From Heteronotia binoei (Eukaryota), in contig NC_083229.1 of assembly GCF_032191835.1 (NCBI RefSeq), positions 88,288,001-88,352,000 on the forward strand: a stretch of DNA of 64,000 bases, in the 5' to 3' direction. Position 1 is the stretch's first letter. Every line of letters starts with the position of its first letter. The translations under genes were made by a program, and so were the position numbers. Positions 1-64,000 of this stretch are shown here, piece after piece. Under the pieces are notes generated by a model. The model was not told where the DNA came from and made no database searches. It worked only from the letters and a program-made list of their open reading frames with translations.

Positions 1-2
1 AT

Positions 3-1007
3 GTTTTTGCCATCTGGAGTCATGGAGAGGTTGCTTTGAATAACTTTCTCCTTCATCTGAATTCAGTCCATCCTCGTATCCAGTTCACCGTGGAGAAAGA
101 AAACAATGGTCAACTTGCCTTTCTTGACGTTCTCATTACCAGGAAAGACGATGGAAAACTCGGCCACACTGTATTCAGGAAACCCACACACACCGATCGC
201 TATCTGAATAAGAATTCCAATCATCATCCCCGCCAAAAACGTACAGTTGTAAAAACCCTCATTCACCGTGCATCACGCATCTGTGAACCAAGCCAACTCC
301 AACAGGAACTACACCACCTCAAACAGTCACTGCAGGCCAATGGATTCTCCCAACAAGAAATTAGAAGAGCCTTCCATCCCAGGAGATCATCCACACCAAA
401 TCCCGAGCCACACACAAATGTGGGTACAGCCTTCCTACCCTACATAAGATCTGTCACCGACCGCATTGGCAAAATTCTCAAACGCCATAATGTTGACACA
501 GTCTTCAAGCCCACACAACAGATCCGCCACATGCTGCGCTCGGCCAAAGATATGAGAGATCCACTTTCAACCCCTGGAGTCTACAAAATACCCTGCTCCT
601 GTGGTGCAGTCTACATTGGCACTACCCAACGCAGTATCAACACCCATCTCACCGAACACAAGAGACACTGTCGCTTGTTTCAGTCAGATAAATCAGCTGT
701 AGCTGAACATGCACTTCAAGAAGGAGACCACGTCATCCACTTTGAAAGAACTGAAGTCCTTTCTACGGTCTCACATTATCATACCCGCCTGAACAGAGAA
801 GCTATTGAGATTTACAAACACCAGCACAATTTTAACAGAAAGGAAGAAGGCATTTTCATCCACCAATCTTGGTACCCAGCTCTGCAAAACACCCTACAGA
901 CTATAAATTGCAGAAAGTCTCAGAACAACCAGCAAATTCCACAGAACAATCAGCACAGTCAACAACCATCTTATCTTCAAACCCCTTCCAACCTTCCCAG
1001 CAATTAA
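3..1007 (+). CDS. PLE polyprotein C-terminus (RT thumb + GIY-YIG endonuclease), 5'-partial
   Basis: Frame is open from base 3 (VFAIWSHGE.., typical of the residues just after the PLE YVDD motif) to the stop at 1007; contains GVYKIPCSCGAVYIG and EH/REAIEI motifs. Confidence 0.9.
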   Translation, partial: VFAIWSHGEVALNNFLLHLNSVHPRIQFTVEKENNGQLAFLDVLITRKDDGKLGHTVFRKPTHTDRYLNKNSNHHPRQKRTVVKTLIHRASRICEPSQLQQELHHLKQSLQANGFSQQEIRRAFHPRRSSTPNPEPHTNVGTAFLPYIRSVTDRIGKILKRHNVDTVFKPTQQIRHMLRSAKDMRDPLSTPGVYKIPCSCGAVYIGTTQRSINTHLTEHKRHCRLFQSDKSAVAEHALQEGDHVIHFERTEVLSTVSHYHTRLNREAIEIYKHQHNFNRKEEGIFIHQSWYPALQNTLQTINCRKSQNNQQIPQNNQHSQQPSYLQTPSNLPSN

Positions 1008-1208
1008 CACAGAACAATGGTCACATTCAACAGCCAGTTTCCTTATCACTACCCTTCCAGGAAGCCCCACCAAACAATGGGCACATCCACAAACCAATTG
1101 CCCTTTCATCACACCCCCTCCAGCCTACAAATAGCAGCTCTCCAGCAGCCCTGGCCCCACTCAATGCACAGCAGCCAAGAAGGTCTGAGCGCCTGCTCCG
1201 GCTGCAAC

Positions 1209-1250
1209 GCCACTGAGGATGTTCTCTGCAGCTGAGAATGAAACGTCTGG
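1209..1250 (+). ncRNA. Minimal type I hammerhead ribozyme of the PLE terminal repeat
   Basis: CCA-CUGAGGA-U-GUUCUC(UGCAGCU)GAGAAU-GAAAC-GUC-UGG: conserved core, 6-bp stem II, palindromic ACGU stem III, GUC cleavage triplet (1245-1247), stem I CCA/UGG. Confidence 0.8.
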
Positions 1251-1479
1251 AAGGAAAACTTTCTCCAGTAGAACATGGCACATGATCCCGAAAGATTCCA
1301 CAAACCCTAATCCTCAAAGAGTTGAAATGCTCTCAGTAGGGAATACCTCCTTTAATCCTGTCTCCCAACACATTTTGTGTTTTGTCATTTATAAGAGCTA
1401 AAAAACTGGAATCAAACTTTTCAAAGCCAACTAAAATCTCAACTATGCAGCCTGTAAACTGATTCCTAGGCATCTTGCA

Positions 1480-3460
1480 TTCCTGCGTACTGTGAAATAA
1501 AGCTGTCTTGCAAGCCTTGTGGAACTGAACAAGGTCCCACAAGGCTCTTGCTTCTTCCGGCAGTTGGTTCCATCAATAGGGGGCCACTATAGAGAAGGCT
1601 GTCTCCCGAGTGATCTTCAATCTTGCCTCCCTCGGCCCAGGGATCGATAACAGGTTCCATGTCCCTGATCTGAGTACCCTCTGGGGAACATATGGGAAGA
1701 GATGGTCCCTAAGGTAGACAGGTCCTCGGCCATGTAGGGCTTTAAAGGTAATAACCAGCACCTTGTAGCAAATCCAGTACACTAGTGTTTCCCAATTGCA
1801 GAATCGTGACCTGGTACCGGGCCACAGAAGCCTCAATACCAGGCCAAAAGAATAGTCAAAGCTAGCCCCGCCTCCAGCATAGCTAGCTCCGCCCCATCTC
1901 TGTGCTGTGCAGAGAGGAGCTGAGCTGCCTCTCCTTCCTTCTCGCCCACTCCCAGTGTTTGTGAGAAAAGCTGGCATCCACTGGCACTTTAGACCCATGA
2001 AGTGTTCTTCAAGGTATGAGCTTTCATGTGCCTTGCAGTATGTTCTTTTGGGGAGATTTCCTCAGGAGGCCTGGGTGGCAAAGAAGGGTGTGTGTGGGTT
2101 TTTTCAACCGGGAGGGGTGAGGAGTGAGCATTCTATTAGCTATTTTTTTTTTACCAAACGACCTCTGGGCAGAATTGTTGCTGGCTGGGGTCATCTGATG
2201 ATGAGGAAGGCTTTTTTTTTCTTTGCCCCTCCCTTCTTTTTTTCTTTCCCTGCAAGTGATGCTCTGTCTGTATTCTTGGTGATGGGAGGGAGGGAAACAA
2301 CACTGGGAGGGCTTCAAGTGCCCTGGCCCCACTGGAGGACATTCTGATGCTTTTGGGGCATTGAATGAGGGAATTTTGGACTGGATAAAGGCGGATTTGG
2401 CAGTGGCTGCTATCTGGGCCTCTATTGTCAATGAAGGTTCCAGTAGCACCCCCAAGCTTCTGATCTTGGGCGCCATTGCAAGTGGCACACTATCAAAAGC
2501 TGGTAGGGGGATTCCCCTTTTCGGGCTACTGTGGCTCAGGCAAAGGATCTCTGTCTTTGTCAGATTCAGATTCAGTCAACTCAGCTTAAGCCACCCTGCC
2601 ATGGCCTTCTGTGCCAGATCCAGATTTTCTGGGGTACAGGCAACCCAACTCATACCTTCTGGCAATCTGGGCAAGGGGGCACATATAGATGTTAAACAGC
2701 ATCGGGGAGAGCACCGCCCCCTGAGGCACACCACAATTAAGTGAGTGTCTCTGGGATGACTGTCCCCCAATCGCCACCCTTTGTCCCCACCATGGAGAAA
2801 AGAGGAGAGCATTGTAAGGCCAACCCATGAATCCCTGCATTGGCAAGGTGGTAAATCAGCAACTGATGGTTGACTGTGTAAAACACAGCTGACAGGTCCA
2901 ACAACATCAGTATCACTGAACCCCCTCAGTCCAGATGCCACTGGAGATCACCCACCAGGGCAACCAGTACTGTCTCCACTCCATGACCTGGGCGGAAGCT
3001 GGACTGGTGGGAATCTAGAATGGAAGAGTCCTCCAGAAAACTCTGTAACTGTAGTGCTACTGCCCTCTCAATAATTTTGCCCAAAAAGGGCAAATTCAAG
3101 ACCGGCTGACAGTGTGCCAATTCAGCCTGATCTAGTGATTTTTTTTTTCAGGAGAGGGCAGACCACTGCCTCTTTGAGGGGCCCTGGAAAGAGTCCCTCA
3201 GAGAGGGATCTATTTACGATATCCCGTATAGGATATCGTAGCTCCAACTGGCAAGCTTTAATCAGCCACGATGGGCAAGGTCACATGTAGTTGGGCGCAC
3301 AGTAGAGAGAATTCTGTCAACTTCCTCCTGGTTGAGTGTTGTAAAACGATCCAAAACTCATCCGGAAAAGAGGTACAGAGCCTCGAGTTCCCTTACTGTT
3401 TCAACAGTGGCAGGGAGGTCATTGTGGAGCGATGTGCTGCACACAACTCCAAAACAATAA
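1480..3460 (-). mobile_element. L2-clade LINE, fragmented (RT to C-terminus), interrupted at about 1835-2345 and 2800-2925
   Basis: Minus-strand peptides EEVDRILSTVRPTTC, LGKIIERAVALQL, GVPQGAVLSPMLFNIY, SLGVLLEPSL and TFKALHGRGPVYLRD are L2 ORF2 motifs. Boundaries approximate. Confidence 0.88.
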
Positions 3461-3739
3461 TATTCACTATGGTTGCCAGTCCCCAGATCAGGCAGGGGAT
3501 TTTGCATTTTTGTAGGTTTCTACCTGCTGCCAGTCAGTTGGCTGGTAAGGGAACCCCTGCCCCCCAACAATGAACAGTGGCAGCCACCACTCTCCTTCAA
3601 CTCCAGCAAGATTTAAAGGGTCCTCCAGATGATCAGCAGGATCGCATGGGCTGCTAGTTAGCTGAAGCGCCCTTTGAATCTTGCAGGAGAGGAAGGGGCA
3701 CACTGGCCACAAGCAGTCCCTACTGGCAAAATACAACTT

Positions 3740-3986
3740 AAAAGGAAGGTTCCCTTCAAATGGTTTTTGCAAGTGGGCACCATGCACAGCATGCCTGAAC
3801 TCCAAGAGGCAAATTTGCTGCTTGCAAAACTTAATTAAAGGGAAGGTTCCCTTCAAATGTTTTCTTTCCCCCCAAGTGTGGCTGGGCCTCACACACGCCT
3901 GACTTTCAAGTGGCAAATTTACCACTTGGAGTTCAGGTACACCCTGCATGGCACTTGCAAAAACAATTTGAAGGGAAACTTCCCTT
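3740..3986. repeat. Imperfect inverted repeat of about 80 bp per arm (fold-back/MITE remnant)
   Basis: About 3741-3822 (aaaggaaggttcccttcaaat..cctgaactccaag..) matches the reverse complement of about 3907-3986; a third partial direct copy lies near 3838. Confidence 0.6.
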
Positions 3987-4108
3987 TACAAAAATTCTAT
4001 TATTAACAAAAAGCCAATGACGCTGAGAAATGGTAGAGGTGCAGTGATAGTAAAGGAAAAAATGTTCCTTTGCCCTTATCCATATCACAGCATGGATTTG
4101 ATAATAAA

Positions 4109-4212
4109 CTCTAAAGTCATGACTGACTGGTTTTCTGCCATCGGTGCTCTAGCAATCTCCCTCTAAAGTCATGACTGACTGGTTTTCTATCATCGGTGCT
4201 CTAGCGATTTCC
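4109..4212. repeat. 52-bp tandem duplication
   Basis: ctctaaagtcatgactgactggttttct.. starts at 4109 and again at 4161. Confidence 0.9.
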
Positions 4213-4699
4213 CTTGCAAGTACAAATTCTGAAACTTTGCAGACACCTGGGTCTGTTGTTTACTAAGGCAACATTTAGTACGATTGTGTAAAAAGCCTAA
4301 ACCAGAAGATCAGTCCATTGCTCTATCATATTAGTGTCAGCATGGTATCAATATAAAAATCTGTTAAAACTGTCTGAAGACCAATAATCCAGTAGTCTCC
4401 CAGAGGAGAACATTCTAAATTATTTCCCATCACTTGTGGATACCTGAAGACCCCAAGATCTAAACCCTATCCAGGTGACAATCTCCAAAAAGCTTCCCAC
4501 ACAGAAAACACATCACTAACACTCTGAACTACAGAGAAGATTACGTTCAGAATATTATGGTAACTCTCAAAGAATGAGTAGTACCCATTATGGAAGACTG
4601 CAGTTCCCCAAGTGCCAATTTCCAAGGGTCCACAACATCAGTCTCCAGATCACACAGACTAACTCAGTCAAGCAGTTTGTTGAGCAGCATCCTGGCAGT

Positions 4700-5070
4700 A
4701 CACCAACAAATTCCCATGGTTATGACCTTTAAAGATCTTCACAGCATGGGGCACATATACCTGAGTTTCCTCCCACACTTCTGTGCCCTAACTACAGTCT
4801 TCAGACTGTCACCCACTGGCTGTTCACCCACTTAAGTGGCTTGTCTGGCATCAACTGGTGCTCCCTGAGAAGAGCCCCCTTATTGGAGGAGGAGGTACTG
4901 CAAGACTTGTTTGTTTGCCAGTCCTTTTGATGGAGTATGAACAGCTGGCAACTTTTAAGGAGAGAGGGAGGTATTTGGGATTTATTATTCAATTTTAATT
5001 TGTAACCTTTTAATTATTACTTATAAGCCGCCTTAAACAAAGAGGAAAGGTGGGCTTTAAATATTTTAAT
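4700..5070 (+). mobile_element. Old L2 3' remnant
   Basis: VMTFKDLHSMGHIYL resembles the L2 TFKALHGLGP.YL motif; an L2-like 3' tail (taagccgcctt..gaggaaaggtgggc..) lies near 5020-5065. Confidence 0.5.
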
Positions 5071-5169
5071 CAAGCAAGCACAGCATGGGAAGACTTGACT
5101 TTACTGCTCTATAAAGCAAGACTAGATGTAATGGATTTAAAAGTTTTGGGAGAGTTCTTTTTGGTTGAT

Positions 5170-5361
5170 CATGAAAAAAAATGTCCCAAGGGCAAATAAG
5201 AGAAGTTTGACAATGGAATCAATTACTTGAGCAAGAAGCTTGCCCCTGCTATGGGTCTTCAAGCCGAGTTTGGATAATCCCATTAATTCATTTGCAGAGC
5301 AGGTGTTTAGACTAGAGCTCTATAAGGCCCCTTTCCACTCTAGAATTATATGATTCTATGA
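5170..5361 (+). mobile_element. Old CR1 3' end remnant
   Basis: Ends in gactagagctctataaggcccctttccactctagaattatatgattctatga, the CR1 3'UTR plus (ATTCTATG)n-type tail. Confidence 0.55.
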
Positions 5362-5375
5362 CCTTGTAGCTTACT

Positions 5376-5661
5376 AAGAAGAAGAAGAAGAAGATATTGG
5401 ATTTATATCCCGCCCTCCACTCCGAAGAGTCTCAGAGCAGCTCACAATCTCCTTTACCTTCCTCCCACACAACAAACACCCTGTGAGGTGGGTGGGGCTG
5501 GAGAGGGCTCTCACAGCAGCTGTCCTTTCAAGGACAACCTCTGCCAGAGCTATGGCTGACCCAAGGCCATGCCAGCAGGTGCAAGTGGAGGAGTGGGGAA
5601 TCAAACCCGGTTCTCCCACATAAGAGTCCGCACACTTAACCACTACACCAAACTGGCTCTC
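5376..5661 (-). mobile_element. tRNA-headed CORE SINE (Squam3-like), full length
   Basis: Head gagagccagtttggtgtagtggttaag (A box) and ggtttgattccc (B box); CORE-like cctcacagggtg; L2-like 3' end; (TTC)n tail. Confidence 0.88.
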
Positions 5662-6585
5662 CTAACTGATATCCTAAATCATACTGCATGATAGACCATG
5701 CGGTATATGCACATATTCACCTCAATGACAAACAATAGTGATAACCTTACCCAATAACATCCCACAAAACCAAATAAATGAGAATGTCAAGACACACACA
5801 AGAGGGGAACCCACAGCTGTTGTTATTAAATGCCCAGCTGCTGATTTATAATAATAAACTTAATAAAATATTACGTAGGGTTTTTTTGGTCAGGGTGTTA
5901 CCAGGTCCCAAGTCTACCAAGTAGAAAAATATATTAACTTTATTTACAAGATAAAAGGGAAAGAGAAACACAAATGGGATGATAAAAACTAAATAAAACA
6001 AACATATTGTGCACAAAGGAACACTTAAACAAAGCCTTCAGGCAATTTGCCTATCTCCCTACACTGGACTGTGTAGTAGTTGGCTAATTCCCTAGACTAA
6101 TACTCACTGACGCTTTTCTGCTGTCAGGTCCAACACCAGAGAGACGCCTTCCAAAGTTCCATCCTCATTCACCTGGTTGTGTCGTTAGCTTCTTCTAGAT
6201 CTCATGAAGAAGACTCCTGGCTTCTGGCTTTTGTGGGCACCTAGCCTGATTTTATCCAGGCTGGCTGATTTAATCCAGGCCAATTGCTGACAAGATCTAA
6301 TTTACAAGTTGTCATCTAGCCTTGACACTAGATGATAACCTGTCAAGGCTAGATCTAAACAATTTATGTGTCTTGTGGGCTGACTTCACAGGTGTATCTA
6401 GTTAGTCTCCACCTGTAACTACTTAAGTGCCTATTAACTTTGACATATTGCTGGTGCAAACTCTGAAAGACTTAGAACACACATAGACACAAACACTTAG
6501 GTGTCTCTCAGTTTCTTGACAGAGAAAGCACTGTAGAATCACTAATATATATGTCCAGACTCTTCTTCTTTCATCTCTCTTTTGC

Positions 6586-7692
6586 CTCCAGCGGCATCTG
6601 GATCAAGGTGGCTCAGTGTTGTTAGATCTATCGGCTGCATTCGACACAGTCAACCATCAGCTACTGACCTGCCGTCTCGCCGACGTGGGGATCCAGGGGT
6701 TGGCCTTGCAATGCCTTTCCTCTTTCCTTGATGGTCGCGGACAAAGGGTGATGATTGGGGGTGAACTGTCCCGGAAGCACCCACTTAACTGGGGGATGCC
6801 ACAGGGGGCGGTGCTCTCCCCAATGTTATTTAACATCTATATGTGCCCCCTTGCCCAGATTGCCCGGAGGTGTGGGTTGGGTTGTCACCAATATCCTGAT
6901 GACACCCAACTCTATCTACTGATGGACGGCCGGCCAGTCTGTGTCCCAGAAAATCTGGACCTGGCATTGCAAGCTGTGGCAGGATGGCTGAGGCTGAGTA
7001 GGCTGAAGTTAAATCCAGTGAAGACAGAGGTCCTTTGCCTGAGTCGGGACAGTCTGGGAGGGGAAATTCCCCTATTTCCCGGGGCTGCAGGAACTGCACT
7101 GGCTGCCAATAGCGTACGGGATTCGTTACAAGGTGCTGGTTATTACCTTTATAGCCCTATATGGCCGAGGACCTGCCTACCTTAGGGACCGTCTCTCCTC
7201 ATATATCCCCCAGAGGGTACTACGATCTGGTTCTCAAAACCTATTGGTAACCCCTGGGCCAAAGGAGGCCAAACTGAAAGTCACCAGAGAAAGGACCTTC
7301 TTGATTACAGCTCCTCACTGGTTGAACCAATTACCAGAAGAGGTGCGGGCCTTGCGGAACCTTGCCCAGTTTCACAGGGCCTGCAAGACTACCCTATTCC
7401 AGCTGGCTTTTACTTAATGTGGAATCTACTGTAGACGGAATACTGTCGCCATGAAAAAAACTGAAAGATGCGTAACATCAAGATTTTAGCACCAAAATGA
7501 ACTTAGATGGTTTAAATGTATATGGTTTTAAATTTATGATTTATAATATGTATGCATGATTTATGATGTTTGTTTTAACTGCTGAAGTGTCATATATTAT
7601 GTTATGCTATGTGAGCCACCTTGAGCCTGCTTCGGCGGGGAGGGTGGGATACAGATTAAATATTATTATTATCATTATTATTATTATTATTG
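6586..7692 (+). mobile_element. L2-clade LINE, 5'-truncated, with an internal deletion and complete 3' tail
   Basis: LLDLSAAFDTV, PQGAVLSPMLFNIY, CHQYPDDTQLY (YADD variant) and C-terminal ACKTTLFQLAF; 3' tail gtgagccaccttgag..gggata plus (ATT)n. Confidence 0.92.
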
Positions 7693-8305
7693 CCTCATGA
7701 TTATGAGTTTTGCGCAATTAAGCAGATACTGTTCTATTTTGTTCTACCTGTAATATTTCATTCCTACCACCAAGAACAGATTAGTTGTCTTTTCCTGTCA
7801 GATACGAGACAAAGCCCAGCTCACTCTCATCACCAGGACAGACACTAGAACTTAAGCGCAAGCATCTATGTGCAAGACAGCAGAGTAAGCATAACATAAT
7901 GCTCTTTTATCGATTTATCTACCAATAACAGTGTGTCAGGGTTAGCAACCTTTTAAACAGACAACTGGAAATTCTCTTAAATGAGATAAAATTCCCACGA
8001 TTGGCAAGTTGCTTGCCTCAGCCCTTGCCTAACACAAGCAGCCTTTGAAAGAGCATCCATTTCCTATTTAACAGGATGTCAGGAACAGGTCATAAAATAT
8101 GCAAAAGTCCCACAGCTCTGAAGAAAAGGTCACCTTTTGATGCAGCAATTTCATTATAGTGGTCCCAAAGCAAAGTGCCAGACATTTGCTTTGACAATAA
8201 TGTCAATTATTGTGATTAATAATGTTTTTCACTGCTATCAAAATAAAAATATTCAATAGAAGAAAATGTTTTAATGAAAGAGTTATGATTACTAAGCACA
8301 TCAAA

Positions 8306-8680
8306 CAGAGCTGGATTAACAATTAGTCCAAGTAGGCACTGGCCTATGGGCCCCCAAGCCTTTAGGGGCCCCGGGCTGGCTCCCCTCCCCCCCACCAGTT
8401 TCCTCCCTGCTTGCAGCCCTCCCAGCCTGCATGAGCAGCCAACAACTGAGCTGCTGTTTGCCCAACATGCCTGGTGTGGTGGCTGCTGGCGTTGTCACCA
8501 AGTTTGCCTCTCTCTGCCTCTCCCCTGTAGTTTAGTAAAAGGGGCTTTTAAGAAGGTGCCTGCAAGCTGCAGCAGGGGCCATGAGCAGCAGGGCAGGCAC
8601 TCTAACTCTGAGATAATTTGTGAGGGGGCCTCCAAGATTATGACTTCCTAGGGGCCTCCACAGGGTTTAATCCAGCACTG
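8306..8680. mobile_element. Non-autonomous DNA transposon (hAT-like MITE)
   Basis: 14-bp TIR cagagctggattaa / ttaatccagcactg (1 mismatch); no clean 8-bp TSD. Confidence 0.6.
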
Positions 8681-11049
8681 ATCAGACTAGATATGACTAT
8701 GCTAAATAACTGATGAAATATTTTGGGATTTCAGCATTCTGGTAGTAAAATTCATACCTTGCCCATAGGCCTAGTTCTGCACTTCATCTACAGTGAAAAA
8801 TAGCAGAATTATCTTCTAAGGCTTTATGTGGGAATTTCATATCCATTTGTGTCATGTGAATATGTCTACTGACTGTTAAAAAATTCCAGTATTAATACAT
8901 GAATATATTTTAAAGCCATATTCTTCCACAAGTCTATTAATGCAAGCTTTGTGGTGATATCACAAGAGGGGAAATGTCACTGCTTTCCAGTTATTGCTGT
9001 TCCATTATTCTGAGCAAGCGTTTATATACCTGTTCTGTGAACAAGACACTTTAAGAGACTGTGAAGGACAAGAACAAAAGGATAAAATTAATGCATTTCA
9101 AGGCACCCCTAACTACAATGTCTTGTTCCGTAGGACTGGTTCACACAAATTAATGGCCCAGCATGCTTTGGAGAACAATGATATTATAATAAAGCAAATA
9201 TTAGTTTGCAACATACCCTGTACAGCTTGGATGTCACAGACAAAGCTTTAAACAACATTTTAATCAGTAAAGCTGCACTTTTGCTAACAGAAATCTACAA
9301 TGAGGAACTAAGGCATAACTACTTATGCTGTTTAAATTGCTTTCGTTGTATCAATCCATATGTAGTTTACCGGAATGAACTTTCATTTTGTACCTTGAAA
9401 GCTGCAGAAATAAACACATCTACATGGTATTTTAACAAAATTACTGTTACATATATCTGATAATGAATTTTCTTTCCGAATCTGTGGAAATTATTCATAT
9501 GTATTTACACTAGAAAGTGATCTTTGAGTGGAACTATTACAAGTTTCAGCTTCTGCTTGAGATGGTTGTCTGTGTCAACAGCATGTAAAAAATTGTGCTT
9601 TGTTGTCTTAACTGGGTGTGACATTAGTTGGACACAAACAAAACAGTCACAATAGTGCCAACTCTCTGGCTTGGTTCTCTACATAGATGGGATGAAGTAC
9701 CAGAAAAAAATATCCAATCCATTAAGAAGAATGGCAAGATACGATGCATTCCACACTAAAGATTATTGCAAATTGTGGTATTAATCACAAGCACAGGCTC
9801 CTAACAGTACTCCATCAAGATAAGATTCTCCACCATTGCCCAATACGGAGGGTCCTGATCTGAGAAACTCATGTTATGTAAGTGTAGAGGGTTACCATCC
9901 TCTTTATTACTTCAGTGACTTCAGAGCCCAGTCAGCCCGCAAAAAGGAACATATGCCACCATAGCTAGGATCACATGAAATTTCTCCCCACTTTTACTTA
10001 TTATGTAGTTTATGAGACCAATTCAGTTCCAACCCGTAGCTGCAATACATGAATGTCAGATGTTTGAGAGCCACAATACAGAGGGAGGGAGCAAGGAAGG
10101 AAGGAAGATGGGGGAAAGAGAAAATGCAAAACAGAATATGAATAATCCTACATAATTCAATAACAATTTGAATAAAATTTCTTTTGACTCCATTTAAAAG
10201 TATATATGTATATATACTCAAGCTTGTGCACTTCTGTGGGTATCTTTATGCTTGGTGATTTTATCTTCATGTTCAAAGGAGACCAATGATATGCTACCTG
10301 AAATATTTATTAAAAAACAAACATTGACAGGTTTGGCACAGAGACAAAAATACTGAGATGAGACCTCTCTGATTTATTAATTTATTTATTGGTCTTTGCT
10401 CACATTTGGAATTATCTGTTGCTTTCTCCTAAATAAACTGAATTAGTACTTAAATTCACACTTCATAGAAAAGATAATAAAGCCAGAAGTGAAAATAACA
10501 GAAGGCTCCATAGGATGTTTTTGGAGGAGAGATATTTCTGAAGAAGGACCCTCTGAACCCCTGAGAAAATAAGCCTTTTCGTGACAATGTCTAGATGGTC
10601 AGTCACCAAAGAGGTAGAGGCCCACACCACATAAGTCACATCAGATTGTGTCACCCAGGCATAAAGGTCCTCTTTAATAGCCATTGTTTATGGGATTCAG
10701 TTATGCTATTACAAACAAAGCAGAGATGATGGTCAAGCTCCTGTCTTTCCAGCTAAGGCACCTGCATCTCAGCTTAAAGTCACAGAAGATGCTGTAAAAC
10801 CAGCTGCAGATAGACTGAGGGAGCTGAGCTGGGAAAGAAATTAAGTAATGATGACATGAGAAGTAAAGGGCCAAACTGCAGCGTACAAGAAGAAAGAGGA
10901 AAAAGCTGCTTCCTGCCTACTTCACCTACCCATGACAACCTGTCCAGAGGTGGATTTTCATATTCTTGCTCTAAGTAGTATTATTTCTGAAAATACAACT
11001 TAATAATATAACTTCTGTATAATATTTTTATATTCCTTTATCGATATAA

Positions 11050-11245
11050 TTTCAGAGGGCAGCCATGTTGGTCCACAGTAGAACAGCAAATATGAGTCCA
11101 GTGGCACCTTAGAGACCAACAAAGAGTTTCAGGGTATATATAAACTTTCAAGTCAAAGGTCCCTTTGTGGGACACAGTAGAGTGAAACCTTATATCCTGA
11201 AACTTGTGTTGGTCTCTAAGGTGCCACTGGACTCAAATCTAACTA
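11050..11245. mobile_element. PLE terminal-repeat-derived inverted mini-element
   Basis: Perfect 29-bp inverted repeat (11093-11121 / 11207-11235, tgagtccagtggcaccttagagaccaaca); the sequence resembles reptile PLE terminal repeats, with a decayed hammerhead between the arms. Confidence 0.7.
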
Positions 11246-11579
11246 TTCCTTCAACAGAATATTCAGAAACAGCAAAATATAAACTCATTGTAACTCTGGG
11301 CATAAAATCATTAAATAAGGCATAGGCTTGGAACCTGCGAAAAAAAACTGCTGAGAAACATTTTTTAAAAAATTGTTTTTCCTACTACTACTACAGACCT
11401 TCAAATTCTCAAGGAGTGGCATTTTAGGAATCATGTTGGGAGAGAAGAAGTCCTGTTCCACTGATGGAAATGCCTTCCATAAGTGGAGATTTACCACAGG
11501 ATCCAAGGTATCATCTCTTTGTGACTGATGGCAAAACTAGAGCCAAATTAAGGTGACTTGAAAAAAAACAAGGTCAATA

Positions 11580-11695
11580 TGGGTAGCTGTGTTAGTTTGT
11601 CTGTAGCAGTAGAAAAAAGTAAGAGTCCAGTAGAACCTTAAAGACAAACAAAATTTGTGGTAGGGTATGAGCTTTCGTGAATCACTGCTCCAGGG
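11580..11695 (-). mobile_element. PLE terminal repeat fragment with the 3' half of a hammerhead
   Basis: The minus strand reads ..tcacGAAAGCTCatacc..gtctttaaggttctactggactc, related to the 11050-11245 arms; the CUGANGA half is missing. Confidence 0.65.
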
Positions 11696-12848
11696 CTGTA
11701 GCCAGGATTCCAAGTTTGGTATGAGCACATAACAGGATTTTTTTGTTTGGAGGGCCAGATGGCCCCAGTCAGGCTCTCGGCAGTGCAGGCAGGAGTTCCC
11801 TTCCCCATGCCCTCTTTTTATTCATCCAACAAAACTGGTGCCCTCACAGCGTTGCCAGCCTCTAGGTTCAGCCTGAAGGCCCCCCCCCAACTCCAATTTC
11901 CAGCAATTTGTCAAGAGTTGGAAAGCCTATGGCAACCCTGGCTGGGAATGATCCCAGCCTTCCTTCATTCCAAGATCTCAGATCTGATCCCTTGACACCT
12001 TACTGTTGTGGGCTACCAGGATAAGCCTATAACACTTACTTCTAAGGAAACCTTCCTGGTATCCAACTGCACAGCTTTTGCCTGCTGCTGCTTCTTCCCA
12101 ATCCACCTTCACCATGCAAGCAAGCCCCTCCCCCTCCCCAGGAAAAGTGCATCTCCTCTTCTCCCCTCACCTTCTTGCTTAGCCTCTCTAACAAGCAGCT
12201 CAGTGATTTTAACTCTTTCAGAGCATGGAATCCAGGAAAGGAGGATCAATTTGAAAATACCCCCCCCCCAGTTCAAGTGCTTACTCTGTCCCCAGCAATA
12301 GACTCTCCACAGCTGGCCAGTGATGTGGCAAGCAAGAGGCAGGGGCGGGGGAAATAAAATGCCTTTGGACCTGCAAAGAAGCTTCAAAGAGTACCTGACA
12401 GCAATGAGAGCTTGCAAGAGAGGGCTGGCACCAGTGCTGGTGACAAGGAAAATGAGAAGTTGTGAATGTGTAATTCAGGGTAGTGGTATAAGTGGTGGGG
12501 GCAAGTCCTTGTGCTCATGTTCGAATGGAGGGGCTGGGACCTTGGGACCAACATAATAGCTATAGGCCCACACTGCTCGCTGTTTCAGATATCTGTGCCT
12601 TTTGACTGGCAGTTCTTTGTGAGCAAGGATGCTGTTGGGTGGGAAAGAAACATATGAATGACCATACTTGCAATATATTCCCATACACACACACCCCTTG
12701 GCTCTGGTCATAACAAAGAACACTACTGACTGTATGTGTGTAAGTAGGCCACAGAATAGTGTCTTTTCAATAATAATAAATTCCAAAATTTGAGCCAAAA
12801 TTCACATTTGCACAACACATTGGCTTAGATCCTAAGCAGCACAAGAAG

Positions 12849-12919
12849 AACCCAGAGGAAGGAATTCCTACAACCCAGAGGAAGGAATTCCTATAACCCA
12901 GAGGAAGGAATTCCTACAA
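12849..12919. repeat. 23-bp tandem repeat x3
   Basis: aacccagaggaaggaattccta(c/t) occurs three times. Confidence 0.95.
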
Positions 12920-13309
12920 GCAGGTAGCTCAGGAGCAGAACTATGTATTCTTCTTACCCCTTGTTCACTGTATATGTATGTTACAGTAAGCAACAGACAA
13001 GTAAAGGTGCAAACAACCACCTCTATGTTTTTCACTATGCATATTCCCCCAACCTCATGCATGAGTTCTTGTTTGCCACAAACAGTTAAGTCAAAATACA
13101 GAATATGATTCAAATACATGTCGAGCCCCCATGTGGAGCAACTTCCCCTAAACCAGGATGGATAGCATGCAAAATCTTAATTTTGATGAAGCACAAGAAC
13201 TTGCAGAAGATCTCCAGTTCTCACCAAAAACAAAACAGAAGTACCTGAAACACCGGAAATTGATCTTGAAGTACTTGCTTGAATGAACATGGCTCAAGAT
13301 GCCTTTATG

Positions 13310-13510
13310 TAGAGTTGCCAGCTCAAGGTGGGAAATACTTAGAGATTCTGTGGGTGGAGTCTGAGAAAGGCAGTGTTTGGAAAGGGGAAGCACATCAATA
13401 GGGGTATAATGCCATAGAGTCCACTTTCCAAAGTGGCCATTTTCTCCTCTATTGCCCAGAGATCACTTGTAATACCAGGAGAGCTCCAGCCACTAAACTG
13501 GAGGCAGGCC
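13310..13510. mobile_element. Degraded hAT MITE fragment (TAGGGTTGCC family)
   Basis: Begins gagttgccagctc..ggaaatac..gagatt, similar to the copy at 63736. Confidence 0.45.
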
Positions 13511-16220
13511 TGAGAGGGGGGTGGTCCAGTCCCTCCAATCAAACCTCCGTGTAACCTTTCTGGTCCCACCAATCAGTCCCCCGCCACTTGCCGCTGCTCT
13601 GTTCAAGAAGTGCCTGCTGTCACCATCGTTGCTCCTTTCTCTCTCCTCTCTCCATTACCATCCAGCCTGATAAAAAGTGCAGAAGATGAAAGCTCTTGCA
13701 TAATTTTGTGACGATTAAAGGGATAATGTGGCATTTTTAAGGGGATTCCACAAGATATTTTGAGAATTGGCACTGAGAGCCTTGCCCCCCCCCCTTTAAA
13801 CAAAAAATCCTGCTTGTAGACCCACCAAATTTGAAATCATGGCTACGGCCCTGACTGCAGGTTGGCAATCCTCCTTCACCAAGTTCTAAAAGGAAAAAGG
13901 AAGTAAATGTTGTTCAAATATTCTATATAACCACAGCTACAAAACATGTCAAGACACAACAGTGCCCCTGGCAGATACAGTCCTTTTAGGTTGGGTAATA
14001 ATAACTGTCTCTGACAGTAACTTGCTGAAGTAAACAGCCATTTTAAGCAGCTCTAATAGCAAAAAGAAATAATAATTTCAAAACAGTTTATTTTAAGACT
14101 TTAAAAAAAAATCTTCTCACCCCAATACTTAAATATGCATTGAAGCTTATAAAATGAAGCCAAAAGTGACAAAACGAAAGCATGCTTTGCTAAGACAAAA
14201 AAGCCTTAGTTTCAGTAGTATCCAAAATAAACTTTTGACTCGGCGCAACATTCTTCTACAAAATAAACTCAAGTCTTTTGCCAGCAATAACCTATATACT
14301 GATGTGGTATTAAAAGAAACTTGGACGCTTGAGCTGGGAGACAAACTGTCAACCAACCACTAATTGGATTTTATGATGTGACTCACAGTTTAGCAATTTC
14401 CCAGAATTTAATCACAGTGCACCCAAAAAGATCAATTAAAGAACAGTCTCAGAATTTGTTAGAGCCTTGTGTGGAATGGGGCAAAATGATGATCTCAGAA
14501 AGTTCACCACAAAATTTTATGAATGAACAAAGAAAGGATTTCTAAAAAGGAAAGATTCATCTTGGTCACCTTTTTTGGTTTTTTGAACAGCAAAAATGTT
14601 TTTAAATTGCACTTATGCATTCAAAGAGGAATACATTGGTTGCTCCTGTTTTAAAACACTTTTCTACACACCAGGATTAACATGAAAATTTCCAAAGCTT
14701 TCATTCATCCAGTGAGAACTGAGGCATATGAAACAAGTTCCTTTACATTCAAGGATGCACTGTAAGCATTCAAGACTTCACTAGATAACCCCAAATGGAT
14801 TTTCTCACCCAAATTACTTACCCACTACTGGGGCATCCAACAGCATCAGCTAACAGGTAGAGCTAGGAAAAGTTTTGGTGAGTTTATTTATTATCATTTC
14901 AGCACACCAAGAATGCAAAGTGGGTAACACATCCAAGAAGCTGCTTAGCTTCAGAAGTATATAATTTTCAAAGCCATGCTCTTATAATAATTTAGTTAAA
15001 ATATTAATACTTCTGTCTTTTCCCTGACCAATTCAGGACCCAATTATGACTAATTAGTCTCACAATTCTTGACACTTTATAAAAATATAAAAAAAACGGA
15101 GATGCCAAATTGTACATGAAAATACAAGCTGCATTAGCCCATAATGCTTACCTTCAAATGTTAAGGTGAGCATTACAATCCTGAATTCTTCTCTTGTTCA
15201 GCTAGCCAGTCAACTATGCATATGGAGTCTCTTTACCTGGTCTTTTCGGGTACTGAAGTGCACACTGGGACATGTAGCCCACATGGCATATGAATGGACT
15301 ACATTTTCCAGGGCGCACTATGCGATAACAAACAGCATTTGAAGATTTGGGGAAGGAGAGAGAAGTATTTGGTCCATCTGGCTAAACAGCCCATCAGTTG
15401 GCTAGACAGCCTGCAAACAACACTTAGTGTGGCTTGGCTGTCTGGAAACTAACAGGGAAGACACACCTAAATAGATTAGAGAACTAAATAGATTAGAAAA
15501 CTAAAAGAGATGGGGAAAATATTTCAGTTTTTCATTGTTGCCTGTGAATAGATGGATCCTTTCTTATTTTAGTCTAAGGGGGCTGTTAATTTCTGTATCA
15601 AATTATCTCAACCTATGGAAATAGAGCCATTTAAATAGAACCTACCTTTACCTTATTAGTTTTTTTTTCGTTAGTCACACTAACAGTGCAATTCTAAACA
15701 AACTCAATATCCTTTAACACTCTTGAAGTCCATGGGCCTGGAAGGGTATAACTGAACTTAGGGGTACACTACTGTTACAATGATGCACCCTTGTTACAAT
15801 GATTCTTGAATTATTTGTAACATCTGTCAAGCATGCATATTTCTAAGCACAATGGTGGGTTCTTAAACAGAAAGGAGACTGTTAGTATCCCTCTCCTCCC
15901 TCACTTTCTTTCGAAAGGTTGGGCAAACAGTAATTCCATCTAGCCCAAGGATGTTCTCGCTGCAGCCGGGCTGTGAGGTGCCTCTCCCCCACATTCACAC
16001 AGACAGCTCTTATCAAGTCTGGAAGAAGTGTGAGAAATGGAGATGTTTTTAATAATCTATATTCCTTAGTAGTAAACTAGATACTATGTACCAACCTTTG
16101 AACCCGTGACTCAAAAAGCATCAAAAAAGTATGTTATCCTTTGAACTAATCCTATATAGTAACAGTATAATCATGTATATGTCATTACTTCCAAGGATTC
16201 TGTCCTTGGTAAAGCTTCAG

Positions 16221-16643
16221 TGTCAGAACTTGTAATTGGCGAACCTTATGATGGTTGTGCCTGCTTAGCCTAACTGAATCCATATTGTAACTGTTGAGAA
16301 ATAGCCAGCTTTGTATCTAGCGTAGTGCCCAAATGCTTTGCATTCCAATCGAACTGTGACCACTGGAGGGTGACAGGGAGTCCTTGGGAAACATCTGCCA
16401 GTACCCTTTGAAGCTCTGCCTCCCCCTCGCCGCTCCCGACGATAAGGAGCCTTGAAAACAGAACAGGGCCTCCTGAAGGGTGGGAACCAGTTTGTTATTG
16501 TAACTAGCCTAGCTTAAAGAATCTAACCGCTGCTGAACTTGTTATTAGAATCAACTCGTCTTCTACCTGAACACAGTTCTCAATAAACGCTTAGACTTTA
16601 ACCAGAGTTATGAGCCTCGTTTGACGTTCTTCAAGTTCTGACA
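16221..16643 (+). repeat. 5' LTR (423 bp)
   Basis: 12-bp terminal IR tgtcagaacttg/caagttctgaca; AATAAA near 16582; one difference from the 3' LTR (G16529 vs A20017). Confidence 0.97.
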
Positions 16644-16645
16644 TT

Positions 16646-16656
16646 TTGATTCTAAT
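16646..16656 (+). promoter_or_regulatory. Self-priming primer-binding site (Tf1/sushi type)
   Basis: TTGATTCTAAT is the exact reverse complement of ATTAGAATCAA at 16544-16554 in the LTR; there is no TGG-type tRNA PBS. Confidence 0.8.
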
Positions 16657-16692
16657 CCTTTGGAGCTTATCCGAGCTGGGAACTTTGGCTAG

Positions 16693-19535
16693 ATGGCTGA
16701 AAGGGCGCCAGATAACGGAGAGCCCACCAACGAAACGATGTAAGAAGGAGGACGGCCCCGACCGAGCGACGGGACGAGACCGTGGCCGGATGAGGCGGAC
16801 CTCTGGGCCTTGATGGAGGAGATCCAGGCCAGCCATGTCCAGATCACCCGGGAAATCCGGGAACAGCTGGACGCGATCCGGAGGCAGACCGGAGCCCGGC
16901 AGGGAGACCTCCGAGGGGGACCGCGGGGCGCGCCGGTCCCGCTACCCCCGCCGGTGCCGCCACCACCGCCCGGTCCACCACCAGCGCCGGCCGCCCCGGT
17001 GAGAGCGGATGGGGGGGGACCCGAGAATTGAAAATCACGTTCGATGGAGATGGAGACGAAGTGGAATACTTCACCATCCAGTGCAACAATTTCTTCACGC
17101 ACTGGGGAACAAGCTACCCCACGGAGGCGAGTCGGGTGGACCACATCGCTTCCAGGTTGAAGGGGGCCGCGCGGAAATGGTACGTGGGGTTGTACGCCGG
17201 GCGCAAACCCGAGTTAGCCACGGTGGCCGACTTCCTCCAAGCCATGTTGCGCCAGTACGGGGACCCCCTACGAGAGGAGAAAGCCATCGTGGCCCTGCAG
17301 AGAATCGAGCAAGGGAACCGCACAACCCGCGAATACGCCACCGAGTTTATGGGGCACTGCACGGCAGCGAGAGGATGGAACGAGGTGATGAAGTACACGG
17401 CGTTCAAAAACGGGCTGAACGCGAACATCCTCGACCGGTGCTACAGCCAAGGGCGACCCGACACCTTGGTGGGATGGATCCAGCTGGCGGGAGAAGTGGA
17501 GACCAACTTGCAGCATGTCAAGATGCGCCACCAGCAACAACTGGCCAAGAAAGGGGGAAAGTCGGGCCTCGCCGCCGGCAAGACCGAAGGAAAGCGGTCC
17601 CCCATGACCTCCACCCCCGCTGCAGCCAGCAGGAAGTGCATCAGGTGCGGCGACCCCGGGCACCTGGCCGCCAACCACCCCGTGAAGCAGACACCGACTT
17701 CACTACTCTCCCAACCGTTAACCAGACAGAAATTTCCAAATCTATCAATTCTCTCCTATCCCACTCGGGGGAAAAAATTTTCACCCTTTTGGAGCGCATG
17801 TATCTAATTAAATAATTAATTCTACCTAAGATTGTGTTCTATTTACAGGCGGTCCCTCTGTGTGTTCCAGCCTCTCTGCTGCATAAATGGCAATCCCAAA
17901 TAAATGAATTTGTGTGGCAGCATCGGAAGCCAAGGCTCAATTTTGCCTCAAGTAGACGGCCTATTTCGCTGGGTGGATTAGCTTTCCCAGATATTTCAAA
18001 CTACCATGATGCTATTATCCTCACTAATTTGGTGAAATATTATAGGTCCTCCTACGTGGCGGACTGGAAGTCGATTGAGGATTTTTATCTCAGGGCCCCC
18101 TCTTTCCAGGAGGAACTCTGTGTGTGTCTAAGCGCGTCAAAACTTCTTCTTCTCCGAACCCTTTTTTGGCCTCCATGCTGCAGGTTTGGTGTAAACACTG
18201 TAATAAGTTAGCTCCCCCGACCTCCTCCTTAACCACTTTTGTTAGACAGCCCTGGTTCGCTCCGGCGCTGAGTAAAGACTCGTTTATGCAATGGAAACGT
18301 CTAGGACTGACCCGATTTGCTGATGTTCTTCTTAAGGGGGTACTGAAAGATAAAGTGACTCTGGAGGCTGACTCTGACCTCCGACTACCCTGGTTTGAAT
18401 ACCTTCAACTTAAACATTTATTAGATACACATTCCTTCAGTCCCCCTCTGCGCGTCCACCTTGCTGGCTTTGAAAAGATCCTATTCGGTGATTCAATCCC
18501 GATCAAAGGACTGATCTCAAAAATATATCAATTGCTACTCAGCCCCCTTAATGCAAAGCCGCACTCCTATCAAGGTGCCTGGGCTCGAGATTTGCAGATA
18601 GAACTAACTGAGGAGCAATGGCGAGCCATCTGGGGTTCTTCCATATATAAAACGAAAGCAATGAATGTCCAACTTCAAGCTCTTAAAGTCCTCACACGAT
18701 GGTACCGGACCCCAGTGCAGCTAGCGCACTCGTCTTCCATCTCACCCCTCTGTTTCAAGAACTGTGGACAGAGGGGTACTTTTCTCCACTCCTGGTGGCA
18801 TTGCCCAATCATAAATAGCTTTTGGAGACAAATCTATCAAGAAGTACAAGAACTCACATCATACTCTCTCCTCCATTTACGCCCAAATTTGCCCTTTTAA
18901 ATCTTCTAGATAACTCAAATATCCCCGAATTTGCAGAGGAATTGATCTCGCTCATGTTTGTGGCTGCTAAATTTGCAATAGCTCTAGTTTGGAAACAACA
19001 CTCTCCCCCCTCACGACAAACTTGGTGGTTAAAATTGTGGGATTATTTTGCACTGGATAAGCTCACTTATGACTTAGGCCCTCATCGTTCCCAACAAACT
19101 GCTTCCTCGAATTTTATAGAAAAATGGCGAACCTTCATTGATAAAGATTATGATGATAATAGAATCCCCAATGCCTCATACCACGCTATATTGATGTCCT
19201 GTCAATTACTTTCGTAACTGCACTCTGTAATGTTTCATGGTGTCATGTTTTGATATTTGATGCATACTCATGGTTTTCGTTTGTTATATCTGTATCGCAC
19301 TTCTTAACTCAATAAAGCATTCCAAATGGTAAAAAAAAAAAAAGCAGACACCGACCCCCACCCAGGCCAAGCCGTCCACGGGCACCCCGGAGAAAGGGGG
19401 GGCCGCGCCAAGGAGCCCAGTCGGGGCACCGTCGCCACTTCCATGGCGATTGACGAGGATGTTACCACCATTGAGGAGTCGGGCGAGGGGTCCCGGGACC
19501 CAGAGCCGGCGGGAAACGACAACGACCTGCTTTAA
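16693..19535 (+). pseudogene. Gypsy gag, about 395 aa when reconstructed; disrupted by TAA at 16741, two G-run frameshifts and the L1 insertion
   Basis: Retrotransposon capsid motifs (FDG..EYF..QC, LKGAARKWY, IEQGNRTTREYATEF, FKNGLN), knuckle CIRCGDPGHLAANH and C-terminus ..EPAGNDNDLL*. Confidence 0.9.
17699..19341 (+). mobile_element. L1-clade LINE, 5'-truncated 1643-bp insertion in gag
   Basis: ORF2 C-terminus (ILPKIVFYLQAVP, SLGGLAFPD, CFKNCGQRGTFLHSWWHCP), AATAAA at 19311, poly(A), 14-bp TSD aagcagacaccgac (17685-17698 / 19342-19355). Confidence 0.95.
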
Positions 19536-19572
19536 CCGGTGCCGCAAAGCAGGTCCGGGAGACGCCGGCACC
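19511..19572 (+). promoter_or_regulatory. -1 ribosomal frameshift signal: G GGA AAC slippery site plus H-type pseudoknot
   Basis: Heptamer 19511-19517 in the correct gag phase; 6-nt spacer; S1 19524-19533/19546-19555 (10 bp); S2 19538-19544/19566-19572 (7 bp). Confidence 0.85.
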
Positions 19573-19583
19573 AGTAACGGTAG

Positions 19584-19697
19584 AAACACTTTCCCCCTAG
19601 TTGCGATGAATGGGTCAAAGCCAGTGATGTGTCTGCCCCACAACTGCTTAAAAAATTCCACCTACTGTATCCACACAAGCCCCGGGCGAGGGCCTAG
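19584..19697 (+). pseudogene. C-terminal remnant of the integrase chromodomain
   Basis: (W>*)KHFPPSCDEWVKASDVSAPQLLKKFHLLYPHKP* fits the chromoviral W..AENV.AP.LV..FH..YP.KP tail directly before the PPT. Confidence 0.75.
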
Positions 19698-19703
19698 GGG
19701 GGG
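19696..19703 (+). promoter_or_regulatory. Polypurine tract
   Basis: AGGGGGGG, 5 nt upstream of the 3' LTR. Confidence 0.8.
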
Positions 19704-19708
19704 CAGTA

Positions 19709-20131
19709 TGTCAGAACTTGTAATTGGCGAACCTTATGATGGTTGTGCCTGCTTAGCCTAACTGAATCCATATTGTAACTGTTGAGAAATAGCCAGCTTT
19801 GTATCTAGCGTAGTGCCCAAATGCTTTGCATTCCAATCGAACTGTGACCACTGGAGGGTGACAGGGAGTCCTTGGGAAACATCTGCCAGTACCCTTTGAA
19901 GCTCTGCCTCCCCCTCGCCGCTCCCGACGATAAGGAGCCTTGAAAACAGAACAGGGCCTCCTGAAGGGTGGGAACCAGTTTGTTATTGTAACTAGCCTAG
20001 CTTAAAGAATCTAACCACTGCTGAACTTGTTATTAGAATCAACTCGTCTTCTACCTGAACACAGTTCTCAATAAACGCTTAGACTTTAACCAGAGTTATG
20101 AGCCTCGTTTGACGTTCTTCAAGTTCTGACA
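19709..20131 (+). repeat. 3' LTR (423 bp)
   Basis: 422/423 identical to the 5' LTR; followed by the TSD TTCAG. Confidence 0.97.
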
Positions 20132-23100
20132 TTCAGAGTTTCTACAATAAAGCAACTTTTGATTTCACAACAAAAGACTGATTATTGAGAAATATCGATG
20201 CTTGACAACATCTACCAACTTCAGGGATGTCACTAGAAAAGAAAACCATTGCATTGATTCAGGAAAAATCAAGGTCAAATAAAATACTTTATACCTACTC
20301 AAAACACTTGTGAATATAGCCCAGGATTGCTACTCTACCTAGAAATCACTGGTGTGTAGAAGTCTTTCCCATCCTTCTTGTTCCTCTGAAAAACATGAGA
20401 ATATACATGGGTAGCGCAAGGCCACTGAAGATTTCTATGTTTACAATAGCTCCGCACAGCCAATTCTTCTATGCTAATGCATATTATATATATAAAGCTG
20501 TATGGAGACAGGAGAGGTGTGTACAGGCTTTCCATAACCTGAATGGCCAGTTATGCTGCTTACAGGCACATCTGTGAGCAGAGAAAAGCAAACGTAGTGT
20601 TCTTGGAAGCACTATTATTGAACCACGGCATGGCAGTACTGTATATGAAATGAGACCAAGTTGAGTAAATTAGGTGCCCAGTTTAGAATATAAGCATATA
20701 ATAAACTGTTGTTGTCTTGTACTGCCATCAATGAACCTAGAAAACAGCGCTTTTTAACAAAAGAAAGCAGAGGCAGGAACAAAAGAAAAAATGGGAAAGA
20801 TATGCTAGAATGGTTGCAGATTACAGTTTGTTAATGTTCTCCACTCAACCTTTTAATTCATTTGCATTGCTCTTTATGTATGCTATGATGGTTCATCTGT
20901 CAACTGGCACAGTGCCAAAGATCAAAGAACCAATTTGTTAAATAAACACCTTATTGATGGATTAATGCAGTCTTGCAAACAGTGACTCACACATGTAATA
21001 GTATTAAGACTGGCTTGTTTACACATTTTGTCTGAGAAGCATTATAACGGGATCATTGGGAACAGGCTTAATTTTTTTTTATTTTAATCCACAAAGAATA
21101 ATTTCCACATATATTATGATGGAAATACTTTGTAAATGAAACAACTGAGTCTATTAGGGTCTCATACTGAAAAAAATACTTCTCAAACTCATCCTCTTGC
21201 TTAATTATCAGAGTCTGCATGGCCTTTAAAAGCTCTCTGGATGGACTACATACTAAATATTTTATAGACAACATCTGGTTTGATGACAGCCCATTTACCA
21301 GTGTTCAAATGAAAAGACATAAATCAGCACTTCACAGCTAACTCCCGGGCTCTCACATGCACACAGGCAAACAAAATAAGGCAGCTTGCTGAACTCTTGA
21401 CATTTCACAAGCAGCAAGTGAAGAGAGACAAGGCAGGAGAAAGAGCTGGCAGCAGTATTGAGGAGGAGGAAATAAAGGAGAAGCTCCTGTCAACTGGAAG
21501 CAATTTCAGAAGATTCTTGAGGCAGGGGTATCTGCTGCTAGGTCACTAGTCTAACTAGCCAACCCACTATGCTTATATAAATCTACATATACTGATTCAG
21601 GTATCAGCCAAAGGAGTGACAGCTGTCTTTTTAGCACACATTTGACCAGACACTTATACTGCAATAATCCTGCTCAAATGTATGGCAGTTGTGTGGGTGC
21701 TACTAAACTAAACCCACTAAACTAAAAGGGATCCATCTGAGAAACGTTCTGACTTAATTGTGTCTTCAATTACCTTTAATTGTCTTTCCCATTAATATTC
21801 ATAATGATTTTAAACAAGATCTAAAAGAAATCTTAACATTCTAAATATATAATGCAGAGACTGATGTATGCCACTCTGAGCTTTTGGGAGAAAAAGCAGA
21901 AAACAAATGGATCACAGAGTTTTGGCCAAAAAGCAGAGCGTTGCCCCCAATGTCTGACAATGTCACTTCTGGGTGACATCAGCACATTGCAGGGCTACAA
22001 CTCCCCCAAAATCCCCACATCAGCACAACGAAAGGACCTGGCAATCTTAGCTTTGTCCAATGCATGCTAGACGTTTGTGCAGTGAAACAAATGTTGACAA
22101 GCTATGATACTATGATGAGCTATGATGGCGTAGTCCTAAGGCTTGCCTTTTAGCCTACATTCCTGATTTGTAGAATAACTGTGACCAACCTCACAGGATG
22201 ATGGGGGGGAGGTAAACAAGGAAATTTAAAAACGCTTCAGCCCATTTAAACTTTCTGTCCTGGAAGAATTTCAAATCAGGCAGCTTTCTCCTCAAAGGAA
22301 GGAAAACACTGCAGATTAACCAGATTGTGCAAAATTTATTCAAATAACATATCTACACCGGACCCACTCCTAGAAAGAAAAGGGCTTAATATAAGATACC
22401 CAGGGAAATGCTATCTTTAGATAAATACAATAAAAGTCAGCTCACATGCCAAAGCAAGTTGACAATTATCACAATAGCATGAAGCCTGAACAGGCATGGT
22501 AGGGGGAGAGGAGAAGACATTGACTAGTCTAAAGAACATAAATGGAGGGCTCATCAGCTCTTTCATCTATTGGCCACTTAACATGCAGAACAAGGTCAAT
22601 ATTGTTTATGACAAAGTACAGAAGAGGTGAGCCCTTCAAGCAAGAAGTAAGCTATGAATAAATATAATCTATTTATTTACTTAAGGAAAGGAAGTTTACC
22701 ACAGCAGACAAATTCCAACTAGTACCAGGCAGACAGTCTTCCAATAGAAAAGAGATTTATGGTGTTGCAAGCAGTGCAATAACAAATGGTGGCATTGTCA
22801 ACCATCAGCCTGCTTACTGGGAGAGTACTGAGCCCTTTTTAAAGAGCTCTTCAGGTATACCCTGGCTAGCTGCATTAATGTCTGCATGGCAAACCCAGAC
22901 TCCACAACATGTTTTTCAGCAGGGCCATATCAACAGCCAAGTAATGGGAAACAGCTGCTATTCTTTTTTCCCGGGGGGGGGGGGGGTGAGAGGAACCTGG
23001 CACAATTACAGCTACAGGAATGTATCTTGCCTTTATGTTGAGCATAATAATAAAAACATACCTAACAATAATGCAGCAGATCCCCCTCCCTATTTTTATG

Positions 23101-23621
23101 ATGAAATAATAAAACATGATTGTTTGAAATGCAATGGTATTTTAAAAGGGGAGGCCCAGCAAAGCATTTTAACAGAAAGCAGATGTATATAGTTCTGTAC
23201 ATGCTACCATTTAATTTTTCCCCAATATCTAAAAGTGTCAAAGAGCACCAATTTGTAGTTCCTTTTTGGATTCACATGCCCCAAGCATACTCTATTACCA
23301 AGTTTTCTCACTGCATGCAATTTACAAATCCTCCCAAAAACCCCAGTTAGTTGAAAGCAGAGTAATAATCTTGCATTCTAACTCATTGGTTAAGAAAAAG
23401 GTAGACTTTCCTATAGTGGCAAATACCACCTGAGCCACAACACAGCTGCTGACATTCTCACAGAAGGGGACCATAGCCCATCTTTCCTTTAAAGAACCAC
23501 AATCCTAGCAAACCCTTACCCACCATACCACCAAAAAGACTGCCTCACTGATATCTCCACATATATGTGTATCTCAAGAGAAAAAATGCACATTGTACAC
23601 TACTGCATTAGCAGCACAACC

Positions 23622-23860
23622 CTGGGAGAACCGGGGCTGATTCCTCACTCCTCCACTTGCACCTGCTGAAATGGCCTTGGGTTAACCATAGCTATCGCAG
23701 GAGTTGTCATTGAAAGGGCAGCTGCTGTGAGAGCCCTCTCAGCCCCACCTACCTCACAGGATGTCTGTTGTGGGGGAAGAAGATATAGGAGATTGTAAAC
23801 CACTCTGAGTCTCTGATTCAGAGAGAAGGACGGGGTATAAATCTGCAGTCTTCTTCTTCT
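23622..23860 (+). mobile_element. Squam3-like SINE, 5'-truncated
   Basis: Homologous to the 5376-5661 copy from ctgggagaaccgg to the (TTC)n tail. Confidence 0.85.
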
Positions 23861-25358
23861 TTACTGAGAAAGGCTGAACTGTCCAAACTGCCCCTAGAGG
23901 CCCACATCACGCCTTCAGAAAAACTGCCATAGGACATAAAGTCACTTAAATATTCTGACATATATTTTTGAAAAATTTGTCAAACATTATTTGTCAAAAT
24001 TCTTCAACTTGAAAGGAAGGACAATATATTCATAGCTAGGGGAAAATGGCAAACAGAGGCAAGTGTTGGGCCATGTTAAAAATAATTCTTCACTGTTTCT
24101 TTTCACCAAGTAAACATCAGATAACTATTAGCTTACTGATGTTGCTGAATTTAAATTTCCTGTGTAACAAGCACACAGCTCAACATAACTATCACACACA
24201 CCACAGTATTGCAAACAAAAAAATGCAGCTGAAATACAGATGCTTGAGTTGAAAGACTGGAACAACAAACAGCCCCTCAGCCAAATACATGTTATTTTAA
24301 ATTGTTCAGGTTTACAATTCAGAGAACAAGCAAACTTTGAATTTTGGGCAATGAATCTTAAGAAAGCTTCATGAGCATTAAGACACTTTCACAGAACAAC
24401 AATTCTGTTCCCACCACAATGATTACTTAATTGTATTGATTTAGAGATCTGGGCCACTTCGTAGACTAACATCATTGCTCTGGTAGGCATTATTATTCCA
24501 GGGCACTACTGTAAATTGTGCTCATCTAATCACCTTTATTTTTATTTAATCATCTCTATTTTTCTATCATCTAATCATTTGCATATCCTGCTCAAAAAAA
24601 GCCCTGACAATAACATTAAATGTTTAGCAGTTCAGCAAAGTATTTTGGATTATAAAGAATCTGGGTATGTTAGTTGAAATAAATCATAAGAAATTACAGC
24701 CTGAATTTTGTATGGTTTTAACATTTTGAAAGTCTTCCACCATCATAGTTAGGAAGAATTGCTTCAATCAAGATGGCTAGCCATTCCAAGAAATGTTCCA
24801 TTGACTGTAAATAATGAAATTTGGGAATACTAGTAAAAACTACATTAACATTTATATGGCAGCATAAACTTCCATTCATTGCTGCAAAACAAAAGTTACA
24901 GGAAAAAACCTGATGGATTTCTAAAATATCATGTGTACTGCACAGGGGGGGGGGGTTAAATTCCTTGAAAGAATGAATGTTTAATGGAAGGATACAATTG
25001 TTATAAAATTTTAAATCGTGAGATTGAGATCTGATGTGATGTCAGAGAAACTGACAATGCGATGTTCGGAAAAGTGAGATTATTTTAGATCTAAAAATTT
25101 GGTATGGTCTAAGATCCAAGTTTGGTCCCAGACTCTCAGACACAAGGAGGAGAAAAAAACTTAACCCAATAAAAATGAAGCAAGAACTGAAAAGTTAAGA
25201 CAGAAACCTAGTAGAGGGTCAACAGTTAAAATCTCACATATACTCATTATAAAGAAAAATACATGTATTTATTTTGAGAAAGTTAAAAACATACAAGGGC
25301 TCAATGACAGCCGCGTTACAAAGTACACATAACATATACACAAGGACCAATTATTGTG

Positions 25359-25398
25359 ACCTAACATGTTTCAGCCTGATAAGGCCTTCTTCAGAGGT
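25359..25398 (-). ncRNA. Minimal type I hammerhead ribozyme (PLE-derived)
   Basis: The minus strand reads ACCU-CUGAAGA-A-GGCCU(UAUC)AGGCU-GAAAC-AU-GUU-AGGU: stem I 4 bp, stem II 5 bp, palindromic stem III (AACAUGUU), GUU triplet. Confidence 0.72.
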
Positions 25399-28300
25399 AA
25401 AGCAATATGAGGTACAAATTGGCACATTACAAAGAAATGGCAAACAATATGTCAATACTGGACCAAAAAAGGAATGTTCCAAAGCAAAATTAATAAATAC
25501 AAGACATGGATGTTCATGAGGCCTCTTAGGAATAAGTCATGTGTCAGTGCAGTCATGTGTCCACAGATAAAAGATATTGCTATTGTGTATCTTCCAATTC
25601 TGGTCCAGAAAGTAACAATGGATTCAATTAATCAGAGCCAAAACGCCCTGAATAGAAATCCTTCCAGTTTGCTGGTTTGAAAACTGTGATTCAAGCAATT
25701 GGGTTGTTCACAAATCATCCATGAACTACCTTTTTGTTTTTGGGCGGTAGTTCAGTTCGTAGGTGCAGTAGAATGCCTCAGCAAGAAAAAGGAAGGCATT
25801 CAATTGAGGACATTTTGGCTCCAATTAATTGAATACATTGTTATTTTCTGAAAATCTACTAAGTTTCTTCCTTACCTTTTCAGTTCTTGATTTAGTCCCA
25901 GACCCTTTAACATCAGTATTTTATAACAAACTAAAACTTGTTATACATAGTGGACATTCAGCTGTAGCTCTCTTCTTGTCACTACAGGATCCATGGCCTG
26001 TTTAAACAAGGCTTGCGATTCTATCAAGACTCAGTATAATTAATGAAGAGCTACAGATCTTTTCTGTTGTTGTTATGAATTCAGAAGTTTTGATTAAGGA
26101 TGGACATGAACTGACATATGAATCAAAGTTTATGAAATGTTGGGCCAGTTTGTTGATTTGTGAACCACGATTCGGGCAATTGTGTTGTTCATAAACCACT
26201 CACAAAATGCCATTCCATTCCAGCGAAGCGGACGGCTCACGTACACACCATATGTCACCTATACCTGCAAGCAACCTACCCACCCCAGGAGTGGTTAATC
26301 GTCCAACCGCCACTTTCTTTGTTTGACGGAACTCTAGACAAAGACTGGTGCCCAGAAGAAGACAGAAGAAGAGGAAGACCATCTTCAGCCAGAGCCAAGT
26401 TCCTTTGTACAAACTGGGTGTTACCTAGGCCATGATATGACTCTCTATTGTCACCCTTTTAGATAAATCTAATAGTCCTAAGCATCTCCCCACCCAAGTA
26501 ATCTCTCTATTCTTCGTCCCAACTGTCATTTTGGAGCCTCCCCTTGGTCCATTTCAACCTGAAAGCTCACTCAGATATCCAGGATCCAGGCAAGTCCATT
26601 GGTCAAGAGCAAGCACCCAATTAGGTGCCACCAATGAACTTTCTATTGGTTGTCGCAGTAGTCCAGCCCTTATGGTCACTGCGAAACCTCCCCTTTTTGT
26701 GAGGTCATGCCCCAGCTGACCACCTTCCTCCTCCCTCATACCTCCCATCCCCTAAGGGCTCAAGAGAGTCCTTATAATCTGTGGACTAGCTACCCACAGG
26801 TGTGCTTCTATCAGTATCCCAACTTCTGCTGCATAGATCCATCCCGGATTCCTGATCAGTTTCGGGTCCCTTCTCCCACTTCCTCGCTTGTCGCCATTGG
26901 AGCCTTCCTTGAAGACTATGATAGGTAAATATCGCCCTGTTTGTCTACCCATGTGTTCCCCTATCTATCTATGTTTCCTAGGACTGAATGTATGTTTTGA
27001 TGAGTATTGTATCTTGTATGGAAGCCTATTTTTTTTTCTTAATAAATTATAATTGTTTTACTTAATTAGAGTCCCTAATATTTTAAGCATTACTTTTCTG
27101 GGCGTGGAATCCTATATACACAGGTAAAAAGATCCTGAGTGAGCCAGGTGCCCACCTGACAATTCCCCAACCTCGTTTTGAGGGCATTTTGGCTTACAGT
27201 ATGAGAAAATGAGCAACGTTTAACAGTGGATTTAAAGTGAAGCATCCCTTCACAAACCCTTCGACCAATTACCTCTCAACTGAATGTAACCACAAAAATG
27301 AATAAACAAGACAAAATATGGATAATCTACTGAATTTCTCTAAATTACCTCACCACTGATTCTGTATAAATCTATAAATTCTTTGGGTCACTGTTCTGTT
27401 ACAGGTGTAGACTTCTGTTGAAGCTATTTACAATACAATTACCATTCCAAGAATATCGGCTTTTGGAAATGCCTAAATCACTAGCATGTAACCCAAATTA
27501 AAGATGGCTGAATGAAAATGCTAGTATCACAACAAGCCTGAATTAATTCTGTCAATTAAAGCTTTCCAAGAATACTCAATGAAAAATGCATTTCAAGAAC
27601 ATACAAACCAGAATAGCCAATGAGCCACACTACATCCAGCACTTAAAATTCCCAAATCAATGGACTTGGAACAGACAATGGTGGGAGAGAAAGGAATATA
27701 ACCAACAGCTTTGGAAATTCTGAACTGTAGATTAAGCGATTTAAGAGCAAATTTTCACTGCAGTTGTGTACTTTTGTTCTGAACTTTGAACCTCTGCCAG
27801 GTCAGAGACCATATATATATTTAGCTAACAGCTTGAATTGTGAGACAAGGCAGCATATGATCAAGCATTTTGGAGCTTCCAATGCACCTTTGCATTACGG
27901 CCAAACTTCTAAGACAAGCATTATTGTAACTTATTATTTTGACATTTAGCTGTTTTTGACAATGCACATAATTTGCAAATCTACAGAGGAATACAATTTA
28001 TCATAAAGAGATTGTGACAAGGTCCACATTCACCCCATTTTCCCCATAAGATTGCTTGTAGTTAATGCAAAAGTTGGATCCCCCCAATATATATATATAT
28101 GAAAAACCATCAAAATTAAGATGGTTGGAGGCTTCCATATTATCAGACTACATATATTTGAAAGTTCAAAGTAACATTAACTTAAAAGTTCTGAAAAGTG
28201 AGACTACCTGCCAATTCCAAATTTATATAGGAGAATGAGAAAAGAAAATTAGACAAAGCAAATAACACTCAGTTTTTTAAAAGAAAGAGTTTGTGTGATT

Positions 28301-28738
28301 TACATAGGTAAGATCAGCTTCATTTTCTCCTTACCACTGCAATTTTGCCAAGTAATGGTAATCATTATTCTGATAATATACAACTCTTTACAGTCGAATC
28401 TATGCAGGGCTACTGAACTCATTGAAATCAATGTGTCTGGTCTAGACTGACTACATAAATTTAGTCAAAGTTCCTTTTAATCTCCAGTATTGTGAGCAAA
28501 AATTCTACCTCATGATCAAAAAAGGCTAGTAGCATTAAAGTTGTGAGCAATTATACATTTGACTGTTGCATAAATTAGTTTTAGAAGATTATTTCTATAA
28601 CCATAATTCTTTTAAACTATATTTTAAGAATAATTTAAACATTATAAGAGAAAATAGAATCAAGTCAAATTTCACTGCAGAAAATGTTGTCCTCTACGTG
28701 GGTGCACCAGGCCTCCATAGAATAAATTTACCTGCCCC

Positions 28739-28988
28739 ATTGGTAGACCTGGCCTTTGGAAAATAGGCCTACCCATCCCTTTCACTGGGTCTCCAGAGAA
28801 CAGGTCTACCCATCATTTCCCACCATATTGATATACTTGGCCTCTAGAGAAGAGGTCTACTCACCCCTTTCCACTATTATACTGTTAGACCTGGCCGCCA
28901 GAGAATAGGTCTACCCACTCAGTTCACGATATTTCCACAGGAGAACAGGTCTACCCTCCCCTTTCCACTATATTGGTAGATCTGGCAT
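28739..28988. repeat. Degenerate minisatellite, about 5 units of 40-55 bp, with an internal inverted motif
   Basis: Recurrent agagaacaggtctaccc..cctttccacta..gtagacctggcc. Confidence 0.7.
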
Positions 28989-29239
28989 CAGACCATTGCC
29001 TTAGAAAACATACCAGCATTTGGGGGTGGGGGGACTCTTGTAGTCAACTTTGTTTTTTATTTAGTGAAATATGACCACCAGCATTACAGGTCAAGTATAA
29101 CTGTCAGAACCCTGACTAACCTAACAAACAGAAAGTTGCTTAGTTATCAACTAGCCCAGACTATTATTTATTAAAATATTTATATTCCACTTTTCCCTGT
29201 GACTCAAACTAGCTTACAAATCAAACTGAGAAGCATAAT

Positions 29240-29520
29240 AGGGGTGCAAAAAAAAATCTCCCCCCCAGCTCCATTGTAGCCTATGGAGATTATTAGTGTC
29301 AATGGACTCCATAGGTTATAATGTAAAATTGATGTGGGGTTCTCCGGGGCTTTGGGAGGGGCTGTTTTTTGAGACAGACACACCAAATCTACAGCATAGC
29401 TGCTGGTGCCTCTCCTCAACCTACCCCAAGTTTAAAAAAGATTGGACCACGGGGTTCAATTCTATGGGCCTTGGAAGGATGTGCTCCATTCTCCATTGTT
29501 TACATTGGAGGTAGAAAATT
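29240..29520. mobile_element. hAT MITE internal fragment
   Basis: Shares ggggctgttttttgag..tgcctctc..ccccaagttt..gattggacca.ggggt.caattctatg with the intact 61326-61834 element. Confidence 0.6.
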
Positions 29521-29989
29521 CTCTCTCAGTTGTGGGCTGTAACAATTTACTCTGTGCTGCTGGCTGAAATGTTGTGTGCCAGCACCCTCTAGTGCAGCTT
29601 AAAGGGGACTTTGCTCTTAGTATATATATTTAGCATGCTCATTAGCAGTAAGACAAGAAATCAGAAGAGAATCACCATACCATTTAATTCCTTGTAGTCA
29701 GGGGGAAAAAGCTTTTAAACAGTAACTCATTTAGGAATCCAGACAGTAAAGAGGAACACCCTTTCATCACTGCTTCATTAATTTATTATTTATTATTTCA
29801 GTTCTGTGATCCACTTAAACTGTGAACTTGGATATCTGTTTTGATTTGTTATAGAGCCAATCGTCTTTTCAATAACCAAAGAGAAATCACAAGGCTAGAC
29901 AGAACATTTGCCTTAAAGCAGCAACAAGGAGTGTGCACAAAAGAATTATGGTGGGGGTTTTTTAATTCACGTCTATTGGACCCCAAAAA

Positions 29990-30574
29990 TATTGGTATTT
30001 CCTGATATTCCTGGGTAAATATCCAGGAAACCTGAATTTATTTGGCTCCATTATACCCTATGGGAACCATTCCACTGCTCTGGAACCTCTCCTGACCCCC
30101 CCCCCAAGTTTTAAAAAGATTGAACTAGGGGCTCCAATTCTATAGGCCCCAAAGAAGGTGCCCCGATTCTCCATTGCTTTCAATGGAGGGGGGAAACATT
30201 TAAAGAGATCGTGGTCTCTTTAAATGCCTTCTCTAAACTGTGCTGCTGTATGACTGAGTGAGTGAACTCAGAAGGTATTTAAAGAAACCACAGCCTCTTT
30301 AAATGCCTTGCCTTCTCCAAGCCATACTGCTGCCACCGCTGTGATAGTGCAGCACAGTGAGTGAACTCAGAAGGCATTAAAAGAGACCACAGTCTTTTTT
30401 AAATGCCTTCTCCAAGCTGCACCTGAATAAAAGCTGAATATCATAATCTTTTATTCAGGCTCAGCTATATCGGTAGTCAAAACAGATCCTCTAATCTGTA
30501 TTAGGCTTTAAAATACCTGAAAAATACCAGTAAGGTATTTTTTTTGGCTTGGATAAACCGAATGCATACCCCTA
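29990..30574. mobile_element. hAT-type MITE remnant with three palindromic units
   Basis: Same internal motif as above (30100-30190); three aaggcatttaaaga..tctttaaatgcctt hairpins; ends gcataccccta. Confidence 0.5.
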
Positions 30575-31789
30575 GCAGCAACCACTAAAAATATGAGCTT
30601 ACTGAAACATACTAATGAAAAGTTCACCTCAGCATGTCAAATGTAATATTGTATCCTATGAAAGGATGCATTCCCTTAATAATCTTGGGAAGAATAACAG
30701 TGCTTTCACTGCTTATTCTCTTTGAAATAATAGTAAAAAAACAGACTTGGCAATTTCAAATACAAACTCAGAACAGACTTTTAATCTGTTAGGTCTGGAG
30801 TCTTTGTATGGAGAAAGTGTTGCAAGAAATTACTAGTATACAGATGAGAAATCCAGGTGGAATGGAAAATAAGAAAGGAGAAACAGCTGTTTGTAGAAGA
30901 ACAAAATGGGACAGGAAGAAACAGGAAAAAAAGAAAGAACAGTTTAGTATTAACAAGAGGGGGAAAGCATCACCTTCCAACATCTGTATTATACTATGGG
31001 AAAAAGAGTTTTAAGAAAAATTAAGTGAAATATATGGAAGCTAGTCACCCTACAGCAAGACAGTGAATTATGTGAATAAAAATAGCACAAGTACTAAACA
31101 GTAGCCTGTCAAATAAGACAAGGTAGGCAGAAAAGTGGCAGCAAAGAAGCTGTTTAGTTTTCTGTTTTATAGGAAACTTACTCTATTAATAGTTGACTGA
31201 CATTGACCAGTAGTTTTACAACTTCAAATTAGAATAAATACTTCAACTTCCCGTTCCCTTTAGAGACAGAGTCATATATGTAAAGAAAGGAAAAGTTTCA
31301 CCAAATCACTTCCAACCCAAATCAATTTGATGTTGCTTGTAGCATAAAACCAATGCACATTAGACACCGTAGAGAGGCAAGAAAGAAGTGTGGGCGAAAC
31401 TAGGGTGTTGTATTTGGACACAGGAAACTCAGATAGAAGACACTACTCAACTGTGAAGCTCTTAGGTAAATGTGGTCTTAAGTAAATGTGCTTCTCAACA
31501 TAGCTAATTCTCATAGGGTTGTTTCAGGGTTAAGAACACAGTCCTGGGGTGCTGGGAGGAAGTTGTGAAAGTTCTATGGCAATTTCAGTGTATCTGTCAA
31601 TACACTAGGCATACTTTTACGCACGGAAGCACTCTGGATAAAGTGACACTCATAGCATACACCATCCCTCCCTCCCTCCCTTCCTTTGTAGCATTGCTCT
31701 ACACAGACTACACAGACCACAGAAAAGGCTCAGATACTACTGACCAAACAGCAGCCCAAATTAGATCAGACTAGCAATAGCCAACATAC

Positions 31790-32400
31790 AATCATAGAAC
31801 TGGAAGGGACCTCCAGGGACATCTAGACCAAACCCCTGCACAATGAAGGAAACTCACAAATACCTCCCCCTAAATTCACAGGATCTTCATTGCTGTCAGA
31901 TGGCCATCTAGCCTCTGTTTAAAAACCTCCAAAGAAGGAGAGCCCCCCCTCCCCAAGGGAGTCTGTTTCACTGAGGAACCACTCTGTCAGGAAGTTCTTC
32001 CTAATGTTGAGCCAGAAACTCTTTTGATTTAATTTCAACCCATTAGTTCTAGTCCTACCTTCTGGGACCACAGAAAACAATTCCACACATTCCTCTATGA
32101 TAGCCCTTCAAGTACTTGAATATGGTGATCATATTCATCGCCCTCCTCTGGACCCGTTCCAGCTTGTCTATATCCTTCCTAAAATGTGGTGCCCAAAATT
32201 TAACACAATACTCCAGGGTGAGGTCTTACCAGAACAGAGTAAAGCGATACCATCACTTCATGTGATCTGGACACTATACTTCTGTTGATACAGCCCAAAA
32301 TTGCATTTGCCTTTTTAACCACCACATCACACTGTTGACTCATGTTCAGCATATGATCCACTAAGACCCCTAGATCCTTTTCGCACATACTACTGCTAAG
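31790..32400 (-). mobile_element. CR1 LINE 3' fragment (old, internally deleted)
   Basis: EKDLGVLVDHMLNMSQQC..KKANAILGCINRSI; CR1 3'UTR and tail near 31790. Confidence 0.88.
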
Positions 32401-33269
32401 GGGGGTTACAAAGAGGACACACTTGTGTTTTCTGGGTGAGGGGGAGTTGCTTTGTTACTATTAATATAGTATTAATTCTTATTTTAATAAGGGGGAGGGG
32501 TTTTGGGGGAGAGGATAGCATTTATTTAAAAAAAGCTGCTCTATAAATAATTTTTTCTATATGAGAGAAAGATAGCTGAGGGCACCTTCTTTAGGGGGCC
32601 ATAAAGCTGGACTCCTTTGACCAATTCCCTTGGAACTTGAGGGGGGTGGTCTTTATCAGAGAACTTGATTAGCTGTGATTTTGGTGTCATTTTTTGAAAA
32701 AAACAGTTGCTCCAGAAAATCGTCCATCCTCTTCATATGAAACAATGAGCAGACATCTTATCTGACGTTATAAAAACAGAAATTTTCCCCGACATAATTT
32801 TTCTGATATAATAAACACTCCATCCCTGACATTTAATAAAAAAATAATAATGCTACCTTTTCAGAAATTACAATACAGAATTAAAACAATTTTTCAAATG
32901 TGTACCCTTAGTAGGCAGCACCCTGATGCTCAGATTGTTGGGACTAATTAGCATGAGCAAATGTGGTACTGCATAAATAATTTCACCTACAGTCTTGCAT
33001 TGCCTGAATCACCTATTGGGGAAGTAAAAGTGAACAATATCCCAAACAAAGACTCATCAACTTAGAGCAGTTTTAGAACCTTGGTCTTTGAACCCTCAGA
33101 TTTACAACTGGTCCAGATTCATATCTCCTGCTTTTAAGATGGTCAAACAAACCAAAAGAAAGCCTCACAAGTCCTCCTTTTAATATAGTCATTCCTAGGA
33201 CTGTAAGTCCAAACCAGGCAGTGTCTATTACTAGTTGTTTTATGTATTGTTCAACATAAATTATATGAA

Positions 33270-34730
33270 AAAAATAAGAAGCAGACAGTATTTTATGTTC
33301 CTTGATGCTGAAAAAGTGTTTAACAGAATATTACAGAAATTCATGAATTACTGTAATTTAGGAGGAAGGTTTAGTGAATGAATATATATGATGTATAAGA
33401 ACGCCAGAGCCAGAGAAAGTGAAAACAGGGTTTTGACGGAAGAACTGGAATCCACCAAGGCACAAGGCAAATATGCCCCTTATTGCTTGTAATGATGATA
33501 GAGGCACTTTCTATTATAATTAGAACTGGAATCGAAGTTTGCGGAGTCCAGATAGGGCAAGATAATTTCAAACTTCTCACTATGCATGGATGATCTAGCT
33601 CTGTCTATCACAAAGCCTTTTGAGTCAGTGCCAGTTGAGTTTTTTTCATTGGGGGGAGGGGTGATCTCAGGATATAAATTTAAAGAAATCAAGTTGGGTG
33701 GGTGTTAGCATGGATATATCTCAGAAGAACAAACTTGCTCATTTAATAGGCATCCCAAAGCACTGTCGTTCTATTAGATATTTGGGGATCTGGGTTCAGG
33801 AAGATATTATTAAGTTGTGGACATTAATAATAGGAAACATCTCTTGGAATCAGAAATGAGTCAAACAAACAATATCTTGGTTGGGGAGGACTGCCACTAT
33901 CAAAATGTATGTGTTACCAAGACTATTGTTTTTATTCATGAATAGTCCCATAACAATCAATCCAGGAATATTAAAAAGTTGACAAAAGTGGGTTCCCTTC
34001 TGTTTATCTGGCAAAACAAACCTTCTAGAGTTTCTGCTAGAATTTTGTATCAGAAACCTTCATCTGGTAAAATGAGTGTGCCTAATATATACGTTTATTA
34101 ACAAGCTGTTAGATTAAGCTCACTATTAAGATGGTTTAGGCCAGATAAGAATTTGAGTACTGTTGAAAAAGTAATCAACCGGAACTAGTCAACTATTGTT
34201 TGGTTTGTTGACAAGAAAAAGAAATATGAGTTTGTGAGTATTAATGCTGACTTAAATGTTTGGAGGAAATTGAGACTACTATCGAGTCCAGGTCTATCAC
34301 CATTAACATCTGCTATTTATGATGAAGAGGTGTGAGATGTGAGCTCTTTAGGAGATATTCAGCTATGGAAGAAAACTGTCTGAAGCTGAAAGTTTTTTAT
34401 ACAATGAGGGTATTCTCTCTTATGATCAAATTGTAGCTAAAATGAAGGAAGAAAGACTGCAATTATTCTAATTCTTTCCAGATTAGGCATATCATTTCAA
34501 CATTGATTCAAAAGCATGGGAAGTGCTGGCAGAAAATATTTTTTTGAAAATTGACTAATAGCTTGGTAGCTGGGAAAGTGCATGATTTCTATATATTAAT
34601 TTTGAATTGAGGGACAGCATTTGATAAACACCCAAGGAAATGGGAACGATTGTTGGGAGAAGGAATAACAATTAGAACTAGAATACAGAGGATTTGGTTC
34701 TCAGTATTGGAAATAACTCATGAGTAGGGA
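33270..34730 (+). mobile_element. Old, degraded L1-clade ORF2 remnant
   Basis: Scattered motifs LDAEKVFNRI, GTRQICP..IEALSIIIR, a decayed YADD region and LPRLLFLF; many stops and frameshifts. Confidence 0.7.
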
Positions 34731-35035
34731 TCGGCACGAATCGATGGAAGAACTGCGATTTGTGCTTAAAATGGCTGGTTCATGGTTCGTTATGAATCAG
34801 TTCAGCAAATGGTGCTGCACACACAATAAAAATGAAACAGCTTGCTATTGGGGCGATTCGACTATATTGTTATTGGTTCATTATCATAGAGCTTTCCCAA
34901 AGTGACATACTTTGTAAGTTAAGAAAAAGGATTGTTTGGTTATCTGAATATAGTCACTCTGTACCAGGCAGTTCAAAAGGCTATAGCAATTTTGTTAATC
35001 TAAAATAAACTGAAGATGAAAGCCACAGTTAACCA

Positions 35036-35204
35036 NNNNNNNNNNNNNNNNNNNNNNNNNNNNNNNNNNNNNNNNNNNNNNNNNNNNNNNNNNNNNNNNN
35101 NNNNNNNNNNNNNNNNNNNNNNNNNNNNNNNNNNNNNNNNNNNNNNNNNNNNNNNNNNNNNNNNNNNNNNNNNNNNNNNNNNNNNNNNNNNNNNNNNNNN
35201 NNNN
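35036..35204. other. Assembly gap (169 N)
   Basis: Run of N. Confidence 1.
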
Positions 35205-35324
35205 CCCTTATCAGATTCACACACCACTTCCAAAACAATTTTCTGAGTAAATTTACACCATTCACATAGTCATTGACATACCTTCAAGAAAACAAACCAA
35301 AATATCTGCAAGAAACATTCTTAC

Positions 35325-35420
35325 CTTGCATTGTTGTTTTTGTAGGTTCAGAGAAGAGAGGAATGAGCAGGAGGTAGATGAGGTAGACAAATGAAAGCCC
35401 ATTGTAGCGGAATGCACATG
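35325..35420 (-). CDS. PIEZO2: PIEZO2 coding exon 2 (96 bp, phase 1 to phase 1)
   Basis: Translates (A)CAFRYNGLSFVYLIYLLLIPLFSEPTKTTMQ(G), which I recognise as the PIEZO2 N-terminus. Acceptor ctgtcttttttctctttatctgtgcag; donor G|gtaaga. Confidence 0.95.
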
Positions 35421-36047
35421 CTGCACAGATAAAGAGAAAAAAGACAGCTAAGTGGGGTTATACAATGAATGCATCCATCAACTAATGTAAATTAACTGTA
35501 CAGAGATCTGAAAACAGTGTTGTGTACATAGGGATACACAAATTCTTCACATATAAACATTTGCACCATTTTATAAATATATGTGAATGAGACAGAAGAC
35601 AACATATATTTCTACTCCACCATTCCTCCAAGGAACTCATGGTGATATGCTTTCTGACTCTATTGTCAACTATACTACATGCTCGCACACAAACAGGGCT
35701 TTTCTGCATGCTTGACTTATTCCTGAATTTTTTTTTTTTTGCAACTGATCCACAAGCACTGGAATCAGTTTGGGCATGATTTTTCCACATGTCTGCCTGC
35801 CTTCTACATTTTTACAGTTGTGGAGTCAGTCCACACATGTCTGCAGTAATGACGATTTTCAGGAGAGCTGTCACCATCAGTTGTGTCACTGGTGGCATTA
35901 CAATATCGATATATTGCTAGAGAATTAACAATAGAATTAGCAGGAACTCTGAATCCCCAGCTTTTATTTTGAAAAGTGTAAGTCTTTAACCTCTCTCTCG
36001 TTGAGATATTTCTTATACTTCTGTGAAGGAAGGAGCAAAGAAGAGTT

Positions 36048-36248
36048 AGTTTTATACCCTACTCTTCGCTATCCAAAGGAGTATTGCAGAGATTTACAAT
36101 CACTTTCCCTTCCTCTCTTACAATCTCACTTATAATCATTTTCCCTTCCTCTTATGCGGAGGAGTGAGGAATCAAACCAGATTCTCCAGATTAGAGTCCT
36201 ACCACTTTTAACCACTATACCACACTGGCTTAACCACTACACCACTGG
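36048..36248 (-). mobile_element. Squam3-like SINE with an internal deletion and duplicated head
   Basis: tRNA-like head (taaccactataccacactggc, repeated) joined to the SINE 3' tail (tttataccc..atttacaatc). Confidence 0.65.
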
Positions 36249-36990
36249 TGAAGGACTTGCTTTTTTTTTTTTTTAATGAAATTTAGAAATTCAGAGAACT
36301 TACTAAGCCCATTGTTACAACACTCTAGCAATATGTCAATACTTTACTGCCATTTTTAAAAAGAAAATGAAACTACTCATCTTCTTGGTGAGGGGGAGGA
36401 ATGGTTTGACCATGAAAACCCAATCATTAAAAAGCAGGCTGGAGGTGTAAGTGGGAGTGAACAGGACTAAGAAAACCAACAAAAGCATTATGCACAAGGA
36501 AAAGGTGACTCAAAACTGGTTTGCACAAAAAAGGATCTGGGTAAAAGTGGTCTCACCCTCACCTGGAAAACCCAGGCTAGCTCAATCTTTTCAATTTTGA
36601 AGCTAAACAGGGCCAGTCCTGGCTGGTATTGAGATGGCAGACCACCAAAGAATACCAGGGATGTGACAGCAAAGGGAGGCAATGAGCAAACCTCTGTATG
36701 TTCTTGCCTTGAAAACTCTATGAGGTCACTAGCTATGACTTGATGGAGATTTTGTGTGTATATGTATATAGATAGATATAGCGGTCTCAAAAGAAATGGG
36801 GGAGGGGAGGACTGGAAGGAAAACAAAAAAAAATCTCCAAAGGACAACACCCCCTCCCAAGTGGAAACTAAAAGCACAAAAATGTCTGCAAAGATCAGAG
36901 GATAAACCAAAGTGGTATGGGGCCAGAACTGACAACAAAAAAAGAAAAAGGAAAAGCTCACAGAGACCGGCTGTATCTTATCTAGGCATG

Positions 36991-37443
36991 TGAAGGAGAG
37001 CCACTGAATAATTAATTAATACCCCCAATAATAATATTTGTCATATTGAGTAAAAATATGCTTTGTCTTCAAACAAAGGGGTCTGTTGTAAAACTACCGT
37101 TAGAAACTGACTTTACTGCCCAGTGGGTATGAGCTCCAGCTGTAAGATTAGATAAGGGAACAGCCTCCTACAGGCGACTTGCTTTATATAAATAAGTAAG
37201 GAAACTTCGTCATGGAAATTTACTAGGAGGAGTTCTGTGAAGGCAGGACCTTTGAAATCAGATAAGCCTGTGTGCCTGCCTGCTTGTTTTCTGTGTGAAT
37301 AAAACTGTCTGTATATAGAATGATTGTAACTCAGTCATTTTGGGGGCCCATGCCCGACTGGGTCCTGCTTATGGTATCATAAAGTAAACCTCGCTTCAAA
37401 CCAGTAAGTCTGTGCAGACGGACCTCATTATTTCTCTGCTTCA
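36991..37443 (+). repeat. ERV-like 5' LTR (453 bp)
   Basis: TG..CA termini, TATA-like tatataaata near 37186, AATAAA near 37298. Confidence 0.9.
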
Positions 37444-37446
37444 TTT

Positions 37447-37464
37447 TGGTGCACTGACTGCCTG
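37447..37464 (+). promoter_or_regulatory. Degenerate tRNA primer-binding site (His or Gly)
   Basis: TGGTGCACTGACTG 3 nt after the LTR matches 11/14 to both the tRNA-His and tRNA-Gly PBS as I recall them. Confidence 0.5.
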
Positions 37465-40400
37465 GAAATGAACAGGGTTAGCATATTTCCTTCCCCTTGG
37501 CTGGTTGTATAGCCTTCCACCTTCCACCCTCATGGCGGGAAGACTGGACTAGGCGCCACGGTCACATTTTTCATTGAGTCCTGCTCTCTCCGCCCCGGTG
37601 GGAGAAGGTGTCCAGTTTGCCAACCAAGACCCTGCACCTGGTTGAACCGACGTGTCCAGGGAATTGGAAGATCTTCAGGATTGTGAGTATGAACTGTCTG
37701 GGAATTCTAACTACCTCAAGAAGCAGGGTCTGATCACCCCTTAAGCTCTGTCTATTAGGCTCCACTTTGGAGCTGAAACACAGAAATTAGGATCTGGAAG
37801 GATTTCTGTGGTGTGTGTGAAGGAGAGGAGACGAAGCCTCTAAGCGAGAGGGATTTTCTCTTGTGCAGTTCCCGGTAGGGCGACCTCACTGGATCACGAG
37901 AGGGAGGAATTTAAAAACCCCAGGGCTCCCTGGCTGCCAGACCCCCTGCTGGCAGCTCCTGTTTTCTGTTTTCCCTAGAAAAATGAGTAGTTCTAAAAGA
38001 CCACTCCCGGCCAGGAAGATGCCTGGAGGGAAGATGTGCATATGTTGAAAGAAGCAAGTCAGTTTGAAAGCTCCTTGGCTTGCTCAAAACACTACTTTGT
38101 TTTGCAAGGGTGCCAGTCTCCAGGTGTAACCTGGAAATCACTCCCAAAAATATAATGTAATGCCCGGAACATTAAGGCCAGTGCCTCTGGGAGAGAAAAT
38201 GTTCACGAAAATGCACGCCTTGTAATCGTCAAATTTAATCCAAATATTCAGAAATCTCCAGCCTGGAGCTGGCATCCCAAAGTTCCACTTACAGCTAATC
38301 CTTCACTGCTAGAGAAAAGGCCCTGCCTGTAAACTGCCCTGAGGCTAAGAGTTCTCCTAGATTAGAAGCTTTTCCTCTGATAATTTTTTTTTTTGCTTTA
38401 CCTTTTGAGTCTGAAAATATTTTTCTAGTGGCTGTTATCAGTTTCCCCTGTACTTAGATTTTGTAGCTTTAATTTTAAGGGGAACACTTTTAAGATATTC
38501 AACTTGTGATCTCCTTTGTTTTAAAGAAATGGTGCACCTAATAGAAGATCTTTTGTTAATTTTTTTTAATCTGAGACAATGGGTTAAAAGTTTATATTTG
38601 CAATTTTGGGTTTACGTGGAACATCTTTTTCTGCTAAAGCAATACAGTATCAAACCTTTTGGAAATTTTATTTCTCTTGTGATATTTGTTAAGTACATCT
38701 CATACCAGGAGCATGTGGTCTTCAAGTGTTCCATCTAACACAGTTTTGTATCTTACCTTGAACTGCTTCCCAATTTTTCATTCATTTAAATCTGAAAATT
38801 CCTTTTGTTGTTGGTACTGAATTTTTATTTTCTGAAAAGAGCAGTGTTTTAAAATTCTACCTCATAAATTTTGGTTCCTACATGACCTCTTTTCATTTGA
38901 AGTGGTAACATGTGTTATATGTGTTATCTGTACCCTTCCTTGGGTAAAGCTACCCTCTCACTATGCATCTTCTCTCTTAAGACTTGAGAAACTAATACTT
39001 TGTTTTACCAGTGACCCAGTTATTCTCAGTGTTGTGTTTCCCATAGAAATACCTTTTCTAGATTTGCTGGTAATTCACTAGGCAGAATTCCTGAAAATTC
39101 TTGGTCTTCATTAGAAATCTGGAGTTTAATAATGTTCTGCATTCCTCAAATGTATATCTTCATCTGCTCTCTTAATGTCATTTATAGTTATGTTCCATCT
39201 ATGAACTGTGCATATCAATCTTCCTATTTAGCTATTTGGTGAACCTCTTACCTGTGGAAAGAGGCATCTACATGCTTATCTATCTTATTTTATGCCTCCA
39301 TCTATAGTATTTTGTTAGAGCTTGACCTTTTCTGAGTGTTTTGTTTAGAAAATCCTTTCCTTGTTTCATGTTCTTACCATGGTAGGACTCCAATTCTACT
39401 TGATTTTGTGTTTCAATCCAGTCTCCAGTCCTGGCCAGGCTTGCTACTGGATAACACATTTCCATTTGCTTGTTTTAAGTTTCTGCCTCTCTATTATTTC
39501 AACCTTATTCATCAAGGTGCATTATTTGGCACCCTGCTTTATGCATCAGTTTTGAATTATATCTTTACACTGCCCCACACAGTTTTGAATTATATCTTTG
39601 CGCTGACCCATACATCTCCTTGGCTGTGCAAGCTCCTTAGTAGGTTTTCTCCTAAATTCATATATATATAGTGCATGCTTATTATAAGTAGATTTAAGAA
39701 TTGCTTTGTGTGTTTGTCAAGCTGTATTAACCAGAATTTGCTTTCCAGGATTGTTTTGTTATATATGAAGGAAACTCAGACTGCAATTCAAGTTTAGTGC
39801 ATGCTCATCATTATATAGTAGTTTTAAGAATTGCTGGTATGTCTGCTAAGAATTGTTTGTTTAAGGATTAACTATTATTTGCTTTAAGAATTTTGTTGTT
39901 AAAGTTTGTTGACACCCACTCTCACACCTATGTGAGACCCACAGAACAAATTTTGGATGAGCTGGCACAGAGAAAAATGGGGTTCAGTGGGACTTGATCA
40001 CCCTACTGATTTCCAATGGTTTAAATTCTCTAATGCAGTTCTCTAATCATTTTGGGTCTGATCCCTCGCATACGTGTATGTTAAAACTGGTATTGTTCTA
40101 TTGAGGCCTCAGTTTTGTTTTGTTTGTTTTTGACGTTTTTCTTATTTTTGACAATTTCATATATTCCAAAACTATAGCAAAAGTTTTTCTTCCCTTTTTG
40201 TGACCATTTTCATAATCCAGGGGTAATCCCAACTCTGGTAATCTCTTCTTGGAGCTCCAATCGTGTGCACAGTTTCATGTTTTCTTTTTTAAAAAATTCA
40301 TATCCGTTGCAACAAAGTAAAAAGCCTCTCATGAACCTCTAGGTGCATGCTTTCTATATGGATGTGCACTAGCCTAAATCATGAGAAGTGATGCATAGGT

Positions 40401-42080
40401 TTATATTGTGGATTTGTGTTCTGCATAATGTATGGTGTATGAAATCTGCCCTTTAACATTGGAAGGGTAAGAGACCTTGTCAAACTGAAACTCCATGTGA
40501 GGAGGAGGAAGTCTCCAGTCCAAAGCAAGTGTGGTAATTTAATGTTTGCAACCCTATCTTAACAGGGTTGGACTCAAGTTATGGCAATCTGTGGACAGCC
40601 AAGGAAAGCTTTAAAGGGGGAAAGTACCTACTATGGTTGTTTTGTTTGTTTCTCCAAGTATGCTTTCCAGGCTCTTCCATATCTACCCAGAGGTCCTGAA
40701 ATTTGCCTGGCCATGCCTCATTGATGTTGGAAGGACCCCAGAATGCCATCCAAACTGAGTTGTGGAGAAAACTCATTTCAGGGAAATTCCTCTGCCTAGC
40801 AAAAGGCTAGTTGCCCCAGCTTGCCACTTCCAAGTTGTGTTTCCAGAAAAAAAATTCCTTTTGGCTGCAATAAAAAACAGATTTCCCTGTGAATAGACTG
40901 TCATGCATAAAGCATGCAAACCCTCCATGAACTCAAGGAAGAAGACCTTTTGTTAGACTAAGGGGGGAGGGATACAAGGAATTAGTCAGGAAATTGTTTT
41001 TCTATTGTAAATAATGTGGCCAAATGTAGACTGCCCGCAACTGGCAATGTTTCCAAGTATGTCTGAATGTGTGTATCTTAATCACCCAGGCTACAACAAG
41101 GTGTTTGCCATAAAGGCACATGAGTTGATCCAGTTTATAGCATGTCACTTGCATATGTCCCTTATTATTGCTTATGCGTTTTAGAAATTGAGATGAGTTC
41201 TTGTATTCTTGCATCATAGCTAGTAATGTTTTATTGATAAAGAAATGTTCCCTAGGATCCTTTCAAGTTTTATGTTCACAAATTTAGCCTGGACATATGT
41301 AATTATTCAATGCATATATCATGAATAGATTTCCCTGTTCAAGTGATTGGTTATCTCAAAAATGAAATGTATCTCTAGCCTCCTCTTTCCTCTACCTCCT
41401 CCTCAAGATCCTCCCAAATTTCAGTGATAGTTAGTTTTCAGTACCAAGACACATAGTCCCCTTTTTCCTGATTGGATTTTTTTTAATTTTAACGCATGTA
41501 TAGCCTATTTTTTGGTAGTTGACATTCCTAAGCCATTCCCCTTTGTCAAAACTGTGTCTCAACCCTGGTTGTTTGAAGTCTGATCGGCGCATCATGAAAT
41601 GTGGCACACACACTCTAAGGATTGGGCAGTGACAAAGGGGGGGGGGGAATTGATATCAGAGTGCTGCCGAATAAAGAGGGTAGCCTTAAAAGACATGAGG
41701 GGCCCCTCTCAAGCTAGCCTGTGTGCCCAGAAAGGCCCCATGATGGAGACCAGGAAAACTCCATATTGGAAGGCTGGGCTGCATGGCCAAGGTATGCCTC
41801 TGAGTGACCTTCCCCCACACACACATCTTCTCTAGATGGAAAAATACAGGGATGTGCCAGTGTGAATGGATAATCCCATCACTGTCTCTCCTCCTCCCAT
41901 GACCCATCTTTACCCCATCTCTGTCAATATACTATTTCATTACCCCATTGTAGTATCATTTCAGTCTTTCCTGGGAATGTCGAAACCAAATTGTCACCTA
42001 GCTGCCCTTCCTGAGTGGTCATACAGAAATTTGTTTAATGATGATGATGGTCAGTTTCCTTCAAACTAAATAAGTTTTCA

Positions 42081-42098
42081 GAAGACTGAAAAAGGGAA
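42081..42098 (+). promoter_or_regulatory. Polypurine tract
   Basis: gaagactgaaaaagggaa abuts the 3' LTR. Confidence 0.65.
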
Positions 42099-42539
42099 TG
42101 AAGGAGAGCCCATGAATAATTAATAATACCCGCAATAATAATATTTGTCATATTGAATAAAAATATGCTTTGTCTTCAAACAAAGGTGTCTGTTGTAAAA
42201 CTGCCGTTAGAAACTGACTTTACCGCCCAGTGGGTGTGAGCTCCAGCTGAGATTAGATAAGGAACAGCCTCCTACAGGCGACTTGCTGTATATAGATAAG
42301 TAAGGAAACTTCGTAATGGAAATTTACTAGAAGGAGTTCTGTGAAAGCAGGACCTTTGAAATCAGACCTGTGTGCCTGCCTGCTTGTTTTCTGTGTGAAT
42401 AAAACTGTCTGCATGTAGAATGACTGTAACTCAGTCATTTTGGGGGCCCATGCCCGACTGGGTCCTGCTTATGGTACCATAAAGTAAACCTCGCTTCAAA
42501 CCAGTAAGTCTGTGTGGACCTCGTTATTTCTCTGCTTCA
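42099..42539 (+). repeat. ERV-like 3' LTR (441 bp)
   Basis: Direct repeat of 36991-37443, followed by CATG. Confidence 0.9.
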
Positions 42540-42891
42540 CATGGTCTAGGGAAAAAACAGACCGAGGAGGTTCAATGTCTGGGGATTATGGACCCCCAGA
42601 CTACAAACCAGGTTGTGGCCCATTTGGTCCATATAAAAAGCCATTTAAAATTTAAATGGCTTTTGTGCAAAGCTGCACAGTGAACTCGCCACTCAGCCCT
42701 CACTTATACACCTGCACAGCGTTGCAAAAGCCATTTAAAGGGAACATATAGTCCTTGGAAAATTTAGGTTTATGGCCCAGTCTGTGCCCACCCCTAGTCC
42801 TAGTCCACTAAGCAAAGTCTGAAACCTGTTTCCAACTCTGAAGATGAAGGCAGGCTCCTTAAACTGGAAAAACTTTCTGAACACTATAGAA

Positions 42892-43642
42892 CAGGGGTGT
42901 CAAATATCCGTCTTGTGGGCCAGAATCAGCCCGCCCAGGGCTTTAATCAGGGTCCTGTCCTCACCCTTTGAAGCTCGGAAGCTGCTGAAATTTCCAGTTC
43001 CTTCTTCCTTGTCTTTCCAGGCTGAACCAGGAAGCAATTCTGGGCTTGCAAAGCTGCAAAGAAAATGCAGAATGGACTTTTTTAATGGAAAATCAATTCC
43101 ACATTTTCCTTGCAACTTTGTCTGTGCTGCAGCATTCCTATGGCCAGCTGAAGCTGTTGCTTCGTGGAATTGTGTCCTTCAAATAAATGGTTGATGCTTT
43201 GAGCCAGCTTGTCTCTGGTTAGTGGACCTGAGAATTGGTACCTAGTGAGTACTTTAACCTGGAAACAGTCAAAGGGAGCTCTTATCCTGGAGAGCCATCA
43301 CCTATTTATGTAGACCTGGAAGGCAGGGGGAGAAGCTTGCAATGCAATCTCATTGTTTTCCCAGGCTCAGAGCATTTTATATTTTCTGTTTCTGCTGTGA
43401 TCTTTGTGCTTTTTCTTGAAGTTTTATTTATTTATTCCCTCACCTTTCCATTTTAAACAAAATACTGCAAGAGTTTTAAGAATATTTGTATTTTAAGTTA
43501 AAACATATCTTTAATTGTGTTTGTCTGTGTCCTTTATAAAGTTTATATCTCCAGTACCTCATTTTAAATGTTATGGCCTGGCCCAACAAAATCCCATTTG
43601 TGTCAGATCCACCCCTCCTAATGAATGAGTTTGACACCCCTA
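42892..43642. mobile_element. hAT-Charlie-like MITE
   Basis: TIR caggggtgtcaaa / tttgacaccccta; left flank ctatagaa resembles NTCTAGAN; homologous to the 55997 and 58686 copies. Confidence 0.75.
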
Positions 43643-45302
43643 TAGATAGAATATCAACCACTATTATCCTTGAATTTTTTTAAAAGTCTGGTTTTTTACA
43701 AACAATAATAATAATGAATTGTAAAAAGGCACAAATATGAGATGTCAACAAAAATGCATACAATCCAAAGCAATAAACATGACTGTGACCTTCTTATGTA
43801 GAACAAAGTGCTCCAGACTATTGCATTCCTGTTTTTATCTTTGTGCTTCATCATGAACTTTCCCTATCATTCAGTGATTCATTGGACCAAGCATCAGCTT
43901 TACTGTATAATATATTTGTATCTTCGAGGTAGGCCATAAATGCACACTGTATTGCATGGCAAACACTGTATATGAAAAAATAATAAAAGCAGGGGGGGGG
44001 GGGGGGACGAGGAACCAGCTGTAATCCAACCACACAGCAGATGTTGAAATGTTATGAGACCCACCACATTGAATGTTTTTTCATGAGATAAGCCAAATGC
44101 AGAGGTGTCAGTACAGGAATAGACTGTTTACACAAAGATGTAAGTACCTTCTGTGAAATCTAAAATACTTTTCATACTGGAGACCAGGCACAGGCTCTCA
44201 GATCTGAAATATTTACTTACACTTATTAGAGTCAGTAATCCTAAAGCTTGATATTGCTGTTAATCTTGAGAACCATATTATAATTTATTTCCTCATAAAA
44301 AAATCTCATTTTGGACATCATCAGAACTAATCCAAATAAATTATAATCAAAATCCAAATCAGCTACTTTTTAATGAATGGTCTGGTCATATTTCAGTGCT
44401 AACCCAGCAACCTGCTCTGGTTGTGTATGTGTGCAGATTTCATGTAATCTGCATTCTGAATTATGTCCAAATTATTTTGAGTGTATTAGCAGCCAGACCC
44501 TTCCTTAAACTCAGAGAAGTCTGGTGCAAGCACTACCAGGGCCTGGGCAGGCCAGGACATCAAACATTGATACCAGTCAAATAGCTTCATGGGAAAGTGA
44601 GAGAAATATACTTTGATTAAATTAGGAGGTGGTCAGAACAGGTGTCTTTTCCCCACCCTAAAGGCTTAATTTAAGCAAACAGATTACTTATGTGAAACAT
44701 CTCAGGAAGACTGTTAGCGACTCAAGCAAGCACTTTGTTCTGCTTTGTTCAACTGCTTCAGACCAATAAGGCTGCCCACTTTGATCAAGCAAGCAATTAC
44801 TCTCAAACCCTCTTTTGCATACTCAAGACCACTGGTTCCTCTTCATTATCACCTAAGTACAACTTAATCCCATTATCTCAGTGTCACCTGTCCAGTCAAA
44901 TCTTCCTGGGTCATCATTAGCAGCCATCAAGCCATGGCCCAAACCTTCGTTTCACTTTGGTATTGCAATCATCATGATTGTTCTCCAAATGTTTCCCACC
45001 AAAAAAGACACACACTTTCCCACAGCCTCAGGGCACAATTTTCCAATAAGAATTGGCCTTGATTCTGAAACCCCGCTTAGAGAGTGTTGTGTGTTCCTGG
45101 TACACCAATTACATACACCCCCAATTCATGGGCTTCCTTTTCTCTCCTCCACAGAATGAAATGCAGGCCATTTCTCTCTAGATCTTCTGCTTCTACAGAC
45201 CTCTCTACAATTGGTAAATATCACTTGATTCCTAAAATGCTGTTTCCTCACTCCTCTCTGATTTGCTAGTTATCTCTTGAATGTTGTATGTTTTGCTGAA
45301 CA

Positions 45303-47300
45303 AAACACTGGAACCTACCTGAAGGTTTCTTCTCTTCAATGGGGCAAAATCATTCAAATCAGTCACGCCTCCTCTTAATCCAGGCAGGACTATGCAAATT
45401 TGTGTAGATTGTAGAAGTTCAGAGCTAAACTGACTTTCCAGTCTTAGTATAGCCCACTTCCATAACAGTTGGGGGGGGGAGGGCGCTGTCTGACTAGGTT
45501 GTTGGTTTTTCGTTTTTTGCGGTGGAGATTAGATTGAATCACCTCACTAACGAGAAGACACTTTCAGGTAGGTTCCAATGTTTCATTCTCCTTTAGTGAG
45601 GGAAGTAATCCAAACCAGTTATATGCCCAAACTACAACCTGGGTGGGATCCTAATTTTATTTTTATTCTGTTCCACCACCATGTTCCACACTTTTTACCA
45701 GATGAAGCTTCCACAGACTTTAACTGGTCCTATTTATAATGTCTCACACAGGTAAAAAAAAATGAACCAGGTTGCAGCTTTACAGATTTCTTCCCTGAAA
45801 ACGCAAATGGAATGTTGCTGCAGATGTGGTGGAGTGGGCCATATCGTCATTTGGCGGCCCCAAGACCTTGAACTTCATATGCCTTTCAGAGTTGACTTAG
45901 GATTGTTTTCCAGTCCCTGGATCTTTTGGGGACTACATATAAATCCCATGGAAATGCTTTTCTAAGGGCACCAGTTCCTCTACTAAATGTTGAATAGGAC
46001 ACAACAGGTGTTTCTGTTCTGTCTTCGGAAGTGGGGAAGCATAGAAATGATGTGGGTGGGAAATAAATTCTATCCTATATCCATTCCGGATGATGGAGAG
46101 TGCCCACTGGTCAGTCATCAACTCTGTCCAGATGTGGAGAAACTGCTGGAGTCAACCCACAGTTGGGTGGGTCTTTGTTTTGTTGGTTCCTGTCTTGTTT
46201 GTTAGGACGGATCTGTCTCTGTTGAAATCGAGACCCATAGCCAAAGATGCAGGAGCTCCTAAAATCCTTCTGCTCCTGTTTTTGTTTATTTTTTTGTTTT
46301 GTTTTTAATGTAGATAAATCTGAAATAGACAGAGGATCCACCTTCCATAGAAAGCCATAGATTCCTTCTAATAACCATTATAATGGTTATTAGAAGATTC
46401 CTTCTAATAACCATTATAATTCTGTGCTCTGGCACAGAATGGCATGGCCTCTTGGGATGCATCTGCTGCAAATTTTGCAGCCTTTATAATATTTAGGATG
46501 AATCTCCTGAGGGAGATTATCAGCCCAAACCATGATGGTCATGTCCATGGTGAAATTTGAGGGTATGGCAGAAACTCATTATCAGAGAGGCTGTTGTCAT
46601 GCGATTCCCTACGGCCATCTCATTCTCATCCTCTTCATCATTATTATCCACTGAACTCTTAAACATATTGTTCACATCCTTAGGCAACACTGCTCCAGAA
46701 TGTAGGACTAGTACCAGAGTGTCTATCAGAGGTCTTCCATGTTGCTTGCTGGAAAGGTGAAGACTTTTCTCCCTATACCTGCAAGAAAGTACTATTGCCT
46801 GAACAGCCCATTCTGCCTTTCCATATAATCAAAGAATTCAGGGAATGGACAAACTCAGGACCCTTTGCATGGTCTCTTAAAACCTTTAGTATCTAAATTG
46901 GTTGAAGCAAATGATCTAGGTTTTTATGTTGTATCTAATTTGCAGTTAAGAGACGGGAAAGACACCATTTTTAATCTGCAGAAATGTTCCATATGGAAAG
47001 GCCTAGAAGAATTTCCCCAGGAAAGGTTTAGAGAAAGGTCTAGACCATTCACCCTCCTCTTTATCAGAGCTGGTTGCCATAGATCCTTTGGTTGAAAGGA
47101 ACTTCTCCACCCCCAAACCCAAGCCTGACATGGGTGGTGAGGGATAATGGAAACATCTCTTTTGACTAGTTCTCAAAAGCTCCTGATTTCATCAGTCTAG
47201 CATCCTTATGGACGAGATCAGCCACCACTTGGCCAGCTACTCCCAGACACAGAAAGGCTAACATGATTCCTAGTTGCATATGCATGGGATTGGGAGGCCC
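45303..47300 (-). mobile_element. DIRS1-like tyrosine-recombinase retrotransposon, internally deleted
   Basis: RT N-terminus WALSIIRNGYRIEF (45933-46121) lies next to the YR C-terminal motifs AHSTTSAAT and EEICKAATW (about 45765-45850); 32-bp inverted pair 45303-45334 / 45552-45583. The 5' boundary is uncertain. Confidence 0.75.
46360..46420. repeat. Direct-inverted-direct micro-triplication containing a 32-bp perfect palindrome
   Basis: Palindrome cttctaataaccattataatggttattagaag (46365-46396); 25-mer repeated at 46360 and 46396. Confidence 0.9.
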
Positions 47301-47790
47301 AGTCCAGACTAAAGGCCTACATCTTCCAATCTGCAGAGAGAAAGCAGGAAAATGCACGGAAAATCTGAGAGAGAAAGCAGGAAAATGCAGGAAAAATCTG
47401 AGCAGCCACTCTGTTGGAATTTACCTGAATCCACAGGAGAAAGCCTCACAGAAACTTGAGCAAGGAGAAACTGCTCTGCTGTGCTGCCATCCCTGCTTGG
47501 ATCAGCACATTGTTTACTTTGGAAGTCCTTATCCCCAAGCTTCAATGTATCTCAGGGGCAGGTCTCACCTTCAGCTCCAATCCTCTTGCTCCCTGTAGGC
47601 CTGGAAGCCTCCTAATCTGTATGGGGAGAGTCACCCACTGTGATCTCCTCATGGTTGCCTGGTCCAAACAGAGCTCTGGTGGGCTTTCCAGCGCAGTTGA
47701 GGGCCAGCTGAAGAGTGACCTAAAGCCCCGGGTCTGCCAGCACTGCCAATGTCCCATGTCACTGGCAGATGCATCCACCACTGACCAATC

Positions 47791-48064
47791 CAAGTCAGTT
47801 TGGTATAGTGGTTAGGTGCGTGGACTCTCATCTGGGAGAACTGAGTTTGATTCCACACACCTCCACATGTGCTGCTGATGTGACTTTGGATCAGCCACAA
47901 GTTCTCTCAAAGCTGTTCTGTCAAGAGTGGTTATGGGAAAGCTCTCTCAGCCACACCTACCTCACAGGGTGTCCCTTGTGGGGAGGGGAAGGGAGATAAT
48001 AAGCTGCTCTGAGAATCATTTGGGTAGCAAAGGTGGGGTATAAATCTAATCTCTTCTTCTTCTT
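47791..48064 (+). mobile_element. Squam3-like SINE, full length, diverged
   Basis: cagtttggtatagtggttagg head; cctcacagggtgtc core; (TTC)n tail. Confidence 0.85.
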
Positions 48065-48820
48065 TTCCCCCAATGCCTAAAGCCTCAGGTGAGAAGCCTG
48101 TCTCAGTTGTCTCCCCATTCTTTCTATGAGGGTCCTTCCTCAAGGCATTTCTGTCTTCCATACAAACAAGGTAAGAGACTCCAAGAGAGCGGGTCTAGGC
48201 TCAGACTCAGCAGATCTCTCCTGGGCTTTATCTATGCAGTCAGGGGCCAGCTGTGCAACAACCTGAAACTTCAGGTTTGCCAGCACTGACAATGCCTTGT
48301 GCCACTATAGATGTATCTACAATTGGCCAATCTCTGATGCCTGGAACCTCAGGTGGGAGAGACTTGTCTTAATGGTCTCTTTTTTCTCTTTTTTAAGAAA
48401 CTGGTGATGGGGCCTTTCTTCAAGGTTTTCTGTCTTCCATACCAATGAGCAAACATATCGATAAGGTAAGAGGCTCCAAGAAAGCAGAATCTCCAAGAAA
48501 GCAGAGCTGGGGCCTGCTGCAGTCGGAGGGCTATAAAATACCGGAGGGTCAGTCTACACATATTTGCATAGCCCTGCCTGGAGCAAGAGGAGGCATGACC
48601 TAACCAGTTTGGATTACTTCCCTCACTGAAGGAGAATGAACCTTTCTCTCTTTTCTCATTTTCCTTGTTAATAAAAAGACTCTTTAGTTCAAACAAATCA
48701 CTCGTTTATTTCGAGAGTTCTCACAGGCAATCTCCATAAATGTTGGTGTTTTGATTCCAGTTGCCCCCACTTGCACAGTCTCCTATGATAATTCCCATCC
48801 ACTCAACTAACTGAAGACTT

Positions 48821-50746
48821 ATGATGGAAGGCTTAAAGATAGCGGCTAAACGTAAAAACTGTGTCGTAGTAGGTGATTTTAACTACCCGCAGATTGATTG
48901 GGTCAATATGTGTTCTGGTCGAGAGAAAGAGATTGAGTTTCTTGATGCTCTCAATGACTGTGCTATGGAGCAGATGGTCTCAGAACCTACTAGGGGTGGG
49001 GCGATCCTGGATTTGGTCCTAAGTAATGCCCAAGACTTGGTGAGAGATGTAAAAGTGATCGCGCCGCTTGGGAGCAGTGACCATAATGTTATTGATTTCA
49101 CCATTTGTATAAATAGGGAGTTGCCCAAAAAGACCGCCACAACCACGTTTAACTTTAAAAGGGGTAAATTCTCTGAGATGAGGAGGCATGTGAGGAGGAA
49201 ACTGAAAGGAAAGGTAAATACGGTCAAAACCCTTGGGGAAGCTTGGACACTATTTAAAACTATAATCCAAGAAGCTCAGATAAAATACATACCACAAGTT
49301 AGGAAAGGCACAAACAGGTATAAGAAAAGGCCTGCATGGTTATCAAACAAAGTAATGGAAGCTGTAAAAGGTAAGAAAGACTCCTTTAAACGGTGGAAAA
49401 CCAGTCCAAGTGAGATTAATGAAAGGGAACACAGGCTGTGGCAAATCAAATGCAAGACTGTGATCAGGCAGGCAAAAAGGGACTATGAGGAGCATATTGC
49501 AAAAAACATAAAGACCAACAATAAAAATTTCTTCAAATATATTAGAAGTAGGAAACCAGCCAGGGAGGCAGTGGGGCCCTTGGATGACCATGGGGTAAAA
49601 GGATTACTGAAGGAGGATAGGGAAATGGCTGAGAAGCTGCATGCATTTTTTGCCTCCGTCTTCACTGTGGAAGATGAGAACTTTTTGCCCACCCCTGAAC
49701 CACTAATGTTGGAAGGGGTGTTGAAAGACCTGAGTCAGATTGAGGTGACAAAAGAGGAGGTCCTACAACTGATAGACAAATTAAAAACTAATAAGTCACC
49801 GGGTCCGGATGGCATACATCCGAGAGTTCTGAAAGAACTCAAAGTTGAACTTGTGGATCTTCTAACAAAAATCTGTAATCTTTCATTGAAATCTGCCTCC
49901 GTTCCTGAGGACTGGAAGGTAGCAAATGTCACCCCCATCTTTAAAAAGGGTTCCAGAGGAGATCCAGGAAATTACAGGCCAGTCAATCTGACTTCAATAC
50001 CGGGAAAGTTGGTAGAAACCATTATCAAGGACAGAATGAGTAGGCACATTGATGAACACGAGTTATTGAGGAAGACTCAGCATGGGTTCTGTAGGGGAAG
50101 ATCATGCCTCACTAACCTGCTACATTTCTTTGAGGGGGTGAACAAACATGTGGACAAAGGAGACCCGATAAATGTTGTTTACCTTGACTTCCAGAAAGCT
50201 TTTGATAAAGTTCCTCATCAAAGGCTCCTTAGAAAGCTTGAGAGTCATGGAGTAAAAGGACAGGTCCTCTTGTGGATCAAAAACTGGCTGAGTAATAGGA
50301 AGCAGAGAGTGAGTATAAATGGGCAGTCTTCGCAGTGGAGGACGGTAAGCAGTGGGGTGCCGCAGGACTCGGTACTGGGTCCCATGCTCTTTAACTTGTT
50401 CATAAATGATTTAGAGTTGAGAGTGAGCAGTGAAGTGGCCAAGTTTGCGGATGACACAAAATTGTTCAGGGTGGTGAGAACCAGAGAGGATTGTGAGGAG
50501 CTCCAAAGGGATCTGTTGAGGCTGGGTGAATGGGCGTCAACATGGCAGATGCGGTTCAATGTGGCCAAGTGCAAAGTAATGCACATTGGGGCCAAGAATC
50601 CCAGCTACAAATACAAGTTGATGGGGTGTGAACTGGCAGAGACTGACCATGAGAAAGTTCTTGGGGTCGTGGTAGATAATTCACTGAAAATGTCAAGACT
50701 GTGCGTTTGCAATAAAAAAGGCCAACGCCATGCTGGGAATTATTAG
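48821..50746 (+). CDS. CR1 ORF2 (partial endonuclease + RT), frameshifted near 50700
   Basis: 641-codon open frame with YLDFQKAFDKVPH, GVPQDSVLGP and KFADDTKL; continues in another frame from 50730 (MLGIIRKG..). Confidence 0.9.
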   Translation: MMEGLKIAAKRKNCVVVGDFNYPQIDWVNMCSGREKEIEFLDALNDCAMEQMVSEPTRGGAILDLVLSNAQDLVRDVKVIAPLGSSDHNVIDFTICINRELPKKTATTTFNFKRGKFSEMRRHVRRKLKGKVNTVKTLGEAWTLFKTIIQEAQIKYIPQVRKGTNRYKKRPAWLSNKVMEAVKGKKDSFKRWKTSPSEINEREHRLWQIKCKTVIRQAKRDYEEHIAKNIKTNNKNFFKYIRSRKPAREAVGPLDDHGVKGLLKEDREMAEKLHAFFASVFTVEDENFLPTPEPLMLEGVLKDLSQIEVTKEEVLQLIDKLKTNKSPGPDGIHPRVLKELKVELVDLLTKICNLSLKSASVPEDWKVANVTPIFKKGSRGDPGNYRPVNLTSIPGKLVETIIKDRMSRHIDEHELLRKTQHGFCRGRSCLTNLLHFFEGVNKHVDKGDPINVVYLDFQKAFDKVPHQRLLRKLESHGVKGQVLLWIKNWLSNRKQRVSINGQSSQWRTVSSGVPQDSVLGPMLFNLFINDLELRVSSEVAKFADDTKLFRVVRTREDCEELQRDLLRLGEWASTWQMRFNVAKCKVMHIGAKNPSYKYKLMGCELAETDHEKVLGVVVDNSLKMSRLCVCNKKGQRHAGNY

Positions 50747-51242
50747 GAAGGGAATTGAAAACAAATCAGCCAGTATCATAATGCCCCTGTATAAATCGAT
50801 GGTGCGGTCTCATTTGGAGTACTGTGTGCAGTTCTGGTCGCCGCACCTCAAAAAGGATATTATAGCATTGGAGAAAGTCCAGAAAAGGGCAACTAGAATG
50901 ATTAAAGGGCTGGAACACTTTCCCTATGAAGAAAGGTTGAAACGCTTAGGGCTCTTTAGCTTGGAGAAACGTCGACTGCGGGGTGACATGATAGAGGTTT
51001 ACAAGATAATGCATGGGATGGAGAAAGTAGAGAAAGAAGTACTTTTCTCCCTTTCTCACAATACAAGAACTCGTGGGCATTCGATGAAATTGCTGAGCAG
51101 AAAGGTTAAAACGGATAAAAGGAAGTACTTCTTCACCCAAAGGGTGATTAACATGTGGAATTCACTGCCACAGGAGGTGGTGGCGGCCACAAGCATAGCC
51201 ACCTTCAAGAGGAGGTTAGATAAAAATATGGAGCAGAGGTCC

Positions 51243-51397
51243 NNNNNNNNNNNNNNNNNNNNNNNNNNNNNNNNNNNNNNNNNNNNNNNNNNNNNNNNNN
51301 NNNNNNNNNNNNNNNNNNNNNNNNNNNNNNNNNNNNNNNNNNNNNNNNNNNNNNNNNNNNNNNNNNNNNNNNNNNNNNNNNNNNNNNNNNNNNNNNN
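51243..51397. other. Assembly gap (155 N) inside the CR1 3' end
   Basis: Run of N. Confidence 1.
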
Positions 51398-53280
51398 GAA
51401 TGTTGGACTGGATGGGCCATTGGCCTGATCTAACATGGCTTCTCTTATGTTCTTATGTTCTTAAGACTGTCTCTTCAGGTAATGTATATAGAATATTTTT
51501 TGTCAGAGGCAGGTTCTTATTTTCAAACACCCACCAGTCAACCCTCATTCCCTGAATCAGAAGTCTCTTTCATTTTGTAGGACCCTCCTTTTCTTTCTCA
51601 CTTAAATGTTTTCCAACCCATGTTGGACTGCTCATGAAAAACTTTTCCCCATAGAGGAGGAATACATTTGAAGGCCCCCTTCTTATTAAAGAAGCACAGA
51701 CGGTTAAGCAAGCCTCCAGAAAAAGGGAATAGCCTGTTTTGTCCAACAGCTACTGCAAGCAGCTGCTTCTGGAGAGATTTTTTTCTGTCTCTCTCTGCTC
51801 AATTTTTTTAAAAAAACTTTTCTAAGCATGTGGCTTGAAGGACACTGCTGTTTCTCATTAGACTTCAAGTCTTATTCTCCCCAGAGCATGCCACATAGAG
51901 ATGGATTCTATACAAACAGCATGCTCGCCATTTGGTTGTTTGCCTAGGAGCCGCTGATCCTTACCCAAGATGAGCAGCAAATTACAAATCTGGTGAGTGT
52001 TATCAATCAGTATTATTATGTTTAAGCAAACAAGTTATAGGAAGGAAGCACCATACATCAGCTTCTTACATAATTTAATGGCAACCTGCCACATATACAA
52101 ATGCATACTATAAATACAAACACTGAAGAGATAATAAAAAATCTGAAAGCATAATTCTGTCACAAAGCAGCGTTTTTTCCCCTTTGAATCCAGCAGTTAT
52201 TAACTGAATGATGTGATGTGCTTTATTTTCACCACTGATTTAAAGTTTTCGTTTGTACTAACAAGCTTCACAAACCTCTATATTCCCTGTAAGCCTTAAA
52301 TTATAGTTACGGGGAAATACAGCTGCATAAAATTTTCACAGCATACTGCTAATGTGCAAATTACAAAACTGACAGATGTAGAGTATTTCAGCTTTGTGGC
52401 ATGACATCATTTTTCAAAGAGCTGGAAATTAAGTTTGCAACTAACCAATGCTTATACCTATGCTTCTATTAATGCTAATCAAATTACTCAGAACTAATTG
52501 AGCCCTGCTGTTCAAGATTTAGTGAATAAAGATATTTATTCTGCCATGATATACAAAACAGTTTTGGCTAACAAGCCCAACAGCTTCAGCAAACAAATGC
52601 ATATAGTGGATCTGAGAGTGATCAAGGAAGAATCTTGCAACATGCTGAGTTTATGAAGATGATGAGACATCCAGCTAAAACATACCATGCAGAAATCTGG
52701 AACTGCTGGATGATGAAAGGTCATAACACAATGGAGAATTATAAGCTGAGACGAGAATCTTGCTTATCACAGAATCAAGGTGCAATGTTAACTTATTATG
52801 TTATACCTATATGACTACAAATAGTATCCTTAGTTATACTTTTAAAAAATGGAGGAAATCCTTAGGTTCCAACACTGATTCAAGAGTCTGGTTCCATTTA
52901 TTTACCTGAGGTAGTTCCTTCTCAATTTCTACTTTATTTCAAGAAAATGTTCGTAAGACATTACATTACTGGCACCTTTTACCTGTGAGGGTTGCTAGAA
53001 TTTATAGAAATAGTAATAATTGCTGTTAGTTTTGTGAACAGATGAATGCTAACTTTTTTGCATATGTGGTGGCACTGTGAGAGAGCAAACTTGTTCTGGG
53101 ATATGGTGGCGAACTGTCATTGGTCTTTAACATAAATGATAAAAACTGTAGAACTTGTTCTGCTTAATTATACAGTATATATTCCAAAATAATATCAAAC
53201 CATTGGTTTATATTTACTGACTGCTGTGAGGTGGTCTTTGCAAAAGTTCAGAAATTAAGGCCGCATTAGATTGGTTAAAT

Positions 53281-55482
53281 CTCTCTCGGCTTGACTTCGC
53301 GAACGAAGATTTAAGAAAGGTGCAGTAGTCCACGTCTGTTGCAGGCTCGCTGGTGGCTGACAAGACCAATGCGGGACAGGCAGGTCCGGCCACAGTGGCT
53401 GCAGGGAAAAGTCTGATTTGGGGTTGGTGCTGTAGCAGTACGATTCTTCCTCAATCTCCTTTTGTCCTCAAGACCAGCTATGCGTGCATTCTCAAAGGAA
53501 GAGACAGCCTGGTGGATGGTGTGCCTCCATGCTTTGCGATCTGAGGCTAGGTCAGACCACTGGTGATGGTTAATGCAACAGGTACCAAGGGATTTCTTCA
53601 AGGAGTCCTTGTACCTCTTCTTTGGTGCCCCTCTATTTCGATGGCCGTTGGAAAGTTCGCCATACAGGGCAATCTTGGGAAGGCGGTGGTTTTCCATCCT
53701 GGAGATATGCCCTGCCCAGCGCAGCTGCGTCTTCAACAGCAATGCCTCGATGCTTGTAACCTCCGCCCGCTTGAGGACTTCAGTGTTGGTCACAAAGTCA
53801 CTCCAGTGGATGTTGAGGATGGTGCGAAGGCAGCGCTGATGAAAGCGCTCAAGGAGTCGCAGGTGATGACGGTATAAAACCCACGATTCGGAGCCGTAGA
53901 TGAGGGTTGTCATCACAACCGCTTTGTAAACATTGATCTTTGTGCCTTTTTTCAGATGCTTGTTGCTCCACACTCTTTTGTGCAGTCGGCCAAATGCATG
54001 GTTTGCCTTTGCCAGCCTATTGTCAATCTCCTTGTCGATCTTGGTGTCTGAGGAGATGATGCACCCCAGGTAGCTGAACTGCTGGACTGTCTTCAAAACT
54101 GATTCACCCACAGTAATACAAGGAGGGTGATAATCTTCCTGGGGTGCAGGCTGGTGGAGAACTTCTGTCTTCTTCAGACTAACTTCTAGGCCGAATAGCT
54201 TGGCAGCCTCTGCAAAGCAGGACGTCATATGCTGCAGAGCTGATACCAAGTGGGAGACAAGTGCAGCATCATCAGCAAACAGTAGCTCTCGGATAAGTTT
54301 TTCCATTGTCTTGGAGTGGGCCTTTAGTTGCCACAGGTTGAACAGGCTGCCATCGGTGCGATAGCGGATGTAGACACCATTGTCATCATCTAAATCTACT
54401 GTGGCTCTTTGAAGCATCATGCTAAAGAAGATCGTAAAGAGAGTTGGCACGAGAACACAGCCTTGCTTTACACCTGTGCCTATTGGGAAGGGCTCCGAGA
54501 GATCGTTGCAGTGTCTGACTTGGCCTCGCTGGTATTCATGTAGCTGGATGACCATACTGAGGAACCTTGGGGGACATCCTAAACGTTCCAAGATTTGCCA
54601 CAGGCCGTTCCTGTTAACGGTATCAAAAGCTTTAGTAAGGTCGACAAAAGTCACATATAGACCCTTGTTCTGTTCCCTGCATTTCTCTTGGAGCTGCCTG
54701 AGAACAAATACCATGTCGGTGGTGCTCCTGTTAACTCTGAAGCCACACTGGCTCTCTGGGAGGAGTTCTTCTGCAATGGTGGGCACCAGTCTGTTCAGGA
54801 GTATTCTAGCAAGGATTTTGCCTGCGATGGAGAGCAGGGTTATCCCCCAGTAGCTGGAGCAGTCTGACTTTTCCCCTTTGTTCTTATGTAGAGTAATGAT
54901 GATTGCACCGCGAAAGTCCCGTGGTAGTTTGCCTTGTTCCCAGCAGGTGACAAGTACTTTGTGAAGTGTACTATGTAGTACTATGCCCCCATGCTTCCAG
55001 ATCTCTGGTGGAATTCTATCAACTCCCGCTGCCTTGCCACTTTTCAGTTGCTTGATGGCTTTAACAGTCTCTTCTAGGGTGGGGATCACATCCAACTCTG
55101 TTTTCACTGGTTGAAGTGGGGTGAGGTGGATTGCTGAATCTTGAACTATGCGATTGGCACTGAAGAGATCCTGAGAATACTCCGACCACCGGTTCAGTAT
55201 GGATGCCTTGTCTGTGAGGAGCACTTGGCCATCTGCAGTACGCAAGGGACTCTGAGCCTGATATGATGGATCATATACTGCCTTCAGGGCTTCGTAGAAC
55301 CCTCTTAAATCACCAGTGTCTGCACACAGCTGGGTTCTCTCTGCAAGCTTGGTCCACCACTCGTTCTGAATGTCTCGAAGCTTGCGCTGGAGGTTGCTAC
55401 ATACAGCGCGAAAGGTTGCTTTTTTCCCGGGACAGGAGGGCTGAGCAAGATGTGCTTGGTAGGCAGATCTCTTTTTCGCCAG
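53281..55482 (-). mobile_element. RTE-clade LINE (not BovB-type), 5'-truncated
   Basis: VDLTKAFDTVNR, GVKQGCVL and LLFADDAAL motifs; 3'UTR taaatcttcgttcgcgaag.. with an (AG)n tail; possible 5-bp TSD taaat. Confidence 0.93.
53311..55482 (-). CDS. RTE reverse transcriptase with C-terminal zinc finger, uninterrupted but lacking the endonuclease
   Basis: About 720 open codons ending FPCSHCGRTCLSRIGLVSHQRAC..*. Confidence 0.9.
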   Translation of the reverse strand: MAKKRSAYQAHLAQPSCPGKKATFRAVCSNLQRKLRDIQNEWWTKLAERTQLCADTGDLRGFYEALKAVYDPSYQAQSPLRTADGQVLLTDKASILNRWSEYSQDLFSANRIVQDSAIHLTPLQPVKTELDVIPTLEETVKAIKQLKSGKAAGVDRIPPEIWKHGGIVLHSTLHKVLVTCWEQGKLPRDFRGAIIITLHKNKGEKSDCSSYWGITLLSIAGKILARILLNRLVPTIAEELLPESQCGFRVNRSTTDMVFVLRQLQEKCREQNKGLYVTFVDLTKAFDTVNRNGLWQILERLGCPPRFLSMVIQLHEYQRGQVRHCNDLSEPFPIGTGVKQGCVLVPTLFTIFFSMMLQRATVDLDDDNGVYIRYRTDGSLFNLWQLKAHSKTMEKLIRELLFADDAALVSHLVSALQHMTSCFAEAAKLFGLEVSLKKTEVLHQPAPQEDYHPPCITVGESVLKTVQQFSYLGCIISSDTKIDKEIDNRLAKANHAFGRLHKRVWSNKHLKKGTKINVYKAVVMTTLIYGSESWVLYRHHLRLLERFHQRCLRTILNIHWSDFVTNTEVLKRAEVTSIEALLLKTQLRWAGHISRMENHRLPKIALYGELSNGHRNRGAPKKRYKDSLKKSLGTCCINHHQWSDLASDRKAWRHTIHQAVSSFENARIAGLEDKRRLRKNRTATAPTPNQTFPCSHCGRTCLSRIGLVSHQRACNRRGLLHLS

Positions 55483-55996
55483 TAAATACAGCAAAATAAA
55501 TGAACTAGTAAAATTGATTTAAATGCAAAAATCCCAAGATATAAAAGCATTGAAATAATTTGGAGCTTTGTCATATTGAGGATTAAAACAATTTCTTAAA
55601 ATTTTTTACCATACTTAACTGTATAAGCAATCATATATAAAATATTTGTAATATTTAATGTAGGTATGGTTGAACTGGAGAAAGAATTAATTTTACCTAC
55701 TTTATGCAACCTATAAATTAGTAATAAAAATCAACTAAAATACAACTGTAAAAGAAATAAACTAGTATTAAGTCTGGTTAAAATTGATATATTTCTATGT
55801 ACATTGTATTTACAACTATGAATCCATAATTAATTCCTCCAGACAGGTTCTACTACAAACTCAATAAAGTCATTGGAACAATACTATAGCTACCTCTTAG
55901 TAATCCTGCTTCTAAACCTTATATATCTAATGTTCAATAATATTTAAATGCTTGGTTGAACTAAAGTTACAAGGTTGAAGGTGAAAATGAATAGTC

Positions 55997-56489
55997 CCGG
56001 GGTGTCAAACATGCAGCCCGGGGGACAAATCAGGCCCCCGTAGGGCTCACATCAGGTCCCCGAACAACTGGCTCTTGTCTGCTTCCTTCTGCATCTCAAC
56101 TTGCTTTGCAAGGCTTGCTTAATCACACTGGAGCTACAGAGCAAAACCTCAATTTTCTCCATTACCTGAGGCTCCTCCCCCTCCTGGTCCCCTGGGGATA
56201 GAAGGAAAGAGCCAGAGTTTTCTTTGCCCAGTTCCCTTGATCCCATGGGAGAAATACAAAGAAAGCACCTTTAAGACCAACAAGTGCTAATGTTTAAGCA
56301 TGTTTTATTTTAAGGTGTTTAAAAAAAAAAAAATTTAGTCGTGTTTGTGTCCTTTAAAAAGTTTATATCTCTGCTACCTAATCTTAAATAGGTATACACA
56401 TGGCCCGGCCCGATATGGCCCAGGCTGGCCCAACAAGTTCTCATTTAGGTCAGATCTGGTCCTCATGTCAAATGAGGTTGACACCCTTG
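55997..56489. mobile_element. hAT-Charlie-like MITE
   Basis: Ends ccggggtgtcaaac / ggttgacacccttg; flanks gaatagtc / ctctagtc (5/8). Confidence 0.75.
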
Positions 56490-57353
56490 CTCTAGTCTCT
56501 TGTTTTTATGGGAAACATTCAAAAAACTTTTTTAAAAAAAATGAAAGAAAGAAACACAACCAATGCATCCTAGAAAGGTAAGCTCATTACTCTGGATGTC
56601 TCTCCAATGAGTACAGCACAGGGACAGAATTTCTTAATATTTCAAAAAAAATATACAATACACTATAATAAAGAACCCATGACCATGCAGCAGTACATAT
56701 GCCACAAATCTGGATTTGGTACCATGCCATGACTTCTACTTTTTCATTACATTTTGCCATGTGATGGTTATATATAGGATGCCAACTGAATTCTTTTACA
56801 GTTTCACAGAGACTATGACAGCAGGTAAATATTACCATCTTCACAATCTCAAGTACAAACAGGCATGTGAAGCTTTGGAAGTGCCAAGCATACACTTAAA
56901 CAATTCTGACAGATGCTAGTCCAACCATAATGCTGATCCTCATAGAACAGTGCCACTAGGTAAACACAGCTAGAGCAACCTTTTGCTAATCAAGGGGGAA
57001 GGGGGAATTGTAAGAAAATAAGTTTTTATGGTATGTGAAATGCATAGCCACCGGGTTTGCCCACCCTAAAAATGATATTTTTCCTCCCATTGTGTGATCA
57101 CAGTCATATGTACTGATTTTAGGAATGTATATCCCACCTGTTATGGATAGCAACAATATAAAAATCAGATAAAAGCAAAGAAATCAGATTGATAAAACAA
57201 TAACCATAGCATATAGCACATTTAAAAGGAAAGGCAGTATGAAACAGGCTATACAGAGTAAATTAATTAATTACTCATCTGGAAGATCATAAAACATCAA
57301 AGGCAGATTCATAAAACAGCAGCAATATGGACTTAAAATAAGACCATTAGGAG

Positions 57354-57541
57354 CAGTGTTCCCTCTAAACTGAGTTAATGTGAGTTGGTTCACAGATTTT
57401 TTAGCCTCCAGCTCACAGATTTTTGTCTTAGCTCAGGAAGGATGGCCCCAGAGCACAATAATTTTTGCAGTAGCTCATAATTTTAATGCTCACAAAGTAG
57501 ACTTTTTGCTCACAAGATTTTGCAGCTTAGAGGGAACATTG
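57354..57541. mobile_element. hAT MITE (188 bp)
   Basis: 19-bp TIR cagtgttccctctaaactg / cagcttagagggaacattg (2 mismatches); TSD attaggag / actaggag. Confidence 0.85.
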
Positions 57542-58249
57542 ACTAGGAGTAAAATGGTTAATAACATAAAAATTGCATATTATCCATAATAAAGCCAGCA
57601 CAGCATAAATCAGGGAATTAAACTATGAATGGATTGATCCACTTCTGAAAGTTAAATGTCACTATGTTAAATGTAACTAGTTAAATGCAAACTATGTGGA
57701 GTTGGGAATTCCACTATGAGGCAACCAAACAGAAGACACCTTGTTCTGGGTGCTAGCTTTGATTCTCTCATTGAAGGCATACAGATGACAACCTCATGGG
57801 TAGGATCGCATAAGCAGAGATAGTCCAAATACCCTGCACTCAAGTTAGTTAGGGCTTTAGCAGTAAGCATCACCATGGCAGGTTCAAATTGGATTTTTTT
57901 TGCACAATTCAAATCAATGGAAGCTTTCACACCATACTCAAAGGCTAAGTAGAGCTCACTACTGTAATATAATATGGAGGTTACAAAGGCATGTGTGAGT
58001 GATGCCAGATTGGCTTGTTATAGAAATAGTCGCAATGCCTTGCTAAAACCTGGAAACTCAATAGTCTACTTCTCAAGAAACAGGGCTGGGTCCAGGAACT
58101 CAGAGAGAATACAGCCTCCTCCTTCCCACAGAGTCTGCACACAGCACTGGGTTAGCCTTACTTTCAAACCACAGTACTTCCACTTTGTCTAGATTAAGTT
58201 TCAGCTTGTTTTCCCACATCTAGCCCTTCACCAACAGTGATTAAAGGTT

Positions 58250-58560
58250 TCTGTGGCTTCCTTTGAGTTTGATGGAAAGTAGATAGATTATGGGCCACCT
58301 GTGTACTCATTGCACCAGACTTCAGATGACCTCTGCCCATGATTTCACGTAGATGTTAAATACCATGGCATATGAAATGGAACTCTGTACAACCCCAGAT
58401 GTAGAGCAATAACAAAGTACTATGGGAGGACAACATTTGTCTCCCAGTACCACTTTCTGTGACATGTCTACTAAGTCAGACCAGAGACAATGTAAAATAG
58501 TAACACATACACCACAACAAGCTGAAACAGAAGGATGATTGAATATATCAAAAGACACTA
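58250..58560 (-). mobile_element. Very old CR1-like RT remnant
   Basis: SGVVQSSISYAMVFNIYV resembles SGVPQGSILGPVLFNIF. Confidence 0.35.
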
Positions 58561-58685
58561 AAGAAGTCCAAGAAAAACAAGCAATAGCATTGCAAGCTGG
58601 CACTAAGTAGCCACAATGGTAGTTGGAAAATTAAGCTTTCCTTGCCATCACCACTACAGAGTATGTTCTAATGTGATCTCTAGCC

Positions 58686-59319
58686 AAGAGGGGTCAAACA
58701 TGCAGCCCGGGGGCCAGATCAGGCCCCCAGAGAGCTCTTATCAGGCCACGAGCAACTCACTGTCATCTGCTTCCTTCTCTCTCTTGCTTCCTTCTGTATC
58801 ACAACTTGCTTTGTCAGGCTTGCTCAATCACACAGGAGCTACAGAGTAATACAGGAGCTATTTTCCCCATTGGCTGACCAGCATATGAAGCAGCTTATGT
58901 ACAAAAGCTCGCAATGCCCAGCCATTGCATATTTTCCCCTGCATCTTAGGCTCAAAGCACTGACCATAAGATTTCTGTAATGATGTCAACTTACAGACAC
59001 ATCTCTGAACAACACCTGAATAACATACTCAAGATTGCTACAGCACAGTCATTGTCTCCAGATTTTGATGCAATAATTCAGAGTAAAAGGTGCCAGTTAT
59101 CAGACTGTTAAATGAACAAAATATTGTAACAGTGCTAATCTTTTAAACATATTTCAAGGTTTTTTTTAAAAAAAACTTTAATTTGTGTTTGTCTGTGTCC
59201 TTTATAAAGTTTATATCTCTGCTACCTGGCATTACATTTTATGACACACATGGCCTGGCTCCACAAGGTCACATTTAAGTCAGATCCAGCCCTCATAATA
59301 AATGAGTTCAACACCCCTG
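58686..59319. mobile_element. hAT-Charlie-like MITE
   Basis: Ends aagaggggtcaaac / gagttcaacacccctg; TSD ctctagcc / ctctaacc (7/8). Confidence 0.8.
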
Positions 59320-60652
59320 CTCTAACCCATCTTCTAGTTCTTTCAGAACAAAGCCTTAAAAATTTAAAAAAGAGCAAAGCTTTATCTGCTTTCTCTATAG
59401 TCACTGCTCCTGTTTTCTTTTGAACCATGAGCTAAATGAATTTGTCACTGCATTTTAGGTTTCCAAAGTCTCTGAGAGGCATTAACATTGTTATCCTTAC
59501 AAAAGCCCTGTAAAGTAGGCCAGCACTATTATTTGCACTAGAGTGGCTTCTCTAAATCTGAGGTGAGATTTCAAATGAGAATTTTCTGGCTTACTCTGAG
59601 GTACACCAACGGAAATTTTTCTTCATAAATATTTTGTTTTGCAACTTGATTTCTGTCTCTCACAAATTATAACCTATGGCGATAGCAGAGTACTAATGCA
59701 TGTGGTCAACACTTCTTTTCAATGTTTTAAGATGTACTTTTGTTTTCTAATTTTAGGATTCTGTCTCATTCTATCTTTCTTTTGTGTACCACATTTAACA
59801 AGTCAGGAATAAATCACAGCAATAAGCAAATTATTTTTAAATTTAACTTGCATTCCTCTTGGAAATACATTTATTCAATTTCTATGCATTTTCCTTTCAA
59901 ATGTATTGCCTATGCAGCGTTAGATCTAGAACAATGTAAGATTCTGAGGACAGGTTTCTAACTATCCAACATTTAATTTCATTATACAGTACATTTCAAA
60001 AATGGATAGAAATCCTTTCTGCTTCCAAAAGCTTCATAATCCATGTAGAATGTATTTTCTTATCAGCATTAGTAACTGACTGGTTAACAGACTGCATCGC
60101 CATAATGAAACTACTATACCAGCATCCTCTTTTCTGAAAGATTAACTGTTGAAAGTAGTGATGTCCTTTGACAAACTATCAGCCGGATCTCAACCCAGGA
60201 CAGGATATCCAAAATGATTTATCACTTCCTAGTGTGTTTAGAATAGCTATTGCATTCTATTCACAGAACATTTGCATGTGCAGCTTTGAGAAGCAATAAA
60301 ATGGAGCAATCTTCCCACCAAATTAATTACTCTAATATGTTTATCTTTAAAAGTAGGGGGGGAAGCACAATTACGTAATACTCTTGATCCAAGCCACTGT
60401 AATCAAACCAATGTCTCTAATAAGAAGGGTCCAAGTTGATTCCCAAAAGTAGTGGAATGTCATAGGAAACCAAAATTTAAATATGAATTGTGACAAATTA
60501 AAGCAGGGGAAAAAATGAAAATTCATTCTTGCTATTTTCAAAAATTTAATCTCTAAGAAATTACTAAGGAAAGGGATGATTACAAGATATCACTGCATAT
60601 TAAACTCTTTCTCCTTAGGATAGTGTACCTTTAAAATTAAAACAAGATTTTG

Positions 60653-60930
60653 CAGGCAGTTTGGTGTAGTGGTTAAAAGCATGGATTCTAATCTGGGAGA
60701 ATCAGGTTTGATTCGTAGTCCTCCACGTGCACCTGCTGAATAACCTTGGGTCAGTCACAGTTCCTGAAAGAACTGCTCTCTCTCTAGAACAGTTCTTGAA
60801 AAGAGTTCTCTCAGCCCCACCTACCTCACAGGGTGTCTGTTGTGGGGAAAGTGGGGGAAAAGAGATTGTAAACCACTTTGAGACTGTGTGTGAAGGGTGG
60901 GGTATAAATCCAATCTCTTCTTCTCTTCTT
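60653..60930 (+). mobile_element. Squam3-like SINE, full length
   Basis: cagtttggtgtagtggttaa head, ggtttgattc B box, core, (TTC)n tail. Confidence 0.87.
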
Positions 60931-61325
60931 GACTTCTATGTGGCAACATAAATTCTTCTGCAAGGTTAAGTTTAGTGAAAACAAGTCCTATATAACAATC
61001 CCATTGCGGGCAAATATACCTTTCATGGATTTCATCCACGTATAAATCTCAGTCATGTTACCGAAAAACCTATTACGCAATTTGAATTCAAAGTACTGAA
61101 TACCAGCTGCTTTAAATGAAAGTAACCTCAATGGTGTTGGCAGCAACTTTAACTCAGGCTCTAGAGATGCCAAGAGAAATATGCTAATGTATAGCAGCTG
61201 ACGATGTAGCCTTTTGATTCTCTATAGTATCTAAAACTACTTACCCTGCTTGACCACAAAGAAAGGTTTTAGTGACTTGCTGTAGATATTCAGGCAAGTC
61301 TATGTTCAATACTGTCTTCTGAGAA

Positions 61326-61834
61326 TAGGGTTGCCAATCCCCAGGTGGGGGCAGGGGATACCCCGGTTTGGAGGCCCTCCCCCCCGCTTCAGGGTCATCA
61401 GAAAGCGGGGGGAGGGGAAGGAAATATCTGCTGGGAACCCTGTTATTCCCTATAGAGATTTATTCCTATAGAAAATCATGGAGAATTGATCCGCGGGTAT
61501 CTGGGGCTCTGGGGGGGGCTGTTTTTTGAGGTAGAGGCACCGAATTTTCAGTACAGCATCTAGTGCCTCTCCCCCAAATATCCCCCAAGTTTCAAAACGA
61601 TTGGACCAGGGGGTCCAATTCTATGAGCCCCAAAAGCAGGTGTCCCTATCCTTCATTATTTCCTATGGAAGGAAGGCATTGAAAAGGTGTGCCGTCCCTT
61701 TAAATGTGATGGCCAGAACTCCCTTTTGAGTTCAATTATGCTTGTCACAGCCTTGATCTTGGCTCCACCCCATTGTCTCCTGGCCCCACCCCCAAAGTCC
61801 CCAGATATTTCTTAAACTGGACTTGGCAACCCTA
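61326..61834. mobile_element. hAT MITE (509 bp), intact
   Basis: 12-bp TIR TAGGGTTGCCAA; perfect 8-bp TSD TCTGAGAA (61318-61325 / 61835-61842). Confidence 0.93.
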
Positions 61835-62202
61835 TCTGAGAAAGTTTTGAGAGAATGCTTTCTTTAGGAAATTACACTTTAACAACAACTCTGTTCACTG
61901 GGAAAAGCCTTTTAAGTAAAGCTTCAAGGTTTGATCCACCCCAACCTTTGGGTGACCAAGGGATTCAACAATAACTTGTTTCTTCTTTTTAAAAAAACTG
62001 TCAATAAAATATTGAATATAAAATAAAATATTGAATAAAATATAAAATAAAATATTGAATATAACCTCATGGATATCCGGATTATGTGAGAATTTTTGTT
62101 TGAATAGTTACTATATAGTGCAACACATTTACATTTCACTGATGTCAGCTCATTAACAATTAAAATCAGTGCAACAGAACATGCAATAGAAAAAAAATCC
62201 TT

Positions 62203-62270
62203 TTATTTATTTGTTTGTTTCAATTTATATTCCGCTCTCCCTGCAAGCAGACTCAGGGCAGATTACAGAG
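62203..62270 (-). mobile_element. L2 extreme 3' tail
   Basis: The minus strand reads gtaatctgccctgagtctgcttgcagggagagcggaatataaat followed by a (TAAA/CAAA)n tail. Confidence 0.6.
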
Positions 62271-63735
62271 CAAAATCTAAAACATAATGTATCAATTACA
62301 GAACAGTTAAAACACTTCAAAATAACATAACTAAAAAAACAAGTCACACTATTTGTCCATGTGCTGGCACACAATGCACCTGTATATTGAGCAGGAGGCA
62401 CTTTAGCGCATTCACACGGTTGTTGCATGCCACCCCCTTAGCACAGTTTGGGTTTCTTTTTTTCTTTACATTTTTAGTGGTCATACACTCAGTTCTCATG
62501 TGCAATGGGCAGTTGTTGTTTTTTTTTAAAAAAAAACAAAACAGAATACCAGTGAGTGCCTAGAGTGGATTGGTGGGTTCACACCACCAATCCACCTTGC
62601 TTGTATACTCCCACTGTCCGACGCCCAGAAAGATGAATGGAATGCGGCAGAAGACTTTGCTACCACTTCACAAGTGGTAGCTATTTGATCTGTCTCACGG
62701 ATACCAGAGAACAGAGTGAGTGCGGGAATGGGACAGGCAGCAGCTGTGCCTGTCTGACCTTGCTTTTTTAATCCACCTGGTGGCCGTCCCTATCTCGGCT
62801 CAAATTTGCTGTCTGAATTCAGCCATTCAGTTCAATACTGAAATTTCTGGTTGATACCATGGTTATAGACTACTGCTGTACATCAGAAAATACACAACGG
62901 TTTCAAGAGAATTATTATTCCCCACTGTCATTCTAGTATTAGCATGTAAGGATGATTGGCCAATTCACTGTATGAGACTGGATTTGGGACCATTACTTGC
63001 CACACAACAGAGGAATCTCACCATCGAACAAGTTGCTGAAGCAAAATATAGCAGTTCTAAGGGCATGGGAGGGAGCAAAATTGAAGGGGAACAACACCAA
63101 AGTCCTGATAGGAACAAAAATAGGCAGCAGCTTTTATTGAATACAACTGCAAGAACATTGATGCAGCACAGGGATGTCCAGATTCAGTTCTCAGGATATG
63201 TTTCATTTGCTGAGACCTAAGGCTGTAGACAGGGTATTTCGATATGTTTTTCTACAACATACCCTTTCAATCCCTGACCAACATAGCTCATATTTCCAGT
63301 CTGAATTATGTTGATGGTCTGGACCCACATGACAGTAAATATGTCCATGAAACTCAATTTTATTCCAGTATGTTTAAAGTTGGTTGTAGGCTACTTTTGA
63401 AAGAAGAGGGGTAAGGGAAAACACAATCTTCGTTAGTTAGGAAACTAGAGACATGGTCTTTCTTGTTCTCCCCCCTTCAGTTTCTATTTCACTGTCCCCT
63501 ATAATTGTGGGGCTCAGAGCAAATTGCAAATAGGTAAGCCAAAATATTTGAATGGGCTGAGGCCAAGAAGCCCCAAATACTTCTGGATACTACATTTTAA
63601 TCCAGCTTCAGGATCACATGTATTGCTATCAGTTAACAGATAACAGCCAGTTCTATTACTTTTATAAATATGAGCAAGGTGAGCTGTCTTATCATTGAAA
63701 GCCTTTATGAAGACTTTATTCAGCTGACCCAGGCC

Positions 63736-63880
63736 TAGGGTTGCCAGCTCTGGGTTGGGAAATACCTGGAGATTTGAGAGGTGAAGCCTGAGAAGGGCCA
63801 GGTTTGGTGAGGGAAGGGACTTCAGAAGAATATAATTCCAGAGTCCACCAAAGCAGCCATTTTCTCTAGGGAAACTGACA
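63736..63880. mobile_element. hAT MITE end fragment (TAGGGTTGCC family)
   Basis: Starts tagggttgccagctctgggttgggaaatacc; the other end was not found. Confidence 0.55.
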
Positions 63881-64000
63881 CCAAGGCTTTGAAGGCTAGC
63901 AATAATATTGTAGCTGCCTAGCAATCCCTACAATGGCCACTGAGAAGGTGTTTGTTTCTTAAAAGTTGTTCCTATCATTTTGGGGTGGTTTAACCCCCTA

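Follow-up and report, generated by a model that had tools for sequence, protein, structure and literature searches.

How a young LTR retrotransposon copy could keep gag and all of its cis-acting signals with every enzyme missing, and whether it represents a family that supplies capsid and borrows its enzymes from a helper, is the question raised by a locus in the genome of the gecko Heteronotia binoei. The stretch of DNA analysed, 64,000 nucleotides long, is referred to here as the window. A sequence-only reading of it had proposed 423-bp LTRs with one difference, a 5-bp TSD, a self-priming PBS, a polypurine tract (PPT) and a unit of 2254 bp once a nested L1 and one copy of its TSD are removed. 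All of these were recovered in our analysis, and the unit size was recomputed to the same figure (3911 − 1657 = 2254 bp). The element and its terminal features are as follows:

16221–20131, plus strand: LTR retrotransposon copy (whole element), 3911 bp including the L1
16216–16220, plus strand: 5′ TSD, TTCAG, from comparison of the flanks
16221–16643, plus strand: 5′ LTR, 423 bp, with the self-primer at 16544–16554 and AATAAA at 16582
16646–16656, plus strand: PBS of the self-priming type, complement of 16544–16554
19697–19703, plus strand: polypurine tract of seven G, five bases 5′ of the 3′ LTR
19709–20131, plus strand: 3′ LTR, 423 bp, from alignment of the LTR pair
20132–20136, plus strand: 3′ TSD, TTCAG, from comparison of the flanks

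The single mismatch between the LTRs, at 16529, reflects loss of a CpG from the 3′ LTR. Under assumed rates the pair is 0.5–2.4 Myr old, with a wide error (for a single event the Poisson interval is 0.025–5.6). Termini of the LTRs are TG...CA, with 12-bp perfect inverted ends. Compared by eye with the Sushi LTR motifs given in PMC3601003, the LTR start agrees with TGTYANR and the LTR end with CNTNACA at six of seven positions. The PBS starts two bases past the 5′ LTR and is an 11-nt exact complement of the LTR segment 16544–16554, a self-complementary arrangement described as Tf1-type self-priming (PMC4600332). As good a self-complement was found in only 4 of 20,000 shuffled LTRs, and the MFE fold pairs the PBS with the self-primer in the LTR (z −1.88).

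The genomic setting is defined by two features:

15825–20207, plus strand: older solo-LTR-like repeat hosting the element, 467 bp without the insert, with TG...CA ends
35325–35420, minus strand: PIEZO2 exon (residues 23–53) with AG/GT ends, from a protein match

The older repeat has a 5-bp flanking repeat (ACATC), AATAAA at 20146 and deep read cover. The four RNA data sets considered here and below (X numbers) comprise 241, 250 and 249 reads, drawn from ~6% of each of three raw runs that cover two samples, together with 134 contigs; they come from one organism, possibly other than the species of the window, and junction-bridging reads lie outside this listing. The empty-site joint 16215>20132 was represented by five read starts (X6) and two contigs (X1). 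Polymorphism of the locus was considered for these joints and rejected, as the flank is itself a repeat. The PIEZO2 exon lies 15.2 kb from the element, which is antisense to the gene. Two motifs used to search the window for the next PIEZO2 exon did not find it, and exon-1 motifs were also without match there. Of the earlier placement of the element in a PIEZO2 intron, the neighbouring exon is thus confirmed, and from it we infer the intron.

The internal part of the element contains gag and the L1 that interrupts it:

16693–17030, plus strand: gag 5′ part, with ATG at 16693, an in-frame stop at 16741–16743, and a coiled-coil-like and Pro-rich stretch, in a different frame from the capsid part
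17025–17684, plus strand: capsid and zinc-knuckle part of gag, open over 220 codons, from Pfam
17685–17698, plus strand: left copy of the 14-bp L1 TSD (right copy 19342–19355)
17699–19341, plus strand: 5′-truncated L1 with the C-terminal part of ORF2, AATAAA at 19311 and an A tail, on the same strand as the element
19342–19535, plus strand: gag 3′ tail, interrupted by the second frame break (G run 19396–19402), with a stop at 19533–19535

The presence of gag, also noted previously, is supported by the match of the capsid to Pfam Retrotrans_gag (PF03732, E 9e-12). The match to Ty3_capsid (E 3e-6) is below the cut-off of that model, that of the zinc knuckle is weak, and a comparison of the capsid with PDB gave no match. 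Its nearest relatives are squamate gypsy Gags; among named proteins, gene models of Heteronotia binoei come closest, with 87% and 93% identity over capsid parts. Reading through the gene, we found it broken in four places, by the stop at 16741, two frame breaks and the L1, in agreement with the previous description of this copy as disabled; from ATG to stop, the L1 excluded, it measures 1186 nt, which is not a whole number of codons. The L1 piece is 1643 bp long and was recognized by its ORF2 match (E 5e-13). One RNA contig shows the L1-free joint 17684>19342 at ~91% identity.

The first frame break falls within 16794–17018, likely at the G run 17011–17018; composition of the linker does not tell the frames apart. 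The second G run, 19396–19402, differs in length in one related contig, and the first offset apparently recurs in gecko gene model P0002. Both offsets could reflect misassembled homopolymers or slippage on a common template; recoding is the least likely cause. A programmed frameshift at 17011–17018 was examined as a candidate and is disfavoured, with no stable structure downstream (z +0.44 and −0.69). The offset common with P0002 was considered for such recoding, and the length difference of the contig at the other G run against it. On the sequence, the gag of this element is likely to yield no useful capsid.

Downstream lies the predicted signal for a −1 frameshift:

19511–19572, plus strand: predicted −1 frameshift signal, GGGAAAC followed by an H-type pseudoknot, from a complement search

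The slip site occupies 19511–19517, and the predicted stems pair 19524–19533 with 19546–19555 (10 bp) and 19538–19544 with 19566–19572 (7 bp). A fold of this stretch alone, with the pseudoknot left out, was not better than shuffles (z −1.18). The −1 frame ends at 19598, after 29 codons.

Loss of the enzymes is located by the point at which gag is followed directly by what looks like the end of an integrase. A jump near 19575–19583 had been suggested; the jump is real, and its position was sharpened to 19581/19583 by reads and contigs of relatives:

19581–19583, plus strand: deletion junction; relatives have other sequence between the two points (RNA reads, contigs)
19584–19697, plus strand: final 37 codons of a chromodomain-like integrase C terminus, followed by the stop 19695–19697

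Reads leave the window at 19581 for other sequence (at least seven in X6, with at least two contigs in X1), and one contig of 922 nt matches over 150 nt with seven differences, followed by 772 nt unlike the window. At 19583, at least three reads in X7 enter the window from other sequence. Combining these exits and entries, the deletion is fixed in position and longer relatives exist, as had been anticipated. Reads over the element region are mostly 90–95% alike and come from such longer relatives. We infer that their extra sequence is pol, because the frameshift signal precedes it and the chromodomain-like end follows it, and because gecko gene models join close relatives of this gag to pieces of reverse transcriptase (RT) or integrase. 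Models P0001 and P0020 carry RVT_1 (E 7e-38 and 1e-38) beside gag tails that are 46–57% identical, and P0002 combines a capsid of 87% identity with a weak Integrase_H2C2 piece (E 0.001). The RT of P0020 is closest in PDB to Ty3 RT (E 1e-65).

About 37 chromodomain-like codons had been reported after the jump. Compared with a small profile of three chromodomain sequences, codons 19584–19694 scored 13.0 bits, which none of 2000 shuffles reached. A search with them gave no match in Pfam or PDB, and the top Atlas cluster has PF00385 in 20% of its members, a result of low recognition value. Only the C-terminal half of the chromodomain-like region remains.

That pol is missing through an assembly collapse we regard as very improbable. 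The window does have two N gaps, and the frame breaks at G runs hint at base-level error; on the other hand, the junction offers no long repeat on which an assembly could collapse, and an RTE frame of 735 codons is open elsewhere in the window.

The edges of the deletion are 9 nt beyond the pseudoknot and 114 nt ahead of the PPT, so that all cis signals are spared. Because the breakpoints stop short of these signals, and because one LTR mismatch leaves little time, pol would have been lost at the stage of RNA or cDNA. Sequences that meet at the junction share a short imperfect likeness, detected by eye, which fits a template jump. Alternatively, a full-length element could have been inserted and pol lost afterwards by deletion at the DNA level, which we consider distinctly unlikely. 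The little time allowed by one mismatch in 423 bp, in spite of its Poisson range, and the position of both breakpoints near cis signals argue against it. Conversely, an intact LTR pair makes an element noticeable, and the neat ends may partly be a matter of observer selection. The locus would also have accepted a later insertion, that of the L1, if the L1 came after the element. It could instead be older than the LTR pair and have been carried in the RNA: five of ten listed fixed differences are CpG losses, with 1.75 expected (p 0.03), but with the rate at its upper limit p becomes 0.97.

Inspecting the junction by eye, we observed that, in the relatives, the first bases of the extra sequence supply the remainder of a GT donor-like site at 19579/19580. 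According to a crude matrix, donor-like sites of about equal strength occur within three offsets of 0.2–0.4% of random points in the window. The element could accordingly be read as a DNA copy, integrated in the genome, of a gag-only RNA from which pol had been spliced out as an intron, and spliced gag RNAs are documented for elements of the Ty1/copia type (PMC5580714, PMC7197481). The donor pattern was recognized post hoc, the three listed X7 reads that show the parent sequence on the right-hand side have no AG at the place needed for the acceptor (they may belong to another subfamily), the predicted −1 frameshift signal would already set the Gag:Pol ratio, and PMC5580714 reports finding no conserved splicing of such kind in Arabidopsis Ty3/gypsy elements; we give splicing a small probability, about that of a later DNA deletion. 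The window represents the joined form, so a splice joint could not show in the RNA mapping. A bolder proposal, that a vertebrate self-priming chromovirus splices out all of pol, leaving a gag-only RNA with the LTR ends on both sides, and that such an RNA, reverse transcribed and integrated, founded a TR-GAG-like family of gecko parasites, is speculative and smaller still in probability. If splicing did make the junction, it would show concretely how a gag-only unit can arise from a full retrotransposon.

The remaining alternative is a multi-copy family resembling the plant TR-GAGs, in which master copies make Gag and borrow PR, RT and IN, and of which the copy studied here is a disabled member. 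We hold it to be unlikely, but worth serious attention. Breakpoints that neatly spare all cis signals are in accord with it, and there is precedent in the TR-GAGs of plants (Chaparro et al. 2015, PMC4350172). Gag also shows an excess of synonymous changes. Compared with two related contigs, 11 of 20 listed differences (out of the 37 that those contigs have in the compared stretches) are synonymous, with 30% expected (p 0.016). This excess, the open frame of 220 codons and the CpG o/e of 1.05 in the capsid frame together indicate that selection acted on the gag lineage up to recent times. Such selection may, however, lie on the branch of the relatives or predate the deletion, and gag is broken in the present copy. 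Another feature consistent with a separate subfamily is the LTR, which differs from that of most expressed relatives. Its body is nearly without reads, and for 8, 10 and 6 reads of the three runs the match to the window ends at 19723, when only 15 bases of the 3′ LTR have been covered; most expressed relatives therefore carry a variant LTR. A contig of 143 nt with 95% identity indicates that the same LTR type exists as well. A helper with the same LTR, as proposed earlier, is accordingly not what most of the expressed relatives represent.

Against a family, all listed loose ends at the junction stem from longer forms. No second copy bearing the junction was found among the listed RNA reads and contigs, proteins, and metagenome and viral contigs, a search of low power for a gecko repeat. 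When the third frame across the junction was compared with proteins of 78–249 aa, none of 11 candidates scored. In scans of metagenome and viral contigs with the capsid, 4 of 80 and 4 of 7 stretches passed, all of them by the same 13-residue match, which was dismissed as spurious.

The explanation that we place first, with slightly less than half of our confidence, is a young, pol-deleted chromovirus copy, produced by a template jump in reverse transcription and mobilized by the enzymes of a relative, with a gag that likely gives no useful capsid. The RNA of the element would have been reverse transcribed by self-priming, as in Tf1, and pol would have been lost by the template jump in this or an earlier round. 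Integrase, supplied with the other enzymes by a full-length relative, would have generated the 5-bp TSD. The element might then be the only one of its kind or behave as a passive parasite, and no role of gag would be needed. We note that recent selection on gag fits a gag-coding family as well, and that the neat sparing of cis signals was also counted against this explanation. The previous suggestion of a non-autonomous element that borrows enzymes and contributes capsid is retained in its first part, as pol is lost and outside enzymes are needed. Its second part is not, given the four breaks in gag and one frame offset that recurs in P0002 (87%).

As it stands, the locus is one more defective LTR copy and a marker of recent chromovirus activity in the gecko. 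It is also a clean example of cis signals, including the self-primer, the predicted frameshift pseudoknot and the PPT. Comparison with known systems shows likeness to Tf1/sushi chromoviruses (Ty3/gypsy, Metaviridae) in the self-complementary PBS, LTR ends, Ty3-type capsid and chromodomain-like integrase end, whereas PR, RT, RH and the integrase core are absent from the gecko element. Judged by the sequence of its PBS, LTR ends and gag, it is a derivative of the Tf1/sushi type, with a chromodomain-like end of which only part is left.

The structure of a gag-only non-autonomous LTR element is not new in kind, as TR-GAGs are known in plants. In its workings the gecko element resembles these or other non-autonomous LTR elements, but with its broken gag we do not class this copy as a TR-GAG. 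These are described as multi-copy and transcribed, with an open gag, and TR-GAG1 has a tRNA PBS (PMC4350172). In common with them, the gecko element is shorter than 4 kb (2254 bp without the L1) and has two LTRs, a PBS, a PPT, a 5-bp TSD and a zinc-knuckle gag, and is without pol enzymes. Their single open gag ORF has no counterpart in the gecko copy, with its stop at 16741, two frame breaks and L1. Further differences are that the gecko element is one copy in a vertebrate, with a self-priming PBS, a frameshift signal and a chromodomain stub. In sugar beet, 43 of 115 non-autonomous LTR families are reported to keep GAG/PROT or Pol remnants, including chromodomains, and sizes of 1.5–4 kb are common (PMC13570524). 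Those are demonstrated families in a plant, while the gecko element is known from one copy. Among the listed titles and starts of abstracts of a limited literature, we found neither a gag-only chromovirus family in squamates nor a gypsy copy integrated from spliced RNA.

Ty1/copia elements (EVD shGAG, copia and BARE) are known to form spliced gag RNAs, which resemble the gecko element in giving a gag-only product by loss of downstream coding sequence. They differ in being RNAs of copia elements, that of EVD ending early, whereas here a gypsy copy with both LTRs is present in the genome. PEG10 uses GGGAAAC as its slip heptamer, with a pseudoknot downstream (PMC2800197), and the gecko element has the same heptamer with a pseudoknot that is predicted. 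A domesticated gag of the PEG10/RTL type was considered for this locus and ruled out by the two near-identical LTRs and the broken gag. If the junction should mark a family with selected Gag, semi-autonomous elements of the TR-GAG type would be extended to a vertebrate lineage related to PEG10-like ancestors. PEG10 itself is a conserved host gene without LTRs and with an open second frame, in contrast to the gecko element, which is young and broken.

The positions at which RNA sequences of relatives depart from the pol-deleted element point to the expression of several related subfamilies that carry variant LTRs. Among the departures listed, one contig of X1 (assembled RNA of organism A) has its break with the window sequence at 19543, and five reads of X7, another RNA data set of that organism, have theirs at 19556. 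A further departure, at 19723, was seen in three raw RNA runs (8, 10, and 6 reads).

Alignment of P0002, a Heteronotia gene model related to the element's gag, with window positions 16794-17030 shows that the match in the capsid frame continues upstream past the G run. The coiled-coil part and the capsid thus appear, from sequence comparison, to be out of frame with each other in P0002 as they are in the element; this offset could represent a lesion common to both, a homopolymer error common to both, or a recoding site that has escaped recognition.

The L1 that interrupts gag (17699-19341) matches an expressed contig at 99% over 1542 positions, with 15 differences and 3 gaps, which shows the presence of a young L1 family. 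Its poly(A) signal lies in the same sense as the element and would likely shorten element transcripts.

The element's surroundings comprise the following features:

15825-20207, older solo-LTR-like repeat (467 bp without the insert), in which the element is nested
35036-35204 and 51243-51397, two N gaps
37017-37419 and 42124-42519, direct repeats of ~400 bp each
48815-51428, long open reverse-transcriptase frames (643 and 246 aa)
53311-55518, long open reverse-transcriptase frame (735 aa)

The solo-LTR-like repeat has TG...CA ends with a 20-nt inverted match and a 5-bp flanking repeat, and is well covered by RNA reads. The first N gap is separated from the PIEZO2 exon by 120 bp. The direct repeats, spaced 5.1 kb apart and up to 96% alike, are possibly another LTR element. 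The open reverse-transcriptase frames suggest further young LINEs within the same gene as the element; we take the frames at 48815-51428 to be CR1-like and that at 53311-55518 to be RTE-like.
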